Source of the DNA: a virus
Taxonomy: Duplodnaviria; Caudoviricetes
IMG/VR virus record: IMGVR_UViG_3300036861_000067
Coordinates: 1 to 55,469 of that record
DNA: 55,469 nucleotides
Direction: 5' to 3' (one strand)
The notes below the pieces were generated by a model. That model saw only the letters and a list, made by a program, of their open reading frames with translations. It had not been told where the DNA came from and made no database searches. Position numbers and translations under genes: made by a program. Of the stretch, positions 1 to 55,469 are shown one piece after another; position 1 is the first letter of the stretch; the number at the start of each line of letters is the position of its first letter.

Positions 1-163
1 GACTTAGGCACCAAAGGTGTAGTGGGTGGGGCAATCAATACGATTTCCGAAGCGGTGACAACGGCAACGATTGGCCTGTCTTATACCGCCCAATGGAAAT
101 CCACCAAACTTGCTTATGCCCAGCCGGGTGAATCCTTGTCGCTGACCCATCCTAAGCGGGTTG
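1..163. repeat. Terminal direct repeat (left copy) of 55307-55469; circular assembly overlap
   Basis: 163 bp identical to the window end except A37 vs G55343. Confidence 0.97.
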
Positions 164-426
164 TCCAGGTTGGTTTCGTATTGGCCGACGCCTACGCGCA
201 GAGTTTGAAGTTTGGCCCTGATTTCACCACTTTGGATGATTTGCCACTTTATGAGCAGGATTTGGCGATAGTGGTCAGTACCGTAGATACAGCATACGAT
301 GAAAAGCTGATTGAGTTCCCCGGTGAGTGGAGCAGCGATTCTCGCGTTTGCCTACAAGCCGCTAGCCCGCGCCCGGTTACGGTATTGGCCGCTGTGTTGT
401 CCTATGACACAAATGAAAAATCATGA
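1..426 (+). CDS. C-terminal part of tail tubular protein B (continues the gene starting at 53060 across the junction)
   Basis: In frame with the open ORF at 53060 through the repeat; ends in QAASPRPVTVLA, typical of this family's C-terminus. Confidence 0.85.
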   Translation, partial: DLGTKGVVGGAINTISEAVTTATIGLSYTAQWKSTKLAYAQPGESLSLTHPKRVVQVGFVLADAYAQSLKFGPDFTTLDDLPLYEQDLAIVVSTVDTAYDEKLIEFPGEWSSDSRVCLQAASPRPVTVLAAVLSYDTNEKS

Positions 427-776
427 AGATCGTACCGGCAACCGAAGGACTGATTCGGGAATATTACGGCGACGAGCCAATACCAACTATGCGAGCCTGG
501 GTAGTCCTGGATGGTGAGAAACCGGTAGCGGTTGGTGGATTCGTCAGGATAAGCCAGAAGGTGATGGCTGTGTTTTCAGAATCCAAAGAGGGTGAGCGGG
601 AACAGCATAAGTTGACGGCTTTGAAATTTGCCAAGACGCTGATGAAGATTGCTGACGAACATGATTGGACTTTGGTGGCTGACCCAGCATGTGATATTGA
701 AACGGCTACCAAGTTCTTAGCCCACTTGGGATTTGAACCGAATGAGAATGGAGTGTACGTAAGATGGGCGGATTAA
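423..776 (+). CDS. GNAT-fold virion assembly protein (T7 gp13-like)
   Basis: Position after tubular B; KFLAHLGF motif near the C-terminus. Confidence 0.6.
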   Translation: MKIVPATEGLIREYYGDEPIPTMRAWVVLDGEKPVAVGGFVRISQKVMAVFSESKEGEREQHKLTALKFAKTLMKIADEHDWTLVADPACDIETATKFLAHLGFEPNENGVYVRWAD

Positions 777-1384
777 CATCCATAGGGCCGGCACTGCAAA
801 TAGGTGGTGCTATCGGAAGTGCTTTCGGCCAACGCTCTGCTGCGAAAGCGCAGCAAGCGCAGTTCAACGCTGCCGCGCAAAACGAGAGGGTAGCTTCCGA
901 GTTTGAAGCCAAGCAGGCCGACTATCTGGCGGGGCAAGCCAAAGCTGTTTCACAGATAGAAGGCTACCAGCAGCGCAAAGCCGCCGCTTTGCTTGCGTCC
1001 AAAGCCCTCGCCAATGCCGCAGGAAGCGGCGCAGGCACGTCCGACCCGACCGTGGTGGATCTGATTAGCGATATTTACGCCGAAGGCGCGTACCGGTCCG
1101 CGCTGGCCGCCTATGAGGGGGAAGAACAAGCCCGCAGCTACACCATCGCTGCGCAGGCCCGCCGCTTGGGTGGGCAAAGCGCCGCCGCTGCCAGAACCGC
1201 CGAAGGCGCGAATATCGCCCGCGCCGGTCAGATGTCCATGTTCTCCACTTTGTTGAAGGGGGGTTCATCTTTTCTGGACCGTTATGGTGAAACCTTCAGC
1301 AAAGCGCCCGCTCCGTCAGGTGGATCTGCTGTAACTGCGACTTATGGCGCTGGGCCATTCGCCGGGTATAACTTCGGGGGCTAA
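764..1384 (+). CDS. Internal virion/ejection protein (gp14-like)
   Basis: Gly/Ala-rich N-terminus, Ala/Gln-rich helical body, gene order. Confidence 0.6.
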   Translation: MGGLTSIGPALQIGGAIGSAFGQRSAAKAQQAQFNAAAQNERVASEFEAKQADYLAGQAKAVSQIEGYQQRKAAALLASKALANAAGSGAGTSDPTVVDLISDIYAEGAYRSALAAYEGEEQARSYTIAAQARRLGGQSAAAARTAEGANIARAGQMSMFSTLLKGGSSFLDRYGETFSKAPAPSGGSAVTATYGAGPFAGYNFGG

Positions 1385-1386
1385 CC

Positions 1387-3273
1387 ATGCCTAAGCTGCC
1401 AACTGTAGAACAATTAGGCCAAACACCAACACCATCAGTGCGCGGTGGCGTCACGCCTTTGAATCTGGCAACTCCGAACTTATCCCATGCCGCGCAAGCC
1501 GAAGCCGAGTTTGGCCAAGCCATGGCCGGTCTGGGCGATACCCTTGGTAAACTGGCGCAAAAAGAAAAGCTGAACCTGGACACATTGCGCAAGACGGAAG
1601 CAATCAACCAGTTGAAATCCGGTTACATGAAACTGCAAACCGGTGATCCAGAAACCGGGGCTGAAGGCTTTAGCCAAGTTCTGAATGGTGATGCAGTCAA
1701 GCGGCCATTGGTGGAAGAATACCGGCAGAAGCGCCAGGATTTGAAAGACAAGATTCGGGAAAGTCTTTCCAGCGAAGAACAGAAGATCCAGTTCGACCGG
1801 GAAGCTGTTGTAGAAGATCAAATGCATGACTCGCGTTTGTACCAGCACATTGCCCAGCAATCGGTGAATTACCGGAAAGTAAATTTTGAAGCCGCTAAGG
1901 AATTGGACCGTAACATCGCCGCGCTGAACTGGAATAAGCCTGGCGAAATCCAGATGGCGATCTTGCGCATGCAAGTGAACGTCAAGCATGAACTGCGAAT
2001 GGAAGGCTATGACGATGCCCGTCCACAGGACAGGAACACCATCGATGCGGTGCTGACCGCCGAGGAATCCAAGCTTCACGATGCGGTTATCCGCACCATG
2101 TTGATGAACGGCAGTGATGCTGCTGCGCTGAACTATTTCAAATCTATCGAGAACGAACCCGGAAGGTTGACGCCGGAAGCAAGATCGCAACTTGGAACGA
2201 TGGTGCATGCTTCATCTGTGGATGGTGAAGCTGCTGCTATCGCCAAAGAGATTTTCGACCGGCATGCCGGGACTGATGTCAACGCCGCTACCAATCTAGA
2301 ACTGTTAATGAATGAAGTGGATGCTTTGCCTGTTAGCCAACAGATCAAAGACAAAGCTAAAGCGAATTTGTCTCAAAGGGCGCATGTGCGCGACTACACC
2401 GCAGGGGAACTCAATAAGCAAAATGTAGCTACTCTATTGGGTAAGTTCGAGAAAGGTGTACCACTGGAACAACTCCAACGCGACCCGGCTTGGATGGCAC
2501 TGGCCGGCACTGGTGAACAAGCGGAATTAACCAAATACATGAATGATCGCGGCTATACCCTTCAGCAACGCGCTGCGCATGATGCCGAATATGAGGAAGG
2601 CTTGAAGTCACGGGCTGGCTTTAAAAAATATTGGGAACTGTCGAATCCTATGGTGTTGTCTGGTATGACCGAAGCACAGATCCTGGCGCTGGCGCCAACG
2701 CTGGGTCAGCGCCTGACTGGCAATTTGATGGAAATGAAACGTCGTGTTTCCACCGCTGACGGCAGACATGCGGTTCAACTGGATGCCGACATGTTCAATA
2801 TCTATGCAGCTAAAGCAGGACTAGATCCATATAAGACCAAGCAAAGCGCCGAATCGAAAGAGAAGCTAGGCCGGCTGCGCAACTTCGTTGAAGGCGTGAT
2901 CGATGTCAAACAGCGGATTCTGAAGCGTGAACTATATCGTGAAGAAAAAGAAGAACTGATGGAAAAAGAAATCAATCGTGTGGTGCAAACACCGACTTGG
3001 TTGTTTGGCCTGGCTGGCGGTAAGAAAGTGCCGGCTGCCACCGTCACGCCGGAAGATCGCTCCAAGTACATTGTCCGGTTTGAAAAAATCCCGCCTGACT
3101 GGACGTTGGCGTTTGCCAATAAGCTACGGTCTGAAGGGATAGTTCCGCAGAGATGGACTCCACAGCAAATCTATCGCGCCAAGAAAAGCGCCTTTGAGCA
3201 TGCCTATGTAATCGACCAGACAGGCGGCACCCTCAAAGAAGCCTTGGAAGCATTCGGAGCGCCCATCCGATGA
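1387..3273 (+). CDS. Internal virion/ejection protein (gp15-like)
   Basis: 628 aa, helical, MPKLP start, lies between the gp14-like and the large ejection gene. Confidence 0.6.
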   Translation: MPKLPTVEQLGQTPTPSVRGGVTPLNLATPNLSHAAQAEAEFGQAMAGLGDTLGKLAQKEKLNLDTLRKTEAINQLKSGYMKLQTGDPETGAEGFSQVLNGDAVKRPLVEEYRQKRQDLKDKIRESLSSEEQKIQFDREAVVEDQMHDSRLYQHIAQQSVNYRKVNFEAAKELDRNIAALNWNKPGEIQMAILRMQVNVKHELRMEGYDDARPQDRNTIDAVLTAEESKLHDAVIRTMLMNGSDAAALNYFKSIENEPGRLTPEARSQLGTMVHASSVDGEAAAIAKEIFDRHAGTDVNAATNLELLMNEVDALPVSQQIKDKAKANLSQRAHVRDYTAGELNKQNVATLLGKFEKGVPLEQLQRDPAWMALAGTGEQAELTKYMNDRGYTLQQRAAHDAEYEEGLKSRAGFKKYWELSNPMVLSGMTEAQILALAPTLGQRLTGNLMEMKRRVSTADGRHAVQLDADMFNIYAAKAGLDPYKTKQSAESKEKLGRLRNFVEGVIDVKQRILKRELYREEKEELMEKEINRVVQTPTWLFGLAGGKKVPAATVTPEDRSKYIVRFEKIPPDWTLAFANKLRSEGIVPQRWTPQQIYRAKKSAFEHAYVIDQTGGTLKEALEAFGAPIR

Positions 3274-6200
3274 CGCCCCTAGAATTCTTTATTTCCAAAG
3301 GCTGGAGCAACGAACAAGCCCAAGGGATTGTGGCCAACCTGTCGCGTGAATCCGCATTTAATCACAATGCGGTGGGTGACAACGGCCAAGCTTATGGCCT
3401 TGCCCAATGGCACCATGACCGCCAAGCTAATTTTCAGAAAGTCTTTAATAAAAGTATTCGCCAATCCAGTTTTGAAGAACAATTGGCATTCGTTCACCAT
3501 GAGCTGACTCAAGGTGCTGAACAAGCAGCCGGCAATCGCTTGAAGCAAGTCAAAACCGCTGCCGACGCTGAATCCGTGGTACGTCAATACTACGAGCGCC
3601 CAGCCAAGACAGCCGCTATCGCCGCCGCTGGCCGTGCCAGTGTGGATCTTTTCCAGAAGACAACAGCCAAGCCGCCCATCACCTTATTCGGTGGTGAAGC
3701 CGCTGTTCGTCGTACCCAAGCCGGTGATTTGTTCCAAGGCAATGCCGGGCAAGATGCAGCATTGACCAATTCGGTCATGACCAAGAACGACAAGGCGGCG
3801 CGAATTCTGCAAATGCAGTTCAAGACCGGCCTGCCGACTTCGGTGATTGAGAGCAACCTGGATAAGATCGAACAGGAAACCAAACGTGCCGATTTCAATG
3901 TAGAGAAGTTCCGTGCGCAAAGTCCATTGCTGGCTGCTTGGTTGGCCAAGAATCCCATGCATGGCGCGGTGGCTCAAGATGACTATCACAGCCTGACAGC
4001 CTTGGAGCAATTGTGGGCCACAGCCAAAGCTCTGCCGCAAGGGATAACCGAAGCGGCTAAAGGACTTCAACTATCTTACCTGGACTATGAAGCCGCAGCC
4101 GGCACCATCTCACCGCAACAGGATTTGGAACGCAAACGGTTGGCCAGTGAAGTAGAATCCACGTCGATGCAGAACATGGAAGGTGCGCCATCATGGACCA
4201 AGGCGCTGGGTTTGCTCGTAGGGCAACTTGCACCAATGGGGGCTGAAGCTGTCAAGCAAGGCGCTGAGAAAGGCATAGCATTAGGTGCGCCGGCTGGGAT
4301 GGCGATGGGTGCGCTATATGGCGGTACTGCCGGTTCGATTATTCCTGGCGCTGGTACGCTGGTAGGTGTGGAAGCAGGCGCACTTGCCGGTGGCGTTTTC
4401 GGTGGCGTGCAAGGTATGCGTACTGTCGCCACGGCTTCTTTTGCCGAGCAAACCTATCGGCAAGCGGTGGGTAATGCCTACCGCCAATTTGAAGGAATCA
4501 AAGATGCGGATGGCAATCCTATCGACCCTACTGCTGCAAGAATGGCTGCAATCATGGTGGGCATTCCAAATACTGCTATTCAATTCGCAAGCCTATCTAA
4601 AATCCTTAAAGCGGTCCCTGGTGGGGAAAAGCTAATCGGCGTGCTCCCTAAAGACGCGATGGCGAAAGTCCTGGCGCGTCCTTCAGTCATGGCCGCCGTC
4701 AAGGGTTTCAGCAAGCGATATGCTGGCGCAGTTGGGTCTGTCGCCTTCATGACCGGACTTCAGCAAATGGTGAATATCATCGGGCGAGAAGTCGCCACTG
4801 GTGATGTCGGCGCTGGTGTCACCCGGCAGGATTGGCAATCTATTGTTGAATCGGCGGTTATAGGCGCAAAAGGTGTGGCCATGTTGGGTGGGGCTGTTTC
4901 CGCACCCAAAGTGATAGAGCTGTACCACGATATGAACAAGGCCGCCAAGACCGAGCAATTCATGAAGGATCTTGGCAATATCACTTCCGAATCCAAAGTC
5001 TACAAGGAATCGCCACAGGCTCTGCGCGATTACGTAGATCATCTAAAGGAGAGCGGGCCAGTCAAGGATGTGTTCATCTCGGTGGATAAGTGGGATGCGT
5101 TATTCCAAGACCAAGCGCCGGACGCCGCCAAGGAAGTATTCGGCAATCTGGACCAATATCTAGAGGCCAAGACGATTGGCGGGCCTGACGGCCACGGTGA
5201 TCTGGTAGTCCCGATTGGGTTGTACGCCGAGAAATTGGCCGGCACCAAATTCCATGAAGCCTTGATTGGTGACACCCGGTTGGGGCCGAATGAGCTGACG
5301 CCAAACGAAGCGCGAGCAATAGCCCGCAGCGAACCTGAAATCGTAGAGGCACTTAAAAAAGAAATGGCAGAAACGGATGCCAAGAACCAGCCACTGCTAA
5401 CTATCTATGGTGACGTTTACCAAAAGGCGTTGATGGCTGGCCGGAATGCTTTTGAGGCAAACCGTGAAGCTGGCGCTTACGTTTCGCGGCTTGTGTCCCG
5501 CGCTTCCCGCCTGAACATGGACCCGCTGGCACTATACAACGAACAACCGTTGACCTTGAGGGAAGGGCTGCCGCCTGAAGCGCAGGACGCACTGCAGAAG
5601 TACAACCAGCAATTGGTGGAACCCGCCGTCCCAACGCCGCAGCGCCTGCCACTGCCTGGGGGCAAGATCAAATTACCCAAGGCCACGCCGATTGAGACAA
5701 AGACCGCCGTTGATGCCCTGGCCGCCGCCCAAGCCAGTGAACAGGATTTCGGCGTCTTTGGTGCCACCATCCACCCGACTAAGGGCAACTTGTCCGGCCA
5801 AGAAGGTGTGGCCGTAGCCGGTTATCCGCAGCGTGGTGTCGTGACCGATGGCGCACCTACGGCGCGAGACATTGAAGTATTCATGCGCCGGAACCGTGAC
5901 ATCTTCAAGGCCGACAAGAACGCGGCGCTGGGGCTATGGGTTGATAGCGATACCGGCAAAGGCTACATCGACATCACCAATGTCCTGCCACGTGAACAAG
6001 CCGTGGCTCAGGGCGAATCCTTGGGTGAACTGGCCGTTTGGGATTTGGGCAAAGGTGAAGAAATCCGCCTGCCTACACAGAAGGAAGTTGGCCAGCAAGT
6101 GTTGTTCCAAGGCGAGCGTGGCGCTTCCATCCCCGGCAAGAACCTGATTGCTTTCCTGAAGGATTCGGACCCGACCACGTTTGTCCACGAAGCCAGTCAC

Positions 6201-9200
6201 CTTTGGCTGGAAGAACTGCGCCAGGATGCAATGCGCCGGGATGCACCAGAGCAATTGAAGGCCGATTGGGAAACCGCCAAGAAAGCAATTGGTGCCACCG
6301 ATTTGCAGATCCCGCTTGAAGCCCACGAGAAATTTGCCCGGATGGGCGAAGCCTATGTAATGAAGGGTGAAGCCCCGTCGCTGGGTCTAAGGGAAATCTT
6401 CGCCCAATGGAAAGAGTGGTTCATCAGGGTTTACAAGAATGCCGACATCCTTGGTGTGGAAATCTCGCCAGAAATGCGCGATGTGATGGACCGGTTGTGG
6501 GCCAGCGATGAAGCGATCAAAGCAGCACGCGAACGCAACACCTACGATGTGCTGCTGCTCAAGCGTGAGGATATGACTGAAGCCGAATGGAAGACTTACA
6601 CCGACATGATCGCTGAAGCCAAGGCCAAAGCAGAGGACACCTTCCGCGTCAAAGTCATGAAGGAATTACGCGCCGAGCGGCTGGAAGAATGGCGCAAGGA
6701 AAAGCGGACGCTCGAGAAATCAGTGCGTGCTGAAATCCTGGAGAACCCCATTTATCAGGCCGCCTATTTCCTGTGGGCCGGGCTGAAATCCGATGGCACC
6801 AAGATTGAAGGCTTGGCATCCACCAAACTGGATAAGCAAACTCTGCTGGACATGGGCGTGAATCTCAAAGACCTGCCATTCCGTTATACCGAAAACGGGT
6901 TGCATCCTGACGTGGTGGCACAGATGTTTGGGCTTCCATCTGGTGAAGCCCTGGTAAGGGAATTGATTGGCCTGCCTTCTCTGAAAAAAGCCATCGACGA
7001 AGAAGTCAAATATCGGATGCGCGAATCCCATGGCGATCTGATGCTTGACCCAAACTTCGAGGACAAGGTTGGCATGGAAGTACAGAATACCCGGCAGATC
7101 GACGTGTTCAATTTCGAGATGCGTATCCTCAAACGCATGGGTGCGAGAAAAGAAACCACTCACCCGGCAATCGTTAAGGACATCGCACGCCAGATCATTG
7201 GCCGGAAAAAGATAAGCGAACTGAATCCCAAGGTTTATGAGGCTGCCGCGCTGAAAGCGGCGCAGGAAGCCGACGACGCCATGTTGGGGCAGGAGTTCCG
7301 CGCCGGCACTGGACGCAACCTGGATAAAGCCCTGGATGCCAAAGCCCGCCAGATGCTGAACATCTATCTCTACCGGGAAGCGGTTGAAGCGCGGGAGACA
7401 GTGGACTCATGGACCAAAGTAACTAGGAAATTCCTGTCACGCTCTGACGAACGGCTGGCCCGCACCCGCAACATGGATATGGTCAACGCCGCCCGCGCTA
7501 TCGCATCAGTACATGGGATGGGTGTGGGTGGTGAGGCCGCCGCTGATGTGCATATGCGGGCACTGGCTGACTATGACCCGCAAACTTACATGGACATGAA
7601 AGACATCGTAGAGCTGGCATCTGCCGATGGCCGCACCATCGAAGACATGAGTTACGACGATTTCAAAACGGTGCAGGCTGCAATCGATGGATTATGGCAT
7701 TTGGCGGCACGCTCCAAGCAATCTGACATCGACGGCAAGATGATTGCTCGCAGCCAAATCGTTGGTGATCTGAACGGCATCACCAGTTCGTTGATTCCGC
7801 CAGGGTTCAAACGCGCCGGTTATGAGCGCAGGGCAACCAAGTGGGAAAAAACCAAACGGGATTTGCTTGGGGCTGGTGCCTTTATGCGCCGTATTGAGTT
7901 TTGGGTGGATGCGATGGATAGTGGCGACCCGCATGGATTCTTCCGCAAGTACATCTGGAACCCAATCAGTTTTGCTGCCGACATGTTCCGTGACCAGCGC
8001 CGGATCTACTTGGAAAAATATTTGGAATTGGTCAAATCCATTCCAAAAGATGTATTCGCACCAGGGAAAATCGATGCGGTGAAGGATCTGAATTATACCT
8101 TTGATGACAAGGTGCATTTGCTTGGTGCGATGATGCACATGGGTAACGATTCCAATCGTGCCAAATTCTTGATTCCAAAGGGTTGGGCTACCTTCGATGC
8201 CGAAGGCAATCTGGACACCAGCCGTTGGGATGCTTTCGTCAAACGAATGGAAGATGAGGGGGTAGTTACCAAAGCCGATTACGACTACATGCAGGCGGTA
8301 GGTGATCTGTTCGAGGAACTGAAGCCGGAAGCCTGGAAAACGCACAAGGAAATCTATGGCTTTTACCCGGATGAAGTCACCCGCCGCCCGTTCAAGACGC
8401 AATTTGGTGATTACGCTGGCTGGTATTACCCGGCGCTCGCTGATCCTTTCATGGTGGAGGATGCAGCAATCCACCAGGAAAAAGAAGCCATGGAGAGTAA
8501 GCCAAGTAGTTTCATCTTCCCGACTACCGGGCGCGGTTCATTACGAAATCGGAACGAGAACTATCGCACCCATCTTACGATGGACCTGGGGCTTATCCCC
8601 CAGCACATTGAAAAAGTCTTGCGCTTCACCCACATGGAGAAATATGTGAAGGATGTGGGCAGGATTATAACCGACAAGAATTTCAGGGAAGTACTTGCTA
8701 ACTTCGATTCAGAAATTGCCCAGGTGGCTTTGGTCCCTTGGCTGCAAAGATCCGCATTGCAACAGGTGGAACAACCGAGTGGACCGAGACTGCAAAACTA
8801 CGATCAATATGTGCATGCCTTGCGCACCAACGTTGCCATGAACAGCATGGTGTTTAATGCATCGGTGGCGCTTCAGCAATTGACGGGTATTTTCCAAGCA
8901 TCGACCAAAGTAGAATGGCGTTATCTGGCCGGCGCTCTGGTGCGTTACGTTACGTCACCAGGACAATACGCCAACGCGATTGCGGAAGATTCTTCTTTCA
9001 TGCGGAACCGGTCACACACAGTATTGTTCGAGATGCAGCGTAACATCGACAACATCATGCTGAATCCTTCGCGCTTCGATAAGGGTAAGGCCTTCATGCG
9101 TGAGCATGGCTACATCTTGACTTCAGCTATACAAAACATGGTGGATCATGTTGTATGGGGTGGCGCTTACGAGAAAGCTACACGAGAAGGCTATGGCGAA

Positions 9201-9905
9201 GTGGATGCGCGGCGAATCGCTGACAGCGCAGTGCGTGAAACCCAAGGCAGTTTCAATGCCGAGGATATTTCCCGGCTGGAAGCTGGCAACGCTTTCTCGC
9301 GACTATTCACTATGTTCTATTCCTACTTCAATATGTCGGCCAACCTGAATGCCACTGAGTTCATCAAGGCTCGCCGTCAAGGTGGCTTTGCCGGCGCCAG
9401 CCGCGCCCTATACGTCTACGCCTTCGGCTTCGCTATTCCGAATATCATTGCGGAAGCTATCTCTCAGGGAGTGAGCGGCGATCTGTGGGACGACAAAGAT
9501 GATGACGGTTATCTTGACACCATGGGTTCCATTTTCTTCGGTAGCCAAGTAAAAGGGCTGACCGCCATGGTTCCCGGCGCAGGCCAAGTCATTCAAGTCA
9601 TGGTGAATCGATTCGACGACAAGTGGTATAACGATCATATCAGCACGTCACCCGCAGTAAATGCCATCGAAGCGGCTGGCAGAGTTCCATATGACGCCTA
9701 CAAGATCGCTACCGAAGATGAGGTAGCCATGCGTGGTCCCATCCACGATGCTTTGACCTTGATCGGCCTGGTGTCCGGGGTGCCGGTCGGTCCGTTGGCT
9801 AAACCGCTGGGCTATATTGCTAACAGACAACAAGGCGAATATGAAGAACCTGAAAACGCCCTTGAGACTACACGCGGTCTAATTAGTGGAAGGGCTTCAC
9901 GATGA
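3270..9905 (+). CDS. Large internal virion/DNA ejection protein with N-terminal phage-tail lysozyme domain and HExxH motif
   Basis: 2211 aa; GIVANLSRES...AYGLAQW...YERP lysozyme signature; FVHEASH motif. Confidence 0.75.
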   Translation: MTPLEFFISKGWSNEQAQGIVANLSRESAFNHNAVGDNGQAYGLAQWHHDRQANFQKVFNKSIRQSSFEEQLAFVHHELTQGAEQAAGNRLKQVKTAADAESVVRQYYERPAKTAAIAAAGRASVDLFQKTTAKPPITLFGGEAAVRRTQAGDLFQGNAGQDAALTNSVMTKNDKAARILQMQFKTGLPTSVIESNLDKIEQETKRADFNVEKFRAQSPLLAAWLAKNPMHGAVAQDDYHSLTALEQLWATAKALPQGITEAAKGLQLSYLDYEAAAGTISPQQDLERKRLASEVESTSMQNMEGAPSWTKALGLLVGQLAPMGAEAVKQGAEKGIALGAPAGMAMGALYGGTAGSIIPGAGTLVGVEAGALAGGVFGGVQGMRTVATASFAEQTYRQAVGNAYRQFEGIKDADGNPIDPTAARMAAIMVGIPNTAIQFASLSKILKAVPGGEKLIGVLPKDAMAKVLARPSVMAAVKGFSKRYAGAVGSVAFMTGLQQMVNIIGREVATGDVGAGVTRQDWQSIVESAVIGAKGVAMLGGAVSAPKVIELYHDMNKAAKTEQFMKDLGNITSESKVYKESPQALRDYVDHLKESGPVKDVFISVDKWDALFQDQAPDAAKEVFGNLDQYLEAKTIGGPDGHGDLVVPIGLYAEKLAGTKFHEALIGDTRLGPNELTPNEARAIARSEPEIVEALKKEMAETDAKNQPLLTIYGDVYQKALMAGRNAFEANREAGAYVSRLVSRASRLNMDPLALYNEQPLTLREGLPPEAQDALQKYNQQLVEPAVPTPQRLPLPGGKIKLPKATPIETKTAVDALAAAQASEQDFGVFGATIHPTKGNLSGQEGVAVAGYPQRGVVTDGAPTARDIEVFMRRNRDIFKADKNAALGLWVDSDTGKGYIDITNVLPREQAVAQGESLGELAVWDLGKGEEIRLPTQKEVGQQVLFQGERGASIPGKNLIAFLKDSDPTTFVHEASHLWLEELRQDAMRRDAPEQLKADWETAKKAIGATDLQIPLEAHEKFARMGEAYVMKGEAPSLGLREIFAQWKEWFIRVYKNADILGVEISPEMRDVMDRLWASDEAIKAARERNTYDVLLLKREDMTEAEWKTYTDMIAEAKAKAEDTFRVKVMKELRAERLEEWRKEKRTLEKSVRAEILENPIYQAAYFLWAGLKSDGTKIEGLASTKLDKQTLLDMGVNLKDLPFRYTENGLHPDVVAQMFGLPSGEALVRELIGLPSLKKAIDEEVKYRMRESHGDLMLDPNFEDKVGMEVQNTRQIDVFNFEMRILKRMGARKETTHPAIVKDIARQIIGRKKISELNPKVYEAAALKAAQEADDAMLGQEFRAGTGRNLDKALDAKARQMLNIYLYREAVEARETVDSWTKVTRKFLSRSDERLARTRNMDMVNAARAIASVHGMGVGGEAAADVHMRALADYDPQTYMDMKDIVELASADGRTIEDMSYDDFKTVQAAIDGLWHLAARSKQSDIDGKMIARSQIVGDLNGITSSLIPPGFKRAGYERRATKWEKTKRDLLGAGAFMRRIEFWVDAMDSGDPHGFFRKYIWNPISFAADMFRDQRRIYLEKYLELVKSIPKDVFAPGKIDAVKDLNYTFDDKVHLLGAMMHMGNDSNRAKFLIPKGWATFDAEGNLDTSRWDAFVKRMEDEGVVTKADYDYMQAVGDLFEELKPEAWKTHKEIYGFYPDEVTRRPFKTQFGDYAGWYYPALADPFMVEDAAIHQEKEAMESKPSSFIFPTTGRGSLRNRNENYRTHLTMDLGLIPQHIEKVLRFTHMEKYVKDVGRIITDKNFREVLANFDSEIAQVALVPWLQRSALQQVEQPSGPRLQNYDQYVHALRTNVAMNSMVFNASVALQQLTGIFQASTKVEWRYLAGALVRYVTSPGQYANAIAEDSSFMRNRSHTVLFEMQRNIDNIMLNPSRFDKGKAFMREHGYILTSAIQNMVDHVVWGGAYEKATREGYGEVDARRIADSAVRETQGSFNAEDISRLEAGNAFSRLFTMFYSYFNMSANLNATEFIKARRQGGFAGASRALYVYAFGFAIPNIIAEAISQGVSGDLWDDKDDDGYLDTMGSIFFGSQVKGLTAMVPGAGQVIQVMVNRFDDKWYNDHISTSPAVNAIEAAGRVPYDAYKIATEDEVAMRGPIHDALTLIGLVSGVPVGPLAKPLGYIANRQQGEYEEPENALETTRGLISGRASR

Positions 9906-10486
9906 ACCCAAAACTCAGGGCACTTGAACGGTCACTATCTTTGGTGACGCAACAGGAAGCTCTAGGCACCAAGCTAGGGAACACATCCATCAAAGGCGCT
10001 TTGGAAATCTTGATAGATACGGTACACAGCGCCGACGAAGCCGTTGCTGAACGAGATGCTGCCAAAGCCGAAGCCGCTGAATTGAAAAAAGCCTTCACCA
10101 CTTTGCAGCAACAGGTGCTTTCCGGCAAAGACGAGATGATGGCTAAATTAAAAGCTACCATGGATGAGTCCAAGAAAGAGGCGGCTGCCATGCAAGCCGA
10201 GCACATGGCTGAAGCGAAAGAAACTCAAGCTTTAGTTACTGCATTGGTTCAAGAACTGGCCGAGGGAAAGGCCAACATAGCGATTGCCGAAGCTAAGGTT
10301 GTCGCCGCCGAAAGGATGTGTGCAACCTATGAAAAACAAATGGCCAAGATGAAAATGCCAGTGGCCGCCGCACCAGCGAAACAGATGGTGATGCCGCAGC
10401 AAAAGGTTTTAAAAGATTTGAATGCCCATATTCAACGTGACGAGCTTGGGCGAATCGTCAACGTTTCTTATACGCCTGTATATTAA
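9902..10486 (+). CDS. Coiled-coil hypothetical protein
   Basis: ATGA overlap with the upstream gene; A/E/K-rich heptads. Confidence 0.6.
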   Translation: MNPKLRALERSLSLVTQQEALGTKLGNTSIKGALEILIDTVHSADEAVAERDAAKAEAAELKKAFTTLQQQVLSGKDEMMAKLKATMDESKKEAAAMQAEHMAEAKETQALVTALVQELAEGKANIAIAEAKVVAAERMCATYEKQMAKMKMPVAAAPAKQMVMPQQKVLKDLNAHIQRDELGRIVNVSYTPVY

Positions 10487-10498
10487 GGAGCTAGAACC

Positions 10499-10939
10499 AT
10501 GGCCGGTTTTTCCGACACATTTGAAAGCGATCTGTGCAAGCTGATTTTCAACGCAACGGCAATCAGCAACGTGGCCGACAATGCGGCCACGGCGCCTTTG
10601 ACTAACCTGTGGGTTTCCCTGCACACTGCCGACCCTGGTGACACCGGCACGCAAGGCACCAACGAAGGGGGCTATACCGCTTACACCCGCATCAGCGTGG
10701 CGCGAACCACTGCCGGCTGGACGGTGACTGGCGTAACGACCGTAAGCCCGGTGGCCAACATCGACTTCCCGCAAGTCGCCACTACGTCTACTGGCACGTT
10801 CACCCACGCTGCTATTGGTGTGACTTCGGCTTCGACCGCAGGCAAGATCATCGCGGCTGGCACCATTAGCCCGAACATCAATTTCAGCCAGAACGTGACG
10901 CCACGCCTGACTACGGCTTCCAGCTTCACGCTTGATTAA
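10499..10939 (+). CDS. Small virion structural/tail-associated protein
   Basis: AAGGAG RBS; SLHTADPG...YTRISV motif common in phage tail-associated proteins; Thr-rich. Confidence 0.6.
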   Translation: MAGFSDTFESDLCKLIFNATAISNVADNAATAPLTNLWVSLHTADPGDTGTQGTNEGGYTAYTRISVARTTAGWTVTGVTTVSPVANIDFPQVATTSTGTFTHAAIGVTSASTAGKIIAAGTISPNINFSQNVTPRLTTASSFTLD

Positions 10940-10951
10940 TAGGGGGGCATC

Positions 10952-11665
10952 ATGGCTGTTACATGGGACAAAGCCTTATTCGATGCCGCCTACCAACTTA
11001 ATGCAGAACCTGATGGCCATCCGAATACTCGGGCGGCCATCATGTTGCATTACAATCGGTATGTGCTGGCACCAGAACAATTGCGCCGAGCGCAATTTTT
11101 CATCCAACAATTCAACCTCACAGCAGCCGATAGCGTGCTGGACGTGGGGTGTGGGTTCGGCTGGACTGTGGAAGCGTTGAACAACTTGGGCATTCCCACC
11201 ATCGGTACAGATGTGTCTGCCTACATTCAGGGGAACAAATCGTTAAATGAAGATAGCGACATCGATGCGGCCATTCGGGCGGTCGGGCTTGACCCGACGA
11301 ATGGTGAAGGCCTTGGCCATTTCAACCGTCTGCGTGGTGGTGGGGTACGTACTACTGCCACTGTACTTAACGAGGATTCTTCTACGAATGCTTCACGTAA
11401 TCGAGTGAAGAATGCGGCGCTGAGTGGTAATTTCACCCTCATCATTACCGAGGATTTGGTGACATCTCTCACTGATTCTGAATGCGCAGTGTTGCAGTCC
11501 AACATCGTCAAATATGGGGCGACCATCCGTATCTGCCATTTCCTGACTGAGTTCGCCAATCCCAATGCGCCATTCTTTTTTAATTCCAAGAGTTTGGCCG
11601 ATTGGAAACTTCTCTTTCCCACTGCCACCATTATCGCTGATGGCTATGTTTACCGGGTGGCATAA
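10952..11665 (+). CDS. Class I SAM-dependent methyltransferase
   Basis: VLDVGCGFG motif I followed by GTDVS. Confidence 0.7.
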   Translation: MAVTWDKALFDAAYQLNAEPDGHPNTRAAIMLHYNRYVLAPEQLRRAQFFIQQFNLTAADSVLDVGCGFGWTVEALNNLGIPTIGTDVSAYIQGNKSLNEDSDIDAAIRAVGLDPTNGEGLGHFNRLRGGGVRTTATVLNEDSSTNASRNRVKNAALSGNFTLIITEDLVTSLTDSECAVLQSNIVKYGATIRICHFLTEFANPNAPFFFNSKSLADWKLLFPTATIIADGYVYRVA

Positions 11666-14134
11666 ATGGCATTCCCGACGACAATCAGCACAACCTTTGG
11701 CGCAAGCCTGGGATTCAGTGGCCCATTTTTGTCGTCTGGTGGCAACGTCTATGTCATTACCATTTCCAATACTGGAGGGGATGATCTTAGGGCTTATAAA
11801 GCTACTGATCCAACTTCCAGTTTTACCGCTGTAGGCACCGATGTTTCTGTCACATCCGGCGATGCCATACAAGGCGTAAGTATTGTTCAAAGTGGTGACA
11901 ACCTTCATGTTGTTTCAGTTGATGGCAGCGCCGCTAATAAAGATTTACGTTATCACGTTTTCAGCATGTCTAGTGATAGTTGGACTACTTCAAACGAATT
12001 AATAAAAGACAATGCTACTCCTGTCACTGGCTTCGTTCCCTATCCAGTATCCATTTCTATCCGTTCCGATGGCGATGTGATTGTACTTTACAATGGCAGT
12101 AGTGTTGCCAATATGGGGAATGATAGAGAACGTGTAGTTTATGCTCGCCGTGAAGCCGGGGTTTGGACAATTGATGTAGCAGTAGATAATGGTGGTGCAA
12201 CTAACTGGATAGCCGGTGCAGTTGTTATTGGCTCTAGTGATCGGATGCACTTCTTTTTCGTGGATGATGGTGCTTCTGATGCCTATCAACGCGCATTGAC
12301 TTCTGCAAATTCTCTCCAAGCCTTCCCTGCTTCATATGATACGGTTATCAATACCGGGGATACAGTTCAGGAACAGAAAGGCATTTCTTATGTAAGTGGA
12401 GCAAATACAAAAGTCCGTTATCCTTGTGTAGATGGTAATGTCAATGAGCTGAATTCAGCAAAATGCGATTCTGCCGATACTCCAACGATGTCAGAAGATA
12501 CTGACATTACCGGAGCGACTAGTTTTGCACAAGCAGACAATGCTGCCTCATTTGCCGCTGACGGAACGACCCTTTGGAATACCTTTATACAAGCTAGTAC
12601 CTCTGATATATTTACCCAATCCAATGCCGATGATGGTGGGTGGTCTGCTCCTGCTTCTTTTTACGCTGGCACAGTAACCAAGATTTACACCAACGTCTAC
12701 ACCAGGGGCAGTGACACCGTTCTTGCAATGGTGTTTACGGAAACTGACCCCAAATATCACGAAAAAGTTTTATCTTCTGCTGGCAATGCTGCATCACTCA
12801 CCGCCGCCGCCACGCTGACATGGACGGGTGCATCCACCGCTGCCGTCCCATTCTCTGATACTGCTGTTGGTGCATTGACCTGGAATGGCAAGACAACCGC
12901 TGCATCTGCCTTCAGCGATACTGCCGCCGCCGTTCTGACGTGGACGGGTGCGCAAACCCTCAAAGGTAATTGGACCGCTGCCGCTGTCGGCAATCTGACA
13001 TGGGCTGGTGCGTCCACCGCCGCCGACGCTTTCAGTTCTTCAGCCGCCGCTGTTGTGACCTGGAATGCCACATCGACAGCTACATCTGCCTTCAGCGATA
13101 CGGCTGCCGCTGTCCTGACATGGAATGGTGCCTCAACCGCCACATCGAATTTCAATCAGGCTGCTGTCGCCACACTCACCTGGAACGGCGTAGGCATTAC
13201 GTCTGCTGCGCTTAGCATCCCGGCTGTCGCCGCACTGACCTGGGACACCAAGACTTTCATCAGCGCGGATCTATCGGCTGCCGGCGCCGCCGTCCTGACA
13301 TGGAACGGCGCGGCTACAACTGCCAGCGCATGGAGCGCCACCACAGCCGCCGTTCTGACGTGGAATGGCACTGGCCTATACTCCGGCGCGTGGAGCGCCA
13401 CTGCCGCCGCCAGCGTGACCTGGGAAGGCACCGATGGCACTGCCGCCGCCACTGAAGCCGCTATCAGCATAGCGGCTGCCGGATCTGTTACCTGGAATGG
13501 CACGGCCACCAGCACCTCAGACTGGAATGCCATCGCGGCTGGTAGTCTGACATGGACTGGTGCATCGGATGTTGCAGGCAGGCTCACGCAAGGCGGTGCC
13601 ACATCGACGCTAGACTTCCAAGCCGTCATCTTCATGAACGGCGCTTGGAATGTAGCAACGACCGCCGCCGTCACCTGGACCGGCACATCGAATGCGTCTG
13701 GTGATTGGGCTGAAATAGCCGTTGGCAACTTGACTTGGAACGGAGCAGAAACCGCCGCTGGTGCCTTCAGCGATACGGCTGCTGCTGTGCTTACCTGGGA
13801 TACCAAAGCATTCACCAGCGGGGCGTGGAGCGCGGCTGCTGTCGGACTTGAGAGCTGGACCGGCGCGGAACTGACTCAAACTGGCAGTGATGCCAGCTTT
13901 ATCGCTGCTGCCGCCGCCAACTTCGCGGGTGAAGCTGTCGCCAGCGGCGCTGCAGAGATTGTGGCCAGCGCGGTTCTTACATTCACTGGCACCACGACAG
14001 GCGCTAAAAAGAATCTGGATGGCTGGAAGCCAAGGCCGAATAGAATTGAAGAAGATGAAGAAAAGCTTTTGGAAGAACTGAAGAAAGGCGCGTTGATGTT
14101 CTTCCAACAGGGAGGCGGCCATGGCTACCACTGA
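11666..14134 (+). CDS. Tail fibre/spike-like protein: beta-rich N-terminal half plus about 20 copies of a 20-aa LTWxG repeat
   Basis: Repeats visible in the translation; position in the tail module. Confidence 0.6.
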   Translation: MAFPTTISTTFGASLGFSGPFLSSGGNVYVITISNTGGDDLRAYKATDPTSSFTAVGTDVSVTSGDAIQGVSIVQSGDNLHVVSVDGSAANKDLRYHVFSMSSDSWTTSNELIKDNATPVTGFVPYPVSISIRSDGDVIVLYNGSSVANMGNDRERVVYARREAGVWTIDVAVDNGGATNWIAGAVVIGSSDRMHFFFVDDGASDAYQRALTSANSLQAFPASYDTVINTGDTVQEQKGISYVSGANTKVRYPCVDGNVNELNSAKCDSADTPTMSEDTDITGATSFAQADNAASFAADGTTLWNTFIQASTSDIFTQSNADDGGWSAPASFYAGTVTKIYTNVYTRGSDTVLAMVFTETDPKYHEKVLSSAGNAASLTAAATLTWTGASTAAVPFSDTAVGALTWNGKTTAASAFSDTAAAVLTWTGAQTLKGNWTAAAVGNLTWAGASTAADAFSSSAAAVVTWNATSTATSAFSDTAAAVLTWNGASTATSNFNQAAVATLTWNGVGITSAALSIPAVAALTWDTKTFISADLSAAGAAVLTWNGAATTASAWSATTAAVLTWNGTGLYSGAWSATAAASVTWEGTDGTAAATEAAISIAAAGSVTWNGTATSTSDWNAIAAGSLTWTGASDVAGRLTQGGATSTLDFQAVIFMNGAWNVATTAAVTWTGTSNASGDWAEIAVGNLTWNGAETAAGAFSDTAAAVLTWDTKAFTSGAWSAAAVGLESWTGAELTQTGSDASFIAAAAANFAGEAVASGAAEIVASAVLTFTGTTTGAKKNLDGWKPRPNRIEEDEEKLLEELKKGALMFFQQGGGHGYH

Positions 14135-14459
14135 TCGGGTGAATGTAACGAATCACCAAGTGAACACGACCGACCGCATGGGCCAAGTCGTGACGCTTGG
14201 CAGCGCGATTGTCGAAGCGTCTTTCTCTATCAACGTGACGGCGAATCTGGTAGCCGGCCAAAATTCAGCTAATGGCGCTGCCTTGTCTGTTGTGGCCGCC
14301 GCCGTCATCACCATGTTCAATGGCAGTCAAGGGCCATGGCCGGTGTACTGGAATCCTCAGCCAGCCGCGACTTTCTCTGCTGCTGGTGCGACAATCAAAG
14401 CAGCGGATTGGAGTTGCGATGCTGTGCTTACCGGCGATTTCGAGGGGGCCAGCACATGA
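14121..14459 (+). CDS. Small tail-associated protein, paralog of the N-terminus of the next gene
   Basis: TDR...TDRxGQ...WxVYW pattern shared with 14456..15376. Confidence 0.6.
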   Translation: MATTDRVNVTNHQVNTTDRMGQVVTLGSAIVEASFSINVTANLVAGQNSANGAALSVVAAAVITMFNGSQGPWPVYWNPQPAATFSAAGATIKAADWSCDAVLTGDFEGAST

Positions 14460-15376
14460 CTTCAACTGATCGTCTTTCTAATGTTGATAGCCTACGCACC
14501 ATTACTGACAGATTGGGGCAGACTCTGATTCTTGGTGACGCCCGTGTGTCGGCTGACTTTTCCATGGCTGCCAATATCGTGGCGGCAGCCGCTGGTGCAG
14601 CTATACCCGCTGTGCCGTTTGCTGTGAATGCTGTTACATCATTGCTCTGGCAAAATGCCAGCTTCGGCCTTTGGGCTGTTTATTGGTCTAGCGTAAGTAA
14701 TTCGGTTCTTTCCTTTGGTGGCGCAAGTGTATTCGCCGTACCGTTCAGCATGACGGCCACCAGTTCGTTCCAATTAAGTGGAGATATTTTCATGACTGGT
14801 GAAGTGGCTATGTTCGCTGGGCCTACGGCGCCAGCAGGTTGGCTTGAATGTGATGGTACGGCAGTAAGCCGAACCACTTATTCAGCCTTGTTCGCAATCA
14901 TCGGCACGACCTATGGAGTGGGGGATGGCAGTACGACATTCAACTTGCCGGAATGCCGAGGGGAATTTTTCCGAAGCTACGACCATGGCCGAGGTGTGGA
15001 TACCGGGCGCGTGCTTGGTAGTACGCAGACAGCCGATAACGCACCGCATAGTCATGGTGTAAATGACAGTGGCCATAGCCATGGAGTAAGTGACGGTGGC
15101 CACACCCATTCACTTGAAAGATATACATTTACTAGTGGGGGCACTGGTGATGATAGTACTGCTGGACGACTTTCATTTGGCAGTGCTGGGGATAATAACG
15201 ATAGTACCGTTTCTTTGGTGACAATACCCTTTGCTGGTGCAAGAGGTGATACTAGAGCTGCAAACGCTGGAACAGGTGTTTCTGTTAACGGCGCTACTAC
15301 TGGCATTTCAACTCAAAGCGCAGGCACCGAGGGACGACCACGCAATATCGCATTCATGACCATTATCAAATTCTAA
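14456..15376 (+). CDS. Tail fibre protein with phage tail-collar domain
   Basis: GEVAMFAG..APAGWLECDG.AVSRTTYSALFAIIGTTYG.GDGSTTFNLP; C-terminal RPRNIAF; ATG at 14456 overlaps the upstream stop. Confidence 0.85.
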   Translation: MTSTDRLSNVDSLRTITDRLGQTLILGDARVSADFSMAANIVAAAAGAAIPAVPFAVNAVTSLLWQNASFGLWAVYWSSVSNSVLSFGGASVFAVPFSMTATSSFQLSGDIFMTGEVAMFAGPTAPAGWLECDGTAVSRTTYSALFAIIGTTYGVGDGSTTFNLPECRGEFFRSYDHGRGVDTGRVLGSTQTADNAPHSHGVNDSGHSHGVSDGGHTHSLERYTFTSGGTGDDSTAGRLSFGSAGDNNDSTVSLVTIPFAGARGDTRAANAGTGVSVNGATTGISTQSAGTEGRPRNIAFMTIIKF

Positions 15377-15386
15377 GGTGATAGCC

Positions 15387-15569
15387 ATGTTGACCAGCGA
15401 AGAAAAAACACCATTGGAACAGATCCTGTTCAAGCTTGACGAACTAGACAAGCGCCTTGCCAAGATTGAAAAGTATCTGGAACGGCAAAAAGGTTTCATC
15501 GGTGGTGTGCTGTTCATCGGCGCGGGTGTTGCTTGGCTTATCGACACAGTAAAGGATTGGATAAGATGA
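15387..15569 (+). CDS. Putative holin (coiled coil plus one transmembrane helix)
   Basis: Hydrophobic GFIGGVLFIGAGVAWLI segment; directly upstream of the endolysin. Confidence 0.55.
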   Translation: MLTSEEKTPLEQILFKLDELDKRLAKIEKYLERQKGFIGGVLFIGAGVAWLIDTVKDWIR

Positions 15570-16042
15570 CCGAACTGGAAGAACTCGCCATCAAGATAGC
15601 CGAGGAAACCAAGTTGAACCCGGCGCTGGCGCTGGCGGTTTGCAAGGTAGAGTCAAGCTGGAACCCCTACGCGATTCGGTTTGAGCTGCTGTTCAAGAAG
15701 AATTACATCGATGGGAAGAAGGTGAAAATATTCGGCTGGCAATGTAGCGAGAACACAGAACGAATTGCACTGGCCACGTCCTGGGGGTTGATGCAGATCA
15801 TGGGTGCTACGGCCAGAGGCATGGGGTTCGATAAAGTTTTCTTGTCTGAATTGCTGGTGCCAGAAACTAATCTGCGCCTGGGATGCAATTTGTTGTCTCG
15901 ACTGCTGGAAAAATGGGGCAAGCTGGATGGCGCCATCTCTGCCTACAATGCCGGCAAGCCTACGGTGCGCAATGCTGTTTACGTCAATAAGGTGAAACAG
16001 GAGATGAAACGCTATGAAAGCCTACTTGCTGCACGGGATTGA
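15566..16042 (+). CDS. Endolysin, SLT-type lytic transglycosylase
   Basis: VESS catalytic Glu, GLMQI and AYNAG motifs. Confidence 0.85.
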   Translation: MTELEELAIKIAEETKLNPALALAVCKVESSWNPYAIRFELLFKKNYIDGKKVKIFGWQCSENTERIALATSWGLMQIMGATARGMGFDKVFLSELLVPETNLRLGCNLLSRLLEKWGKLDGAISAYNAGKPTVRNAVYVNKVKQEMKRYESLLAARD

Positions 16043-16562
16043 AACCCAAGATCCAGAACGTTCCACCATCAGTTTCTTGAGGGATTACTTGACAGGGCTT
16101 GACGTGGTGATCCTGGGCTACGGCTACATCCCGGCGCTATTCGCTTTCATCACCAACATCATCGATTGGATCATTGAACGGCGGTTGCGAAAGCTCATTG
16201 AGCCTGGCAGCCTTATCATCGGCCACAGCAACGGCTGCACCATCGGTTGGCGTCTTTCCAACAAGATAGCAACGCACGGGCTTGTTCTCATCAATCCGGC
16301 TTTGGATAACGACATATCCTTTCATCCCGAATTGAAGTTCATCCACATCTATTGGAGTCCTAAAGACTCTGTGAGTTGGCTTAGTCAATTTGTGCCTTTC
16401 TCAGATTGGGGTTTGATGGGTGTCACCGGCTACAAAGGAAAAGATCCCCGAGTCAAGCAGTTCAACATGAACCTTGAACACACCGAAATCGGGGATCATG
16501 AGGCTGAGTGGGGGCCGGTCATCAACGAAGCAATTCATCAAGCTTTAGCTTCACCGAGCTAA
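16014..16562 (+). CDS. Alpha/beta hydrolase
   Basis: LLHG, GHSNG nucleophile elbow, downstream D and H. Confidence 0.75.
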   Translation: MKAYLLHGIETQDPERSTISFLRDYLTGLDVVILGYGYIPALFAFITNIIDWIIERRLRKLIEPGSLIIGHSNGCTIGWRLSNKIATHGLVLINPALDNDISFHPELKFIHIYWSPKDSVSWLSQFVPFSDWGLMGVTGYKGKDPRVKQFNMNLEHTEIGDHEAEWGPVINEAIHQALASPS

Positions 16563-16788
16563 CTCCGCCATTGCAGTAAGTCAGGTCATGGTCAGCCAGG
16601 GCATCTTGCACCCGATGCGAAACGAACTTGGTCATTAACACCACATAGTCGGACGACTCAGCCGTGGCTTTGATTTGTCGTGGTGATTCATCCACATCGG
16701 CAAAGCGTAGATCCAACTGATTGCCGTAAATGGATTTGATCTTATCGGCCTGGACACCACGCAGGCCGACGATGGTTACGCTAGTCAT
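16522..16788 (-). CDS. Small alpha/beta protein, DUF2325-like
   Basis: VTIVG...DYVVLMTKFVSH...GGVSS pattern. Confidence 0.55.
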   Translation of the reverse strand: MTSVTIVGLRGVQADKIKSIYGNQLDLRFADVDESPRQIKATAESSDYVVLMTKFVSHRVQDALADHDLTYCNGGVSSVKLKLDELLR

Positions 16789-16898
16789 AATCGCAGTGTT
16801 TCAAATGGTTAAGCCGGTCAAATTCCTTGATGTACTCAGCCATTGTTAAAGGCTCCAAGGCTTTATACATTACAGGGATATGCAGTTTATATTTCATC

Positions 16899-17252
16899 TC
16901 AGTTCTTCCTAATAATTAATTTCTTTTCACCAGTCAGAATGGTGACACCTTTAACATTCTCGCCAGCTTCGATGCGCTTTTCCAGTGCGCCGACAGAGAC
17001 TCGCTTCTCTAGCAGATCGAGTGCATTGTTCTTGATGATGTAATCAGAGAACGAAACCCAATCGGAAACCTCAGCGGTCTTTGGCGTGGTGAAATATGCT
17101 AATGCCACCTCGGATTTAAACTTATCCAAGCCATCATTTTCCATCCGCTCTTGAAGTTTGAACCCAAGCATTTCGATCTGTTCATTAAACAGTTCGGTCA
17201 TGCGGTCACGCTTGGTGCGCAATGCCTGGATCTGTGCGAGTAGAGCTTCCAT
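16899..17252 (-). CDS. Hypothetical replication-module protein (Gam/Gp157-like coiled coil)
   Basis: Coiled N-terminus, VSDW..F, LEKRVS, GENVKGV. Confidence 0.5.
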   Translation of the reverse strand: MEALLAQIQALRTKRDRMTELFNEQIEMLGFKLQERMENDGLDKFKSEVALAYFTTPKTAEVSDWVSFSDYIIKNNALDLLEKRVSVGALEKRIEAGENVKGVTILTGEKKLIIRKN

Positions 17253-17629
17253 CAGAATAGACCTCTTGTTATACCCATTACACTGGCGCCATCCACTACG
17301 TCCGGCTGCCAGCCTTGCGGTTCTTCTGCCGGATCAAAGCCAACCCATTCTGGCTCACTTAGCCGTACACGTAGACCTGCATAAACTTCCATACAGATTT
17401 TACGCCAGTAATTATCACCTTGAGGCGACTCACCCCAAATAAATGCTTTATGAAACGCATAAAAATCGTGTGTTAACGTGTTTTGCAATACTACAAGCAA
17501 TTCAATCTTTTCCATATCGTCCAGATAGTCCAGAGCAAATTGCTTAATGTTCGGGCGTAAAGCCCAAGTAGGATCTTCCATAACGTCCATAATATTACCT
17601 CCTTGTGTACCCCTATGATACATAGCCAA
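17252..17629 (-). CDS. Hypothetical protein (start may be downstream)
   Basis: Fills the operon gap; AFIWGESPQG..YW motif. Confidence 0.5.
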   Translation of the reverse strand: MAMYHRGTQGGNIMDVMEDPTWALRPNIKQFALDYLDDMEKIELLVVLQNTLTHDFYAFHKAFIWGESPQGDNYWRKICMEVYAGLRVRLSEPEWVGFDPAEEPQGWQPDVVDGASVMGITRGLF

Positions 17630-17644
17630 GTAGGTGAAGTCAAA

Positions 17645-18277
17645 TTATTTTTTGCCAATGTGAAGCAGATAGGCATGGCAGTGGATCTTGGCAGGACACC
17701 AGAAGCAGTGACTACCGGCCACCGCCTTGGGGTTCTCCTTCAAGCCTTCCTCTATGGCAGCTTCCACCTTCGGCTTGAACTTCAGGATGTGCTCAACGGT
17801 GGTATCCCACGGGCGCACGGGAATACCGGTGCTGTTAGGCTGAATGATGGTAAGCCTGACCTTGGCATAGCGCGGCAAGGGGAATTCCCGTAGCGCACCA
17901 AGCGCATATAGCTTGAGCTGGAGGTTGTCGGTGGCATGCACCAGCTTCTTACCAAATTTTAAATCACTAACATACAAGGCTTCCGGCGCGTCAACTCTTA
18001 TTGCATCGGCTGTACCCTCGCATAGATCCGGCACGATGACGACTTTACGTTCTACGAACAGTTCGCCGGGTTGATTGCGCACAAGTTGCAGATAGGTTTG
18101 TAATACACTATTAGCATTCTCGCCTGACAATAAGAGATCGGCAGCAATAGCATGCTGTCTCGTACCTTCTTCAGCGGCTGCGTTAGTAGTGGATGGATAA
18201 AATTTACTCATTTTCACTGAATAGCCACAACGCATCCATCTTTCTGCCGCGCTGGGTGAAAAAAGAGCGTGACTCAT
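17645..18277 (-). CDS. PD-(D/E)XK exonuclease, DUF2800/Cas4-like
   Basis: SPSAAERWMRC, GTAD, DLKFG, QLKLYALG, HCFWCPAKIHC. Confidence 0.8.
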   Translation of the reverse strand: MSHALFSPSAAERWMRCGYSVKMSKFYPSTTNAAAEEGTRQHAIAADLLLSGENANSVLQTYLQLVRNQPGELFVERKVVIVPDLCEGTADAIRVDAPEALYVSDLKFGKKLVHATDNLQLKLYALGALREFPLPRYAKVRLTIIQPNSTGIPVRPWDTTVEHILKFKPKVEAAIEEGLKENPKAVAGSHCFWCPAKIHCHAYLLHIGKK

Positions 18278-18348
18278 AATGTATTACCTTCATGGTATTT
18301 TCTTTTCGCCTGGAGATAGGCAGCGTGTGCTTCCTCATGTGAAATCAT
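18274..18348 (-). pseudogene. 24-codon remnant resembling the C-terminal helix of an HNH-AP2 endonuclease
   Basis: MISHEEAHAAYLQAKRKYHEGNTL, overlapping both neighbours by ATGA. Confidence 0.45.
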
Positions 18349-18674
18349 AATAAACTACCTTTCTCAAACCAAACAACCGGGTTCATGCCTTGGCGCTGAA
18401 TCAACCAGAACCTAGTGCCGTGGATCTTTGACATCAAACACCAGGGGAGCTTGCGAGCTTTGGCTTGCTCCATTGCCTGTTGGCGGTGGGCAACTGTAAT
18501 GCTGACACAGTTCTTTACTTCGACGCTCCACGTCACACCAAAAGGGTCAACGCCAATCAAATCTTCCGCCTTGTAGCCAGCACTTACCGGCACGGTAGAC
18601 CAGTCATGATCTTTCAATAGGGCTTCGGCGGTGGTTTGGCCCCTTCGCCCCTTGTCTCTAGAAGCCTTACTCAC
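18345..18674 (-). CDS. Holliday junction resolvase-like PD-(D/E)XK nuclease
   Basis: SRDKGRRG, DL, VEVK motifs. Confidence 0.75.
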   Translation of the reverse strand: MSKASRDKGRRGQTTAEALLKDHDWSTVPVSAGYKAEDLIGVDPFGVTWSVEVKNCVSITVAHRQQAMEQAKARKLPWCLMSKIHGTRFWLIQRQGMNPVVWFEKGSLL

Positions 18675-20602
18675 TTGGTGTATCTCCTACTAATCTTACC
18701 CTCAGCCATGATCGGCAAGCCTTCGCTCCAATCCTCGCCAGCCGCCATGGTGGCTAGAAAATCTTCTAACACTTCGTCTGGTTCTTCTTCGTCTACTTCG
18801 TCCACTATTTCATCATGAACATGGATGCGAACGCATTCACCACGCAACCGCCGCAACGCCCCGGCCAGCAGATCGTAGGCAATGGCCTGGGCCAAGTTCT
18901 CTGTTAGCAATCCGTACCACAGCCTGACGACCGGCCATTCCTGCACGCCAGCCTTTGGTGAACGGTTCCCGCGCCGATACTCAACACAATCGCCATAGTC
19001 GTCCTGCACTATCCGGGCGAACGGATAGCACATCAGCCGCCCGGACGGCAACCGGCACCATAGGTGTTCGCCGTCGAACAGGTAGTTAACCGGGCCAACC
19101 GGGAACATCGCCCCCGGCGAATACATCGCCAGCAGCACGGCGTCGCGTAGCGCCGGCCACAACCCTTGCGTAATCCGCGTGTACTTGCCCCGGTAGGCGG
19201 CCACCAGCGCCTTGCGCTCGTCGATGGGTACGTCAATGCCTTCCTTCTTCAAAGACCGCGCCAAGGCGCCTTCACCGCCCCCGAATCCAAGGCCAAGCAC
19301 GCAAGCCTTGAACACCTTGTATTCCTTCGGCGTTTCCGTCTTGCTGATCTTCCGGCAAGTCACGGCTTCACCAAAGCTTGAGTAAGGGCTGACGCCGGAG
19401 CGGAACAACTGCAGTAGCTCAGTCTCGCCGGCCAGCCATGCCGTAATGCGTGCTTCGATCTGCGCGTAGTCGCCAATTAGGAAAACCTTGCCGGGTGAAG
19501 CGATGAAAGTTGGGCGAACAAGTTTGGCCAAGATGGTGACTGGGTCATCCAGCATCTTCAGTGCGGCATGATTATCTTCAAGCATGAATGGTATGGCTTC
19601 GGGGAATGTCTCAGCCATGGTGTTGTGGACTTGCGCCCCTGTAGATGAATAGCGCCCAGTCTGTCCAGCACCACGAAACATGAACAGGCCGCGTAGGTAA
19701 TCGTCAATCGACTTGCGGTCTAGCATGGCCTGATACTTGGATACAGCCGCCTTGGCTTGGCCGGAACGGATTTCCAGAACCTGCTTGACGTTGTCTGGTA
19801 TGTCGGATTCGTCCAGCAAATCGATGATCGTACCCTTACTCAAATCCTCAACCGGTTTCCATTGGGTGGCCACCCAAGATTTGATCTTTTCAACCTGGGT
19901 ATGCGCCGTGACCCAGCCTTTGGTGAGGATGGTTAACGCACGGTCATTGTCGATGTGTTCTTTCTCAGCAAACCAGATAGCATGGGATGCCAGCTTGGTG
20001 TCAATCATTACACCACGGTCGTTGATTTCCTCACTGATGTGATAGTCGGTTAGTTCGCTGTCTGTGAATGGGATGAACGTGTGGAACAAGGCGCGTTCGA
20101 CTTTCACATCCTGCCGGCAGTATTCGGCCAGCCGTTCGTAATCGCGTGGGTCATCCCACCATACCGGTACATTGCCATATTCCATTGACCTGGGCTTGCA
20201 CAACTTTAGCATCAAGTAGTGCCCCTCCTTGTCCTTGAGCTGTGGGATGCCGGCAAAGCGGGCGGCCTTGTCCAAACCGCCAGGATAACCCCTGGCGCGG
20301 GATAAGGCGGCCACGCAATAGAATTGACTTAGAGGGATGGTGGGGAAGCCATGGCGCGGCATCACGTTGTTCCAAATCAGGCGCTCGAATTGTGCATTCC
20401 ATGCACCAAAATGTTCGCCTTGCTTCAGGTGATAGAGAAGTTCGCTTGGTGGGTCTTCACCGGGCAACCAGAGTTCCACATCTCCACCATCAAATGCATA
20501 AGCCAAGCAATTCACATCCGTGGTCGGGTGGGCCGCGTAGTTATAAATTCCACCTTTGAGTAAATCAAAGGTGGAACGGGTTTCAAAATCTGCATGTATC
20601 AT
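18671..20602 (-). CDS. Phage family A DNA polymerase (APSE/SPO2 type) with 3'-5' exonuclease
   Basis: DFET, WNAQFER, YCRQDV, TGRYSS, DYAQIEAR, K...LGLGFG, HVHDEIV. Confidence 0.92.
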   Translation of the reverse strand: MIHADFETRSTFDLLKGGIYNYAAHPTTDVNCLAYAFDGGDVELWLPGEDPPSELLYHLKQGEHFGAWNAQFERLIWNNVMPRHGFPTIPLSQFYCVAALSRARGYPGGLDKAARFAGIPQLKDKEGHYLMLKLCKPRSMEYGNVPVWWDDPRDYERLAEYCRQDVKVERALFHTFIPFTDSELTDYHISEEINDRGVMIDTKLASHAIWFAEKEHIDNDRALTILTKGWVTAHTQVEKIKSWVATQWKPVEDLSKGTIIDLLDESDIPDNVKQVLEIRSGQAKAAVSKYQAMLDRKSIDDYLRGLFMFRGAGQTGRYSSTGAQVHNTMAETFPEAIPFMLEDNHAALKMLDDPVTILAKLVRPTFIASPGKVFLIGDYAQIEARITAWLAGETELLQLFRSGVSPYSSFGEAVTCRKISKTETPKEYKVFKACVLGLGFGGGEGALARSLKKEGIDVPIDERKALVAAYRGKYTRITQGLWPALRDAVLLAMYSPGAMFPVGPVNYLFDGEHLWCRLPSGRLMCYPFARIVQDDYGDCVEYRRGNRSPKAGVQEWPVVRLWYGLLTENLAQAIAYDLLAGALRRLRGECVRIHVHDEIVDEVDEEEPDEVLEDFLATMAAGEDWSEGLPIMAEGKISRRYTK

Positions 20603-21057
20603 TTTATTAGATTTTCAGTAGGAGTCGGAAGGGTTACGTCACGTTGCAAGGTATTGTGATCGAATATTACGGCGGCTGCATAACGCTGTAGAAGTTCCTG
20701 TTTCCTTTTTAAAAGTGGGTCATCTGTAACGACCACAACAGTTTTCTTTACTGAACGCAGAATCTTACGTGTACCACATTGCGCACCTTTTTCACCAGCT
20801 TCAATCCTTTCACCATTACTAAGAACCTTCAACCCAAGGCCATGTAATGACCCTAATTCAATGTTAAAATGTTGGAGCAATTTACGACGCCAAGCATTGG
20901 TGACTACCTTGTAGCGAGCAGACCTGATAGGATGGCCAAGCACTTTTTCAATTGATTCATGTAAGATAATATTTCCCACATCAAAAGGTTCAAAAGTCTT
21001 AATCAATTTCTCAACTTCTGGTGCAGTTGGAATACCGCCAAAAAACATTTTACTCAT
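20599..21057 (-). CDS. Basic hypothetical protein (possible winged helix) linked to the RAMP-like gene
   Basis: AAGGAGA RBS before ATG at 21057; 152 aa; stop overlaps the polymerase start. Confidence 0.7.
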   Translation of the reverse strand: MSKMFFGGIPTAPEVEKLIKTFEPFDVGNIILHESIEKVLGHPIRSARYKVVTNAWRRKLLQHFNIELGSLHGLGLKVLSNGERIEAGEKGAQCGTRKILRSVKKTVVVVTDDPLLKRKQELLQRYAAAVIFDHNTLQRDVTLPTPTENLIK

Positions 21058-21067
21058 TTCAAATCTC

Positions 21068-21205
21068 CTTGTGCATAAAGCACCCATGCCTCGCCAAACC
21101 TAGCCGCGCCTCGCCAAGCCACGCCACGCTTTAATATCTTGTGCATAAAGCACCCATGCCTAGCCCAACCTAGCCTCGCCTTGCCATGCCACGCCGAACC
21201 GCGCT
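21068..21205 (-). ncRNA. Two GGY-NN pentamer units with a 3' hairpin handle (putative guide RNAs, downstream array)
   Basis: + strand: handle CTTGTGCATAAAGCACCC at 21068 and 21138, followed by 9 and 10 pentamers (NN-RCC, the last one NN-GCT). Confidence 0.75.
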
Positions 21206-21864
21206 TAAATCCTTTTAATTACCACAGTAAATCTGCCAAATGGCCCTGGAGTTTTACCGCCAGGACGCCAATCACCTAAACCTTTATACTGCCCGGCAAA
21301 AGTGAGAATGTCTTTCAAAACTTCATCAGTGATCTGTTCATCCATTATTGAAAGCGTGCCATAAAGTGACCAGCTATCAAAACGTGGGCGCACCCGGACA
21401 TGCTTACTTGTGCCGATCTTTGCCCGCTTAATGAAAAGACTGAAGCCAAGAGCTTCTACAGCTTTGCGATGCGCTTTAAAATCTTCTACATCTTTCAAAG
21501 CGTGAATGTGCTGGATAGGAATAGCTTGCCCGTTAACTGATAATTCCCAATCAGCTTCAGGAGCGATGCCGCTTTGAGTTTGTGACTTAAAAGTTTTACC
21601 AGATTTGCCACCTGGAACTGGCACCATCGCGCCACCTTCCATAATGCAGCGCATGACATTATCGCTTGGCATAGTGACGAATTTACCATCATGGTAAACT
21701 GAACCAATCCAACGAAATGCGGGTGAACGATCATCTCCGGCTTTACTTCCTTTTTTATTATGCGGGTCATTTTTCCAATCATCCATGGAATCCGACCAAT
21801 CAATATTGTCCCAATGCATAAGTAATGGGGTCTGACCAGTAACGAAAACTTCATATCTACGCAT
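21205..21864 (-). CDS. Stand-alone Cas7/RAMP-like protein (Vipr-like)
   Basis: N-terminal strand with TPLLMH, P...MRCIMEGG helix, RVRPRFDSW, C-terminal Gly-rich loop GLGDWRP...FGRF; AAAGGTGA RBS before ATG at 21864. Confidence 0.7.
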   Translation of the reverse strand: MRRYEVFVTGQTPLLMHWDNIDWSDSMDDWKNDPHNKKGSKAGDDRSPAFRWIGSVYHDGKFVTMPSDNVMRCIMEGGAMVPVPGGKSGKTFKSQTQSGIAPEADWELSVNGQAIPIQHIHALKDVEDFKAHRKAVEALGFSLFIKRAKIGTSKHVRVRPRFDSWSLYGTLSIMDEQITDEVLKDILTFAGQYKGLGDWRPGGKTPGPFGRFTVVIKRI

Positions 21865-21882
21865 GAAAATCACCTTTAAAAT

Positions 21883-22071
21883 TTGTGCAAACGCACCCTT
21901 GCCTCACCTGGCCCCGCCTTGCCCAGCCAGGCCGCGCCACGCCTTGCCCGGCCGTGCCATGCCAAGCCGCGCCGCGACTAATTTAATGTGCTTACGCACC
22001 CTTGCCCTGCCTCACCCCGCCGCACCTCGCCCGGCCCGGCCCGGCCTGGCCCGGCCTAGTCTAGCCTTACC
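21883..22071 (-). ncRNA. Two GGY-NN pentamer units with a 3' hairpin handle (putative guide RNAs, upstream array)
   Basis: Handles TGTGC-N4-GCACCC at about 21884 and 21987, followed by 15 and 14 pentamers on the + strand. Confidence 0.75.
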
Positions 22072-22407
22072 TTATCTCTCAATCTCCCGTAATTCAATCC
22101 GGGTTCCACGTTCTTCCACAGCCACCAGTTCCAAGCATTTCTTCTCAATGTAAGCCGCTGATGTCTCCCCTGGTGTAATCGGCGGCTGAAGAACAAAAGC
22201 CAAGATCCCACGAACATGTTCTTCCGGTACTGTCGGGTGCGCCCGCTTCAAAGCTTCGATGATCTTCGGCAGATTCATCATGTAGATAAGGCCGGTAGCT
22301 TCACGCGTCACCTGGGCATATTCCTTACACGTTACTTCCTTTGTGACGGGCGCAGTTGCGCCCATCGCTGGCCCTGCAAGCAGGGCCAGCAACAGAATGC
22401 TTTTCAT
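22072..22407 (-). CDS. Exported hypothetical protein
   Basis: Signal peptide MKSILLLALLAGPAMG; two Cys. Confidence 0.65.
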   Translation of the reverse strand: MKSILLLALLAGPAMGATAPVTKEVTCKEYAQVTREATGLIYMMNLPKIIEALKRAHPTVPEEHVRGILAFVLQPPITPGETSAAYIEKKCLELVAVEERGTRIELREIER

Positions 22408-22410
22408 GAT

Positions 22411-23070
22411 TTACACCAGGGGAGGTCTATCCAAGATCGGAACATCGCTTACCGGCTTTCCGTTTTCATCCAGCCAAGCGACAATATTAAGGATGGGATT
22501 GTAGATGGTCCCATACTCTTTATTTTTATGCTGGTAGCTGTCCGACGACAATTCGATTACAGGGTAGAAGCGTTTGGGATTTTCCTGATAGCCATATGCG
22601 ATCTTGCCGGCCAGATCCAGAATGGCGCGGCGGCCACCAAGAGAGTTGGTTCTGTAGACGACTTGCATGCCGTCGAAGGAAGCAAGGTTGACGCTGACTT
22701 GATCTTCCCAGCCGCGCCCGGATGGTGCTTTACCGCCAGGAGGAATGCCGCCAGAGTTGACCGGGCCGAGTTTGTCAGGATCTACCGGCCCCATGCTCAA
22801 CGGCTGCATGACTTCACCTTCAATGCCGCCCTGCCACCAAGCGACATAGCCGGTCTGCACTGATACCGGGTTGACAATGAATTGCTGGCCTTCATGCACG
22901 GCTTCGCTTTCCTGGCCGAGAACCCATTGCCCTACCTTGGTGAGTCTAAGCAAAGCTTGGCCACCCATAAGCCCGGCTTTGGCCGCGCCGAGAGATGCCA
23001 GATCCTGTTGGAGTTTATCGCGGGAAGGAAGTTGGACATTACCGAAGAATTTTGCGACATCGTTAGCCAT
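22411..23070 (-). CDS. Putative single-stranded DNA-binding protein
   Basis: Position in the replication operon; YQHKNKEYGTIYNP...W motif; ATG at 23070. Confidence 0.55.
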   Translation of the reverse strand: MANDVAKFFGNVQLPSRDKLQQDLASLGAAKAGLMGGQALLRLTKVGQWVLGQESEAVHEGQQFIVNPVSVQTGYVAWWQGGIEGEVMQPLSMGPVDPDKLGPVNSGGIPPGGKAPSGRGWEDQVSVNLASFDGMQVVYRTNSLGGRRAILDLAGKIAYGYQENPKRFYPVIELSSDSYQHKNKEYGTIYNPILNIVAWLDENGKPVSDVPILDRPPLV

Positions 23071-23095
23071 TTGAGTTTCGCCTTTAGAGTATTTG

Positions 23096-23122
23096 AAAAA
23101 AAGCCGGTTACTTTTCACCGGC
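23096..23122 (-). terminator. Rho-independent terminator
   Basis: GCCGGT-N8-ACCGGC followed by T7 on the - strand. Confidence 0.7.
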
Positions 23123-23460
23123 AAGCCATCTGGTTCCTACGTCATGTCTACCAGCAACCCAGCTCAGGTGAGCAAGCAGGCTACAGCCAGCGCCCATCAA
23201 CGCCGGATACTGTACTTGGCCGCCCTCGCAAAGCGGAACCTCCTTGCTCTTAATCTGCCGGCCCTTCCCCGGCTTGGGATTGCTATTGATGAGGGGTAAG
23301 ACCCCATCGCAAATCCGTGTAATTCATGACCCGGTTTTTATTAAGCGAAACCGGTTCCTGTAAAACGCTCTTGGGTGTGTCGATAACCATCTCTGACAAA
23401 AGTTAATAAAGCACACCCAAACGCCCCCGACAAACTCGCTTCGGCCATTTGGGGTTCTTA
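23096..23460 (-). ncRNA. Candidate structured non-coding RNA
   Basis: About 365 nt intergenic with at least six hairpins and a 3' terminator. Confidence 0.4.
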
Positions 23461-23471
23461 AGTTGCTTGGC

Positions 23472-23618
23472 TCACTTGAAACAACCGGCGCCACGACAAT
23501 GACCGAAGTTGGTGCCACCGCCGTCTGCGCCGCTGCGCCCACCCTTGTCGCCACATTCACCAGCCGCCATAGCGCCCGCGCTGAACAACATCATCAGTAC
23601 AACCAAGATCGCTTTCAT
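23472..23618 (-). CDS. 48-aa secreted Gly/Cys-rich peptide (not in the ORF track)
   Basis: MKAILVVLMMLFSAGAMA-AGECGDKGGRSGADGGGTNFGHCRGAGCFK; starts 1 nt after the upstream stop. Confidence 0.6.
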   Translation of the reverse strand: MKAILVVLMMLFSAGAMAAGECGDKGGRSGADGGGTNFGHCRGAGCFK

Positions 23619-23619
23619 G

Positions 23620-24066
23620 TTAAACCCCAAAGTGTGTTAGCACATCGGCAATCGCCGCATGCTGCTCCGGCTTCAGCTCAGTGAAACGGCTGACGCCAAA
23701 ATTGCCGAGAACTTCCAGCGCCTTGTCGTAATCCTTGGCTACTAGATTGGTGAAGCGGACCTGCAGTTCTTCGGGCGCCGATGCTGGTGTAGTAGCTTGC
23801 TCAGATGCTGCCGCCTCTGGCTCTGACCCTGCTGCCGGATCTTCGCCTTTCACCTTTGCCGGACGGCCACGGCGCTTGCCTTCGGCTGCTGGCGCTGCCG
23901 CTGGTGCGGATTCGTCTTGTGCCGTTGGTTCATCCGATGGTCTGAAATATCTGGTTTCAGGATCTAGAGGATGAACATTAGCCGGGACACCAGCCAATGC
24001 CAGGAAAGCGCCCAAATGCTCAGCCGAAACTACAACCGGCTTATCGAAAGTCACAGCGAAACTCAT
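23620..24066 (-). CDS. Hypothetical replication-module protein
   Basis: Ala/Pro/Glu linker, KRRGRP, C-terminal VLGNFGVSRFTELKPEQ helix bundle seen in APSE-like phages. Confidence 0.65.
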   Translation of the reverse strand: MSFAVTFDKPVVVSAEHLGAFLALAGVPANVHPLDPETRYFRPSDEPTAQDESAPAAAPAAEGKRRGRPAKVKGEDPAAGSEPEAAASEQATTPASAPEELQVRFTNLVAKDYDKALEVLGNFGVSRFTELKPEQHAAIADVLTHFGV

Positions 24067-24242
24067 ACTAGATCCTTTTTGGTTGGTGAAGGTGCCGTAA
24101 AGCGCTGTTCGTAAGCTTCCTCAATCAACACCTGCATCTCAGCGGAAAGGCTGCGCCGGTTTGCACCAGCCAAAGCTTCTAGCTTGGCGCGTATGCCTTT
24201 GGTTCCGTAGATATGCAACGTGTCGTAAACTGTCTTTTTCAT
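24063..24242 (-). CDS. Arc-like ribbon-helix-helix regulator
   Basis: IRAKLEALAGANRRSLSAEMQVLIEEA. Confidence 0.75.
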   Translation of the reverse strand: MKKTVYDTLHIYGTKGIRAKLEALAGANRRSLSAEMQVLIEEAYEQRFTAPSPTKKDLV

Positions 24243-24250
24243 AATATGGT

Positions 24251-24264
24251 ATGTAGTGCTACAT
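24251..24264. promoter_or_regulatory. Palindromic operator candidate
   Basis: ATGTAG-TG-CTACAT directly upstream of the Arc-like gene, next to a - strand TTGACA at 24267-24272. Confidence 0.5.
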
Positions 24265-24298
24265 GTTGTCAAGGTTGAATTTGAACCCTATATGTCGT

Positions 24299-24327
24299 AA
24301 GCTAATACACACAACCAACCTTGTCAA
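24299..24327 (-). promoter_or_regulatory. Sigma70-type promoter for the leftward replication operon
   Basis: TTGACA-17 bp-TAGCTT. Confidence 0.55.
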
Positions 24328-24338
24328 GAAAACGCCAT

Positions 24339-25652
24339 ATGCCGACACTTCGACCATCCCAAGCTAAAGCCGTATCGGAAATCCTGACATCCAAATTACT
24401 TTTGGCAGATGTAGGCGCAGGCAAGACAGCCACAGCTTTAAAAGCCATAGAGCGGAAATCCATTGTAGCTAAAAAACGCGTGCTAGTGGTAGGCACCAAA
24501 CGAATCTGCGATAGCGTTTGGGGTGAAGAAATCAAAATCTGGACGCCGGGTTTCAGCTATGCCTCTGTCGCCGGTCGGCCCGCTTCCCTCCGTAGTGTAA
24601 TTTTGGAAGGGTCTGTTTTCGACATCGTCGGCATCAACTTCGAAAACCTGATTTGGGCCATCAACACCTACGGCGAGGAACTGCCGCGCATGTTCCCCTG
24701 GCTGGTGATCGATGAATCCAGCCGGGTAGAAAATCCCGGCAGCAAGACCTTCAAGAAGCTGAAGCCATTGCTTCCTCTGTTCGAGTGGCGCTTGCCGATG
24801 ACCGGCACACCACGCGCCAATCATCTCTATGACCTATGGGGCAGCGCCTATCTCGCGGATCTTGGCAAAGCCCTGGGCATCTATCGGCAAGCCTTCCAGC
24901 AGCGGTGGTTCTACCCGGTGAGCAGGCCAATAGGTTTCGATTGGGTGCCTAAGCCAGTGGCCGAACAGGAAATCTACAAGCGGCTGGCATCCGTGGCGCA
25001 TCGCATGCCATTCACGCACCAAGCCCCCATGGAAATCGATGTAAAGATCCAATTAAACGACAAGGTAAAACGGATTCAAGCCAAGATCGACAAAGCCAAG
25101 GATGATGACTGCACCATCGATGGTGTGACCTATAAGCGTGACGGCCAACGCGTATCTGCCAAGCAACTGCAGCTCTCGTCCGGCTTCATGTATACCGATA
25201 CCGGCGAAACCCTCGAACTGCATACCGACAAGATCGATGCCCTTTGGGACATCATCCTCGAAGCCAAGGGCGAACCCGTCATGGTGGTGTATCAGTTCGA
25301 GCACGAGCGCGACGCTATACTGAATCATTTCCCCCAAGCTAGGACGTTGACCGATGCCACCACGTTGAAACAGTGGAATGCCGGCGAGATTGAAATGCTG
25401 CTGGTACATCCCCTCTCTTGCGGCCATGGCCTCAACGCGCAGTTCTCCGGCTGCGATCTGCAAGTCTGGTTCACGCCAACGCATGATGCGGAACTTTACA
25501 CCCAAACCATTGGCCGCCTGAATCGGCCAGGGAATCCTAAAACTGTCCGTGTTCTTCGCCTGATTATGCAGGGCACCAAAGACGCCGCTTGCTATGCTGT
25601 CGTCGCCGCCCGTCAGCGCGGGGAACACGCAACCCTGGACATGTTTGAATGA
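24339..25652 (+). CDS. SNF2-like (SF2) helicase
   Basis: GAGKT, DESS, TGTP, GHGLN, QTIGRLNRPG. Confidence 0.9.
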   Translation: MPTLRPSQAKAVSEILTSKLLLADVGAGKTATALKAIERKSIVAKKRVLVVGTKRICDSVWGEEIKIWTPGFSYASVAGRPASLRSVILEGSVFDIVGINFENLIWAINTYGEELPRMFPWLVIDESSRVENPGSKTFKKLKPLLPLFEWRLPMTGTPRANHLYDLWGSAYLADLGKALGIYRQAFQQRWFYPVSRPIGFDWVPKPVAEQEIYKRLASVAHRMPFTHQAPMEIDVKIQLNDKVKRIQAKIDKAKDDDCTIDGVTYKRDGQRVSAKQLQLSSGFMYTDTGETLELHTDKIDALWDIILEAKGEPVMVVYQFEHERDAILNHFPQARTLTDATTLKQWNAGEIEMLLVHPLSCGHGLNAQFSGCDLQVWFTPTHDAELYTQTIGRLNRPGNPKTVRVLRLIMQGTKDAACYAVVAARQRGEHATLDMFE

Positions 25653-27811
25653 ATATTGGATTCGATGAAATCTTCAAGGAATTAGCCCCACTTCCGAGGT
25701 GGGTTCCCTATCAAATAGTTTGGAATGAAAAGCGCCAGAAGTACGACAAGATTCCCTACAACGGCACTCGTAAGTTATTTACAACGAGGCCAGATGAATG
25801 GGGGAATCTGGAACATGCTTGTGAATTAGCCAAACACCCTTCTGTTTCCGGCGTAGGCTTGGTGCTAACGTCCGGCATCACTTACGCCGGCTGGCGCTTG
25901 ATCGGCTTAGACTATGACCAAGTGGACTTCGCCAACTTCAAGCCGATGTTCCGTGGCTATACGGAAAAATCTCCTTCCGGTACTGGTGTAAGGGCTTTTG
26001 CCTGGGTCCCCGAGCCTTGGGCGGTTCGTTACAAAGATACCCAAGTAAAACATCCTTACTGTGACCATTGCGAAATCTACCTGGGCACAGCGCCACGCTT
26101 CCTGACCGTCACGTTTGACACCATCGACGAGGATTACATTCCGAGCCTGAAACCTAAAGCCTCCGCAAAAGTAAATATTGGTGCTCTTGAAGCTTTGGAA
26201 AAGCTGCTAAAACCAGCCGAAGCCAAGCGAGTAGATCCACCAAAAGTCGAAACCGAACCCATAAATTTCTCTGGCATTCTGCTATCCAAAGAACATCAAG
26301 ATTTATTGGCTGGCTGCTATAAAGGTGATCGTTCTTCATGTTTGCACGGTTTGTTGATCCAGCTTATCGACGCCGGCAAGAGTCAGGCCGAACTTGTCGC
26401 CACCATCATCTCAACTCCAGCGCTCTGGCAATACTGTCTTTCCCATCGCAATAACGATCCTGATAAGGCCGCCATATTCGCCGAGTGGGAAGTAAGCCAT
26501 GCCTATAAGAATTCCCTGACTTCAAAGCGTGATGCCCTGGTTGGATTCAACAAGGCATGGGCAGATCCAACCACGCCCGACGAGGATGAGGAAGAAGAAC
26601 TACCTCAGCTTGAAGACCTTACTTTTCCCGAACATCTGTTCGACGATGCCCAAGGTTTGGTAGGTGAGATTGCCCACTGGATCTATGCCGCTTCCTATGC
26701 GCCACGCAAAGAGTTTTCCTATGCGTGTGCCCTGTCTATGGTGGCCACCATGATCGGCCCCTACTGCACCCAAGGCACACGCGGCGGCATTCTCAACCTG
26801 TACATAGCCCTCATTGGTGGCACAGGGACAGGCAAGAATGAAGCGTTCGACAACATGGCCAGGCTACTGGCCGAAACCGACGCCAAGGACTGCATACTAG
26901 GCTTCCCGGCTTCGGAAGCGGCCTTGCGCCAACAATTGGTACACACACCCAACATTCTGCTGCGCGTGGACGAGCTGGCGCACCGGATGAAGTTGATAAG
27001 CCAGAACGAGAATGGCTTGGCCGGCTGCATCCTTGAAGCCTACAACGGCACCCGCATGCCACCCAAGACTTACGCCGACGCCAAGAAAACCTTGCCGGCA
27101 ATTGAAACACCATTCGTCCAGATCATCGGCGGCGCGACCGACAAGGTTTGGGATGTGCTGAACGACTCCCACATGGAAGACGGCACGCTGAACAGATTCA
27201 TTTTCTCCTGTCTGCCCGACAAGGCTGAATACAGCTTCAATCCAAAGCCATGCGCTGTCGTCACCAAGGAATTCAGGGACAGGCTGAACAAATTCTTTCG
27301 TGAAGGCAAGCGGTGGGATCTGATTGGATACTGCCCGCCAGGAATGGGCCGGGTAGTTCAGTTTGGTGAAGGTGTGGAGGACGCGGTAATCGAATTGAAC
27401 CGTGGCAACTGGACACCGCAGCAAGACGAGCGCTACGGTACTTTGTGGTCGCGCTATGTGATGCACGTCACAAAGATCGCTTGCATCCTGGCGGTGGGTG
27501 ATGACCGGCTTACTGTCACCATGGATGACTTCGAGGAAGCCAGAACCTTCATGACTTGGAGTGTGCTCAACACCCAGCACAAGGTAGTCAATAGAGTATC
27601 AAGCAGCAACTTTGAAGGGTTGGAGAAGAAACTGTTGTCGAAGCTTAAAGAATTTGGAAAGATGCGCCCACGTGATGCTTATCGTTTCTTGCGCATCAAG
27701 AAACGTGAAATGGATGAACTGGTGATGACGCTATTGGATGCCGGCGAGATTGAAGTGATAGAAAAACAAAGTGGCCAGTGGCTATCGTTACCAAAGAAAA
27801 ACCCGGCTTAG
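25649..27811 (+). CDS. Primase-polymerase fused to a DUF3987-type P-loop helicase domain
   Basis: GLDYD, EKSPSGTGVRAF, CEIY in the N-terminus; GGTGTGKN Walker A, VDE, DGTLNRF. Confidence 0.8.
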   Translation: MNIGFDEIFKELAPLPRWVPYQIVWNEKRQKYDKIPYNGTRKLFTTRPDEWGNLEHACELAKHPSVSGVGLVLTSGITYAGWRLIGLDYDQVDFANFKPMFRGYTEKSPSGTGVRAFAWVPEPWAVRYKDTQVKHPYCDHCEIYLGTAPRFLTVTFDTIDEDYIPSLKPKASAKVNIGALEALEKLLKPAEAKRVDPPKVETEPINFSGILLSKEHQDLLAGCYKGDRSSCLHGLLIQLIDAGKSQAELVATIISTPALWQYCLSHRNNDPDKAAIFAEWEVSHAYKNSLTSKRDALVGFNKAWADPTTPDEDEEEELPQLEDLTFPEHLFDDAQGLVGEIAHWIYAASYAPRKEFSYACALSMVATMIGPYCTQGTRGGILNLYIALIGGTGTGKNEAFDNMARLLAETDAKDCILGFPASEAALRQQLVHTPNILLRVDELAHRMKLISQNENGLAGCILEAYNGTRMPPKTYADAKKTLPAIETPFVQIIGGATDKVWDVLNDSHMEDGTLNRFIFSCLPDKAEYSFNPKPCAVVTKEFRDRLNKFFREGKRWDLIGYCPPGMGRVVQFGEGVEDAVIELNRGNWTPQQDERYGTLWSRYVMHVTKIACILAVGDDRLTVTMDDFEEARTFMTWSVLNTQHKVVNRVSSSNFEGLEKKLLSKLKEFGKMRPRDAYRFLRIKKREMDELVMTLLDAGEIEVIEKQSGQWLSLPKKNPA

Positions 27812-27824
27812 GCCGGGTTTTTCT
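27795..27824. terminator. Bidirectional terminator between convergent units
   Basis: AGAAAAACCCGGC-TTAG-GCCGGGTTTTTCT. Confidence 0.8.
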
Positions 27825-27966
27825 CAGCACCAGACAACTCCTTTTGTGTCGTAGTCCCCAGCTATCAAATCCTGGCTGGAAAATATCACCCAAGTTTCAG
27901 AATCCCACGGTGCTGGTGAAGTGCCAGCTAGATCCATTGCCATTTGCACCCACCATTTTCTATGTG

Positions 27967-28167
27967 TTAGCACCATATCACCCCACACCAGACTTCCCGA
28001 TAGTGCGCCTCCTCGGTATAAGGGAAAAACTCCACGGCAAAAGCCAGATGGATATGCGGGCCGATATAGCCATCAGCCAGCCTGAATGCCGCCACTTCCC
28101 GGAAGTGCGAGACTTCCAGCATGTTGTCAACGTTTAGATTTCTGGTGAGCATTTCTAATTTCCTCAA
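27967..28167 (-). CDS. Hypothetical early protein
   Basis: ORF in the leftward small-gene cluster. Confidence 0.4.
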   Translation of the reverse strand: MRKLEMLTRNLNVDNMLEVSHFREVAAFRLADGYIGPHIHLAFAVEFFPYTEEAHYREVWCGVIWC

Positions 28168-28256
28168 GTCTGTGGCGTATTACATCGTCAGCCGTCAAAG
28201 GCTTGATAATCTTCGCTCTAAATTCCCGGTAGGCCCAATGTGCTCTCCACCATGCC

Positions 28257-28478
28257 CTAAGTTTCTTCAGCATGATCTTTCCTATGCAGATATTTGTTGG
28301 CTTCAGTGATTGCCTGAAACCTCAACTGATATGCTATATCCCTGGGTAGTATCTGCAACAAGTCCGGCACCTTCACCTCATCACTCATGATTATCAGGGT
28401 CACTATTTCATGACCTTCAAAATAAAAATCAATTTTTAAATTAGTCCCTGGGTAAGGAATTCTAGCATATCCGTTCAT
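28257..28478 (-). CDS. Hypothetical early protein
   Basis: ATGA coupling with the upstream ORF. Confidence 0.5.
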   Translation of the reverse strand: MNGYARIPYPGTNLKIDFYFEGHEIVTLIIMSDEVKVPDLLQILPRDIAYQLRFQAITEANKYLHRKDHAEET

Positions 28479-28717
28479 AATGGTTCACCAAGTGCTGGAT
28501 AAATCTCCCTTGCTATTTCAGTTGGTATTTTTTCGAGGGCTTCGGAAAGTAAAAGGCTTGGCTGCTCTTGCGCATAGTGACGGATTGCGTCAGCGAGCAT
28601 TTTGTTAGTTTCCAGGGATTTGGCCAGGAGGTCCGAATGGATACGGTATCCACAAGCCCCGCAAACGATTTGATAGTGTGACATCTGATTCACCCATTTA
28701 ATAATTTCCCTCTGCAA
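28475..28717 (-). CDS. Hypothetical early protein with CxxC
   Basis: CGAC motif; coupled ORF. Confidence 0.5.
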   Translation of the reverse strand: MQREIIKWVNQMSHYQIVCGACGYRIHSDLLAKSLETNKMLADAIRHYAQEQPSLLLSEALEKIPTEIAREIYPALGEPL

Positions 28718-28892
28718 GCCAACCGTTTGCGATCATAACCGCAATCAAATCAGCTTTATCAAAATCCCCATCAAGGGTGATATATTCATGCTCTCCGTAG
28801 TGACTTATATCGCTGATATAGGCACCGAAGCTGCTGGTTCGATAATCGCCATGACCACTCTGAATATGTATAACGGCTTCGTCTTTAGTCAT
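28698..28892 (-). CDS. Hypothetical early protein
   Basis: Probable start MTKDEAV overlaps the upstream stop. Confidence 0.5.
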   Translation of the reverse strand: MTKDEAVIHIQSGHGDYRTSSFGAYISDISHYGEHEYITLDGDFDKADLIAVMIANGWLAEGNY

Positions 28893-29281
28893 TTGATCTT
28901 CCCAATGTCGGGCGCCGGGCAGGCCCAGCCTTTGCCCTTGCGTTTGAATGCGCAGATCCACCGCTCAAGCCTGTCCTTTTGCTTGCCGGCGACTACCGTT
29001 TGCCACTGCATGTTAGCGGGGCTGTCAGCGCCACCGGCACACAAGGGCACTATATGATCCACGACATGGTCAGGACACGCGCCACGGGCCTTTCCCGTGG
29101 CCGGGCAGGGGTGTATAGACCGGAAGGCCCGCACTTGCGCTGGATCCCTGACAGTTTCGGCGTTTACAAACTGTGAGATTGACGACCCTATTATCATTCC
29201 CCACAAAAGCCAACAGCCACGATTAACCCATGTCATGTACACCAATCCACGATCTTCTTCACTCTCGCCTTTGTACTTCAT
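28889..29281 (-). CDS. HNH-fold protein with N-terminal membrane anchor
   Basis: CPATG...CP...DHIVPLCAGGADSPANMQWQ; hydrophobic WLLWGMIIGSSI segment. Confidence 0.7.
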   Translation of the reverse strand: MKYKGESEEDRGLVYMTWVNRGCWLLWGMIIGSSISQFVNAETVRDPAQVRAFRSIHPCPATGKARGACPDHVVDHIVPLCAGGADSPANMQWQTVVAGKQKDRLERWICAFKRKGKGWACPAPDIGKIK

Positions 29282-29499
29282 GACAGCCTTACCACCTTGC
29301 AGACTTCGTGATGAATGTCCGGCCAAAGATCATTGGCTTCATTGCACACGCGCACTGCCATGTTCTCAGTCACGAATACCGCTGGTCCCCGGCCATCCGG
29401 GTAGCCAAACAGGCCTATCCCGCTGCCGTCCTTGCGACTATAGGCGATGACCCAAGGTGCAGTATCGGGGATAGTGTCGGGTTTCATGATTGCCCCCAT
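29278..29499 (-). CDS. Hypothetical early protein
   Basis: Coupled ORF. Confidence 0.5.
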   Translation of the reverse strand: MGAIMKPDTIPDTAPWVIAYSRKDGSGIGLFGYPDGRGPAVFVTENMAVRVCNEANDLWPDIHHEVCKVVRLS

Positions 29500-29753
29500 C
29501 TGGTGATTTGCATCACCACATAAAGCACATCGTCAAAGAAATCCTGCTTCCTAACACCAGCGTTGTAGATCCCGACCATGGTATAAAAGCCTGGGGTTTC
29601 CTGCCGGCGATGACAAGCGTTGGTATCTTCGCGCAAACACTCGATTTGGTGTTTGCGGTCTACGTAGACATAGAATTGAAGATCGCTGGCCACGATGCGC
29701 CGCCACGCGTTTTCAAGTGCTACATTAATTTGAGAAACACGAGTTAATTCCAT
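29484..29753 (-). CDS. Hypothetical early protein
   Basis: AAAGGAGA RBS. Confidence 0.6.
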   Translation of the reverse strand: MELTRVSQINVALENAWRRIVASDLQFYVYVDRKHQIECLREDTNACHRRQETPGFYTMVGIYNAGVRKQDFFDDVLYVVMQITRWGQS

Positions 29754-29854
29754 CTGCTACTCTCCTTTAGTCCTCCTGTGGTGATACATATATTCTATCA
29801 ACTAACGCCAGGGGTTTCCATGCTATCAATAGATCAAATAGTTATATAGTAGGC

Positions 29855-29887
29855 AACAAAAAGCCCCAAGCTGTTACGCTTGGGGCT
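29855..29887 (-). terminator. Rho-independent terminator
   Basis: AGCCCCAAGC-N6-GCTTGGGGCT followed by a T-rich tract on the - strand. Confidence 0.75.
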
Positions 29888-29946
29888 GCGCCCACTTGGG
29901 CAGTTTCCACCGGGTCAATCAGCCAGTGGGGGGAGAACACTTCATT

Positions 29947-30156
29947 CTAGTTGAAGTCGAAAGGATAATTCAAGATTCGGTTTTCGACCTCAGCCGCATA
30001 TTTGCAAGTCCGGCCTATCACTGCGCCATCTTTCATCAGGCACCAGCCCTTCATGCTGTTCTTGATGACGATTTCATCGCCGTTGTCCATGCTTACCTTC
30101 ATGCCGTCGATGACGTGGCCTAGCATGGGGTGAAATCTAGCTTGTGTGGTTTTCAT
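29947..30156 (-). CDS. Hypothetical early protein
   Basis: AAGGAG RBS. Confidence 0.6.
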   Translation of the reverse strand: MKTTQARFHPMLGHVIDGMKVSMDNGDEIVIKNSMKGWCLMKDGAVIGRTCKYAAEVENRILNYPFDFN

Positions 30157-30322
30157 TTCTCTAACTCCTTAAAATTGTCCTGCTGTTCGTGTTCCAATTG
30201 TTCTTGCGCCGTTGCGGCATCGCTCATCAGGCGACCAAAAGCATGTGCGCCCATACCGTAATGTTTGGCTTGTTCTTCAATTATTCTATCAAGCCAGCAA
30301 TGGTAATCGTCTGGTGTGGTTT

Positions 30323-31048
30323 TCATGATTGAATCTCCTTAAATGCGTTTTCTACCATCGAATTGAAGTTTTGCTTTTGTTTGGCTCTCGCAGCAGCCCA
30401 CGCAGCAGCCTCCGCAGCAGCCTCCGCAGCAGCCCACGCAGCAGCCTCCGCAGCAGCCCACGCAGCAGCCCTCGCAGCAGCCCTCGCAGCAGCCCTCGCA
30501 GCAGCCCACGCAGCAGCCAACGCAGCAGCCCACGCAGCAGCCCTCGCAGCAGCCCTCGCAGCAGCCTCCGCAGCAGCCTCCGCAGCAGCCCACGCAGCAG
30601 CCCTCGCAGCAGCCCTCGCAGCAGCCCTCGCAGCAGCCCCCGCAGCAGCCCCCGCAGCAGCCCTCGCAGCAGCCCCCGCAGCAGCTCTTAGCCCCGCATC
30701 GCCGGTTTTCAAATACTCAATAACGATTTCTGGTGCATCCCATAGGTGGACTACATCCAAAGCGCATTGCCGCGCAAAGTCGCGTAAAAGATTTTCAGCA
30801 TTTAACGTAGCCAAGATTTTGCGCCGACTCGCAACACATTTATCCTCATCTTCAAGAATTTTTCCATCCAACTCCACCAAGTGCAGCAAATTTCCTGGCG
30901 CGTAAGTAAAAGCATCGAACGGTTCCACACTGGCATGCAAACCCGACTCGCAAAAAACAATATCCCTTTCATATTCAAGCCATTCGCCAATGGGTGGGAT
31001 TTTCCGGCCATCCCGTAGTTTTTCACTCGTGAAATGATAAGCAATCAT
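30323..31048 (-). CDS. Phage protein with AAA-x tetrapeptide repeat
   Basis: CESGLHAS...K.VA..RKI N-terminal domain followed by 25 AAA[RWEGL] repeats. Confidence 0.8.
   Translation of the reverse strand: MIAYHFTSEKLRDGRKIPPIGEWLEYERDIVFCESGLHASVEPFDAFTYAPGNLLHLVELDGKILEDEDKCVASRRKILATLNAENLLRDFARQCALDVVHLWDAPEIVIEYLKTGDAGLRAAAGAAARAAAGAAAGAAARAAARAAARAAAWAAAEAAAEAAARAAARAAAWAAALAAAWAAARAAARAAARAAAWAAAEAAAWAAAEAAAEAAAWAAARAKQKQNFNSMVENAFKEIQS
30386..30685 (-). repeat. 25 x 12-bp coding tandem repeat GCTGCTGCG-NNG
   Basis: Read directly from the sequence. Confidence 0.95.
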
Positions 31049-31554
31049 CAGATAAGTCCATGTTCGGCAAAAGAGTAATAACCATCACCCACGACGATAT
31101 GGTCCAACACCGTCACGTCAATCATACGCATGGCGATCTTGATTTCAGAGGTGAGAAGCTTGTCAGCTTCGCTGGGTTCGGCGCGGCCAGAGGGGTGATT
31201 GTGGTACACCACGACAGACATCGCACTCACCTTCAGTGCCAATTTTGCCAGTTCGCGGATATGGACGTGGCAGCTAGTCGCGCCGCCGTGAAACATGATC
31301 TCGTCACCAATGACCCCGTTTTGCCCATCCAGCAGCAACATCCCGAAATGCTCTCGTGTTTCCATGGACAACTTGAGTTGCAGATACTGGCCACACATGG
31401 CAGCACCTTGGATGTAGGACACTGGCCGACGTCTTTCCAAACGGCGGCGCAATACTTCCATGGCTTGGGCAATAATTTCATCGTTTTCATGTTCGACGTA
31501 AGTTGTAATACCCGTGAGGTAATTGGGTGTGTTTTCGGATTTAACCGGAAGCAT
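31048..31554 (-). CDS. radC: RadC-like JAB domain protein
   Basis: REHF..LLLD, HNHPSG...PSEAD, LDHIVVG. Confidence 0.9.
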   Translation of the reverse strand: MLPVKSENTPNYLTGITTYVEHENDEIIAQAMEVLRRRLERRRPVSYIQGAAMCGQYLQLKLSMETREHFGMLLLDGQNGVIGDEIMFHGGATSCHVHIRELAKLALKVSAMSVVVYHNHPSGRAEPSEADKLLTSEIKIAMRMIDVTVLDHIVVGDGYYSFAEHGLI

Positions 31555-31626
31555 GGTGGTTTCCTTTTGCTAGATAGGGCAACAGCGCCCACGCTAGAAC
31601 CCCGTAAGGCTCTAGCATTGGAGTTG

Positions 31627-31809
31627 TTAGAGATTCACCCCACATCTAGGGGGTTGACCATACCATAGAGTTCGCACCAAAACTTGAGCGTCGGATGGTG
31701 TTGAAATCGCATACCATTCAGCAAAAATTTCAGCATTTTCCCTGTCAGCAAAAACCGCCAGGATTTTTCCTGGCGAGTTTTCGCAATCTTCCACGATATA
31801 AACGTTCAT
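31627..31809 (-). CDS. Hypothetical early protein
   Basis: Starts immediately after the upstream stop; VYIV...ILAVF...AE pattern. Confidence 0.55.
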   Translation of the reverse strand: MNVYIVEDCENSPGKILAVFADRENAEIFAEWYAISTPSDAQVLVRTLWYGQPPRCGVNL

Positions 31810-32778
31810 CTAGGCCAGCATTAGATTTAGTGCGGCTTGTTTGAACGTATCGCCGTTACCCCATTGGGCATTCAGGATCCGCTGGTCGTCGGATTTAGCC
31901 CGTGAAGCATGGTCAACGTAGTCGGTAATGGCATTCAGGTAGCCCCACGCCGTATACTGTGCCCCTGGCAGATCCTGGCCGGCACCAGAGCGGAACAGTT
32001 CCAGAATCTTGGTGTATGGCGTGCTGTTTTTAATCCGACTCTCGTCTGCGATACTCTTTTCGGTCAACAGCTTCAGGGTGAACTCTTCAGCCATGCGCCG
32101 TGAAACCTTCAGCTCTTGCAGCTCACGTGCTGTGGTGCAGAATGCGCCGAATTCGGCGTGTGCAGCTTCAATGGCTGCCATGGCCTCACCCGGCTTGAAC
32201 ACTGACCTATGGGAAGTCTTATGTGCCGCCTTGCTGCCGGCACGCGCCATTGACAGGGTGTTGTTACATACCGTTCTCACCGTAGTCCAGCGGGCTTCAG
32301 TGGCGCTGCTGCCGTCACAGCTAGAGCTAAGCAGCACGTAAGGGATAACCATGTCACCCTCACCTACCAGCACACCATCGCCCAGCTTGGCGGTGGCGAA
32401 ATAGCGCTTCCCTCCGAACAGTACACCAGCCGATTCGAGTTGCAATCCACCTTGGTCTGCCCAATCGCGGAAGAATTCCAGCACTTCCAAAGGCTGAACG
32501 ACTTTATAACCATCGCTCACCAAACCCAGCGGCGCCCCGGTATCGCTTCGAAACAACACGACTTGGTCGTCCATCTGGCGATAGTCGATTTGCTGCGCGT
32601 TACGCGATACGGCATAGCGAACAAAGCTGCGTTGGATTTTGTAGTCCAAGCCAGCTTGCGAAGCCCAGACATCCAACGATGCACCAGGCTCCATAAATTG
32701 GCCTAGGCCATGCCAGCGATCACCAACGGCAGCGAATTCGGCAAAGCCATTTTCACGGATAGAAATTTCGTGCGACAT
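31810..32778 (-). CDS. DUF932/DUF945-family phage-plasmid protein
   Basis: WHGLG, LFRSDTG..LG.VS..YKVVQ, TTVRTVCNNTL, TAWGYLNAITDYVDH. Confidence 0.85.
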   Translation of the reverse strand: MSHEISIRENGFAEFAAVGDRWHGLGQFMEPGASLDVWASQAGLDYKIQRSFVRYAVSRNAQQIDYRQMDDQVVLFRSDTGAPLGLVSDGYKVVQPLEVLEFFRDWADQGGLQLESAGVLFGGKRYFATAKLGDGVLVGEGDMVIPYVLLSSSCDGSSATEARWTTVRTVCNNTLSMARAGSKAAHKTSHRSVFKPGEAMAAIEAAHAEFGAFCTTARELQELKVSRRMAEEFTLKLLTEKSIADESRIKNSTPYTKILELFRSGAGQDLPGAQYTAWGYLNAITDYVDHASRAKSDDQRILNAQWGNGDTFKQAALNLMLA

Positions 32779-33088
32779 GATAGTTTCCTTTTGCGAGGGT
32801 TAAAGGGCAAGAGCGCCCACTCTAGCGCCCATCAGACGCTAGAATTGGAGTTCTTACTGGTGGCAATGTCCAGCTTCGATCAAAGCCATGGCTTGACGGC
32901 CATAACATCCTTGTAGTTGCCACACAAAGCCGTTTAGCACCAGATAATGTCAGAGAAGACCCAGCTAATGACACCAGCCATTTGTTGGTTCCCAATGACC
33001 ATTGTTGGGTTGGAAAGGAACTGTTGTTCCTCATATTCATTCAGGCCCAAGGCCCAAAATTGCCATAGGTTGCTCATTGCTATCTCCG

Positions 33089-33274
33089 TCAAACCGGCTC
33101 GAATCTCCAAAGCCAGCCATTTATCGTTATGAATTCCTGGTTATCCGAATCCCAAGCCTTGAAACAGCTATCCAAGTCAGTGTCCGGTTTTACTAGGATG
33201 AACATATATTCCTCATCACAAGAGGCGAGATAACCCTCTGTGTATCCAGCTAGTACTGCTACGTTATCGGTCAT
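33089..33274 (-). CDS. Hypothetical early protein
   Basis: AAGGGA RBS; acidic 61 aa. Confidence 0.55.
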   Translation of the reverse strand: MTDNVAVLAGYTEGYLASCDEEYMFILVKPDTDLDSCFKAWDSDNQEFITINGWLWRFEPV

Positions 33275-33549
33275 GATCGAATCCCTTCATGTTGTTAGGT
33301 GCGTGTCTCTCCACGCTGTCACGAACTGCCATCGTTAAGGCCGGATAAGGCTCGCCCCCGCCTAATACACTCGTGGGTGAGTCCTGTTGCCAGGGCTCAC
33401 CAGCTTGTGTATTTGCTCAAGTCCGGTTGATACATTGAGCTACCCCGCCGCCTGTCCGCCTGATGAGTCCAAAGATTTACGCTATCGGCGTGAGCCAGCA
33501 ACTTCGGATCTATCTTCGAGTCAGCGGGTATTTTGTGCTACGTATCGTT

Positions 33550-33613
33550 TTGTTAAAGATCATGTGTTGCTGTGCTACACACCTAGTATCGTAAACCACA
33601 CCAAAAAGGGCAA
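33550..33613 (-). promoter_or_regulatory. Leftward early promoter with boxA-like antitermination site
   Basis: TTGCCC-17 bp-GATACT (33613-33585), then GATCTTTAACAA at 33561-33550. Confidence 0.55.
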
Positions 33614-33631
33614 GAACTTTTTCACAGTTTT

Positions 33632-33844
33632 CTAAAAAGACGACGGATTCTGCTGTTTGAGAATTATTGTCGTTTGGATTTCGAGGATTTTTTGGGAAAG
33701 TTGCGCCGCTATTCTTATCCCTGCCGACAAGTTCTCTGTACCATCGCCATACTTCACGTTAAGTTGCTCCAGAATCTCTACAGTTTCGTAATCCAAAGTC
33801 ACACCACGTTGTGTTTTGGGTTTACTGGTGCGTTTATTAGCCAT
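33632..33844 (-). CDS. Ribbon-helix-helix regulator
   Basis: RGVTLD.ETVEILEQL...NLSAGIR; AAAGGG RBS. Confidence 0.65.
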   Translation of the reverse strand: MANKRTSKPKTQRGVTLDYETVEILEQLNVKYGDGTENLSAGIRIAAQLSQKILEIQTTIILKQQNPSSF

Positions 33845-33919
33845 TTGAGTCCCTTTCAGTACGCTGTTAGAGTAACAAGTATAGTATATGGATAAGTATA
33901 CAACAAGTATCCATTTCGC

Positions 33920-34188
33920 TGTCACGTGACAGATCCGTGACACCTGTGACAAATAGAGCTTTAATGTATACTTTGTAGGAACTATACAGTTTTGCTGTCA
34001 CAGGTGTCACGGATTTGTCACGTGGGTTTTGTGACAGCCAAATCGTTGCTGGGCGTGGGTTTCCTATATATGTCACAAAAAAACATTCTTTCTTTTTTTA
34101 TATAAGAATAAATAGAAATAAATTCATTTGGTGAATTTATTAATTCGTTTTTCGTGTAAAACAGCGGAAAAGACGTGACAACGTGACA
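33920..34188. repeat. Iteron cluster with inverted repeat and AT-rich tract (replication origin candidate)
   Basis: 11 GTGACA/TGTCAC hexamers; 29-bp inverted repeat 33923-33951 / 33996-34024 with one mismatch; AT-rich 34077-34150. Confidence 0.65.
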
Positions 34189-34291
34189 CTGTTATAACAT
34201 AACATTAATTATGTGTTACTCGGCCCATTGGTGTCAACAATTACGCTGCTGGTGTAAACAATCAAATCCCTTCCAACTTTCAGCCAAAACC

Positions 34292-34319
34292 TTGACTCCA
34301 TTCGCCATATTCCTAGACT
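34292..34319 (+). promoter_or_regulatory. Possible rightward promoter
   Basis: TTGACT-16 bp-TAGACT upstream of pseB. Confidence 0.4.
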
Positions 34320-34348
34320 GGTGCTGTGTTACTCGTGGCCATAATCCA

Positions 34349-35248
34349 ATGAACACAATCAAGTCCATTCTCGTGACTGGTGGCACCGGCTCATTCGGTC
34401 AGGCCTTTGTCCCGTTCCTACTCTCGAAACCTGAAATCGAGCGCATTGTCGTCTATTCCCGTGGCGAACATGCACAAGCGAACCTAAGAATAGCCCTGGC
34501 TGCCACAGAAACCGGCCGCCACGCGCTTGAACGCATCAGGTGGATGGTAGGGGATGTCCGTGACCTTGCGCGTCTAGAAAGGGCCTTAACGGGCTGCGAT
34601 GCCGTAGTCCACGCTGCCGCATTGAAGCGTATCGAAGTGGGTTATTACAACCCCGACGAGATGGTAAAGACCAATATCATTGGCACTATGAATGTGATTG
34701 AAGCTGCGACCCGGACAAAATGCGGCCTGGTAGTGGGGCTTTCATCTGACAAGGCATTCCAGCCTGTTAGCCCTTATGGCGTGTCCAAAGCCATGGCTGA
34801 AAGCTTGTTATTGGCAGCAAACAACATGCATGGCCGGCGTGGCCCGCGATTCGCCGTCACCCGGTATGGCAATATCTGGAATGCTCAAGGGTCTGTAGTG
34901 CCTACCTGGCGCAGCATCATGGAGGGGAATCCCATTATCCCTGTTCAATTACCTGTTACCGATTTCGATTGCACCCGGTATTTTATGACCCTGGACGAGG
35001 CCGTGGATTTAGTCTGGAAATTGTTGCTGAACATGCATGGTGGCGAGGTCGCAATTCCTGATTGGCTGCCGGCGTATCGCCTTGGGGATTTAATGCTGGC
35101 TTTTAAACTACGTTATGGGGTGAAAGTAGAGGCAGTAGAAAAAGGCCTGCCAAGTTGGGAAAAATTGCATGAATCGATGGACTTGACCCATTGCAGCAAG
35201 AATGCGCGTCGAATGGTATTAAGTGAACTGGTGGAGTTACTGAAATGA
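34349..35248 (+). CDS. pseB: UDP-GlcNAc 4,6-dehydratase (PseB-like)
   Basis: TGGTGSFG, GDVRD, HAAALK, SSDKA, YGVSK, TRYGN, GSVVP. Confidence 0.85.
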   Translation: MNTIKSILVTGGTGSFGQAFVPFLLSKPEIERIVVYSRGEHAQANLRIALAATETGRHALERIRWMVGDVRDLARLERALTGCDAVVHAAALKRIEVGYYNPDEMVKTNIIGTMNVIEAATRTKCGLVVGLSSDKAFQPVSPYGVSKAMAESLLLAANNMHGRRGPRFAVTRYGNIWNAQGSVVPTWRSIMEGNPIIPVQLPVTDFDCTRYFMTLDEAVDLVWKLLLNMHGGEVAIPDWLPAYRLGDLMLAFKLRYGVKVEAVEKGLPSWEKLHESMDLTHCSKNARRMVLSELVELLK

Positions 35249-35358
35249 AACGTAGTGCAGAATATGAGGCCTGGCTGCATATGCGTCGTAGATGTAGCAA
35301 AATCACATCTAAGGATTGGCCCAACTTATCGTGCTTCGCATCCAGAAGATCTAAGTAA
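35245..35358 (+). pseudogene. 37-codon remnant of a homing-endonuclease-like gene
   Basis: EYEAWLHMRRRC motif typical of phage HNH proteins, then truncation. Confidence 0.5.
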
Positions 35359-35382
35359 TTTCTCAAAATCTAAGAGAAAATC

Positions 35383-36009
35383 ATGAAAAACCCCTTTGAT
35401 ATTGTTCGTGAATTTGAGTTTGCCGTAGCAGAGTATACTGGTGCCCCTTTTGTAGTATCAGTCTCATCTTGCACCATGGCGTTATTGTTGGCTGTTAAAT
35501 GGCATATCGACTGTTGCGGCCTTGTGCGGCCTAGACCAGAACCCGTGAAAATCACAATCCCTAAACGCACCTACGTTTCCGTCCCAATGTCGATTATTCA
35601 CGCAGGGGGCCGGGTGCAATTCGATGACCGGGATTGGGTTGGATCGTATCAACTTAATCCTTTGCCAGTTTGGGATTGTGCCCGTCATTTCACAGCCAAT
35701 ATGTATTACCCTGGCGGTTTCGAGTGCGTTTCATTCCACGCAACTAAAACCCTTGGCGATACTCAAGGTGGTGCAATATTGCATGACAATCCGCAAGCCG
35801 ACGCGTGGTTCAGGCGCATGCGGTTTGACGGCCGAACTGAGGGAGTTGCGCCGAAGAATGATTGCTTCAAGGAAATAGGCTGGCACTGCTACATGTCCCC
35901 GGACGTGGCCGCGAGACTGCTGCTTAAACTGTCGTCACTGCCGTTGGATAATTACCCGTTGCCGAATGATGACTATCCTGACCTTAGCCAGATGGAGATA
36001 TTTAAATGA
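35383..36009 (+). CDS. pseC: DegT/PseC-family PLP aminotransferase, short form
   Basis: VSSCTMAL, WDCA, SFHATK, GGAI. Confidence 0.7.
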   Translation: MKNPFDIVREFEFAVAEYTGAPFVVSVSSCTMALLLAVKWHIDCCGLVRPRPEPVKITIPKRTYVSVPMSIIHAGGRVQFDDRDWVGSYQLNPLPVWDCARHFTANMYYPGGFECVSFHATKTLGDTQGGAILHDNPQADAWFRRMRFDGRTEGVAPKNDCFKEIGWHCYMSPDVAARLLLKLSSLPLDNYPLPNDDYPDLSQMEIFK

Positions 36010-36218
36010 GTAGATCCAAAGTTGATATGACTGTGGGAGTTGATGATGCCGGTTTCGTAATTCTTACTGCACCGATAGAAGGTGAAGATTATGTGGTTAA
36101 GTTGGGTTTTGATCCACATCAAGCCTATGACGTGGCGCATAGTCTGATATACATGGCACGCAAAGCTTTGGAAGCCGAGCAAACCCCTGGTGACGATCCC
36201 GATGAAAGCCACATTTAA
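36006..36218 (+). CDS. Small hypothetical protein (paralog 1 of 3)
   Basis: AGFVILTAP...FDPHQAYDVAHSL. Confidence 0.6.
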   Translation: MSRSKVDMTVGVDDAGFVILTAPIEGEDYVVKLGFDPHQAYDVAHSLIYMARKALEAEQTPGDDPDESHI

Positions 36219-36414
36219 AATCTCTGCACATCTTGGTGAAGTCTTAATCCAATTGCCACCATATACAGAAGTTCTTGATAAGGGCGAATCCTTGGTTTTT
36301 GCTTTATCGCCGAATGACGCGATTAAGCTTGCTGACTTAATCTATGAACAAGCCCATGTGGCGGCTTTATCGAAGCTGGTCACATTACAATTGAAAGACA
36401 AAGATGAAAATTGA
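36202..36414 (+). CDS. Small hypothetical protein (paralog 2 of 3)
   Basis: LGEVLIQLP...LSPNDAIKLADLI. Confidence 0.6.
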   Translation: MKATFKISAHLGEVLIQLPPYTEVLDKGESLVFALSPNDAIKLADLIYEQAHVAALSKLVTLQLKDKDEN

Positions 36415-36700
36415 AATCTTTGATCGCGCCGGGCAGGTGATTCTGGCCATTCCAGAAAAAGACTGGAATCTAATATTCGAATCTGGCCAAGCGGTGGATA
36501 TTGCCAACACCATTCTCCACGCTGCGCAGAATTGTGGGGCAGACATCAAATTCGAGGTGGAGAAACCCATCGTAAGCGAGATGCAGCGCCTGCAAATGGT
36601 GGCTAGAGCTAATCACATCATGCGCAGCATGCAGCAAGTCAAGGACAAGAACAAGGTGGCCGTGGCCATTGTCGATTCTATTTTGGGGACTGTGCTATGA
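36404..36700 (+). CDS. Small hypothetical protein (paralog 3 of 3)
   Basis: AGQVILAIP...FESGQAVDIANTI. Confidence 0.6.
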   Translation: MKIEIFDRAGQVILAIPEKDWNLIFESGQAVDIANTILHAAQNCGADIKFEVEKPIVSEMQRLQMVARANHIMRSMQQVKDKNKVAVAIVDSILGTVL

Positions 36701-37275
36701 ATATCGCCATTATCCCCGCTCGCGGTGGATCCACCCGTATCCCAATGAAAAACATTAAAATGTTTCACGGCAAGCCCATCATTGCCTATTCAATCGAAAA
36801 AGCATTCGAGTCTGGATTGTTCGACCGGGTGATTGTGTCCACGGATTCTGTGGCAATTGCCGATGTGGTGAATGAATATGGCGCTGAAATTTGGTTGCGT
36901 AATCCCGAATATGGCCGCAATGAAGTCGGGACACAGGAAGTGGTGAAGGAATGTCTGTTGGGGAATGATGCGCAAGAAGATGATATGGTGGTTTGTATTT
37001 ACGCCACGGCACCGTTAATGAGTGTTGAGGATTTAATCGATGGATTCCACGTGGCTGCGCATGGTGCATGCACCTACGCATTCAGCGTGGGAACAGATCC
37101 TCTCTGTGATGCCGGGCAATTCTATTGCGGATATGCAGATGTTTTCCTGAATGATGAACCTTTGATTACCGATTTAACTTCGATGATCCCGATTGCGCCC
37201 GAACGGGTATGCGACATCAATACACCCGAAGATTGGGCGCGGGCCGAGCAAATGTACTTGGAGCTGAACAAATGA
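36697..37275 (+). CDS. pseF: Nonulosonate cytidylyltransferase (PseF-like)
   Basis: IIPARGGSTRIPMKN, GKPIIAYSI, VSTD, YATAP, DAGQFY, DINTPEDW. Confidence 0.88.
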   Translation: MNIAIIPARGGSTRIPMKNIKMFHGKPIIAYSIEKAFESGLFDRVIVSTDSVAIADVVNEYGAEIWLRNPEYGRNEVGTQEVVKECLLGNDAQEDDMVVCIYATAPLMSVEDLIDGFHVAAHGACTYAFSVGTDPLCDAGQFYCGYADVFLNDEPLITDLTSMIPIAPERVCDINTPEDWARAEQMYLELNK

Positions 37276-37856
37276 ACGAACAAGAGAAACTTTGGCATGG
37301 AACCTTTGGTGATGCCTATCACGTGCGCAATGGCCAGAAAAACCGGCTCATGTTCTGGATGCAAATCCTGGGCAAGTGTGACATCACATCAGCTTTGGAG
37401 ATAGGCGCCGGGCAGGGTGATAACCTGGTGGCGCTGCGCACTCTCTTTCCCACGGCACGGCTGGCCGGCATCGAGATAAACCTGACTGCCGCCGAGATAA
37501 TGGCGCAGCGCGGATTTGCTGCCATCAACGCGCCAGCCAGCAGCAGTCTCAATCTCCCAACTTACGATCTGGTGTTCACTCGCGGGCTGCTGATCCATTT
37601 GCCGGAAGATAAACTCGAAGATGTGTTCCGGCTGGCCTATGAGAAAACGCTACGCTATATTTGCTTTGCCGAATATTTTTCAACCGAACGGCGTGAGGTG
37701 AATTACCGTGGCTTCTCTCAAGCGTTATTCACTGACGACTTTGTATCCCGTTTTATGGCTCAATATCCTGATACTGATCTGGTTGATTATGGCTTTGTTT
37801 ACTCTCGCGATGGTCATGATTCGATTAATTGGTTCCTGATGGAGATTAAATCATAA
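37272..37856 (+). CDS. Pseudaminic-acid-biosynthesis-associated methyltransferase
   Basis: EQEKLW.G.FGDAY..RN, LEIGAGQG, TRGLLIH, AEYF, YRG. Confidence 0.8.
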   Translation: MNEQEKLWHGTFGDAYHVRNGQKNRLMFWMQILGKCDITSALEIGAGQGDNLVALRTLFPTARLAGIEINLTAAEIMAQRGFAAINAPASSSLNLPTYDLVFTRGLLIHLPEDKLEDVFRLAYEKTLRYICFAEYFSTERREVNYRGFSQALFTDDFVSRFMAQYPDTDLVDYGFVYSRDGHDSINWFLMEIKS

Positions 37857-37925
37857 TGCTTTTATATGGGTTGACTCTAATTGTCGTGGTGGCATTGGTC
37901 GGGTGTTTAATTGTGATTTGGATGA

Positions 37926-38432
37926 ATGGGGACAATGATGACGATTAAAATTTGTACAGTTGAAGGTTGCAATAGAAAATCAATGCGTCATGGTTTGTGT
38001 AATATGCACTCTCAGCGCGTTTACGCAGGTAAATCAGTTGGACCGGCCGAACCATTAAGAGCACCAAATGGAAGTGGGGACATCTCTAGCGGGTATAGGG
38101 TATTCGGAAAGAAGGCCGAGCATATCACTATCGCTGAAAAAGCGTTAGGACATGCACTTCCTGTTGGTGCAGTAGTGCACCACGTTAATGAAGATCGACT
38201 GGATAATAGACCAGAGAATTTAGTTATTTGCCAAAATCAAGCTTATCACGTTTTACTGCATAGACGGATGCGGGCTTTAGAAGAATGTGGTCACGCTGAC
38301 TGGATGAAATGTGAGTTTTGCCATCAATACGATACTCCTGAAAACCTTTACATAAGACCTAATAAATACGCAGGATTCCATCGTTCTTGCAGCGCAAAAC
38401 ACGCGAGGGATAAACGCAATGGAACGCTGTAA
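37926..38432 (+). CDS. HNH homing endonuclease
   Basis: VHHVNEDRLDNRPENL...YH..LH; Zn-ribbon motifs at both ends. Confidence 0.85.
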   Translation: MGTMMTIKICTVEGCNRKSMRHGLCNMHSQRVYAGKSVGPAEPLRAPNGSGDISSGYRVFGKKAEHITIAEKALGHALPVGAVVHHVNEDRLDNRPENLVICQNQAYHVLLHRRMRALEECGHADWMKCEFCHQYDTPENLYIRPNKYAGFHRSCSAKHARDKRNGTL

Positions 38433-39486
38433 AAGGTGTCTTATAGTTTCAACCCGGCCCGACACGGCATTTACTAATGGTGTTTGCAGCGCCTGTCTTT
38501 CCCACGACGCACAGCAAGCCATTGACTGGAAGGCCCGTAAAGATTGGCTGGTGAAAGTCCTTGAAAGCCAAAAGCCAAATGGCACCGGCTTTGATTGCGT
38601 CGTGGCTTCGAGTGGCGGCAAAGACTCCCATGCCCAGGTTAAGATCCTACTTGACATGGGTGTGCGCCCGCTTATTGTAACCGCGACGACTTGTTTTTTA
38701 ACGTCAATTGGCCGTATCAACATCGACAACCTGAAACGCTATGCTGCCACCATCGAAGTCACGCCGAATCAAGAAGTACGTGCAAAACTCAATTATCTCG
38801 GCCTTATGCTCGTGGGGGATGTTTCCTGGCCGGAACATGTGGCTATCTTTACGACGCCTTTACGCATGGCATCTGCTCTTGGCATCCCGTTGGTGTTCTA
38901 TGGAGAAAATCCGCAATCGCAATACGGCGGCCCGCCTGGAACCTATGACGCGATGCAAATGACCCACCGGTGGGTGAGCGAATTTGGCGGATTCCTTGGA
39001 CTTCGCCCTGATGACATGGTAGGCCAGAAGGGAATCACGAAACAGGATATGGCTGAATATCAATTCCCTGATGTCAAAGCCGTCAAGAAAGTGGGCTGCC
39101 AGGCTCATTTTCTTGGCCAATATCTGGGGCCATGGGATAGCCACCAGAATGCCAAAACCGCGATCAAGATGGGCATGGAATGGCGGCTGCCGTTTGCTGG
39201 TAACTGGTGGGCGCATGAGAACCTGGACAACGCCATGACCGGGATTCATGACTTCATGATGCTGCGCAAGTATGGTTTGAGCCGTGCTTGTCAGCAGTTG
39301 TCGGTGGACATCCGCACCGGTCGAATCAGCCGTGTCGATGCGTTGATGCATTTGACTGAGTTGGAAAAACAATTTCCCTGGGAGTATGCGCAAGTACCGA
39401 TTCGGGATGTGCTTGATCGGCTTGGAATCCAAATGAACGAGCTGAACAATATCATGGAGAAATTTACAAATCATGAAATTCTGTAA
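38419..39486 (+). CDS. N-acetyl sugar amidotransferase (WbuX-like, PP-loop)
   Basis: CKRC..TRPD..F..GVCSAC, SSGGKDS, YGEN. Confidence 0.85.
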   Translation: MERCKRCLIVSTRPDTAFTNGVCSACLSHDAQQAIDWKARKDWLVKVLESQKPNGTGFDCVVASSGGKDSHAQVKILLDMGVRPLIVTATTCFLTSIGRINIDNLKRYAATIEVTPNQEVRAKLNYLGLMLVGDVSWPEHVAIFTTPLRMASALGIPLVFYGENPQSQYGGPPGTYDAMQMTHRWVSEFGGFLGLRPDDMVGQKGITKQDMAEYQFPDVKAVKKVGCQAHFLGQYLGPWDSHQNAKTAIKMGMEWRLPFAGNWWAHENLDNAMTGIHDFMMLRKYGLSRACQQLSVDIRTGRISRVDALMHLTELEKQFPWEYAQVPIRDVLDRLGIQMNELNNIMEKFTNHEIL

Positions 39487-39709
39487 AGATTGCGATTATT
39501 ACCTGACAAATCCAAACAATAGTTGGGTAGAGCACAAATGCACCCATTCTGGTGCAGCAGATCCAGTAACCGGCGAACCGATGCAATGTTGGACCATGCG
39601 GCATGAAGCGCCAGCGCCAGGATTTCCGCCTAATTGTGGCTATCAAGCGATCTGGTTCAAGCCGAAAGCCCAGACAGCCCCCAACATCTACACAACCGGG
39701 GTGGATTAG
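39473..39709 (+). CDS. Small Cys-rich hypothetical protein
   Basis: CKDC...C...DPVTG...C..MR...CG. Confidence 0.6.
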   Translation: MKFCKDCDYYLTNPNNSWVEHKCTHSGAADPVTGEPMQCWTMRHEAPAPGFPPNCGYQAIWFKPKAQTAPNIYTTGVD

Positions 39710-39710
39710 A

Positions 39711-39911
39711 ATGTCTAGGCCGTTGGAGATGGTCGAACGGGTTAAATTCAATAAATATTGGAATTCATACCCGTATCTTGTGGCTTTGCCTGTTGAACAC
39801 CCGGCACGGGAGATTTGCTGGCGTGCTTGGTGGCGGCAAGTGAATGCTGATATGACGATTCGTGAATGGAATCGGGAACTGGTGAAAGCCAGCGAGTATG
39901 AATCCAGTTAA
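39711..39911 (+). CDS. Small hypothetical protein
   Basis: ATG 1 nt after the upstream stop; fills the operon. Confidence 0.45.
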   Translation: MSRPLEMVERVKFNKYWNSYPYLVALPVEHPAREICWRAWWRQVNADMTIREWNRELVKASEYESS

Positions 39912-40440
39912 AGACCGCACCGGGCGGGTGCTCGGCACCATGCTGTTCGGCCTATACCCAACAACCGTTGAGCGTGGTCATCAACGTTGGATGTTTCGTT
40001 GTGATTGCGGAAATTTGGTTGAGTGTGAAGGCGCCGCTGTCGGCCCTGGCCGTGGCCGGCGCAAGTCATGTGGCTGCAAGCAATTGGAAGTCCGCCAGAA
40101 ATTCCAGTACATAGAGCGTGTGCCATTGGATCTGTTCGGGTTCGAGTCCGGGCGGCTTACGGCGGTGGCCCTGGTGGGGAAAGATAAATGGAACAATAAC
40201 ACTTGGTATTGTGTATGCCGTTGCGGTGGTGAAAAGGTCATAGCAGCCTATTTTTTGCGGCTACATCGCAGTAATTCTTGCGGATGTCTGCAAGCTGAGG
40301 TACGGGTGCAGAATGCTTACCGTCTGGGTGAATGGCGGCGCGAGCATAGCCGCGCCTATGTAAATCCATTATGGAGTTTGTTTAATAAACCCTGTATCCA
40401 CGCACGCAAAGCCAAAAAGGTTAAAGGATATGCTGGCTAA
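39898..40440 (+). CDS. Protein with two Cys-rich endonuclease-associated repeats
   Basis: Two W.(F/C).C.CG...SCGC units; no nuclease motif seen. Confidence 0.65.
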   Translation: MNPVKDRTGRVLGTMLFGLYPTTVERGHQRWMFRCDCGNLVECEGAAVGPGRGRRKSCGCKQLEVRQKFQYIERVPLDLFGFESGRLTAVALVGKDKWNNNTWYCVCRCGGEKVIAAYFLRLHRSNSCGCLQAEVRVQNAYRLGEWRREHSRAYVNPLWSLFNKPCIHARKAKKVKGYAG

Positions 40441-41191
40441 ACGTATTATCCCCATTTTGCTTTATCGAAATGGTAATCTGGTCAAGGGTCAACAATTCAT
40501 AAGCGGGCGTGTGGTGGGTAATTGCCAACAAGCCGCCGAGATTCATCAGGCGCGAGAAGTCGATGAGCTGATCGTGTTGGATGTGGCGGCTTCACCAGCC
40601 AACAAGCCACCCGATTTCGCCGCCATGCGAAGGTTGACGCAATGCTGCTTCATGCCAATCACTGTTGGGGGTGGCGTAAGCGAGGTAAGCCACGTTAGAG
40701 ACTTGCTAGCCGGTGGTGCCGACAAGGTGGTAATCGGAACAGCGGCGGTAAAAGACCCTTTTTTTATCGCTAAATGCGCAGATAAATTTGGCAGTCAAGC
40801 GATTGTCGTTTCGGTTGACATCCTGGCATCTCGCAACAAGTGGATTCTCACCAGCAATTGCGGTATATGGCGGCGTGACCGGCATGATATAACCCCTCTG
40901 GATTTCATCAAGGATATGGTAAAGCGTGGTGCTGGTGAAATCATGATTAACAGCGTCAACCGTGATGGGATGATGAACGGCTATGATCTACGTTTCTTGC
41001 GGCGTGTCGTCAACGAGGTTGATGTACCAATTATTATTGCCGGTGGTTGTGGCTCTTACGCTCATATGCGTGACGCTTTACGCGTCGGCGCTGATGCTGT
41101 CGCGGCTGGCGCACTATTCCAATTCACTGATTGCACACCTAGAGGTGCTGCTGAATATCTCCAAAAGTACGGGATTGAGGTGAGACTATGA
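40430..41191 (+). CDS. HisF-like cyclase of the WbuZ/HisF2 acetamidino-modification type
   Basis: KRIIP, VDEL..LD, PITVGGG, GADKV, GAGEI, DG...GYD; next to WbuX in a sugar cluster. Confidence 0.85.
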   Translation: MLAKRIIPILLYRNGNLVKGQQFISGRVVGNCQQAAEIHQAREVDELIVLDVAASPANKPPDFAAMRRLTQCCFMPITVGGGVSEVSHVRDLLAGGADKVVIGTAAVKDPFFIAKCADKFGSQAIVVSVDILASRNKWILTSNCGIWRRDRHDITPLDFIKDMVKRGAGEIMINSVNRDGMMNGYDLRFLRRVVNEVDVPIIIAGGCGSYAHMRDALRVGADAVAAGALFQFTDCTPRGAAEYLQKYGIEVRL

Positions 41192-41670
41192 GATTTGAAC
41201 CTGTTCACGCTGGAACCTTGCGCCATGTGATGGCGCTGTATTCCCTCTTGCAAGAGCGTAAAGTGGAGATAAATATTTCTCATAAGAAAATGCCGACCTA
41301 CGAGGAACACGTCGAATTTGTGAAATCAGATCCCTATAAGGCTTGGTATATCTGCACCATGGCAGATGAAGTCGTTGGTTCGGTATATTTGACCCATCAG
41401 AACGAAATCGGGATCTTTGTGTTCAATCGGTATCAGGGGATAGGCTATGGGCGGCTGATGATCGAACAGTTGCGCCAACTGCATGATGGCCCGTTCTACG
41501 CCAACGTGAGTCCGAAGAATGCGGCATCGCAAGGTTTCTTCACACATCTCGGTGCCAAGCAGATCCAGGTGACATATGAGCTTTCCGAAAATTATAAAGC
41601 GCCTAGAAATTCAGGGTATGCCGATGAAAAAGATGTACCCGGATTTACTAAACGGGGTTCTCTACCATGA
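41188..41670 (+). CDS. pseH: GNAT N-acetyltransferase (PseH-like)
   Basis: YEEH..F, QGIGYG acetyl-CoA motif, N.ASQGFF..LG. Confidence 0.65.
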   Translation: MRFEPVHAGTLRHVMALYSLLQERKVEINISHKKMPTYEEHVEFVKSDPYKAWYICTMADEVVGSVYLTHQNEIGIFVFNRYQGIGYGRLMIEQLRQLHDGPFYANVSPKNAASQGFFTHLGAKQIQVTYELSENYKAPRNSGYADEKDVPGFTKRGSLP

Positions 41671-42665
41671 ACTTTCCTAAACCGTTTATCGTAGCTGAAA
41701 TCGGAGCTTCACACAATGGCAGTTATTCAAATGCTATACGGCTCATCGAAGCGGCTCATGAAGCTGGCGCGGACGCTGTCAAATTCCAAACCTACCTGCC
41801 TGAAGAAATTGCGGTTGATGTACCAATTGTTTCGGGGCCGTGGGCTGGACGTTCCTATCACGATTTATACAGTGAAGCGGCCATGCCCTGGGTCTGGTAC
41901 GAAACACTATTCGGCCATGCGCGGAAGTTGGGGCTGGTCCCCTTCGCCACACCATTTTCGGAAGCCGCCGTCAAGCGGCTGGAAACCGTTTACTGCCCGA
42001 TTTTTAAAATTGCCAGCAGCGAAATCACGCATCTACGGCTTATCGCGGCTGCCGCCAAAACGGGGAAGCCGTTGATTATATCAACAGGCATGGCTTCGCT
42101 TGCCGAGATTCTGGCCGCCAGGAAAGTCGCAAAAGACAACGGCGCGACGCAAATCACCTTCCTGCATTGCATTGCCGCCTACCCGGCGCAGCCAGAAGAT
42201 TTCAACCTGAACAACTTGGTGTTCATGAAGCATGCCGGTCTGAACATCGGCTTGTCAGATCATAGTCCTGGCTGGGTGACTGCTGTGGCCGCCGTGGCGA
42301 TGGGTGCAATGGTGATCGAGAAGCACTTAGTATTGGACCGGGCAAACGGTGGACCTGATGCAGCATTCTCGCTGAATCCACATGAGTTTGAATCTCTGGT
42401 GTGGGCTTGCCGTACCGCCTATGCCGCGCTGGGTGGCAAGCCGATGTTTGGTGTTCATCCTGCTGAAAAAGACAGCGAACAATACCGCCGTTCGATTTGG
42501 GTGGTGAAACCGATGAAAGCCGGGCAAGTGATTACCGAATCTGATGTGGCTATCCTTCGGCCAAATTATGGGCTACCGCCAGCAGAATGGGATAAAATCA
42601 TAGGGATACCCGTAACACAGGATATAGAAGCCGTTACACCACTTGGCTTGGAACACTTTAGATAA
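41667..42665 (+). CDS. pseI: Nonulosonate synthase (PseI/NeuB family) with SAF domain
   Basis: AEIG.SHNG, KFQTY, KIASSE, STGMA, GLSDH, IEKH, DAAFSL, RP..G. Confidence 0.88.
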   Translation: MNFPKPFIVAEIGASHNGSYSNAIRLIEAAHEAGADAVKFQTYLPEEIAVDVPIVSGPWAGRSYHDLYSEAAMPWVWYETLFGHARKLGLVPFATPFSEAAVKRLETVYCPIFKIASSEITHLRLIAAAAKTGKPLIISTGMASLAEILAARKVAKDNGATQITFLHCIAAYPAQPEDFNLNNLVFMKHAGLNIGLSDHSPGWVTAVAAVAMGAMVIEKHLVLDRANGGPDAAFSLNPHEFESLVWACRTAYAALGGKPMFGVHPAEKDSEQYRRSIWVVKPMKAGQVITESDVAILRPNYGLPPAEWDKIIGIPVTQDIEAVTPLGLEHFR

Positions 42666-43180
42666 TGGCTACTGAATACCATCCTTCAATGGCGGGCCGG
42701 GTACGCGATCTTTGCTACCTGGGCGCGACCAATGCCGAGATAGCCCACTTGCTTGGGGTGGGTCTCACTACGCTCGAAAAATGGCGTGAGGAATACCCGG
42801 AATTCGATTATGCCTGGAAAGATGGCAAGTCATATGCCGATGCAAAAGTCGCCAAGTCTTTATTCAAGCGGGCTTGTGGTTATACTACGACCAAGTGGAA
42901 AGAAACCAAGGATGGCACTTTCACTGAAGAAGTTCATGTTGCGCCGGATGTTGGCGCCTGTATCTTCTGGCTGACAAATCGCCAACCTGACCACTGGCAA
43001 CAGAAGATAGAGCACACCGGGCAGAACGGTGGGCCGATTCAGATTGAGCAAATGTCCGAGGTGGAAATTGCTAGGCGTGTGGCCTTTGCCCTGGCAAAAG
43101 CTGCCAATATCATTGAGTCAGAGCCTGTAAAGGAGATTGAAAATGGCAGCAGTTCTACGAGGGAAGCCGAGCAGCCGTAG
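42665..43180 (+). CDS. Terminase small subunit
   Basis: HTH GATNAEIA..LGV..TL..W, ADAKVAKSLFKRA.G, FWLTNRQP..W, EHTG..GGPI. Confidence 0.8.
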   Translation: MATEYHPSMAGRVRDLCYLGATNAEIAHLLGVGLTTLEKWREEYPEFDYAWKDGKSYADAKVAKSLFKRACGYTTTKWKETKDGTFTEEVHVAPDVGACIFWLTNRQPDHWQQKIEHTGQNGGPIQIEQMSEVEIARRVAFALAKAANIIESEPVKEIENGSSSTREAEQP

Positions 43181-43529
43181 TTTTGGCTCAGTGGATATAA
43201 CCACAGCGGCTGATGGTTTAAGCGATGTGGTGAATCTGACCGGGCTTACACTTTCAGCCATGCAAACTTCTACAGATTGGTCGGCTGCCGTTATCGGGTT
43301 CCAAGGTAACGTTGACGGGTCCACCAACTACTACAATTTCTACGACAAAGACGGCAACCTCTATTACCACACAGTTGGTGCAAACCGGATGGTTATCTTT
43401 GATCCCGCCGTGTTTGCTGGCGTGCAAACCCTACGTTTGATTAGTGAAACGACAGCCGGCGTGGCCGTAGCGCAAGCCGTGGTTCGCACCATCAAGTTGG
43501 GCCTTTCCGAATATGTGATTGCAGACTGA
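43143..43529 (+). CDS. Small beta-rich protein, possibly structural
   Basis: AAGGAG RBS; FQG..DG motif. Confidence 0.6.
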   Translation: MAAVLRGKPSSRSFGSVDITTAADGLSDVVNLTGLTLSAMQTSTDWSAAVIGFQGNVDGSTNYYNFYDKDGNLYYHTVGANRMVIFDPAVFAGVQTLRLISETTAGVAVAQAVVRTIKLGLSEYVIAD

Positions 43530-43540
43530 GGGTTGATGTC

Positions 43541-43684
43541 ATGCCTCTTTATCACGGGAAAAAGAACATTGGTCGAAATATCGAAACACTAGTTAGCGAA
43601 GGACGACCGTTGGATCAATCGAAAGCTATCGCTTTACGAAAAGCTGGTGTGCCCCGTAAGGCACCACAGAAGAAAAAGAAGTAA
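43541..43684 (+). CDS. 47-aa basic phage protein (not in the ORF track)
   Basis: MPL..GK...NI.....EG....Q..AIAL.KA pattern common near terminase genes. Confidence 0.6.
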   Translation: MPLYHGKKNIGRNIETLVSEGRPLDQSKAIALRKAGVPRKAPQKKKK

Positions 43685-43738
43685 CCTCGCGCCCGAAGGT
43701 TTCGGCGGCCATTTAGCATAAGCATAGGAGTTAGCATC

Positions 43739-44215
43739 ATGGCATATGGAAACAAAATCACCACGTCCAAGCATGGTCGGCGACTTGGCTTGCAGCGCAT
43801 GTCCACCGCAGAAACGGGTGGCGCTGCTGCAAGTGAATTCCTAGTCGGACCGGATGACACCCGTGTTGGCGTCACTACCGCCGAAACGACTTCCACCAAC
43901 GTAAAAGCCTATGGCTTCAGCGTATTGCCTGGCACCAGTGCGGCATCCAGCGCGGTATATACACTGGAACCGCCGATTCCCGGCGTGCGCAAGGTCATCG
44001 TTGGCAGCACAGATAACGGTCCGGTCTTCATCAAAACCGCAAATGCGGAAACGATTGTTTCGACTTTGGGTTCTTCGCATACCACTGTGAAGGTTTCCAG
44101 TGTCGGGGGTTCGTTTGAATTGGTCGGCATAACGACTGCCCGTTGGGCCTCTCTCGGTCTAACCAGTGGCACTTCGTCGCAGGCCAGCGGTTTTGTCCTG
44201 ACTACTTCGACCTAA
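43739..44215 (+). CDS. Ser/Thr-rich protein, possibly structural
   Basis: AGGAG RBS; followed by a terminator. Confidence 0.65.
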   Translation: MAYGNKITTSKHGRRLGLQRMSTAETGGAAASEFLVGPDDTRVGVTTAETTSTNVKAYGFSVLPGTSAASSAVYTLEPPIPGVRKVIVGSTDNGPVFIKTANAETIVSTLGSSHTTVKVSSVGGSFELVGITTARWASLGLTSGTSSQASGFVLTTST

Positions 44216-44220
44216 TGGAC

Positions 44221-44244
44221 ACCGGGGAGAAATCCCCGGTTTTT
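44221..44244 (+). terminator. Rho-independent terminator
   Basis: ACCGGGGA-GAAA-TCCCCGGT followed by a T tract. Confidence 0.7.
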
Positions 44245-45184
44245 GTGCATGACTCCTGCTGAAATCAAGAGAATCTTCTTTAACTCCGAAGCCGAGAATG
44301 TCTGTCTGCTTGGTTCCGCGCCGGCATCGTTGCGCCTTGCGCCGTTCGGCAACGCCAATTGGGCAATGATTGGTTGTAGCCCTGGTGTGTACGGCGTAGC
44401 GCCGCGCAATGAGGCTTGGGTGGAGCTTCACCGGTATGAACCCGGCCAGCCGTGGTTCAGTCCTGAATATTGCCAATTCCTGATTAACTATCCTGGCCCG
44501 GTCTGGATGGCCGAGAAGCGTCCCGAGATTAAGAACTCGGTTGAGTTGCCGCTGGAAATGCTGATCCAGAAGTACTCGCCGTATTTCTTCTCGTCGTCGC
44601 TGGCCTATATGATGGCCATGGCTATCGAAGCACAATTCAAGAAGATCGCCCTGTTTGGTGTAGACATGGCCGCCGCCACGGAATACAAAGACCAGCGTTT
44701 GGGCTGCCAGTATTTCGCAATCATCGCCCGCGCTCACGGCATTGAAGTGGGGGTTCCACCCGAATCCGATCTGTTCCGTCCGGCGCCGCTGTATGGTGTG
44801 AGCGAGACATCCCATGCCAGGATCAAATTCCTGGCACGGCGGCGCGAGCTGGAATCCCGGTTGGCTGAATGCCTGCAAGGACAGGCACAGGCTAAGGACA
44901 CCAGCCTGTTCTTGCGCGGTGCGCTGGAGGATCTGGAGTGGGCGGAAATGGATTGGTTGGGCAATGTCGATGGACCATCCAACGGCTTCCTGTCGCCGCC
45001 CATCGTGGCCGCCATGCAGCAGTATAACTTCACGATGACACCAGAGCCTGAGCAAGATCCAGTGAGTCGGGCTTACGGTGGTGATTTTATAGCCGCTGGC
45101 CGTGTCGGTGAAGTGGTTTGGACAGTTAAAGACGGAGAACCAGTTGAACCTAGACCAGATGGTAGCCCTCTTAGCGAAAACTGA
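44243..45184 (+). CDS. Putative glycosyltransferase, sialyltransferase/Maf-like fold
   Basis: VCLLGSAP, SSSLAYMMAMAI...FKKIALFGVDM motifs. Confidence 0.5.
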   Translation: MCMTPAEIKRIFFNSEAENVCLLGSAPASLRLAPFGNANWAMIGCSPGVYGVAPRNEAWVELHRYEPGQPWFSPEYCQFLINYPGPVWMAEKRPEIKNSVELPLEMLIQKYSPYFFSSSLAYMMAMAIEAQFKKIALFGVDMAAATEYKDQRLGCQYFAIIARAHGIEVGVPPESDLFRPAPLYGVSETSHARIKFLARRRELESRLAECLQGQAQAKDTSLFLRGALEDLEWAEMDWLGNVDGPSNGFLSPPIVAAMQQYNFTMTPEPEQDPVSRAYGGDFIAAGRVGEVVWTVKDGEPVEPRPDGSPLSEN

Positions 45185-46706
45185 GAAAGGCACAATTGAT
45201 GAGGCCGTATCCATGTCCAAAGGCATGGCATGGATACCTTCGCCCGGTCCACAGACTGATGCCTATTTTTCCAAAGCCGATGTGCTCTTGTATGGCGGAG
45301 AGCCAGGGGGAGGTAAGACGAGTCTCGAAATCGGTTTATCTTTAACCGCGCATACTCGGTCCCTGATTCTGCGCCGACAATACACAGACTTGGGTGCGAT
45401 TGTCGAAGAAGCGATTAGATTCAATGGCACGCGCAAGGGTTACAACGGTAGCCCGCCGCCAAGCCTACGAACAGTAGATGGCCGATTCATTGAATTCGGC
45501 GCCGCCGCCAGAATTGGTGATGAACAGCACTGGATGGGCAACCCACACGATTTGATTTGCTTGGATGAGGCAACGCACTTTGCTGAAACGCAAGTGCGTT
45601 TCTTTATGGGCTGGAACCGTTCGGTAGATGTTGGGCAGCGATGCCGCGTAGTGCTCGCTACCAACCCACCGCTATCCAGTGAGGGTGTTTGGGTAATCGA
45701 AATGTTCGCGCCGTGGCTGGACCCACGGCACCCGAATCCAGCCAAGTTTGGCGAATTGCGATGGTACGTGACAGATGAGAATGGCCAGGATAAAGAAGTC
45801 AATGGACCAGAACCAACTTTGGTTGGTGAGAAACTGGTTACACCAATGTCACGCACGTTCATCCCTGCCGGTCTGTCCGATAATCCATTCCTGGTCAATA
45901 CCGATTATCAATCCCGGCTGGATGCGTTAACCGAGCCATTTAGATCGATTTTGCTGGGCGGCTTCCTCGCTTCCTTCAAGGATGCCGAAGGCCAATGCAT
46001 ACCCACTGCTTGGATCAAAGCTGCGCAGCAGCGGTGGCGCGAGCATCCGAAGCCACCTAAAGATGTGCCGATGTGTGCAATGGGTGTGGATGTGGCGCAA
46101 GGCGGCGACGATGAAACTGTGCTGGCGCCACGGTATGATGACTGGTTTGCTGAGATGATTACCAAGCCTGGACGTGAAACTCCATTGGGGCGTGACGTTG
46201 CCGGGTTCATTGTGGCCAATCGCCAAGATAGTGCCATAGTGGTTTTGGACATGGGTGGTGGTTACGGTGGTTCCACCTATGAGCATTTGGTAGAGAATGA
46301 AATAGAAGTGCGAGCTTATAAAGGCGCAGCTGGTGTTGAAACCCGCACCAAAGACCGTCAAATGAAATTCACAAATAAACGCACTGAGGCTTATTATCGA
46401 CTTCGTGAGGCTTTGGACCCGTCGCAGGAAGGCGGTTCAACGATTGCGCTGCCGGATGATCCGAAGTTGACCGCAGATTTGACCGCGCCTACGGTTAAGA
46501 CAACAAGGCGAGGGCTTGAGCTAGAATCCAAAGAGGATGTTTGCAAGCGATTGGGCCGTTCAACTGATCGTGGTGACGCGGTGGTAATGGCATTTTCCGA
46601 TGGTCCTAAATTCATTACTGATGGTGGAGTTTGGAAAGATAAGGCGGCGATGGGTTTGAAGGGCCGAACTCCGAAAGTCATTACAGCGCGAGATAGGAGG
46701 AAATGA
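45102..46706 (+). CDS. Terminase large subunit (true start may be TTG at 45144)
   Basis: YGGEPGGGKT Walker A, LDEATHF, ATNPP, GVDVAQGGDD, DRGDAVV. Confidence 0.92.
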   Translation: MSVKWFGQLKTENQLNLDQMVALLAKTEKGTIDEAVSMSKGMAWIPSPGPQTDAYFSKADVLLYGGEPGGGKTSLEIGLSLTAHTRSLILRRQYTDLGAIVEEAIRFNGTRKGYNGSPPPSLRTVDGRFIEFGAAARIGDEQHWMGNPHDLICLDEATHFAETQVRFFMGWNRSVDVGQRCRVVLATNPPLSSEGVWVIEMFAPWLDPRHPNPAKFGELRWYVTDENGQDKEVNGPEPTLVGEKLVTPMSRTFIPAGLSDNPFLVNTDYQSRLDALTEPFRSILLGGFLASFKDAEGQCIPTAWIKAAQQRWREHPKPPKDVPMCAMGVDVAQGGDDETVLAPRYDDWFAEMITKPGRETPLGRDVAGFIVANRQDSAIVVLDMGGGYGGSTYEHLVENEIEVRAYKGAAGVETRTKDRQMKFTNKRTEAYYRLREALDPSQEGGSTIALPDDPKLTADLTAPTVKTTRRGLELESKEDVCKRLGRSTDRGDAVVMAFSDGPKFITDGGVWKDKAAMGLKGRTPKVITARDRRK

Positions 46707-46707
46707 G

Positions 46708-46875
46708 ATGGCGCGTCCTAATGATGAAGGATTACCTGCAATTCTTGTAGGCACCTATGGCTTGAATGACAGCAGTAAAAAGCATAAGAAGAAATGGAAA
46801 TGGATTTCTAGGCAGCGTGGGCGGGCTGGTACTTTACTTAATGATGCAGGGATTTCTGAATTTTTAGGGGGCTGA
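46708..46875 (+). CDS. Small pre-portal protein (paralog 1 of 3; not in the ORF track)
   Basis: AGGAGG RBS; GTYGLN...RGRAGTLL...EFLGG. Confidence 0.6.
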   Translation: MARPNDEGLPAILVGTYGLNDSSKKHKKKWKWISRQRGRAGTLLNDAGISEFLGG

Positions 46876-46876
46876 T

Positions 46877-47278
46877 ATGTCCAGATTGTCTACCATTAAA
46901 CACGCGCAAGAACTCTACACATCAACCGGTGGGAGTGAATACAAACAGGGTGAAGCGAGGAAAGGTATGCTAGCTACGATTACAAGAGGGGAAGAATCAT
47001 TGGCCGGCGTAGATAGAATTGCCGGAAGCATGGCAAGAGCACGATTAGAAGAATTTGATAGATTGATAGCTCAAGGCAAATCCACTCCGGCTGCCGTTAC
47101 TGCGCCTGCTGCCGCTGCCGCAGCTCCAATAGCACAACCTACCAATGCTGAAACCATCACCGCTGGTGAAGTCGGCACCTATGGCTTGAATGCGACTAAG
47201 AAAAAATCCGCCAGTAGAGGGCGGGTAAGCACGATCTTGGGTGAACTTGGCGCGGCTGCCGAGACTTTAGGAGGTTGA
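46877..47278 (+). CDS. Small pre-portal protein (paralog 2 of 3)
   Basis: GTYGLN...RGRVSTIL...ETLGG. Confidence 0.65.
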   Translation: MSRLSTIKHAQELYTSTGGSEYKQGEARKGMLATITRGEESLAGVDRIAGSMARARLEEFDRLIAQGKSTPAAVTAPAAAAAAPIAQPTNAETITAGEVGTYGLNATKKKSASRGRVSTILGELGAAAETLGG

Positions 47279-47279
47279 C

Positions 47280-47684
47280 ATGCTACGAAATAAACCCCGG
47301 CTTGAAGGTCCGTTGGCCGCAGTAGGCGGTAGTCTGATCGGTGGCCTGATTGGCGGTGGTGGCACTATCGCCGGTTTGGCTACTGTTGGCGGTATTGTGG
47401 GGTCTGCCATTGGCGGGATTGCGGCCAGTTCCTTGTTCAAGGAAAAGACACCATCCTTCCCTACCGTCCAGGCGCCAGGAACCCCGGCGCCACCGCAGAT
47501 TCCGACCGTGCCTGCTTTAGCAGAACCCGGCGCTACCCCCACTGGTGAAGGCGCGAGTCTCACGCCAGCCGAAATCGCCGCGGGCAACGCGCAGAAAGCC
47601 CGACGTGGCCGGTTGTCCACTATCCTGTCACAGCAACGGCAAGAGACTGCCGTTGGTGAAACGACAAATGAAACGTTAGGCTAA
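47280..47684 (+). CDS. Small pre-portal virion protein (paralog 3 of 3, gp7.3-like)
   Basis: Gly-rich N-terminus, Pro-rich linker, RGRLSTIL...ETLG. Confidence 0.65.
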   Translation: MLRNKPRLEGPLAAVGGSLIGGLIGGGGTIAGLATVGGIVGSAIGGIAASSLFKEKTPSFPTVQAPGTPAPPQIPTVPALAEPGATPTGEGASLTPAEIAAGNAQKARRGRLSTILSQQRQETAVGETTNETLG

Positions 47685-47686
47685 CC

Positions 47687-49339
47687 ATGGACGACAAGAA
47701 ACTGTTTCAACAGGGAGAACAGCTTTTCACAAAAAGATCATCCCTGGTGAATCTCTGGCAGGAGATAGCTGAGAACTTTTACCCGGAGCGTGCTGACTTC
47801 ACAGTGAAGCGCAGCCTGGGAACCGACTTCGCTGCCAACCTTACAACCAGCTATCCAATCTTGGCACGCCGGGATCTGGCCAGTTATTTCTCATTCATGC
47901 TTCGGCCTACTGAAAAATCCTGGTTTCACATGAAAATTGGTGACGATGAAACCATGGAGAATCAGGATGGCGAAGTCAAAAGCTGGCTGCAATGGGCGGC
48001 CAAGATCCAGCGCCGCGCCATGTATGACCGAGGTTCGCTGTTCATTCGTGCCACCAAAGAGGCCGATCATGACTTCGCTTCCTTTGGCCAATGCGCCATT
48101 TCGATTGAGCTAAACAAGAATCGGAATGGCTTGCTATATCGTTGCTGGCATCTAAGAGATATGGCCTGGCAGGAAAACGAGGAAGGCAAGATCGGTTCCA
48201 TTTTCCGTAAGTGGAAGCCCACTGTTCAGGATCTGGTACGACTTTTTGGTGAATCGAAAGTACACCAGGAAACCGTAACCCGCGCCAAGAAAGAACCATT
48301 CGCTGAGGCTGATTGCCGACATATCGTGGTTGAAGCTGACATGGTGGATGAGAAATTCAATACACCTTACGTTTCCATTTACTACGATGCCGAGCATTTC
48401 CATGTGATCGAAAAGGTGGGTGTGCATTCACCCATCTACGTGATCCCCCGCTGGCAAACCGTGTCAGGTTCCCAATACTCTTATTCACCAGCCACCGTCG
48501 CCGCCTTGCCTGATGCGCGGTTGCTGCAAGCCATGACCTACACGCTTCTGGAAGCCGGTGAGAAACACACCAATCCACCGATGATTGCGGTACAGGAAGC
48601 CATCCGTTCTGACATATCTGTCTACGCGGGTGGGATTACCTGGGTGGATGCGGCTTACGATGAGAAGATGGGTGAAGTGCTGCGCCCGCTGACCCAGGAT
48701 AAATCAGGCATGCCGCTGGGCATCGATATGGCGCGGGACACCCGTGCCATGTTGGCCGAAGCATTCTTCCTCAACAAATTGAATTTGCCGCAGCGAGCGC
48801 CGGAGATGACGGCCTATGAAGTTGGCCAGCGAATCCAACAGTACATCAGGGATGCGCTGCCTTTATTCGAACCAATGGAGCTTGAATACAATGGTGCGCT
48901 CTGCGAAGAAACTTTCTCACTTATGCTCCGCTCAGGTGCGTTTGGCTCACCTTTTGACTTACCTAAAGCGTTGCAGGGACAGGAGTTACACTTCGGTTTT
49001 GAAAGCCCACTACATGAAGCGATTGAGAGAGAAAAAGGAAACCGATTCCTGGAAGCCCAGCAATTCATAGCAGGCGCAGTCCAACTAGATCCAACCGTGG
49101 CTTACGTAGTTGATGCCAAGAAAGCCTTGCGTGATGCGCTTGCTGGTATCGGTGTGCCGAATGAATGGGTTCATAGCGAGGAAGTCGTGGCCGCCGCCGT
49201 TCAACAAGCCGCAGAGGCCCAGCAACAGCAAGCGCAATTGGCGACTTTGCAACAAGGTGGTGAAGCGGCCAAAGCCTTGGGTGAAGCCAGTGAAAGCTTT
49301 GCCAACCAGACTTTTGCCGGAATGCCGGGGGGTATCTAA
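47687..49339 (+). CDS. Portal (head-tail connector) protein
   Basis: 550 aa; WQEIAENFYPER, PRW....G..Y..SP, MTAYEV. Confidence 0.9.
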   Translation: MDDKKLFQQGEQLFTKRSSLVNLWQEIAENFYPERADFTVKRSLGTDFAANLTTSYPILARRDLASYFSFMLRPTEKSWFHMKIGDDETMENQDGEVKSWLQWAAKIQRRAMYDRGSLFIRATKEADHDFASFGQCAISIELNKNRNGLLYRCWHLRDMAWQENEEGKIGSIFRKWKPTVQDLVRLFGESKVHQETVTRAKKEPFAEADCRHIVVEADMVDEKFNTPYVSIYYDAEHFHVIEKVGVHSPIYVIPRWQTVSGSQYSYSPATVAALPDARLLQAMTYTLLEAGEKHTNPPMIAVQEAIRSDISVYAGGITWVDAAYDEKMGEVLRPLTQDKSGMPLGIDMARDTRAMLAEAFFLNKLNLPQRAPEMTAYEVGQRIQQYIRDALPLFEPMELEYNGALCEETFSLMLRSGAFGSPFDLPKALQGQELHFGFESPLHEAIEREKGNRFLEAQQFIAGAVQLDPTVAYVVDAKKALRDALAGIGVPNEWVHSEEVVAAAVQQAAEAQQQQAQLATLQQGGEAAKALGEASESFANQTFAGMPGGI

Positions 49340-49606
49340 TTGAGAGTCCCACAAGTATATTTCCCACCAGCTTGGGAATTAGCAGATATAGCAGCTTTGA
49401 AAGGTTTGGCGAACGGTACAGCTTCGCCAGATCAACAGCAGCGGGCTTTGAAATGGATAATCGAAAACGCAGCCGCCACCTATAACTTGTCGTATCGCCC
49501 GACTGACCGGGATACGGCATTTGCCGAAGGACGGCGTTTTGTCGGGCTTCAGATCGTGAAGGCTTTGCATCTGGACCTGTCACTTTTCAGGAAGAATGAA
49601 TCATGA
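49340..49606 (+). CDS. Bbp19-like small protein
   Basis: TAFAEGRRFVGLQI motif after the portal. Confidence 0.75.
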   Translation: MRVPQVYFPPAWELADIAALKGLANGTASPDQQQRALKWIIENAAATYNLSYRPTDRDTAFAEGRRFVGLQIVKALHLDLSLFRKNES

Positions 49607-50529
49607 AATTTCGAAATGCTTGGATGAAATACTATGCGGAAGCTGAAGCTGATGGGGATGTGGGTGGTAGCGGGGTTGTCGATGGTGGCGGCGCTGATGA
49701 TAGCGGCACTGGCGATGACGATGGTGGTACTCCTGCGCCTGCTGGTGATTGGCCTGGAGATTGGCGTAACAAGATTTCGCCGGATGGTAAACACGCCAAA
49801 ACGCTAGATCGTTTTGCCAGCCCAACTGCGATGTTCGAGTCTTACCAAGCCCTACGTCAGCGTCTTGACTCTGGTGAATTCAAGGCCGTGGTTCCATTTC
49901 CCGATAAAGGCACGCCGGAGGAACAAACGGCATGGCGTAAGTCCAACGGTCTTCCCGAATCACCGGACGGCTATAACTTGAAATTCAATGATGGCTTGGT
50001 GATCGGTGATGCAGACAAACCCATTGTTGATGATTTTCTGAAAGCGGCGCATGCGGCCAATGCCAGTCCCGAGCAAGTCAACGGGATGTTGCATTGGTAT
50101 TACGAGCTGCAAGAAAAGAACATGGCCAAACAGGAAGAGGCCGACGCCAATTACCATCGGGAATCAGAAGACGCTTTGCGTGCTGAATGGGGTGGTGAAT
50201 ACCGATCCAATATCAACATGATTAAGGGTTTGTTGAACACCATTCCTGAGAGCGCACGCGATGCTTTTTTGAATGCGCGTGACGGCGACGGCAAAGCCCT
50301 TTTGAATCACCCGGAAATTGCTCGTTGGCTGGTGCATACTGCCCGCACTATTAATCCAGTAGTAACTCTTGTGCCGAATGCCGGCGCGAATGTGGCTGGC
50401 GCAATCGATGATGAAATCGCAGCGATTGAGAAAACCATGAAAGAAAATAGGAAAGCGTACAACTCGGATGCCAAGATGCAGCAACGTCTACGGGATTTGT
50501 ACGATGCCCGCCAACGTGCATCTCATTGA
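49603..50529 (+). CDS. Capsid scaffolding protein
   Basis: Acidic N-terminus, G.PESPDGY, LRAEWG; lies between portal and capsid. Confidence 0.75.
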   Translation: MKFRNAWMKYYAEAEADGDVGGSGVVDGGGADDSGTGDDDGGTPAPAGDWPGDWRNKISPDGKHAKTLDRFASPTAMFESYQALRQRLDSGEFKAVVPFPDKGTPEEQTAWRKSNGLPESPDGYNLKFNDGLVIGDADKPIVDDFLKAAHAANASPEQVNGMLHWYYELQEKNMAKQEEADANYHRESEDALRAEWGGEYRSNINMIKGLLNTIPESARDAFLNARDGDGKALLNHPEIARWLVHTARTINPVVTLVPNAGANVAGAIDDEIAAIEKTMKENRKAYNSDAKMQQRLRDLYDARQRASH

Positions 50530-50713
50530 GGAATGGTTTATAGTAATCTCATTGGGTAACTTTCCATTAGGAAACCCCACTTTTTAAAAGGCACCAAGTA
50601 GTTCGGCCCCTTATAGGTCGGACCAGTCCCGGCAACGGATAACCTGGATTCCAGAACCAGCTTAGGATAACCCGGCGAACGGTTGAAACTGATCGTTTAA
50701 AGGAGCATATCAA

Positions 50714-51565
50714 ATGTCTGATACTGCATTCCAAACACAGTATCGCCAAGAGTTCATTGCTGGTTTTGAAGCCAAGGCAACTCTCTTGCGCGATACTGTG
50801 ACGACCGAAGCCGTCATCAAGGGAAATACCGCTGTGTTTCTCGTAGCGGATTCCGGTGGCGCCACTGCTGTAACGCGTGGTGTCAACGGTATGATCCCGG
50901 CACGCGCTGACAACAACGCCCAAAACTCCGTCGTCCTGACTGAATGGCACGATCTGGTTAAAAAGACTGGCTTTAATATTTTTGCCAGTCAAGGCAACCA
51001 GCGTGAAATCATGCAGATGACTACGATGGGCGTTGTCAACCGCAAGATCGACGACCTTATCATCACCGAACTGAACACCGCCACCAACGATACCGGCGCT
51101 GCCACCACTGGTACGGTGTCCATGTTCCAACACGCCAAAGTTATCCTTGGTAACAACAGCGTGCCTTGGGATTCCAACGTCACCTTGCTGACCACGTCTG
51201 CTTTCCTGGCTTATCTGGAGCAAGCGCCGGAATTCGCTAACGCGCAATATGTGGATATTCGCCCGTACACTGGTGAAACTGCATCCTGGCGTGACAAGCC
51301 GATGGCCTACCGGTGGAGAAACTGCTTGATTATTGAGCATCCGAACCTTCCGGGCAAAGCCACTTCGGCTGAAAAATGCTTCATGTACCATAAGAGCGCA
51401 ATTGGCCAAGCCGCCAACACGGACGGTCTGGAAACCCCGGTCGGTTACGACGAGGAACAGGCTTATTCCTGGGCGCGGGCTTCGATGTACATGGCTGCGA
51501 AGTTGCTGCAAAACAGCGGCATCGTTGTGATTAACCATGACGGCAGTGCTTACGCCGCACAGTAA
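50714..51565 (+). CDS. Major capsid protein
   Basis: AAGGAG RBS; QYRQEFIAGFE...LR.TVT, NRKIDD, YHKSAIG. Confidence 0.85.
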   Translation: MSDTAFQTQYRQEFIAGFEAKATLLRDTVTTEAVIKGNTAVFLVADSGGATAVTRGVNGMIPARADNNAQNSVVLTEWHDLVKKTGFNIFASQGNQREIMQMTTMGVVNRKIDDLIITELNTATNDTGAATTGTVSMFQHAKVILGNNSVPWDSNVTLLTTSAFLAYLEQAPEFANAQYVDIRPYTGETASWRDKPMAYRWRNCLIIEHPNLPGKATSAEKCFMYHKSAIGQAANTDGLETPVGYDEEQAYSWARASMYMAAKLLQNSGIVVINHDGSAYAAQ

Positions 51566-51581
51566 CTAAGGAGGCTTTATC

Positions 51582-51941
51582 ATGGCTTACTCTGGCACTA
51601 CTGCCGCGTCGTCGCTGGTCAACCCGCCGCGCTGTATCGTTGAACCTCTAGTTAACGCTTCGACTGGTTCGACCGGTATGGTTACGACCCCAGGCGCTCC
51701 GGGCGGTCAAGGTGGTAGCTTGTGGTTCTATAGCTCCACCAACCTGACCACGGATGTCACGGCTTCCGCTTTCTTTACTGATGGCAAGCAGTTGGGTATG
51801 AGTCCCGGCGACGTTGTTATCAATGTCCAATTCAGTTCGATTGGTTCTAGTGTCGAATTGCTTATCGGCGTGATTACCGGCGTCAGCACTTCCGGCGCCA
51901 CGATGTCCACTGGTGCTGCAATGACTTCGACGTTTGCTTAA
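51582..51941 (+). CDS. Ser/Thr-rich capsid decoration protein candidate
   Basis: AAGGAGG RBS; directly after the capsid gene; FFTDG..LGM..GD. Confidence 0.6.
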   Translation: MAYSGTTAASSLVNPPRCIVEPLVNASTGSTGMVTTPGAPGGQGGSLWFYSSTNLTTDVTASAFFTDGKQLGMSPGDVVINVQFSSIGSSVELLIGVITGVSTSGATMSTGAAMTSTFA

Positions 51942-51945
51942 CCTA

Positions 51946-51967
51946 AATGGGGGCTTCGGCCCCCATT
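51946..51967 (+). terminator. Hairpin/terminator after the capsid genes
   Basis: AATGGGGGC-TTCG-GCCCCCATT; weak U tract. Confidence 0.6.
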
Positions 51968-51984
51968 GTCCTGTGGAAACAATC

Positions 51985-52413
51985 ATGAAATTAGACCCAA
52001 CACGCTTTTCCCAAGGCGACTTCATAAACGCGAGTTACACCATCACCGTCGAAGCCGGCACCACGCTTGACGATGTGTTGAAGCCGGAATTCCTGGCCAA
52101 TGTCTCTAACAAACTTCGGCCCTATGATCGCGTTCATGTTCGCATCGATACCGGCGAATGGTATGCGGAATGTCTGGTGCTATCGGCTGGCCGGGTATGG
52201 GCTAAACTGATGCCGATGCTCGTTCTTGATTTGACGACTCAGGATGTGGAAATTACTCAAGGCGAAGCCGCCGACGAATATCAAGTAGCTTTCCGAGGGC
52301 CGCATTTGAAATTCTGCATCATTCGCAAGTCCGACCGGGAAGTTATCAAGGAACAGATACCAACCAAGATCGAAGCACAAAACTGGCTCGCTTCTTATTC
52401 TCTGACGAGGTGA
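51985..52413 (+). CDS. Conserved hypothetical phage protein
   Basis: Probable start MKLDP; fills the operon. Confidence 0.6.
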   Translation: MKLDPTRFSQGDFINASYTITVEAGTTLDDVLKPEFLANVSNKLRPYDRVHVRIDTGEWYAECLVLSAGRVWAKLMPMLVLDLTTQDVEITQGEAADEYQVAFRGPHLKFCIIRKSDREVIKEQIPTKIEAQNWLASYSLTR

Positions 52414-52417
52414 AATC

Positions 52418-53056
52418 ATGGCCACCCAATTAGGACTATTCAACGAGGCGCTGCGCCTGATTGGGGAGCGCCGACTTGCCAGCACTACTGAAAACCGAGA
52501 ACCGGCGCGATTGCTGCTGGATGTGTGGGCTGATGGTGCGGTGAACTATTGTCTGGAACAAGGGCAATGGAAATTTGCCATGCGAGCGGTGAAGATTACC
52601 AAATCCACTACATCAATTCCGGCTTTCGGCTACAAGAACGCCTTTGATATGCCGAACGATCATATCCGTACCGCTGGCGTCTGCGAGGATGAATTCTTCA
52701 ATGTGCCATTGATAGCTGTCTTGGAAGAAGTCGGATTCTGGTTTGCCGACATCGACCCAATCTATGTCCGATACACTTCCAATGCCGCCAACTACGGCAA
52801 TGACTTAACCCGTTGGCCGGATACATTCACTAAGTATGTGGCTGCTTTCCTGGCTTCTGAAATCGTTTTATCTCTGACCCAAGATGCCGAGAAAGCCAAA
52901 ACGATCTTCGCTATCTTGGCCCAGCGATTGAAAGATTCTCGCAGCAAGGATGCTCTGGAAGGTGCTACCGCATTCCCGCCGTCTGGATCTTGGAGTGGTT
53001 CACGACGCCAAGGCATCAACCGGAGTCGCGGGAATCGCAATCAATTGATTGGATAA
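52418..53056 (+). CDS. Tail tubular protein A (adaptor)
   Basis: N.AL..IGE, WKFA, P.FGY...F..P.D, F..YVAA.LA. Confidence 0.85.
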   Translation: MATQLGLFNEALRLIGERRLASTTENREPARLLLDVWADGAVNYCLEQGQWKFAMRAVKITKSTTSIPAFGYKNAFDMPNDHIRTAGVCEDEFFNVPLIAVLEEVGFWFADIDPIYVRYTSNAANYGNDLTRWPDTFTKYVAAFLASEIVLSLTQDAEKAKTIFAILAQRLKDSRSKDALEGATAFPPSGSWSGSRRQGINRSRGNRNQLIG

Positions 53057-53059
53057 ACC

Positions 53060-55469
53060 ATGCAAAGAGCCACCGCTTTTTATGGGTTCAACCGGGGACT
53101 AGCCTCACGACTGGCCTTGGCGCGAGTCGATTTGAAGCGGTTGGCCCTTTCTGCTGAAACCATGGATAACTGGATGCCGCGTGTCCTGGGTAGCATGATG
53201 CTGCGCCCCGGCATGAAGTACCTTGGCAATTCCAAAGCCAACCTACAAGCCCGCCATTTGCCTTTTATTTTTTCCACTGACGATACCGCTCTGGTGGAAT
53301 TGACCAACACCATCATGCGGGTGTGGGTCAACGACGCTTTGATTACTCGTGTGGCTGTAACTACCACCATCACTAATGGCACCTTCGATACCGACTTGAC
53401 CGGTTGGACCGATAGCGATGAAGCGGGTGGTACTTCCGCATGGCAGACGGGTGGCTACATGGGCCTGACTGGCGATGGCACCAACGCCGCTATTCGGGAC
53501 CAAACCGTAACTGTAGCAGCCGGCGATCAAAACAAGGAGCATGCCCTACGAATCATCATTCAGCGCGGGCCAGTTGTCTTGCGTGTCGGTTCAACAGTTG
53601 GTGGCGATGAGTACATTGCCGAGACAACGCTGGATACCGGTTATCACTCGCTGGCTTTCACGCCAACCGGCAATTTCACCATTCGATTCCAAAGCATTCT
53701 GAAACGAATTGTCCTGGTGGATTCGGTAGCGATTGAAGCTGCTGGCGTCATGGAAATTACCGCGCCATGGCTGACTGCTGATTTGAGAATGATCCGTTCT
53801 GACCAGTCCGGTGACATTCTTTTCGTCGCGGCCAAAGGCTATTTGCAGCGAAAGATCGAACGCCGCGCAGTACGATCATGGTCGTTGGTCTGGTATCTAT
53901 CCGACAATGGCCCTTACCTGCTTGAAAACAAAACCGAAACCACGATTGCAGCAAGTGCTACTTCTGGTAACGTCACGCTCACCGCCAGCCGGGGTATCTT
54001 TGTGTCCGGCCATATTGGCGCCTTGTTCAAAGTCAAATCTGTTGGACAGCGAGTATCTGCCGCTATCGCAGCGCAGAACACATTCACCAGCACCATTCAG
54101 GTTACAGGAGTTGGGGAGAATCGGCGCTTCGCCATTACCATCACGGGCACCTGGGTTGCTACTGTTACAGTGCAACGCTCAATTGGCGATGCCCTTAATT
54201 TTGTAGATGTGGTCAATTACACAACCAATCAGGCGACGACGCTTGCTGACGGCCTGGATAACCAAACCGTTTTCTATCGTATCGGCATCAAGACCGGCAA
54301 TTACACTTCCGGCACTGCAACTTGCACCCTGGATTACCCGCTGGGCAGCATTACCGGTGTGGCACGGATTACCGGCTTTACCAGTTCAACCTCCGTCGCT
54401 GCCGAAGTTTTGACCGAGTTTGGATCTACGACCGGCAGCAAATATTGGTCTGAAGGTTCCTGGTCTACCATCAATGGCTTCCCAACCGCCGTCGCTTTCT
54501 ATGAAGGCCGCCTATGGTGGGCCGGCAAGAACGGCATTTTTGGATCTGTTTCCGATGACTTCTACAACTTTAATCCTGATACCGTTGGTGATTCTGGCCC
54601 TATTAATCGTACTGTTGGTAGTGGGCCTGTGGACGACATTAATTGGATTCTTCCCCTACAAAGACTCATTGTTGGCGCGGAAGGCGCAGAGCATTCGGTG
54701 CGGGCTACGTCGTTTGATGAAGTTTTGACACCTTCCAACTTCAACATCAAAGAAGCATCTACCCAAGGCAGTAATTCCACGATTGCCGCCAAGATCGATA
54801 GCCGGGGTGTATACGTGCAACGTGGCGGTACACGGCTATTCGAATTGGCCTTCGATGGTGAAGTCGGGGATTACCGCAGTACTGAAGCAACGATCATCGT
54901 TCCTGAAGTGGGTGAACCTTCGATTGTGCATGTGGCTATTCAGCGCCTGCCTGACACACGAATCCATTGCGTCCGGTCCGATGGGGTAGTCGCTGTCATG
55001 ATCTACAACCATGTGGAGAATGTGAACTGCTGGGTGACGGTCACATCGGGTGGATCTGGTGTAGTCGAAGATGTAGTTGTGTTGCCGGGTACTACCGAGG
55101 ATGCGGTTTATTACAGCGTGAAACGCACCATTAACGGTTCCACCGTTCGCTTTTTGGAGAGATGGGCATTGGAATCGGAAGCGCGTGGCGGCACTACCAA
55201 CAAAGTAGCAGATGCCTACATAACCTATTCCGGCGCCGCCGTCACGACTATCAGTGGTTTGGATCATCTCGAAGGCAAACAGGTTACAGTGTGGGGGAAT
55301 GGCAAAGACTTAGGCACCAAAGGTGTAGTGGGTGGGGCAATCGATACGATTTCCGAAGCGGTGACAACGGCAACGATTGGCCTGTCTTATACCGCCCAAT
55401 GGAAATCCACCAAACTTGCTTATGCCCAGCCGGGTGAATCCTTGTCGCTGACCCATCCTAAGCGGGTTG
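53060..55469 (+). CDS. Tail tubular protein B/nozzle, about 890 aa when joined to 1..426 (absent from the ORF track because it runs off the end)
   Basis: MQRATAFYGFNRG...NWMPRVLGSMMLRPG start; GFPTAVAFYEGRLWW and GLDHLEG motifs; frame matches the ORF at the window start. Confidence 0.85.
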   Translation, partial: MQRATAFYGFNRGLASRLALARVDLKRLALSAETMDNWMPRVLGSMMLRPGMKYLGNSKANLQARHLPFIFSTDDTALVELTNTIMRVWVNDALITRVAVTTTITNGTFDTDLTGWTDSDEAGGTSAWQTGGYMGLTGDGTNAAIRDQTVTVAAGDQNKEHALRIIIQRGPVVLRVGSTVGGDEYIAETTLDTGYHSLAFTPTGNFTIRFQSILKRIVLVDSVAIEAAGVMEITAPWLTADLRMIRSDQSGDILFVAAKGYLQRKIERRAVRSWSLVWYLSDNGPYLLENKTETTIAASATSGNVTLTASRGIFVSGHIGALFKVKSVGQRVSAAIAAQNTFTSTIQVTGVGENRRFAITITGTWVATVTVQRSIGDALNFVDVVNYTTNQATTLADGLDNQTVFYRIGIKTGNYTSGTATCTLDYPLGSITGVARITGFTSSTSVAAEVLTEFGSTTGSKYWSEGSWSTINGFPTAVAFYEGRLWWAGKNGIFGSVSDDFYNFNPDTVGDSGPINRTVGSGPVDDINWILPLQRLIVGAEGAEHSVRATSFDEVLTPSNFNIKEASTQGSNSTIAAKIDSRGVYVQRGGTRLFELAFDGEVGDYRSTEATIIVPEVGEPSIVHVAIQRLPDTRIHCVRSDGVVAVMIYNHVENVNCWVTVTSGGSGVVEDVVVLPGTTEDAVYYSVKRTINGSTVRFLERWALESEARGGTTNKVADAYITYSGAAVTTISGLDHLEGKQVTVWGNGKDLGTKGVVGGAIDTISEAVTTATIGLSYTAQWKSTKLAYAQPGESLSLTHPKRV
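55307..55469. repeat. Terminal direct repeat (right copy)
   Basis: Matches 1-163 with one mismatch. Confidence 0.97.

Follow-up and report, generated by a model that had tools for sequence, protein, structure and literature searches.

A very probable VIPR locus with hairpin-tailed guide RNA units in the replication-gene cluster of a phage genome

Background

VIPR (Viral Interference Programmable Repeat) systems are described in a group of 2026 bioRxiv preprints (10.64898/2026.04.26.720920, PMC13142463; 10.64898/2026.04.26.720927; 10.64898/2026.10.15.759431), and the account given here follows the available portions of their text. The systems combine a phage-borne RAMP protein, Vipr, with guide RNAs termed vrRNAs and an accessory gene termed vap (10.64898/2026.04.26.720920). 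Each vrRNA is composed of 9-16 YNNGG repeats, in which GGY is conserved and NN is hypervariable, and ends in an invariable structured 3' tail that has been likened to the repeat handle of a crRNA (10.64898/2026.04.26.720920). According to the VIPR preprints one Vipr protomer is bound per repeat, such that GGY is hidden and NN is presented. In the SUSP1 protein the residues H17, R138 and D177/W178/R179 read the two G's and the pyrimidine of GGY, and the tail of the SUSP1 clade is a pseudoknot that, as seen by cryo-EM, forms a cap at the RNA's 3' end (10.64898/2026.04.26.720927). The vrRNA pairs with dsDNA while skipping every third target base (10.64898/2026.04.26.720920), and the reported outcome is that competing elements, satellites and prophages among them, are transcriptionally silenced. 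The preprints distinguish seven VIPR types and mention ribozyme-interspersed and staggered arrays for other types than the characterised one, type II, which is represented by the SUSP1 and P. fulva systems. In type II dsDNA is silenced without cleavage; the SUSP1 system has been experimentally shown to be an RNA guide, and the published systems display no self-target (10.64898/2026.04.26.720920).

The locus described here lies in a phage genome of 55.5 kb with a G+C content of ~51%, which was analyzed as a complete virus record of 55,469 bp (the window). We consider it very probable, with little room for doubt, that this is a VIPR locus, comprising on the minus strand and within a cluster of replication genes the guides A1 and A2, the vipr gene, the guides B1 and B2 and a vap-like gene. 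The identification is based on the anatomy of the units, the fold and homology of Vipr, its GGY-reading residues, the conservation and covariation of the tail, and the linkage of such units to vipr in distant relatives.

Like the type II systems of Escherichia phage SUSP1 and the Pseudomonas fulva prophage, the locus has only one RAMP gene, of small size, whose product retains the H, R and D-W-R residues that read GGY; each vrRNA comprises 8-15 GGYNN repeats, in which NN is free to vary, and closes with a constant structured 3' tail, and vrRNAs are found on both sides of vipr. It is likewise phage-encoded, displays no self-target, and is followed by a small putative accessory gene with a possible winged-helix domain. 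It departs from them in the sequence of Vipr, which is divergent and contains insertions (see below), in the tail and in the setting of the arrays. The SUSP1 tail is ~40 nt long and contains a pseudoknot, whereas the tail in the window is a bare 4-bp hairpin of 12-13 nt that offers no room for a pseudoknot; furthermore, the window arrays, unlike those of type II, are situated between the cistrons of a replication operon and lack a promoter-like site of their own. The resemblance extends in part to the crRNPs of the Class 1 CRISPR-Cas systems, with which the locus shares the Cas7-like fold of the protein and a constant structured handle at one end of a variable guide, and in both the protein units polymerise along the guide RNA, which for VIPR is drawn from the published systems. 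In contrast to Class 1 CRISPR-Cas, the window locus contains no repeat-spacer array; the reading step of a VIPR guide is 5 nt, of which three bases are hidden, instead of 6 nt, and type II VIPR silences dsDNA without cleaving it.

Results

Organization of the locus

On the minus strand the order is a 111-aa ORF, A1, A2, vipr, B1, B2, a 152-aa ORF and a family-A DNA polymerase (Table 1). The four units are contained within 21071-22071 (-), where they flank the 219-aa vipr gene, and share a common plan, namely an A/U-rich start or linker, followed by 8-15 GGYNN pentamers, a GG and a GUGC-loop-GCAC hairpin, with unit lengths of 55-94 nt. All genes around them are on the minus strand, the strand that also fits a preliminary description of the units.

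Table 1. Coordinates of the features of the very probable VIPR locus in the window
Feature	Coordinates	Strand	Remarks
111-aa ORF	22072-22407	-	ends in TAA directly before A1
vrRNA A1	21988..22071	-	14 GGYNN repeats + GG + hairpin GUGC-GUAA-GCAC (21988-21999)
Linker A1/A2	21979..21987	-	A/U-rich, AUUAAAUUA
vrRNA A2	21885..21978	-	15 GGYNN repeats + GG + hairpin GUGC-GUUU-GCAC (21885-21896)
vipr, 219-aa Cas7-like RAMP protein	21205..21864	-	ATG at 21864; alternative upstream GTG at 21873
vrRNA B1	21141..21200	-	9 GGYNN repeats + GG + hairpin GUGC-UUUAU-GCAC (21141-21153)
Linker B1/B2	21126..21140	-	AAGAUAUUAAAGCGU
vrRNA B2	21071..21125	-	8 GGYNN repeats + GG + hairpin GUGC-UUUAU-GCAC (21071-21083)
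vap-like accessory gene, 152 aa	20599..21057	-	
Family-A DNA polymerase	18671-20602	-	

The preliminary description had reported a GTGC/GCAC stem common to four handles, with the loops GTAA, GTTT, TTTAT and TTTAT, and a pattern search of the window confirms this. The pattern GGGTGC-N4-GCAC has two copies in the window, at 21885-21898 (loop GTTT) and 21988-22001 (loop GTAA), and GGGTGC-N5-GCAC again two, at 21071-21085 and 21141-21155 (loop TTTAT in both); there is no further copy of the handle in the window, where ~0.2 would be expected by chance for each pattern. The spacing reported for the two downstream handles, 70 nt, is likewise recovered (starts at 21155 and 21085), as are the A/T-rich linkers between the units, the separators being read as AUUAAAUUA and AAGAUAUUAAA. 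Both arrays do begin at a stop codon, as had been noted: the first at the TAA of the 111-aa ORF (22072-22407) and the second at that of the 219-aa ORF (21205-21864), B1 starting a few nucleotides past the latter. The end of each array abuts a translation start, with A2 being followed by a Shine-Dalgarno-like AAAGGUG and then the ATG of vipr, and B2 immediately by AAGGAG and the ATG of the 152-aa gene. The boundaries of two tracts depend on how degenerate pentamers are treated: A2 has 16 repeats if its degenerate first unit, GUCGC, is counted, and the final 5 nt of the B1/B2 linker AAGAUAUUAAAGCGU may represent a degenerate first repeat of B2.

Searches with Pfam and PHROGs indicate that the neighbours form a phage replication module, including the DNA polymerase A, a DUF2800/PD-(D/E)XK exonuclease, a SNF2-type helicase, a DUF3987 primase and a Gam/Gp157-like protein; neither resource named any other Cas family among 12 neighbouring ORFs. 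A CRISPR-type array is absent from 21000-22120, the only direct repeats of this region being the pentamer tracts and the B1/B2 pair, which is 91% identical over 58 nt. No tRNA gene was found in the 55,469-bp window and no Rfam family reached its gathering score there, while Rfam searches of the corresponding loci of Pseudomonas phage LESphi2 and coliphage SUSP2 yielded nothing relevant at E <= 1. A blastn search of the 1.8-kb region against a phage collection recovered no match.

The Vipr protein and its GGY-reading residues

A structural model of the 219-aa protein displays the Cas7/RAMP fold that characterizes Vipr, with its RRM core, G-loop and thumb, and its structural matches, among those listed, are all Cas7-type effector subunits, with no Cas6. 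Sequence profile analysis with 35 members of the family recovered PDB chain 36pp_D, annotated as "SUSP1 Vipr protein" (E 3.3e-14), as the single solved chain matched by sequence, and a tblastn search against phages SUSP1 and SUSP2 gave an alignment that covers 98% of the query at 26.6% identity (E 6e-9). Overall, the window protein is 26-31% identical to the Vipr proteins of SUSP1/SUSP2 and LESphi2 and contains insertions that are missing from these. Its residues H17, R159, D198 and R200 are invariant in an alignment with the SUSP2 and LESphi2 proteins, and W199 is conserved as W in SUSP2 and replaced by Y in LESphi2. In this alignment, which used SUSP2 and not SUSP1 itself, window H17, R159 and D198/W199/R200 are equivalent to SUSP1 H17, R138 and D177/W178/R179.

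The family is large, with 2512 homologs recovered at E <= 1e-3 in a protein search, and every name given among the matches listed is "hypothetical protein"; the 219-aa ORF has no match in Pfam, and in PHROGs it matches just PHROG 4652, which has no assigned function. Among named genomes, those of Pseudorhodoferax, Rubrivivax and Rhodoferax contain the closest Vipr homologs, together with several metagenome-assembled genomes of other phyla. To judge from sequence, a Burkholderiales host is likely.

The pentamer tracts

With one mismatch or less, the pattern (GGYNN)4GGY has 41 matches in the window as against 0.25 expected, and 40 of the 41 are inside the four tracts. These tracts have 14, 15, 9 and 8 repeats, to be set beside the at least four, and typically 9-16, YNNGG repeats with retained GGY and hypervariable NN by which VIPR guides are recognized. 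The pentamers of 49 units with a strict hairpin (defined below), drawn from the window and 23 other loci, number 661; in these the third position is C in 85% and T in 13% (C or T in 98%), and the fourth and fifth positions have entropies of 1.95 and 1.99 bits, respectively. The same pattern is apparent within the locus in a comparison of B1 and B2, the five differences of which, read from the sequence, are all at NN positions, with none in GGY or in the tail. The specificity of the guides resides in the NN dinucleotides of the pentamer tract, a point missed by the earlier reading.

The GGYNN tract, the main feature of the units, was left out of the text on the handles in the preliminary description. 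There is a constraint on the repeat that adjoins the tail, the NN of which is AA, GA or AT in 41 of 49 units as against ~21% of 612 inner repeats.

The 3' hairpin tail

The element shared by the four units is a hairpin of 12-13 nt, which is present in the minimum-free-energy fold of each of them (4/4). Within the locus the GUGC/GCAC stem is the same in all four units, giving the constant structured 3' tail of a vrRNA in the form of a hairpin and not of a SUSP1-type pseudoknot. A strict hairpin was defined as a Watson-Crick stem of at least 4 bp with a loop of 3-5, and was sought at 83 tract ends from the window and 23 other loci; it is placed exactly 2 nt past the last GG at 49 of these, as against 114 of 5000 random positions. 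The 49 strict hairpins use 14 different outer stems. The remaining 34 of the 83 tract ends lack a strict hairpin under this definition, and some of these are internal breaks of a tract or tails of other geometry.

Covariation was studied in 21 tails of compatible geometry, a subset used in place of a MAFFT alignment of 38 tails, in which loop gaps had been misplaced. Compensatory changes are found in all four stem pairs (4/4), with 24 doubly changed cells as against 7.7 +/- 1.8 in shuffles, and slid controls on the same tails pair at 17-45%. The 100% pairing of the 21 tails themselves is so by construction, because the rows were chosen for having a hairpin, and 49/83 is the unbiased figure for its occurrence. 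Conservation of the stem is seen within a locus, and covariation between loci. An A follows the stem in 34 of the 49 units; given this and the constraint on the last NN, the handle is better written as GGC-AA-GG-stem-loop-stem-A.

In the clade of the window the tail consists of the hairpin only, followed by a linker of 9-15 nt. The SUSP2 pseudoknot was also recovered in our analysis, as a 10-nt loop complementary to a stretch ~10 nt downstream in four units, with the pairing covarying between units. The hairpin is very probably the 3' tail of the vrRNA, the constant structured end that would cap the filament, reduced in this clade to a minimal form of 4-5 bp. The comparison with a CRISPR repeat hairpin that had been drawn from the sequence holds up: in the available text of the VIPR preprints the vrRNA tail is itself likened to a crRNA handle (10.64898/2026.04.26.720920), and the SUSP1 tail caps the RNA 3' end (10.64898/2026.04.26.720927).

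Conservation of units beside vipr

Relatives share this arrangement of the units, and their stems differ by compensatory changes; they include loci of viral contigs and genomes at 24-67% identity, Pseudomonas phage LESphi2 and coliphage SUSP2. Each of seven viral contigs at 56-67% identity (7/7; L001-L007) has at least one GGYNN tract beside its vipr homolog, as do LESphi2 and SUSP2, and this covers every locus fetched for its vipr homolog. The number of units varies: LESphi2 has three upstream of the vipr homolog, SUSP2, whose repeats read GGUNN, has two upstream and another two downstream, and in L007 there are up to ~10 in tandem. In the converse direction, a scan of viral contigs with the bare DNA pattern recovered nine loci, representing six distinct sequences in view of three duplicate pairs, and in five of these there is a gene for a Vipr homolog (24-56% identity); the exception (L012, identical to L013) has none within 3 kb. 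The units are always on the strand of the neighbouring genes. In LESphi2 the vipr homolog is between the cI/sigma-factor genes and the integrase region.

The vap-like gene

In a tblastn search, 17 rows place homologs of the 152-aa ORF close to vipr; they correspond to 16 distinct loci, L001 and L019 being identical in sequence. In the model of this protein (pLDDT 88), a helix-strand-helix-helix-strand-strand domain precedes two long helices. A Foldseek search with it gave no match at E <= 1e-3, and the best rows, at E 0.025-0.6 only, were mostly winged-helix DNA-binding proteins. Profile-profile comparison by hhalign, using 15 members of the family, aligned it at a probability of 85% (E 6.5e-6) with the gene that occupies the vap position in SUSP2, and at 55% (E 1.2e-4) with the LESphi2 gene. 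BLASTP with the single protein gave a non-significant E of 0.059 against SUSP2 and nothing against LESphi2, and in Pfam searches of the 15 members no family matched more than one of them and none was below E 0.025. On this weak evidence the gene is tentatively designated vap-like.

Searches for targets

The guides were converted into target patterns by the published rule, in which each GGY becomes one wildcard (a 1-nt skip) and at least 80% of NN must match (10.64898/2026.04.26.720920). Our searches were exact or allowed up to 3 mismatches, and have a sensitivity well below that of the published nhmmer screen. Guide A2 has no match in its own genome at up to 3 mismatches. The best skip-1 scores in the window, 13/18 or 13/16 for the short guides and 19/30 for A2, are no better than those for other skip lengths, including skip-0 and skip-2, and the four guides had no site above noise in the window and 24 retrieved loci. 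Two half-guide seeds of A2 found 20 loci in viral contigs, all matching at 18-21 of 30 NN bases, as expected from a 16-base seed and chance agreement elsewhere. No matches came from exact scans of viral contigs for B1, for B2 (9 repeats) or for the middle part of A2, nor from two 11-repeat scans of metagenomes. The full A2 guide, at up to 3 mismatches, was found in none of 401 genomes sampled from the order of the Pseudorhodoferax genome that holds L019 (G001). The 10-repeat core of A1 had an exact match at one locus (L049), which is part of a long ORF in a viral contig of 67% GC; the guide as a whole matches there at 22/28, and it is codon position 2, not the wobble position, that is skipped. 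This match was set aside as a target, being probably due to chance because the A1 guide is low-complexity and GC-rich. In sum, exact and 3-mismatch searches of the genome itself, 24 retrieved loci, viral contigs, metagenomes and, for A2, 401 bacterial genomes found no natural target for the four guides.

Discussion

Identity and potential mechanism of the locus

The above observations match the published description of VIPR point by point: a RAMP fold, homology to Vipr, GGY-reading residues, the repeats, a structured tail, encoding by a virus and the lack of a self-target are all found in the one locus. The four discrete RNA units that had been proposed are supported as units of a guide type, each of ~55-90 nt, with a conserved structured 3' element and situated beside a Cas7-like protein. 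By analogy with the systems of the preprints, this locus might be expected to form an RNP, bind DNA and silence its target. Each unit would act as a guide RNA with one Vipr protomer on each GGYNN repeat; Vipr would hide GGY and present NN, which would pair with dsDNA such that every third target base is skipped, and this pairing would silence transcription of a competing mobile element. As to their origin, we infer that the guides would be excised by cuts within the A-rich linkers of the operon transcript, their stable 3' ends being set by the hairpin and the bound Vipr.

Release of the units and alternative interpretations

A sequence scan detected no sigma-70-like promoter or intrinsic-terminator-like site between the units, and the nearest good promoter-like site on the same strand is at 24272-24243, which makes release of the units from a longer transcript plausible. 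No maturation mechanism for arrays of this type is described in the available text of the VIPR preprints. No RNA run was listed as containing this stretch, and contigs from four RNA runs are short, mostly <90% alike and cross-mapping on the pentamer tracts, and are uninformative on RNA ends. The hairpin could instead be mainly a processing signal, as put forward in the preliminary description, with a nuclease, be it Vipr, the vap-like protein or a host RNase, cutting beside the stem-loop as Cas6 does at CRISPR repeats and so freeing the units from the operon mRNA. Such a role would agree with the position of the arrays between cistrons and the lack of promoter- or terminator-like sites between units, with the short distance of 0-12 nt from the last hairpin of each array (A2 and B2) to the Shine-Dalgarno that follows it, that of vipr and that of the vap-like gene, respectively, and with 18 of 49 units in relatives being followed within 45 nt by a Shine-Dalgarno and a start codon. 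The conservation of the stem within a locus and its covariation between loci would also be consistent with it, as would the membership of Vipr in the RAMP superfamily, which includes Cas6. However, a 4-bp stem is a small recognition element, and the listed structural matches of Vipr are to Cas7-type effector subunits and not to Cas6. The A/U- or A-rich single-stranded linkers between the units would be suitable substrates for ordinary host endonucleases with no need of a hairpin signal, in keeping with the preferences of RNase E. Cleavage at the tail is not reported in the available parts of the VIPR preprints, and the SUSP1 structures show the tail retained, as a cap, by the mature RNA (10.64898/2026.04.26.720927). 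We regard the processing signal as unlikely, though it is the alternative to which we would give the most weight; it concerns only the role of the hairpin, cap or cleavage signal, and not the identity of the locus as VIPR.

Two further interpretations would deny the units any guide function. They might be generic mRNA elements, with the hairpins and G-rich tracts acting as stabilisers, attenuators, terminators or TRAP-like ring sites unrelated to RNA-guided DNA recognition. Their placement in untranslated regions just before ribosome-binding sites is compatible with this, and a triplet every 5 nt recalls the site of the trp RNA-binding attenuation protein. But no hairpin is followed by a U-tract, and the terminator scan finds no terminator there; moreover, strict linkage of the units to a Cas7-like gene is maintained among phages as divergent as 24-26% identity, up to ~10 units occur in tandem in L007, and the NN positions are near maximum entropy. 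With the homologous SUSP1 system being experimentally an RNA guide (10.64898/2026.04.26.720920), a generic mRNA element appears very improbable. Slightly less probable still is an element acting at the DNA level, such as a replication origin, an R-loop or G-quadruplex tract, or an array of protein-binding iterons. The setting amid polymerase, exonuclease, helicase and primase genes, the A/T-rich linkers and a strong GC skew of about -0.4 on the plus strand would be in line with such an element; on the other hand, the same units are found beside vipr outside replication modules, for example in LESphi2, compensatory changes in the stem point to a fold of the single strand, and the orientation is invariably that of the neighbouring genes.

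The window units also resemble the RNA arrays of type III toxin-antitoxin systems of the ToxIN kind, in that they are arranged in tandem directly upstream of the gene for a protein and are presumably excised from a longer transcript. They differ in that they vary in length (55-94 nt) and sequence, are built of pentamers, and have a Cas7-like partner rather than a ToxN-type endoribonuclease. ToxIN-type arrays, along with TRAP-like ring sites and G-quadruplex/R-loop origin tracts, were dropped as explanations once the Cas7 fold and the match to Vipr had come to light.

Implications

With VIPR already published, this locus adds a member to the group without changing the picture of it; it extends VIPR to a large, uncharacterised environmental clade. 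The compact tail with its 4-bp hairpin provides a convenient case for studying the role of the tail, whether in capping, assembly or 3'-end formation, and the locus is also suited to the study of how guides are released from between cistrons. One conceivable consequence of this arrangement, which we consider improbable but worth stating, is a coupling of guide maturation to translation, in which the loading of Vipr on a nascent guide, with the hairpin as its cap, would set the 3' end of the guide and at the same time occlude or free the adjacent ribosome-binding site; such a coupling is not described in the available text of the VIPR preprints. Were it true, it would provide a built-in feedback matching the synthesis of Vipr and Vap to the supply of guides, and the vrRNA arrays of the window clade would be intercistronic parts of the operon mRNA rather than separate genes.

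Near-duplicate guides and a candidate target

The two vrRNAs of array B, the guide RNAs encoded downstream of vipr (B1 and B2, window 21071-21200), are 91% identical across 58 nt, and all five differences between them fall at the variable NN positions of the GGYNN pentamers. This pattern looks like the outcome of duplication of a guide, followed by retargeting to a variant form of one and the same target.

For guide A1 of array A, upstream of vipr, a weak candidate target is present at positions 1492-1532 of L049, a viral contig with 67% GC. Under the published VIPR rule, whereby the NN bases pair with DNA and one target base is skipped per GGY, the match is exact over 10 repeats and covers 22 of the 28 NN bases overall. 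The ORF in which it lies stays open for 807 aa or more, and the skipped base is at codon position 2. This match is probably due to chance.

ORFs around array A

The N-terminus encoded by the 111-aa ORF next to array A (MKSILLLALLAGPAMG...) resembles a signal peptide; the ORF matched no family in Pfam or PHROG, and tblastn against the related loci recovered no homolog. The 96-aa plus-strand ORF is simply the C-rich complement of vrRNA array A. That it represents a real gene is very unlikely.

Coordinates of ORFs around array A and of second hairpins in related loci
Feature	Locus	Positions	Strand	Remarks
111-aa ORF	window	22072-22407	-	immediately upstream of array A
96-aa ORF	window	21863-22153	+	complement of array A
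Second hairpin	L001	2856-2900		e.g. GGATAGA...TCTATCC
Second hairpin	L004	2843-2880		
Second hairpin	L006	3760-3800		
Second hairpin	L017	3766-3810		
Second hairpin	L021	3739-3775		
Second hairpin	L024	3862-3900		

Arrays and solitary tracts in other loci

A second, longer hairpin stands immediately 3' of the tail in the leading unit of an array in several related loci (see table). The array downstream of vipr in L007 (3675-4632) comprises about 10 short units, far exceeding the unit count of the window, with the tail GGUC-caau-GACC in all units and a conserved linker 'aatgtttc'. The units of coliphage SUSP2 (L018 3700-3910 and 5090-5290) are built of GGUNN repeats; a recurring linker motif, roughly AAAGGYCUUU...GGGUCUUUUAAUGAGG, precedes each tract, and the first unit has a promoter-like site (TTGACA/TATACT) upstream of it.

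Two tracts of GGCNN, with 10-11 repeats each, occur at 3002-3122 of the viral contig L012 (L013 is identical in sequence). No Vipr homolog was found within 3 kb on either side of them, and the second tract is not followed by a clean hairpin. These tracts may represent solo vrRNAs such as those reported in bioRxiv 10.64898/2026.10.15.759431.

The pentamer tracts of the window (21036-21236 and 21840-22107) attract alignments from numerous short contigs of soil and wastewater runs, mostly with a likeness below 90%; beyond the aligned part these contigs continue into dissimilar sequence, which likewise shows pentamer periodicity. One possible reading is that other GGYNN tracts are common in these soil and wastewater samples.
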